Source of the DNA: Clostridia bacterium
Lineage (GTDB): Bacteria; Bacillota; Clostridia; UBA1381; UBA9506
Direction of reading: 5' to 3'
Length of the DNA: 12,196 nucleotides
Assembly: GCA_017416985.1 (NCBI GenBank)
Contig: JAFQAG010000175.1
Coordinates: 1 to 12,196, forward strand
Part shown: one piece after another, positions 1 to 12,196 of the stretch
Position numbering within the stretch: the first letter of the stretch is position 1
Layout: every line of letters begins with the position of its first letter
Program-made: the position numbers and the translations under genes
The notes under the pieces: model-generated
Databases searched by the model: none
Told to the model about the DNA's origin: nothing
The model's input: only the letters and a program-made list of their open reading frames with translations

Positions 1-61
1 TGAAATCCAATAGTACACGAATAAAAATGAAGACTTCACGAAAATAGCGGTAACAAGCAGA

Positions 62-85
62 AGGGGGCGGAGGATTCCGCTCCCT
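62..85 (-). terminator. Candidate intrinsic terminator of the leftward operon
   Basis: AGGGGGCGGA (62-71) pairs with TCCGCTCCCT (76-85), giving a 10-bp stem with one G-T pair and a GGAT loop. On the minus strand the stem starts 2 nt after the TGA at 88-90 and is followed by TCTGCTTGTT. Confidence 0.45.
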
Positions 86-87
86 AA

Positions 88-483
88 TCAAAATTTGCTT
101 AAAATATTTTTTGAATCAATGGGGCGTATATCAAATTTTCTCCAATTTTCTTCTTTTGGAATTTGTGAATTAAGGGGAGGGAGAAATTTTCTTATATATT
201 TTCCCTCTTTTTCCCCTATTTCCTCTTCTATGTCAACGTAATTCTGACTTTTGGCGTAATACAGTACATCAAAATTGATACTGTGATTTCTTTTCTAAAT
301 TTCTGCTAGAATCTTATATTTTGATTCACTTTGCATCTTAATACCCACATAGTGCTGAGAAACACGCTTTAGCATATTTGTACTTTTACCTATATACACA
401 ATAGTATTATCTATCTTTATACAGTAAATTCCTGCACGTTCGTACTTAGCATCATACCCTTTGCGTTTAAGATAATTATACAT
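88..483 (-). CDS. GIY-YIG nuclease-domain protein, 131 codons with an in-frame TAG at 295-297; the ORF-track piece 295..483 is only the N-terminal 62 aa
   Basis: The N-terminal part reads GIYCIKIDNTIVYIGKSTNMLKRVSQH, which contains the GIY, YIG and R..H motifs. After the TAG the same frame continues for 68 codons: KRNHSINFDVLYYAKSQNYVDIEEEIGEKEGKYIRKFLPPLNSQIP... This stretch carries the E...I....P.LN motif of the GIY-YIG C-terminal half. The frame ends at TGA 88-90, next to a hairpin. An AGGA lies 4 nt before ATG 483. Confidence 0.7.
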
Positions 484-509
484 ATTTTCCTAATATGTTT
501 TTTTAGGCA

Positions 510-1058
510 TTAGAAAATAAACTCTCCTTTTTCATTCATATATTCATTAATCTGTGCATTTGTTACTTTTGGATTAAAACTTTCGTTATTTATATCATTA
601 TTTTTGGGGTATATATTGTAATCGTTATTATATATTTCTGTATTATATGGCGTGCATTCTTGTATTTCCTGCGGCTTAACTTTAACGTCATTCGTACAAG
701 TATACGCAGCGGACTCTTTTTCAAGTACGGCAGGCGTCGTTTGATTTTGTGGCCTTTCATAAAAAGAAAAATGGTTGCTGCTTGTTTCGACCAAGTAACC
801 TTTATTAAGAAGTATTTTGAATTGGTCGCGGTATGTAGTTCTCGCCATTCCTATTGCCTCTGTAATAGCGGCAGGAGAAAGCGCAAGCTAATATCCGTCT
901 GCATTTGATGCTAAATATAAGTATAATCTGAGAGCGTGTGCTCCTAAGTCCTTGCTTGCGTCCATCCAATTAGCATTTTTTATGCCGAGAAAATCTCCGG
1001 ATGGACGCTCTCTGTGTATCTGAATTGTACGCTGATTTGGTGCTGTATATTGTGGCAT
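510..1058 (-). CDS. Winged-helix/HTH replication-initiator-like protein of phage/plasmid type, 182 codons with an in-frame TAG at 888-890; the ORF-track piece 510..848 is the C-terminal part
   Basis: ATG 1058 is preceded by the SD AAGGGGGA and is coupled to the upstream stop as TAA-T-ATG. Translation gives MPQYTAPNQRTIQIHRERPSGDFLGIKNANWMDASKDLGAHALRLYLYLASNADGY-TAG-LALSPAAITEAIGMARTTYRDQFKILLNKGYLVE... The pattern LYLYLASN..GY.LALSPAAI....GM.R.TY...F..L...GYL is typical of wHTH initiator/DnaD-like N-terminal domains. Confidence 0.6.
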
Positions 1059-1059
1059 A

Positions 1060-1263
1060 TTATTTTCCCCCTTTCAGTTTGAAAATTTCTTTTTCCAAAT
1101 TTTCAATTTCTTTCGATAATTTTTCTGCATCAATTTCCATATTTAAACGTTCTGCAAGTATTTTAATATTTTCTTTTTCCATTTTTTCCTGCTCCTTCTT
1201 TTTTATAATTTCGATATTGTCGCTCTTGGCTTGATTTTTTATAACCTTGCCCAATTTAAGCAC
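1060..1263 (-). CDS. Small lysine/glutamate-rich coiled-coil protein, function unknown
   Basis: This is the 67-aa ORF from the track. The AAGGAG sits directly against the GTG at 1263, so TTG at 1254 (8 nt after the SD) is the more likely start. The stop is translationally coupled to the next gene. Confidence 0.55.
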   Translation of the reverse strand: MLKLGKVIKNQAKSDNIEIIKKKEQEKMEKENIKILAERLNMEIDAEKLSKEIENLEKEIFKLKGGK

Positions 1264-1283
1264 TCCTTTTTCTATTTTTATTA

Positions 1284-1312
1284 TTGAAAGTTTTTTATCA
1301 ACTTTCTATAAT
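1284..1312 (+). promoter_or_regulatory. Candidate sigma-70-type promoter, TTGAAA-17 nt-TATAAT, firing rightward into the non-coding 1320-1725 region
   Basis: TTGAAA is at 1284-1289 and TATAAT at 1307-1312 with an exact 17-nt spacer. A second TATAAT lies at 1313-1318. AT-rich context lowers specificity. Confidence 0.4.
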
Positions 1313-1370
1313 TATAATACAATAATTTTTTTGAAAAATCAAAAAAGGACGGCACGACACGACATTAAGG

Positions 1371-1379
1371 ATTATAGCA
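1371..1379 (-). promoter_or_regulatory. Candidate extended -10 promoter (TGcTATAAT) for the leftward operon
   Basis: The reverse complement of 1371-1379 reads TGCTATAAT. I found no good -35 element. It faces the 1284-1312 promoter, so the two predicted transcripts would overlap at their 5' ends. Confidence 0.3.
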
Positions 1380-1530
1380 TAGCGGGGCAGTATTTAGGGA
1401 AATTAAAAAGAACATTAACTGATTCTGAAAATAGATGACCTTGTTGTGCTTAAAATGAATTTAAGATTTACCGTCATCGTCAGAAAAACAAGTAAAAACA
1501 AACGAAAATAATTGTATTTTATGTAGATGC

Positions 1531-1613
1531 AATGCAAATGCAAAAATATAGACGAAAACAACACAAAATAACCGCAATACAAAGAAAATAATGCGTTTTT
1601 ATGCATTTGCATT
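1531..1613. repeat. 12-bp perfect inverted repeat AATGCAAATGCA / TGCATTTGCATT with clustered TGCA motifs
   Basis: The arms are 1531-1542 and 1602-1613. Left arm context is ATGCA-ATGCA-A-ATGCA. The repeat lies in an A-rich spacer that also carries several GAAAA(T/C)AA repeats (about 1503, 1553 and 1584). Confidence 0.6.
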
Positions 1614-1650
1614 ATTTTGCAATTCTTTTTGATTATTTTCAGCAAAATAC

Positions 1651-1681
1651 TTGACATTATATATATATATAATGGTATGTA
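1651..1681 (+). promoter_or_regulatory. Candidate promoter of the rightward cassette with a (TA)7 tract in the spacer
   Basis: TTGACA is at 1651-1656 and (TA)7 at 1658-1671. One candidate -10 is TATAAT at 1668-1673, giving an 11-nt spacer. The other is TGgTATGTA at 1673-1681, giving a 19-nt spacer. Neither spacing is optimal at the current repeat number. Confidence 0.45.
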
Positions 1682-1725
1682 GGCTTTTTTGCAGACAGCA
1701 GAAAAGACCTACATTTTTTATTTTA
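1679..1725 (+). terminator. Intrinsic-terminator-like hairpin plus T-run between the promoter and the RBS of the 1741 gene
   Basis: GTAGGCTTTTTTGC (1679-1692) pairs with GCAGAAAAGACCTAC (1698-1712), giving a 14-bp stem with one bulged A (1707) and one G-T pair, and a 5-nt loop. It is followed by ATTTTTTATTTTAT. GGAGG at 1728-1732 and ATG at 1741 follow directly. Confidence 0.55.
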
Positions 1726-1740
1726 TAGGAGGTACAAGAA

Positions 1741-1965
1741 ATGAGAATTATTCTTGACACAGACAAAAAAACAATCACAGTTCCTTGGAACTACCAAACA
1801 AAACTTGACGGCATAAATGAAATTATTATGCAAGTCAGCAATGACGAAAAAAAGAAGAAATCTTTCACGGGTTACATTGATGAAATTTGGAAAGATTGTA
1901 TTGAAAACTCTGATAAATGCGTTGTAACTGGTGAAAAACCTTTTCGCAAAAAGGACAACAAATAA
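1741..1965 (+). CDS. 74-aa hypothetical protein
   Basis: GGAGG lies 8 nt upstream of the ATG. The TAA stop is coupled to the next ATG as TAA-T-ATG. I recognise no motif. Confidence 0.7.
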   Translation: MRIILDTDKKTITVPWNYQTKLDGINEIIMQVSNDEKKKKSFTGYIDEIWKDCIENSDKCVVTGEKPFRKKDNK

Positions 1966-1966
1966 T

Positions 1967-2149
1967 ATGGCTAAAAGAGTTACACCTGAAGAAATAGTTG
2001 AAATGCATCGTCTGTATGCTAAATACGGCAATTATGCCGCTGTTGGCAGAGAAATAGGACGGAGCGGCTCAACTGTTGCGAAATACATAAAATTACACGG
2101 CACACCCGACATTGTAAAACATACATTTAAAGAGGTTGTGCGAGCATAG
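1967..2149 (+). CDS. 60-aa helix-turn-helix DNA-binding protein
   Basis: The sequence is MAKRVTPEEIVEMHRLYAKYGNYAAVGREIGRSGSTVAKYIKL..., where AAVGREIGRSGSTVAKYI is a classic HTH. I prefer ATG 1967 to the track's GTG 1931 because 1931 overlaps the preceding gene by 35 nt. The gene ends in TAG (2147-2149). Confidence 0.7.
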   Translation: MAKRVTPEEIVEMHRLYAKYGNYAAVGREIGRSGSTVAKYIKLHGTPDIVKHTFKEVVRA

Positions 2150-2163
2150 AAAGGAAGATTGTT

Positions 2164-3402
2164 ATGGAAGAAAGAAATTTAAAAAAAGACACATTTAAAT
2201 TTAATCCTGCATGGTTGTTTTTTATTGTCCTGATTTTTCAGTTTCTTGCGCTTAGTGCAAGAATTCTTCGTTATTATTATGTTAATGGTATATTAACAGC
2301 AACTCTTCCTGGCAGCCTACTGTTGATAGGTGTAAGCGAACATCTTGGTTGGCTTGGATTTTTAGTAGCAACCTTTGATTCTGCGCTACTAACTCATTCT
2401 TTTTTAGATATATGTGTTACACTGATATATCTTTTAAGTGTAACTGCCATTTCGGTTCTCTGGCTTTTAAAAAAATGCGATGTAAAGCTATTAATATCTA
2501 TATCTGCAGCAAATCTTGCGCAATTAGTTTTTTACATATCACCTCTTTTTTCAGAGGTAAATTTTTTATACACCGCAAAAACCCTTTGTACTACTATTTA
2601 CTCACTGTTTATGATTATTATAGCATTAGTAGGAATCATTAAAAAATATGACAATATAAAACCAAAAATTAAACATTTGTGGTTTTTACCTATTATATTT
2701 AAGTCAATTTCTTTTATTATGTCATTATTAACCTATTGCTGCACGCTGATAGATGCTGGAGCGAGTTTACTGTTCCTAATAATGCAGTTTGACTTTTGGA
2801 TAGCTTTTGCAATTACAATAATTGAGATAATCTCAATTGCATCACTTTCACGTATATTGTTAGACGTTAAACCAAATAGATATTTATTAAAGGAGAAAAA
2901 GAAAATGCAATATTCAACCGACAATAAGTTCTATATAAACCTTACAACACACGTATTATTAACCATCTTTACTTTTGGTATATGGTATCTAATATGGGTT
3001 TATAAAACGACCGAAAAATTTAATTATATTGACGATGATACTATCGTGTATCGCTCACAAATAGCACAACTTTTACTTTGCGGATTTGTGCCTTTTTATC
3101 ATATTTACTGGACTTATCGTACAGCACAATATATTGATATATATGCTAAAAAAGAAAATGCCGAATCTAACATCAGTACTATCTGCTTGATATTAGACAT
3201 ATTCATCCCCATTATTCCACCTATTATTATGCAAGAAAAATTGAATGCTATTGTATGTGGCTCTGCTCCGAAAATAAAAAACAAATCCAGCGACGTTATA
3301 AAATCTGCTGATGAACTCAAAAAGTACAAAGATTTATTTGATAGCGGAGTTATTACTCAAGAAGAATTTGACGCAAAGAAAAAACAAATACTTGATTTAT
3401 AA
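2164..3402 (+). CDS. 412-aa polytopic membrane protein with three parts: N-terminal multi-TM domain of unknown family, DUF4234-like module and C-terminal SHOCT domain
   Basis: About seven hydrophobic segments lie in residues 1-240. THVLLTIFTFGIWYLIWVYKTTEKFNY and FVPFYHIYWTYRTAQYID resemble DUF4234 (T.GIY.L.W.Y). The C-terminus ADELKKYKDLFDSGVITQEEFDAKKKQILDL matches the SHOCT consensus. The RBS AAAGGAAG lies upstream. Confidence 0.85.
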   Translation: MEERNLKKDTFKFNPAWLFFIVLIFQFLALSARILRYYYVNGILTATLPGSLLLIGVSEHLGWLGFLVATFDSALLTHSFLDICVTLIYLLSVTAISVLWLLKKCDVKLLISISAANLAQLVFYISPLFSEVNFLYTAKTLCTTIYSLFMIIIALVGIIKKYDNIKPKIKHLWFLPIIFKSISFIMSLLTYCCTLIDAGASLLFLIMQFDFWIAFAITIIEIISIASLSRILLDVKPNRYLLKEKKKMQYSTDNKFYINLTTHVLLTIFTFGIWYLIWVYKTTEKFNYIDDDTIVYRSQIAQLLLCGFVPFYHIYWTYRTAQYIDIYAKKENAESNISTICLILDIFIPIIPPIIMQEKLNAIVCGSAPKIKNKSSDVIKSADELKKYKDLFDSGVITQEEFDAKKKQILDL

Positions 3403-3408
3403 TTTATA

Positions 3409-3443
3409 CGGAGCGGTATACAAAAACCGCTCCGAATTTCTTT
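3409..3443 (+). terminator. Intrinsic terminator after the membrane-protein gene
   Basis: CGGAGCGGT (3409-3417) pairs with ACCGCTCCG (3426-3434), giving a 9-bp GC-rich stem. It is followed by AATTTCTTTGTGTT. Confidence 0.7.
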
Positions 3444-3560
3444 GTGTTCGTAAAGGTACACCTTTATAAACACATAAAAAGCACGTGCTTTCTTTGTTTG
3501 TAAAAGTTTTAGATAAATTTGCGAATATATTCGTAAAATACTTGACATTTACGAATACTT
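3444..3560. promoter_or_regulatory. Cluster of repeated TTCGTAAA / CGAATA motifs upstream of the recombinase gene; candidate res-like or operator sites
   Basis: TTCGTAAA occurs at 3447-3454 and 3530-3537, and its inverse TTTACGAA at 3548-3555, so the last two flank the -35 box. A perfect 12-bp palindrome CGAATATATTCG lies at 3522-3533. ACGAATAC is at 3551-3558. A hairpin GTGTT..AAAGG-TACA-CCTTT..AACAC spans 3444-3473. Confidence 0.35.
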
Positions 3561-3570
3561 TTGGTATAAT
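3542..3570 (+). promoter_or_regulatory. Consensus promoter of the recombinase gene
   Basis: TTGACA (3542-3547), a 17-nt spacer and TATAAT (3565-3570), with a TGg extension at 3562-3564. The RBS AAAGGAGG is at 3586-3593 and the ATG at 3603. Confidence 0.6.
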
Positions 3571-3602
3571 ATAAACATAATCACAAAGGAGGTTTACAAA
3601 CA

Positions 3603-4205
3603 ATGGAAACACGCACATACTATTATGCAAGGGTGTCAAGCAAGGAACAAAACCTTGACCGACAGATTGAAGCCTTTAAGGCTCTTGGAGCAGACGAGCG
3701 GGACATTATCACCGACAAGGAAAGCGGCAAGGACTTGAACAGAACAGGCTACACCGCATTAAAAAATGCAATGCTCCGCAAGGGTGATACGCTTGTTATT
3801 AAATCACTCGACCGTCTTTCAAGAAACAAAACGGACATCAAAAACGAATTGCAATTTTTTAAGTATAGCGGCATACGTTTGAAAGTCATTGACTTGCCTA
3901 CAACAATGATGGACTTGCCGCAAGGTCAAGAATGGGTTTTTGAAATGGTAAACAACATTTTAATTGAGGTACTCGGCACGATTGCAGAACAAGAAAGAAA
4001 AACAATCAAAGCAAGACAGGCGGAGGGCATCGAGGCGGCAAAGAAAAATGGCAAGAAATTAGGACGTCCCGCACTCGCTTATCCTGACAATTGGAAAACT
4101 GTTTATTCGGATTGGAAAGAAGGAAAAATTACTGCAAAGGTAGCAATGGAATTGACCGATACAAAAAGAACGAGTTTTTATAAATTAGTAAATGGTATGA
4201 AATAA
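3603..4205 (+). CDS. Small serine recombinase of the resolvase/invertase family, with an N-terminal catalytic domain and a C-terminal HTH
   Basis: The motifs are YYYARVSSKEQNLDRQ (catalytic serine), SLDRLSRN, and GTIAEQERKTIKARQAEGIEAAKKNGKKLGRP (E-helix and linker). The C-terminal ITAKVAMELTDTKRTSFYKLV forms the HTH. Confidence 0.95.
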   Translation: METRTYYYARVSSKEQNLDRQIEAFKALGADERDIITDKESGKDLNRTGYTALKNAMLRKGDTLVIKSLDRLSRNKTDIKNELQFFKYSGIRLKVIDLPTTMMDLPQGQEWVFEMVNNILIEVLGTIAEQERKTIKARQAEGIEAAKKNGKKLGRPALAYPDNWKTVYSDWKEGKITAKVAMELTDTKRTSFYKLVNGMK

Positions 4206-4250
4206 AGCAATTAAATTCAAGTGCGTTGTTTTCGTGTGATTAAGATACAA

Positions 4251-4270
4251 AGTGCCGATTTCTCGGCACT
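4251..4270. other. Perfect 8-bp hairpin AGTGCCGA-TTTC-TCGGCACT, 3 nt from the tRNA fragment
   Basis: The hairpin is seen directly in the sequence. No U-run follows on the plus strand. It could be the end of the recombinase transcript or part of the attachment-site architecture. Confidence 0.5.
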
Positions 4271-4272
4271 CA

Positions 4273-4317
4273 ATGGGGTTCAAGAGGCCGCTGGTTCGAC
4301 TCCAGTCACTCAGACCA
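4273..4317 (+). tRNA. Truncated tRNA-Pro(GGG), covering only the anticodon loop to the 3' CCA; attR-type remnant, not a functional gene
   Basis: Counting back from CCA (4315-4317): A73, acceptor 3' strand CACTCAG (G72), T-arm GCTGG-TTCGACT-CCAGT, variable loop AGGCC, anticodon-stem 3' strand TCAAG, and loop ATGGGGT (U33, GGG, G37). C1:G72 plus A73 and G37 are hallmarks of bacterial tRNA-Pro. The required 5' partners CTTGA and CTGAGTG and a D-arm are absent upstream. Confidence 0.6.
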
Positions 4318-4320
4318 CGT

Positions 4321-4352
4321 CGGAACAAGTTTTGCTTGTTCCGATTTTTTTT
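4321..4352 (+). terminator. Strong intrinsic terminator immediately after the tRNA 3' end
   Basis: CGGAACAAG (4321-4329) pairs with CTTGTTCCG (4335-4343), giving a 9-bp stem. It is followed by A and then T8 (4345-4352). Confidence 0.85.
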
Positions 4353-4416
4353 ATGCAAAAACATCTGATTATCATAATTTGTACGTACAAAGAAAAGCAA
4401 AAATACCAAACCGTTA

Positions 4417-4445
4417 TTGACAAAAAAGTGTTTTCGTGATACGCT
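4417..4445 (+). promoter_or_regulatory. Candidate promoter of the ATP-grasp gene
   Basis: TTGACA (4417-4422), a 17-nt spacer and TACGCT (4440-4445), with a TGa extension at 4437-4439. Confidence 0.4.
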
Positions 4446-4510
4446 TACATAAAAATATATAAGGTTGTTAAATGTTAAAGCAAATTCGATAAATTTAGGG
4501 AGGGGTTTGA

Positions 4511-5800
4511 ATGTCTTTAGAATCATTAGCTGGAAAAAAACTGCTCATTCTTGCGGGAGATGTCAATTTTGTCACTTTAGTAAAAAGGGCAAAAGAGTTA
4601 GGCATTTATACCATAGTCACAGACTATTACGATACTAAACAAAGTCCTGCAAAATTAGTAGCAGATGAGTATTGGAATATTAGTTGGGATGACATAGATG
4701 CCCTTGAAAAGAAGTGTCGTGAGGAAAATATTAATGGTGTAACTACGGGATATAGCGAGTCACCAGTCGGATGTTGTATCGAACTGTGTGAGCGTTTGGG
4801 TCTTCCTTGTTATAGTACTAAAGAGCAACTTGAGCTTACGAAAGATAAAGTTCTTTTCAAAGATATGTGCCGGAAAAATGGAGTTCCTGTTGTAAATGAA
4901 TATGCAACACTTGAAGAGGTGAATTCTTTTCCTGTTATCGTTAAACCTGTAGATAGAGCAGGCTCAATTGGCATCAGTGTAGCCACCAATACTGAAGAAT
5001 TGCAAAAAGCATATGACTACGCTATGGAAAAATCATATTCTAAGAGTGTAATTATCGAAGACTTTATTTGTAGCGGTTCAAAATTTGATGTAATATATGC
5101 TATTTGTAGTGGAAAGCCTATTTTGGTATCCGATTGTGATACAATTAATGCGCAAGATAATGGATTTGAAAGGGTTGTCCAAAGTGGCTGGCTATATCCT
5201 TCGCATTATCATAGCTTCTTTATGGAAAAAGTCGATGCCTCAATTCAAAAGATGATTAAAAATCTTGGTGTAAAAGATGGATACATATTCTTCTCGGGTT
5301 TTGCAATTGAGCGTGATGGAGATGTGGAATTTGTATTTTTTGAAACAGGTTACAGATTAAATGGTGGACATACGTACACTTATATGAGTGAGCGCGGAAT
5401 TGTTAATATTCTTGATTTGTTTATTATACATGCTTTGACAGGAAGTACTGAGCTGCTTGAATGGAAGGAAGAAAAAAATCCCGGACTTAAGTGTGCGATG
5501 GTAAATTATTATGCTGCAGATGGAAAAGTTTCTGAATTTAAAGGTCTTGACGAAATAGAAAATATGGATGACTGCAGTATCTTAATTCAGTTCGGCAAAG
5601 TCGGAGATAAATGTGATACACAAAGAGCAATTCTTTCAAAAATGTCGATGGTTCATTTTTGTAATCATTCACCTGAAAAATTAGCCGAAGACGTAGCCCA
5701 TGCCAATAATGTTTATTCAGTTAGGGATGAAAATGGTAATGATATGGTTTACGACAGAATGGATCCGTCGGTTATTACTAAATGGTGGGATAAAAAATGA
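4511..5800 (+). CDS. ATP-grasp domain protein, likely a carboxylate-amine/amino-acid ligase type; substrate unknown
   Basis: A strong SD GGGAGGGG lies 6 nt upstream. The protein has a pre-ATP-grasp N-domain (KKLLILAGDVNFVTLVKRAKELGIYT). The motifs K..FKDMCRKNGVPV, FPVIVKPVDRAGSIGI, VIIEDFI and FFETGYRLNGG fit the ATP-grasp fold. Confidence 0.9.
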   Translation: MSLESLAGKKLLILAGDVNFVTLVKRAKELGIYTIVTDYYDTKQSPAKLVADEYWNISWDDIDALEKKCREENINGVTTGYSESPVGCCIELCERLGLPCYSTKEQLELTKDKVLFKDMCRKNGVPVVNEYATLEEVNSFPVIVKPVDRAGSIGISVATNTEELQKAYDYAMEKSYSKSVIIEDFICSGSKFDVIYAICSGKPILVSDCDTINAQDNGFERVVQSGWLYPSHYHSFFMEKVDASIQKMIKNLGVKDGYIFFSGFAIERDGDVEFVFFETGYRLNGGHTYTYMSERGIVNILDLFIIHALTGSTELLEWKEEKNPGLKCAMVNYYAADGKVSEFKGLDEIENMDDCSILIQFGKVGDKCDTQRAILSKMSMVHFCNHSPEKLAEDVAHANNVYSVRDENGNDMVYDRMDPSVITKWWDKK

Positions 5801-5848
5801 TGCAAAAGTAAATAAAAAATGCATTTATTATAAATGTGAATAACAAGC

Positions 5849-5890
5849 AAAAACTGCTCAATTGTAAAAGTTGAGCAGTTTTTGTTGTTT
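5849..5890. terminator. Intrinsic terminator, potentially bidirectional, after the ATP-grasp gene
   Basis: AAAAACTGCTCAA (5849-5861) pairs with TTGAGCAGTTTTT (5871-5883), giving a 13-bp stem. It is followed by GTTGTTTT. Confidence 0.75.
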
Positions 5891-5957
5891 TATGCACGCA
5901 CGGCATAGAAAAATGTCGGTTTTTTGCGATAAATGCAGTATTTTTTTAAAAATATAC

Positions 5958-5986
5958 TGTACATCCAACAAAAATTGTGATATAAT
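5958..5986 (+). promoter_or_regulatory. Candidate extended -10 promoter of the P-loop/oxidoreductase operon
   Basis: TGaTATAAT lies at 5978-5986. The -35 element TGTACA at 5958-5963 is weak. Confidence 0.4.
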
Positions 5987-6017
5987 TTATAAGATAGTGG
6001 AGATATATCGCATATGA

Positions 6018-6704
6018 ATGAAGAGTGGTGAAGTCGTGAACAAAAGAATTCATATTATTGTAGGTCATTACGGAAGCGGAAAAACAGAGTTTGCAATAAA
6101 CTATGCAATTAAGCTAAAAGAAAGCTATGATAAGGTTATGATTGCAGATTTAGATATAGTAAACCCCTATTTTCGTACCAATGATGTAAAAGATATGCTC
6201 GAAAAAGAGGGTATTTCAGTTTTGGCGTCGCAGTATGCTGGCAGCAATGTTGACATACCGGCATTACCTGCAAATATACACAGCCTGTTTGATGATAAAA
6301 ATGCAGCCGTTGTTTTAGATGTCGGTGGCGACGAAGACGGAGCAGTGGTGCTGGGAAGATTTAAACAGCAAATCGAAGCAGAGGGTTACGAGATGCTGTT
6401 TGTGGTAAATACATTCAGACCATTAACAAATGATTGTGATTCTATTTTACAGGTGTTAGGCGAGGTTGAAGATGCAAGTCGCCTTAAAGTTACTGGCATT
6501 ATTAATAATTCAAATCTTCAGCATTTAACAAAAACAGATGATGTTATAAAAGGTCAGAGAGAGATAGAAATAGCAGCTAAAAAGCACGGCGTTGCCGTGT
6601 CATATATATCGGGATTGCCCGAGGTGCTTGACGGTTTAGACGAAAAAGCCAAAGAAAAGGCATTTCCCATTAAAAGATACCTGGATTTGGGGTATGAGTT
6701 TTAG
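6018..6704 (+). CDS. P-loop NTPase of unknown function, first gene of the oxidoreductase operon
   Basis: The Walker A motif is GHYGSGKTE, and the Walker-B-like stretch is AAVVLDVGGDEDG. The start is uncertain: ATG 6018 or the in-frame GTG 6036, which is preceded by GGTG. The gene ends TAG-TAA. Confidence 0.85.
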   Translation: MKSGEVVNKRIHIIVGHYGSGKTEFAINYAIKLKESYDKVMIADLDIVNPYFRTNDVKDMLEKEGISVLASQYAGSNVDIPALPANIHSLFDDKNAAVVLDVGGDEDGAVVLGRFKQQIEAEGYEMLFVVNTFRPLTNDCDSILQVLGEVEDASRLKVTGIINNSNLQHLTKTDDVIKGQREIEIAAKKHGVAVSYISGLPEVLDGLDEKAKEKAFPIKRYLDLGYEF

Positions 6705-6738
6705 TAAATTATTTTCAATGATTTTGGAGGTGTAATAA

Positions 6739-6945
6739 ATGGCAAAGGTCGTTTTTAACGAAGAAAAATGTAAAGGATGTTACCTGTGTATGACTGCATG
6801 TCCTAAGAAAATTATTGTTATTGCAGAGGACAGAATGAATGCAAAGGGTTTTCGTCCTGTCGAGGTTTTAGAAATGGATAAATGCCTTGGCTGTGCAATG
6901 TGTGCGACTATGTGTCCTGATTGCGTTATTGAGGTATTTAAGTAA
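6739..6945 (+). CDS. 2x[4Fe-4S] ferredoxin-type delta subunit of 2-oxoacid:ferredoxin oxidoreductase
   Basis: Two CxxCxxCxxxCP motifs are present: CKGCYLCMTACP and CLGCAMCATMCP. The protein is 68 aa, and the SD GGAGGTG lies upstream. Confidence 0.9.
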   Translation: MAKVVFNEEKCKGCYLCMTACPKKIIVIAEDRMNAKGFRPVEVLEMDKCLGCAMCATMCPDCVIEVFK

Positions 6946-6987
6946 AACTGACAAATTAGTTAATTATTAGAAAGGAAGTAGTAATAA

Positions 6988-8031
6988 ATGGCTGAAAAAG
7001 TTTTGGTAAAAGGAAACGAAGCCCTTGCAGAAGCGGCTATTCTTTCCGGCTGCCGTCATTATTTTGGTTATCCGATTACACCGCAGACAGAAATTGCTGC
7101 ATATATGGCAAAACGTATGCCGAAGGTTGGCGGTGTATTTCTTCAGGCAGAAAGTGAGCTTGCTGCCGCAAATATGGTATTTGGTGCTGCCGGTGCAGGT
7201 GCACGTGCACTTACATCATCTTCAAGCCCCGGTATCAGCTTAAAGGCTGAGGCTCTGTCTTATATCGCAGGCTGTGATTTGCCCTGCGTTGTTGTAAACA
7301 TCGTTCGTGCGGGTCCGGGTCTTGGTGGTATCCAGCCGGCACAGTCTGATTATTATCAGGCTACAAAAGGCCATGGTCACGGCGACTATCAGATGATTGT
7401 TTTAGCACCAAGCTCTGTTCAGGAAATTATCCACTTAACAGCAGATGCGTTTGATTTAGCTGACCTCTATCGCATGCCTGTTATGATTATGGGCGATGGT
7501 ATGTTAGGACAGATGATGGAGCCTGTTGAGTTTGACCTCGGCGAACGCCGCAAACTGCCTGAAAAAGACTGGGCAACAACAGGAACAGATATGAAACGTA
7601 AGCACAACATTATAAACTCGCTCATTATGAATCCTGACGATTTAGAGGCTTGTGTTCGTGCACGCTATGAAAGATACGAGCAGATTAAAGCTACCGAGGC
7701 AAGAGCTGAGGAATATATGATTACGGCATACGGCACAACTGCACGTATTGTTAAAAATGCTATCGTTGAACTGCGTAAAAAGGGAATTAAAGTTGGTCTT
7801 GTTCGTCCGATTACACTCTGGCCGTTCCCAGAAGCTACTTACAAAAAATATGCTGACAAGGTTTCGGCAATCTTAAGTGTTGAAATGAGCATGGGTCAGA
7901 TGGTTGACGATGTAAGACTTGCAGTAAACGATAAAGTACCCGTACATTTTTACGGTCGTACCGGTGGTAACATTCCGTATCCGGACGAAATTATTAAAGC
8001 TATGGAAGAGATTGCAGGAGGTGACAAATAA
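6988..8031 (+). CDS. 2-oxoacid:ferredoxin oxidoreductase alpha subunit (KorA/VorB-type)
   Basis: The N-terminus GNEALAEAAILSGCRHYFGYPITPQTEI and the stretch FLQAESELAAANMVFGAAGAGARALTSSSSPG are typical of alpha subunits. The protein is 347 aa. Confidence 0.95.
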   Translation: MAEKVLVKGNEALAEAAILSGCRHYFGYPITPQTEIAAYMAKRMPKVGGVFLQAESELAAANMVFGAAGAGARALTSSSSPGISLKAEALSYIAGCDLPCVVVNIVRAGPGLGGIQPAQSDYYQATKGHGHGDYQMIVLAPSSVQEIIHLTADAFDLADLYRMPVMIMGDGMLGQMMEPVEFDLGERRKLPEKDWATTGTDMKRKHNIINSLIMNPDDLEACVRARYERYEQIKATEARAEEYMITAYGTTARIVKNAIVELRKKGIKVGLVRPITLWPFPEATYKKYADKVSAILSVEMSMGQMVDDVRLAVNDKVPVHFYGRTGGNIPYPDEIIKAMEEIAGGDK

Positions 8032-8777
8032 TGCAGCAGGTATTTAAAAAACCAAACGCTCTCTGTGATGTTAATCTGCATTATTGCCCCGGTTGTACAC
8101 ATGGTATAGTACACCGTCTGGTTGCAGAGGTTTTAGACGAGTTAGGAATCGAAGGAAAAGCTATCGGTGTTGCACCGGTTGGCTGTTCGGTTTTTGCATA
8201 TGATTATTGGGAATGCGATATGCAGCAGGCTGCGCACGGTCGTGCTCCGGCAGTTGCAACAGGTATCAAACGTGTTCATCCTGACAAGGTAGTATTTACC
8301 TATCAGGGCGATGGTGACTTAGCGTCTATCGGTACTGCTGAAACTGTTCACGCTGCAATGCGTGGTGAAAATATCACCATTATCTTTATCAATAACGCAA
8401 TTTACGGTATGACCGGTGGTCAGATGGCTCCTACATCTTTGCCGGGTCAGGTAACACAGACATCTCCTTACGGACGTGACCCCAAAACTCAGGGTTATCC
8501 GGTACGTATGAGCGAGATGCTTGCACAGACTGACGGTGCAGCATACATCGAACGTGTATCTGTTGATTGTGTTAAAAACGTAAACAATGCTAAAAAAGCA
8601 ATTAAAAAAGCTTTCCAGACTCAGTTAGATGGAAAGGGCTTCTCTTTGGTAGAGGTTTTATCTACTTGTCCTACCAACTGGGGTAAATCTCCGATTGAAG
8701 CACTTGATTGGCTCAGAGAGAATATGATTCCGTACTATCCTTTGGGAGTAAAAAAGGATAAAACAACTGAAGAATAA
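8031..8777 (+). CDS. 2-oxoacid:ferredoxin oxidoreductase beta subunit (TPP-binding)
   Basis: The motifs are YCPGCTHG and the TPP motif QGDGDLASIG...NNAIYGMTGGQ. The start overlaps the alpha-subunit stop as TAATG, and AGGAGGTG lies upstream. Confidence 0.95.
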   Translation: MQQVFKKPNALCDVNLHYCPGCTHGIVHRLVAEVLDELGIEGKAIGVAPVGCSVFAYDYWECDMQQAAHGRAPAVATGIKRVHPDKVVFTYQGDGDLASIGTAETVHAAMRGENITIIFINNAIYGMTGGQMAPTSLPGQVTQTSPYGRDPKTQGYPVRMSEMLAQTDGAAYIERVSVDCVKNVNNAKKAIKKAFQTQLDGKGFSLVEVLSTCPTNWGKSPIEALDWLRENMIPYYPLGVKKDKTTEE

Positions 8778-8810
8778 TAGGTCGCTCATTATTTAAGTAT
8801 GATTAAGACG

Positions 8811-8851
8811 AAGGAACTGTAGTAAAATAAAATATTTTGCTACAGCTCCTT
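8811..8851 (+). repeat. Copy A of a hairpin-forming repeat (20-bp stem); possibly also the terminator of the oxidoreductase operon
   Basis: AAGGAACTGTAGTAAAATA and TATTTTGCTACAGCTCCTT pair with one mismatch and one G-T around an AAA loop. It shares TATGATTAA (8798-8806) and ATTTTGCTACAGC (8834-8846) with copy B. Confidence 0.6.
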
Positions 8852-8878
8852 TAGGCTGGACGGAAAATAGCGCAGATT

Positions 8879-8945
8879 GGACAAACTGAACCCATAGGGG
8901 TTACCCGAAGCTGTACGTTGGTACAGCGAGAGGTGAAGTTTGTTC
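8879..8945 (+). ncRNA. Candidate structured RNA (three-way junction), unassigned family
   Basis: P1 pairs GGACAAACT (8879-8887) with AGTTTGTTC (8937-8945). P2 pairs AACCC (8889-8893) with GGGTT (8898-8902). P3 pairs GCTGTAC (8910-8916) with GTACAGC (8921-8927). The junction strands are ACCCGAA and GAGAGGTGA. I recognise no family and have no covariation data. Confidence 0.3.
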
Positions 8946-8968
8946 GAAACACAAGGCATTATAACGAA

Positions 8969-8994
8969 AGGAATTCGTCAAATTACGAATTCCT
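8969..8994. terminator. Hairpin AGGAATTCGT-CAAATT-ACGAATTCCT, candidate terminator
   Basis: The 10-bp stem contains two EcoRI sites. On the plus strand it is followed by ACATTAAGTTTTATATTATTTT. On the minus strand it is followed by TTCGTTATAAT. Confidence 0.45.
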
Positions 8995-9036
8995 ACATTA
9001 AGTTTTATATTATTTTAATTTTATTGATATGATTAA

Positions 9037-9094
9037 AAGGCTTAGTTATACGTTTTATTTGCCTTGTGTGGTGTGCGCATTTTGCTACAGCCTT
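9037..9094 (+). repeat. Copy B of the hairpin-forming repeat
   Basis: AAGGCTTAG (9037-9045) pairs with CTACAGCCTT (9085-9094) with one bulged C. It is preceded by TATGATTAA (9028-9036) and contains ATTTTGCTACAGC (9079-9091). The loop differs from copy A. Confidence 0.45.
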
Positions 9095-9112
9095 CGGCTT
9101 GTCTGCTATAAT
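9082..9112 (+). promoter_or_regulatory. Candidate promoter of the recX-coaBC-priA cluster
   Basis: The extended -10 TGcTATAAT lies at 9104-9112. TTGCTA at 9082-9087 gives a long 19-nt spacer. Confidence 0.45.
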
Positions 9113-9173
9113 GGTGAGTCAGACCTTTTTGTGTTTTATAGAAGTATTAATATCCTAAAAAGGATTGATAATA

Positions 9174-9809
9174 ATGGTAGTAACAAAAATTGAACCGCAA
9201 AAGAAAGACAAAAATCGAAGCTCTGTTTATATTGACGACAGCTTTGCTTTCGGAATAGATAACTTTGACCTTTTAAAGCTTAAGATAAAGGTTGGAATAG
9301 AATTAGATAGTGAAAGACTAGAGTTTATTCATCAAACTGTGCTTTTATCTGCGGCAAAAAATTACGGCATGAAACTTACATCTGCACGTAGTTATACAAA
9401 GGCTGCGCTCTTGCGCAAGATGTTTGAAAAAGGCTTTGACGAACGTGAAATAAACCAGACAATTGCATTTTTAGAAGAATATAAACTTTTAGACGACGAA
9501 GAATATGCAAGACGATTTGTAAACGATTGTATTAATATAAAAGGATACGGCAAATTCCGTATAAAAAATGATTTAAGAGAAAAAGGAATCGATAAAGATA
9601 CAGCAGACAAAATTTTGTCTGAATATGATTTTAATGAAATTGAAGAGGAAAAAATATTGCCGCTTGCACAAAAAAAACTTGGCGGCGATTTTACGATACA
9701 AAACATAGCAAAAACCAAAAGATACTTAGCATCACGTGGATTCGGCTTTGATGCGATAGATAGCGCAATAAGAAAAATTGCAGGCGGGGAGGAATGGAGC
9801 GAATGTTAA
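9174..9809 (+). CDS. recX: RecX regulatory protein
   Basis: VVTKIEPQKKDKNRSSVYIDDSFAFGI is a typical RecX N-terminus, followed by three-helix repeat architecture (YARRFVND..., KGYGKFRIKNDLREKGI, RYLASRGF). I prefer ATG 9174, preceded by AAAAGGA, to the track's TTG 9165. Confidence 0.9.
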   Translation: MVVTKIEPQKKDKNRSSVYIDDSFAFGIDNFDLLKLKIKVGIELDSERLEFIHQTVLLSAAKNYGMKLTSARSYTKAALLRKMFEKGFDEREINQTIAFLEEYKLLDDEEYARRFVNDCINIKGYGKFRIKNDLREKGIDKDTADKILSEYDFNEIEEEKILPLAQKKLGGDFTIQNIAKTKRYLASRGFGFDAIDSAIRKIAGGEEWSEC

Positions 9810-11014
9810 ACGACAAAATACTTTCGGGCAAGCACATTTTAATAGGTGTATGCGGAGGAATTGCAGCATATAAAATTCCTGACTTGATAAGTAAATTAGT
9901 GAAACTGGGTGCAGAGGTTAAAGTTGTTATGACGCACGCTGCAACCGAGTTTGTAACACCGCTTACATTTCAGTCAATGTCACATAATCCAGTTGCAGTT
10001 GATATGTTTTCTGAACCTGTTGCGTGGGAAATAAGACATATATCATTAGCGCAATGGACAGATACTTTGCTTGTTGCTCCTGCAACTGCAAATATGATAG
10101 GAAAGCTTGCAAACGGCATAGCAGACGATATGCTCTCAACAGTTGCTATGGCGACTCGTTCACAGGTTTTGGTTGCTCCGGCAATGAATACAGCTATGTA
10201 TGAAAATGCGGCAACTCAGGCAAACATTAAAACCTTAAAAGAACGAGGAATAAAAATAATTGAGCCGGCAGAGGGAAGACTTGCTTGCGGAGATAGCGGC
10301 AAAGGCAAACTTGCCGATATAGATGTATTACTCAATTCACTTATATATGAAGTAGCATTTGAAAAGGATTTATCAGGTAAAAAAGTTTTAGTAACTGCAG
10401 GTGCAACGGTTGAATCAGTTGACCCTGTACGCTTTTTAACAAATCATTCAAGCGGAAAAATGGGTATAGAAATTGCACGTGCGGCACAGCTGCGTGGTGC
10501 AGATGTAACCTTGGTCTGCGGAAATATTAGTGTAGAAACTCCTATGGGGGTTAATGTTATAAAGGTTAAAAGTGCTCAGGATATGTTTGATGCGTGCGTA
10601 TCGCATCAGAAAGAGGCAGATGTTATAATAAAAGCAGCGGCGGTTGCGGACTTTAAACCAAAAGATGTCGCCGATAACAAAATTAAAAAAGAAGGTGGCT
10701 TTGAGGGGGTAATCCGCTTAGAGCAGAATCCGGATATTTTAAAGTATTTAGGGGAGCATAAACCGGCAGGACAGATTCTGGTCGGATTCTGTATGGAAAC
10801 TCAGGATTTAATAGAAAACGCAAAGAAAAAGCTTGACAAGAAAAATCTTGATATGATTGTTGCAAACAGCTTAACAGAGCCGAATGCAGGCTTTAAATCA
10901 GATACAAATACAGTTACAATTTTAGATAAAACCGGAAAAATCGAAGCCTTAGATAATATGAGTAAATTCTGTGTTGCGCAAGAATTGCTTGACAGGGTGG
11001 TAAAATGTCTGTGA
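9794..11014 (+). CDS. coaBC: Bifunctional phosphopantothenoylcysteine decarboxylase / phosphopantothenate-cysteine ligase
   Basis: The flavoprotein N-domain reads ILIGVCGGIAAYK...PAMN. The CoaB domain reads VTAGATVESVDPVRFLTNHSSGKMG...AAAVADF. The start is ATG 9794 or, more likely given SD spacing, ATG 9803. It overlaps the end of recX. Confidence 0.95.
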   Translation: MERMLNDKILSGKHILIGVCGGIAAYKIPDLISKLVKLGAEVKVVMTHAATEFVTPLTFQSMSHNPVAVDMFSEPVAWEIRHISLAQWTDTLLVAPATANMIGKLANGIADDMLSTVAMATRSQVLVAPAMNTAMYENAATQANIKTLKERGIKIIEPAEGRLACGDSGKGKLADIDVLLNSLIYEVAFEKDLSGKKVLVTAGATVESVDPVRFLTNHSSGKMGIEIARAAQLRGADVTLVCGNISVETPMGVNVIKVKSAQDMFDACVSHQKEADVIIKAAAVADFKPKDVADNKIKKEGGFEGVIRLEQNPDILKYLGEHKPAGQILVGFCMETQDLIENAKKKLDKKNLDMIVANSLTEPNAGFKSDTNTVTILDKTGKIEALDNMSKFCVAQELLDRVVKCL

Positions 11015-12196
11015 AAAATGTCGTCGGTGTTGTAGTTGACCGAATGGCACGAGAGGTTGATCGTGTTTTTCATTATACTGCACCTGACGAAATGTATAAA
11101 AAAATGCAAATAGGGCTTTCGGTTTTAGTTCCGTTTGGTCGTGGCGATAACGTTTTAGAGGGTTATGTTGTAGAACTGCCCGAAGAAACCGAATACAAAG
11201 AGTTAAAAGAAGTCAGAGCAATTTTATCAGAAGAGCCTTTGTTTGACGGTAAAATGCTTGAGGTATGTCGGCATATGCAGGATACCTGCTTTTGCACGCT
11301 TGCGTCGGCAATAAAGGCAATAACACCTCCCGGCAGAGGAGTTCGCAGAAATTGCGTAAACGATAAGATAATAAACGGCTCACGCTTGGCGATATCGAAC
11401 GACGAGGCATTTTCGGTTTTAGAAAATATCCGTGCCAAAGCACCAAAGCAGGCAAAAATAATTGAACTTTTGCTTCAGAATGATTTTGTTGCAAACGTAG
11501 ACATACGGTTAATTACCGGAGCAGGTCAGGGAGCAATAAAGGCATTAGAGCAAAAGGGCATTATATGCCCTTGCTATATAGAGGTTTTCAGAAAACCAGT
11601 TGATTTTTCGAAAATTAAAAGAACACAGCCGTTTGTTCCGACTAAAGAGCAGGATATAGCAATTAAAGAAGTTGCAAATTCGATAGAATCGGGTAAAAAC
11701 CAGACGTTTTTGCTACACGGAGTTACCGGCAGCGGAAAAACCGAGGTGTTTTTGCAATGCATCGAAACTGTTATTAAAAAAGGTAAAAGTGCAATAGTTT
11801 TAGTACCCGAAATTGCTTTAACTCCGCAAACGGTCGAAAGGTTTGTAGGCAGATTCGGAGAAAGAATAGCCATTATCCATTCAAGATTATCGCTCGGTGA
11901 GCGTCACGATGAATATAAAAGAATATTATCGGGCGAGGTTGATGTGGTGGTTGGCGTGCGTTCGGCAATATTTGCGCCACTTAAAAATCTTGGCTTAATT
12001 GTTATGGATGAGGAACACGAAACCTCTTATAAGGCAGAAAACGTGCCTGCATATCACGCACGTGATATTGCACTTTTAAGAGCTAAGCAATATAAAATAC
12101 CCCTTATTTTAGCATCGGCAACTCCTTGCATGGAAAGCTATTTTCGTGCACAAACCAGCGAGTATAAGCTTTTAGAGCTGACCGCCAGAGCAAACA
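11005..12196 (+). CDS. priA: Primosomal protein N' (PriA helicase), 5' part, running off the window
   Basis: This gene is not in the ORF track because the frame is open to the window end. The sequence is MSVKNVVGVVVDRMAREVDRVFHYTAP...LSVLVPFGRGDNVLEGYVVEL, with Walker A LLHGVTGSGKTEVF at about 11709 and the DEEHE box at about 12007. ATG 11005 overlaps the end of coaBC by 10 nt. Confidence 0.9.
   Translation, partial: MSVKNVVGVVVDRMAREVDRVFHYTAPDEMYKKMQIGLSVLVPFGRGDNVLEGYVVELPEETEYKELKEVRAILSEEPLFDGKMLEVCRHMQDTCFCTLASAIKAITPPGRGVRRNCVNDKIINGSRLAISNDEAFSVLENIRAKAPKQAKIIELLLQNDFVANVDIRLITGAGQGAIKALEQKGIICPCYIEVFRKPVDFSKIKRTQPFVPTKEQDIAIKEVANSIESGKNQTFLLHGVTGSGKTEVFLQCIETVIKKGKSAIVLVPEIALTPQTVERFVGRFGERIAIIHSRLSLGERHDEYKRILSGEVDVVVGVRSAIFAPLKNLGLIVMDEEHETSYKAENVPAYHARDIALLRAKQYKIPLILASATPCMESYFRAQTSEYKLLELTARAN

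Follow-up and report, generated by a model that had tools for sequence, protein, structure and literature searches.

In-frame TAG as a glutamine codon, probably decoded conditionally, in a single operon of a small Clostridia element

In a small integrative element of Clostridia, TAG serves as a glutamine sense codon under selection, and this recoding is specific to one three-gene operon. We infer that the codon is decoded conditionally. The window, by which we mean the whole stretch of 12,196 nucleotides that was analysed (contig JAFQAG010000175.1), contains most of an element of about 5.36 kb integrated at the 3′ end of a tRNA-Pro(GGG) gene. An initial annotation had reported a single in-frame TAG in each of two adjacent genes, and had considered recent nonsense mutations, a TAG-recoded code as in gut phages, pyrrolysine insertion by the host, or expression gated by a suppressor supplied in trans. 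The present analysis drew on a family sample of about 80 related loci from Clostridia genomes.

The element is delimited by att repeats lying 5.36 kb apart, the 46-bp direct repeat being the 3′ end of tRNA-Pro. A near-identical second assembly of the window sequence (L001) reaches further left, through the rest of the integrase gene to the tRNA-Pro gene (L001 11848–11924), and an empty site at the tRNA-Pro 3′ end was found in a related MAG (L092). The right boundary, attR, is identical to L001 11848–11893 and to the tRNA-Pro 3′ end of that empty site. The element has eight genes, ordered from left to right as the integrase and a leftward operon (small coiled-coil gene, winged-helix Rep-like gene and GIY-YIG nuclease gene); beyond a control region follow the rightward operon, with its pair of small regulators, its variable cargo and a serine recombinase, and finally attR. 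Its features are as follows:

Left of the window: rest of the integrase gene and intact tRNA-Pro(GGG) (attL), seen in L001
1–47, plus strand: 3′ end of the tyrosine integrase gene, with a TAG stop at 45–47 followed by one codon and TAA
61–85: G+C-rich hairpin where the integrase and GIY-YIG genes converge (−17.2 kcal/mol, z −2.95)
88–510, minus strand: GIY-YIG nuclease gene, last in the leftward operon, 140 codons from ATG 510–508 to TGA 90–88
295–297, minus strand: in-frame TAG, codon 62 counted from ATG 483, with 68 open codons beyond
490–492, minus strand: likely third in-frame TAG, lying in an N-terminal extension of GIY-YIG that is optional, at a column that is mostly E or A
510–1058, minus strand: winged-helix Rep-like gene, 182 codons from ATG 1058–1056 to TAA 512–510
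888–890, minus strand: in-frame TAG, Rep codon 57; its aligned column varies (T/N/S/M/L) and is E in the closest relative
1060–1263, minus strand: small coiled-coil gene, 67 codons, first of the leftward operon, TAG-free in the window
1264–1740: A+T-rich control region that separates the two divergent operons and contains direct and inverted repeats, e.g. AATGCAAATGCAAAAA / TTTATGCATTTGCATT
1741–1965, plus strand: conserved small gene (sm74), 74 aa, first of the rightward operon, with 0 internal stops in 40 homologues
1967–2149, plus strand: HTH_38-type DNA-binding gene, 60 aa, with a TAG stop; relatives are without in-frame TAG
2164–3402, plus strand: cargo, a 412-aa membrane protein with DUF4234 and SHOCT domains, in a slot that varies among elements
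3603–4205, plus strand: small serine recombinase of the resolvase/invertase type, 200 aa; 47 genes, 0 in-frame TAG
4272–4317, plus strand: attR, the right element boundary, a 46-nt exact copy of the tRNA-Pro(GGG) 3′ end
4319–4345, plus strand: terminator-like hairpin and T-run immediately beyond attR, which presumably once terminated the tRNA gene

The control region is presumed to hold promoter and origin, and promoter-like sites in it were no commoner than in shuffled sequence. The cargo slot is occupied by a Cu_amine_oxidN1 protein at the same position in a 69%-identical relative (L002). The hairpin at 61–85 follows the final stop of the leftward operon rather than a TAG, as had been pointed out; a simple terminator scan gave no call for it because no T-run lies 3′ of the hairpin. 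Positions 1–4300 of the window (megablast) and the Rep-like protein (tblastn) had no match in curated plasmid and phage collections, Rfam gave no match in the window, PADLOC and NCBIfam returned nothing specific, and the short contigs showed no circular-contig signature. Within the 5.36-kb element we identified no packaging, excision or helper-response function and no PHROG head, tail or terminase match. Cultured carriers of TAG-bearing elements are Oscillibacter valericigenes An860 (NZ_JAFBIV01), Pseudoflavonifractor phocaeensis An901 (NZ_JADYTU01) and Oribacterium sp. P6A1 (NZ_JNKO01).

Re-reading of the minus strand confirmed the TAG at 295–297 with 68 open codons after it in the frame running from ATG 483–481 to TGA 90–88, and placed the Rep TAG at 888–890 where it had been reported, with 125 rather than 126 codons remaining open beyond it. 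Both genes end at non-TAG stops, as claimed. The start at ATG 483–481 skips the first TAG (490–492). GIY-YIG homologues bear a 7–10-residue N-terminal extension, and its equivalent in the window, read from the ATG at 510–508 that overlaps the Rep TAA, is MPKKTY*ENMYNYLKRKG; the extension appears dispensable, since some homologues begin directly at MYNWLKRKG. The count of one internal stop per gene is therefore right for the winged-helix gene, and the GIY-YIG gene probably has two. That the missing half of each domain is encoded past the TAG proved correct. The Pfam GIY-YIG match (PF01541; 26.8 bits against a cut-off of 22.6) spans the TAG at 295–297, and hundreds of uninterrupted full-length homologues align across both this TAG and that at 888–890. 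The PF01541 score above the gathering threshold and the conserved GIY...YIG, Arg and Glu positions place the nuclease in its superfamily; residues invariant among 18 sequences include Y20, Y30, G32, R40, E88 and N105.

The Rep-like protein matched PHROG 270, ‘replication initiation protein’, at E 1e-6, had no sequence match in the PDB, and gave weak generic winged-helix matches only in Pfam. The AlphaFold model has a confident N-terminal winged-helix domain, and the best fold match of the model was the N-terminal region of the Geobacillus primosome protein DnaB (5wtn; prob 0.99, E 0.017, TM 0.36), with RctB domain 1 also among the best matches. These similarities suggest a possible role in replication; the label Rep is in itself a weak one.

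Internal TAGs are a family trait of the operon. Rep contains 61 of them, in 38 of 82 genes, and GIY-YIG contains 35, in 26 of 34 genes, so that the 116 genes together hold 96 internal TAGs against one internal TAA, with each HMM match lying in a single frame. Among distinct internal stop sites across relatives, 37 of 38 are TAG, where random nonsense mutation predicts 34% (p=2e-16). Controls from the same loci are free of TAG: 0 of 48 integrases, 0 of 47 resolvases, 0 of 40 sm74 genes and 0 of 41 HTH genes. Expressed as a share of Gln-like codons, TAG accounts for 96 of 812 in the recoded genes and 0 of 788 in the controls (Fisher p=3e-30 by codons and p=6e-16 by alignment columns), and this 12% is typical of a sense codon. 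In many relatives the small coiled-coil gene also carries in-frame TAGs after its start codon. An all-vs-all comparison of TAG-sense ORFs, contaminated before frame selection by off-frame and antisense ORFs of homologous DNA, recovered Rep, GIY-YIG and this small gene after greedy frame selection. The other apparent TAG-bearing genes from that comparison were antisense artefacts or upstream leaders. Recoding is thus not element-wide: TAGs are confined to the three-gene leftward operon, and the integrase, resolvase, regulators and cargo are all intact under code 11. The HTH gene does end in TAG, with 10 codons before a TAA, as previously described; meaningful read-through there is unsupported, since a terminal TAG occurs in just 2 of 41 homologues.

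The columns in which these TAGs fall identify the encoded residue. Rep column 9 is Q in 61 of 61 sequences and TAG in 21, Rep column 79 is Q in 74 of 74 and TAG in 8, and GIY column 114 is Q in 32 of 32. The combined log-likelihood for the TAG residue was −86 for Q, −107 for E and −112 for K, placing Q ahead of E by 21 nats. The three TAGs of the window itself sit at variable columns that include Q: at the 295–297 column, relatives have R (12), Q (10) or TAG (three other loci), and L002, which has two GIY-YIG TAGs at other positions, carries E/Q/E at the three window sites. The 77 distinct TAGs share no nucleotide context. Downstream of the first TAG, dN/dS was 0.12–0.35 in 17 pairwise comparisons, indicating that the codons beyond the TAGs are under purifying selection. 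The homologue alignment that the initial annotation had proposed bore out TAGs in relatives, including at columns of invariant Gln.

The hosts of the elements use the standard code and terminate their own genes at TAG. Flanking host ORFs end in TAG in 10.8% of cases at TAG-bearing loci and in 7.8% at TAG-free loci, and code 11 leaves the host genes of the window uninterrupted, one of them ending in TAG. No tRNA of any kind was found within the delimited element, where a relaxed low-threshold ARAGORN run yielded noise only and no CTA anticodon. Likewise, no tRNA(CUA) was found in the window, in the scanned loci (L001–L109 apart from L093) or in about 1 Mb of flanking host DNA, so the proposed suppressor tRNA did not materialise in this material. 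No pyl genes were seen in the scanned loci either.

Because the element has no tRNA and its hosts stop at TAG, the operon should be translatable only after a TAG=Gln switch supplied in trans. We propose, giving the idea an even chance, that the element is a hitch-hiker and that its replication operon depends on such a switch for translation. The three leftward genes use TAG as a Gln codon, and those on which the element would rely in an ordinary host cell (integrase, resolvase, regulators and cargo) are free of it in frame. The element would be silent while integrated, and its replication and nuclease proteins would be made only in the recoded state. The likeliest occasion may be infection by, or induction of, a Topaz-like (~22 kb) TAG-recoded temperate phage of the same hosts, and the element could then act as a hitch-hiker or satellite-like replicon, possibly a defence island. 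Conditional decoding, the identity of its supplier and the effect of the operon once expressed are all inferred. Rep is TAG-free in about half of the related elements; therefore, gating is not obligatory for the family, and the TAGs could have arisen by neutral drift rather than adaptation.

A link to recoded phages emerged from viral contigs L096–L098, in which ORF coverage rises from 0.45–0.65 to 0.81–0.88 once TAG is read as sense. Their head, TerL and portal proteins contain in-frame TAGs, and their integrase is TAG-free and of the same family as that of the element. Their GIY-YIG protein is 49% identical to that of the window, and the Rep of L097 carries a TAG at the Q9 position. The similarity between element and phages is distant (GIY-YIG 40–49% identity; Rep and integrase matched only at the HMM level), and no non-coding (cos/pac-like) similarity was found between the element and the phage contigs, in which Rfam detected only a host tRNA-Thr. 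The phage UViG_3300045988_102862 has virion and packaging genes, unlike the element. Kinship is supported in that TAG-recoded Topaz-like phages contain distant homologues of the backbone genes. Of the earlier proposal that the element uses a phage-like recoded code, TAG=Gln and kinship were supported, but recoding covers one operon only and the fully delimited element lacks a suppressor tRNA. Borges et al. (bioRxiv 10.1101/2021.08.26.457843) described TAG-recoded Topaz prophages, 22±3 kb in size, that sit at tRNA-Thr in Oscillospiraceae and keep their integrases free of TAG. UViG_3300045988_102862, a Topaz-like phage of 22,505 bp that we examined over its whole length, has 27 of its 34 genes recoded and no tRNA gene. 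For this reason a phage origin of the suppressor stays a proposal, and a host-encoded or unconventional mechanism is equally possible. The preprint of Borges et al. reportedly appeared later in Nat Microbiol 2022.

Gating by a factor supplied in trans, as anticipated, is the best fit to the operon-specific TAG distribution; whether phage or host supplies the switch is unproven. It is conceivable, if somewhat unlikely, that Oscillospiraceae, Acutalibacteraceae and relatives themselves encode tRNA-Gln(CUA) or shut off RF1 conditionally, under stress or in the SOS response, so that the small elements and the tRNA-less Topaz-like phages both exploit a host state and no helper phage is needed. The complete yet tRNA-less Topaz-like phage speaks for such a host supply, and the TAG-free integrase and regulators, which imply a two-state cell, are silent on who controls the switch. 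Against it, TAG stops occur at normal frequency in flanking genes, undepleted in the hosts of TAG-bearing elements, and no tRNA(CUA) was seen in the roughly 1 Mb of flanking DNA. We also know of no natural conditional amber suppressor in these bacteria. A supply by the host would agree, on the other hand, with the finding of Borges et al. (bioRxiv 10.1101/2021.08.26.457843) that just 40% of the phages with TAG recoding had a detected TAG suppressor tRNA.

The remaining explanations dispense with a switch. The TAGs might be attenuators that let trace amounts of Rep and nuclease through by way of near-cognate tRNA-Gln, with no dedicated suppressor; near-cognate tRNAs, tRNA-Gln among them, do read UAG at a low rate, and the window genes have just one to two TAGs each. 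We consider this improbable, given that a conserved read-through context is absent around the TAGs and that their share of Gln-like codons resembles that of a sense codon. Moreover, with up to 5 TAGs in a single Rep gene among relatives and TAGs in all three operon genes, the read-through yield would be multiplied to nothing. Still less probable is that the operon came from TAG-recoded phages and persists as non-functional baggage. Homologous modules do occur in recoded phages; however, these homologues are merely distant relatives, the same operon is kept in more than 80 species-level genomes at different tRNA sites, and the reading frames are preserved across the 116 genes apart from one non-TAG stop. 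The dN/dS range between element copies, downstream of TAGs included, largely refutes baggage. Plain decay, as two or three recent nonsense mutations in the window copy, or pyrrolysine insertion by the host, is hardly tenable. The variable columns of the window's three TAGs would suit the former, and a neighbouring ATP-grasp gene has a PylC-like_N match that might suggest the latter; that match is sub-threshold (17 bits against a cut-off of 27) and generic for ATP-grasp enzymes. Decay is contradicted by the repetition of the same TAGs in L001, by the family-wide excess of TAG over other stops at many positions, by the alignment of TAG with invariant Gln and by the selection downstream. Pyrrolysine is opposed by the Gln identity of the aligned columns, by host genes terminating at TAG at normal rates, and by the lack of pyl genes and tRNA(CUA) in the scanned loci.

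Our findings place stop-codon recoding, described so far for phage genomes, in a single operon of a 5-kb non-viral element, and carry the conditional use of a code beyond phages, to elements that may be their parasites or partners. Our literature searches turned up no description of an amber-gated plasmid, integrative element or satellite. The sets of TAG-bearing and TAG-free genes offer a readout of which genes would serve the recoded cell only and which the ordinary cell. Across many gut genome assemblies, annotation under the standard code wrongly splits such genes or labels them as pseudogenes; in a contig identical to the window, Rep and GIY-YIG fall into four pieces, three of them called (56, 112 and 62 aa) and the last left uncalled. 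Most TAG-recoded phages are without a detectable suppressor, a problem raised by Borges et al. (bioRxiv 10.1101/2021.08.26.457843), and a tRNA-less element together with a tRNA-less 22-kb phage sharpens it. With eight genes and cultured carriers, the element is a small and tractable test object. More generally, a widespread family of tiny non-viral elements of gut Clostridia might use the genetic code as a sensor, an amber-written operon being translated when a phage or a host state switches TAG to Gln; we advance this tentatively, as a possibility that falls short of being probable. If it is true, the element would wake, replicate, and hitch-hike on or attack that class of phage, and would be the first natural satellite- or defence-like element known to be set off by a switch of the genetic code. 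Its small size and lack of tRNA would then make it a minimal handle on how tRNA-less recoded phages change the code.

Among known systems, the closest likeness is to the Topaz clade of code-15 temperate gut phages, which share with the element TAG=Gln in conserved genes, hosts on the standard code, integration at tRNA genes, a TAG-free integrase, and the integrase, GIY-YIG and winged-helix families. The element differs in being only 5.3 kb long, in having no virion, packaging or lysis genes, and in recoding one three-gene operon, a replication/nuclease module rather than structural or lysis genes; its TAG-free rightward operon (two regulators, cargo and serine recombinase) is missing from the phages examined. 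It also resembles PICMI (PMC10803314) and PICI/P4-type satellites, being a small island with a fixed chromosomal site that combines an integrase and a handful of regulators with a presumptive replication module and cargo that varies. The integrase and the presumptive replication module indeed lie between attL and attR at tRNA-Pro. The likeness extends to the proposed silence until a helper phage alters the cell. Unlike these satellites, it shows no homology to AlpA/Fis/primase or terS. Helper proteins de-repress the satellites known so far, and to our knowledge a genetic-code change acting on translation, the cue proposed here, is not among the induction mechanisms of satellites. Finally, laboratory systems of amber-suppressor-dependent expression, such as conditional amber mutants and TAG biocontainment, likewise interrupt essential functions with TAG and need a suppressor; the arrangement in the element, in contrast, is natural, conserved in a large family and maintained by selection.

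The two amber-interrupted genes of the leftward operon are arranged in the window as follows:

GIY-YIG nuclease gene, minus strand: ATG 483-481 to TGA 90-88, with an in-frame TAG at 295-297, after which 68 codons stay open.
wHTH (Rep-like) gene, minus strand: ATG 1058-1056 to TAA 512-510, with an in-frame TAG at 888-890, after which 125 codons stay open.

The initial annotation reported that both genes are interrupted by an in-frame TAG, after which the same frame stays open. The coordinates were confirmed: hundreds of full-length, uninterrupted homologues of each protein align across the stops, and the Pfam GIY-YIG match (26.8 bits, cut-off 22.6) spans TAG 295-297. The observation as a whole was confirmed and strengthened. 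The claim of one internal stop per gene holds for the wHTH gene, but probably not for the nuclease gene. Nuclease homologues have an N-terminal extension of 7-10 residues, and the matching frame in the window, which starts at ATG 510-508 in a TAATG overlap with the Rep stop, reads MPKKTY*ENMYNYLKRKG. Judged from this frame, TAG 490-492 is a probable third in-frame TAG, located in an extension that is optional, since the second Met is the start in some homologues.

The metagenome scaffold L001 matches the window sequence except for one SNP and a 21-nt indel in a host gene, and reaches beyond the window's left end. Beyond the nuclease gene, it carries a tyrosine integrase, an intact tRNA-Pro(GGG), remA, recF, an S4-domain gene and dnaA. 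The final 46 nt of the tRNA gene are exactly repeated at window 4272-4317, and in L092, a contig from a related MAG, the stretch from dnaA to tRNA-Pro is arranged identically but lacks the element, representing an empty site. The repeat and the empty site therefore fully delimit an element of about 5.36 kb, composed of:

Integrase: leftmost part of the element; the final 47 nt of the gene are window 1-47.
Leftward operon: small coiled-coil gene (1263-1060), then the Rep-like gene, then the GIY-YIG gene.
Control region: 1264-1740, A+T-rich and bearing repeats.
Rightward operon: 74-aa gene, HTH_38 gene, DUF4234/SHOCT membrane cargo protein, serine recombinase (resolvase).
attR: 4272-4317, right end of the element.

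No tRNA gene was found within these boundaries, and a promoter-site search did not establish promoters for the element operons. The SNP (window 778) is a non-synonymous Ser/Thr difference in Rep between the window and L001. The indel (window 7722) is in frame within the 2-oxoacid:ferredoxin oxidoreductase alpha-subunit gene (6988-8031), which encodes 347 aa in the window and 354 aa in L001. Directly right of attR, the window has a host ATP-grasp gene (4511-5800) where L092 has an LRR protein gene, so the DNA past the tRNA varies too. The sub-threshold PylC-like_N Pfam match of the ATP-grasp gene (17.3 bits, cut-off 27) probably reflects generic ATP-grasp similarity rather than pyrrolysine synthesis.

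A scan of one genome per species yielded 80 related loci, mostly in MAGs, with four in cultured isolates. Almost all hosts are gut or rumen Clostridia (Oscillospiraceae, Acutalibacteraceae, Ruminococcus, Faecousia and some Lachnospiraceae). Bins labelled Helicobacteraceae (L012), Alphaproteobacteria (L033) and Bacteroidaceae (L067) are probably mis-binned and do not point to additional host lineages; the L012 and L033 contigs are short, at 2-4 kb, and the L067 element lies at the end of a 52.5-kb contig. The integration targets adjoining the elements are tRNA-Pro, Val, Ala, Lys or Leu genes. The closest relative, L002, comes from a different sample and has the same architecture and a 69% identical Rep. 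It carries E, Q and E at the window's three TAG positions, and its GIY-YIG gene, which ends in TAA, is interrupted in frame by TAGs at two different positions.

Cargo varies among the elements. The position between the HTH gene and the resolvase is occupied by the DUF4234/SHOCT protein in the window (2164-3402) and in some 10 further loci, by a Cu_amine_oxidN1 protein in L002 (1023-2306), and by a protein of about 350 aa with no assigned function in 14 loci, including L035 (10998-12057). Two cultured isolates of different genera, Oscillibacter valericigenes An860 (L066) and Pseudoflavonifractor phocaeensis An901 (L076), share Rep operon and resolvase regions with about 93% identical DNA and the same TAG positions, but differ in the cargo region. 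This comparison indicates modular elements that pass from one genus to another. The 96-kb contig L084 (IMGVR_UViG_3300045988_073130), which is classified as viral, carries a copy of Rep and GIY-YIG with two TAGs at one end; about 10 kb away, the opposite strand has a further Rep-like fragment containing a TAG (regions 1-400 and 9998-11085). L084 may be either an element-capturing phage or a host contig.

Six-frame translations with masked stops were aligned to per-gene profiles, and each match was confined to a single frame.

Internal stops in the first 85% of each gene across relatives
Rep: TAG in 38 of 82 genes; 61 TAGs; no other stop.
GIY-YIG: TAG in 26 of 34 genes; 35 TAGs; one other stop (TAA).
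Integrase: TAG in 0 of 48 genes; no TAG; no other stop.
Resolvase: TAG in 0 of 47 genes; no TAG; no other stop.
74-aa gene: TAG in 0 of 40 genes; no TAG; no other stop.
HTH gene: TAG in 0 of 41 genes; no TAG; no other stop.

A single Rep gene contains up to five TAGs, while about half of the elements have a Rep without any. The small gene preceding Rep likewise belongs to a conserved family, with TAGs in frame past its start codon at many loci. TAG accounts for 96 of 812 Gln-like codons in Rep and GIY-YIG versus 0 of 788 in the integrase and resolvase (Fisher test, p=3e-30); counting distinct alignment columns (37 versus 0), which is conservative for shared ancestry, gives p=6e-16. The TAGs are thus restricted to a single operon in a family of small, non-viral elements that integrate at tRNA genes. 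Decay by nonsense mutation, one of the explanations originally offered, is rejected, as 37 of 38 distinct internal stop sites are TAG, compared with the 34% expected from random mutation (p=2e-16).

The TAGs recur at glutamine columns, which also rejects the pyrrolysine reading. Rep column 9 is Q in all 61 other sequences and TAG in 21, and column 79 is Q in all 74 others and TAG in eight; at the GIY-YIG TAG columns, 114 is Q in 32 of 32 other sequences, and 50 is Q in 15 of 18 and TAG in 16. Glutamine has the best log-likelihood when each column is given a single vote: -86, against -107 for E and -112 for K. In 17 pairwise comparisons among TAG-bearing relatives (10 Rep, 7 GIY-YIG), dN/dS was 0.13-0.29 overall and 0.12-0.35 for codons past the first TAG, and therefore the downstream parts are translated and under selection. 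The 77 distinct TAGs have no nucleotide context in common, which speaks against read-through signalled in cis. Selection keeps the TAGs as glutamine codons. In this respect the suggestion of a recoded element is borne out, but the recoding covers one operon only.

The hosts otherwise read TAG as stop. TAG terminates 10.8% of the long flanking ORFs beside TAG-bearing elements and 7.8% of those beside TAG-free ones, and the window host gene at 6018-6704 ends in TAG with a second stop codon immediately after. Such tandem stops occur in two of the 14 TAG-ending long flanking ORFs of TAG-bearing loci. No tRNA with a CUA anticodon was found in any scanned locus, and the neighbouring tRNA genes are integration targets; the element is unable to decode its own TAGs, and the decoding agent must lie outside it.

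The TAG-recoded 'Topaz' prophages (22±3 kb) of Oscillospiraceae integrate at tRNA-Thr, and their integrases avoid in-frame TAG (Borges et al., bioRxiv 10.1101/2021.08.26.457843). A search of IMG/VR with the nuclease profile retrieved three contigs (L096-L098, 18.6-27.2 kb), in which ORFs of 100 aa or longer cover a fraction of 0.45-0.65 with the standard code and 0.81-0.88 once TAG is treated as sense. Their integrases are TAG-free and of the element's family, adjoined by tRNA-Thr in L098. Their GIY-YIG proteins are 40-49% identical to the window's, with 1-5 TAGs, and two of the three have a distant Rep homologue, one with a TAG at the Q9 position. L096 together with L101 was reconstructed in full as IMGVR_UViG_3300045988_102862 (22,505 bp; relatives L097-L109), a complete-looking TAG-recoded tailed phage whose major head, TerL, portal, tape-measure and tail proteins each have as many as 10 TAGs. 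Of its 34 genes, 27 contain TAG, which supplies 26% of the phage's Gln-like codons. ARAGORN and Rfam detected no tRNA gene in it, in agreement with the published finding that a suppressor is detectable in only 40% of TAG-recoded phages (Borges et al., 10.1101/2021.08.26.457843); a code-change factor may be among its few TAG-free genes other than the integrase.

That the integrase, resolvase and regulators are strictly TAG-free implies that the cell has two states. These proteins would work in the ordinary state, and the leftward operon in the one that reads TAG as Gln. The proposal of a suppressor supplied in trans agrees with the element's inability to decode its own TAGs, but conditional expression is something we infer. 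The operon may be expressed only in the recoded state, most likely triggered by infection with, or induction of, a TAG-recoded temperate phage. The element would then act as a satellite-like replicon or hitch-hiker, or possibly as a defence island with a nuclease. In the main rival explanation, a conditional TAG=Gln state comes from the host itself, and the small elements and the tRNA-less phages both use it. The TAG pattern need not be adaptive: if the operon were needed only in the recoded state, CAG/TAG exchange would be neutral there and lethal elsewhere, leaving the same footprint. The putative replication role of Rep is suggested by a PHROG 270 match (E 1e-6) and by its closest match in fold, the N-terminal region of primosome protein DnaB (E 0.017); its Pfam matches are weak and generic wHTH, and no PDB sequence matched.

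A limited literature search, which is no proof of novelty, found no publications on amber-gated plasmids, integrative elements or satellites. The phage contigs L096-L098 lack the rightward-operon genes, and no non-coding sequence common to them and the element was found. TAG-recoded temperate phages of the same host group carry homologues of the element's backbone genes, and the element displays a new variant of stop-codon recoding, one that is operon-specific and resides in a minimal, non-phage element.
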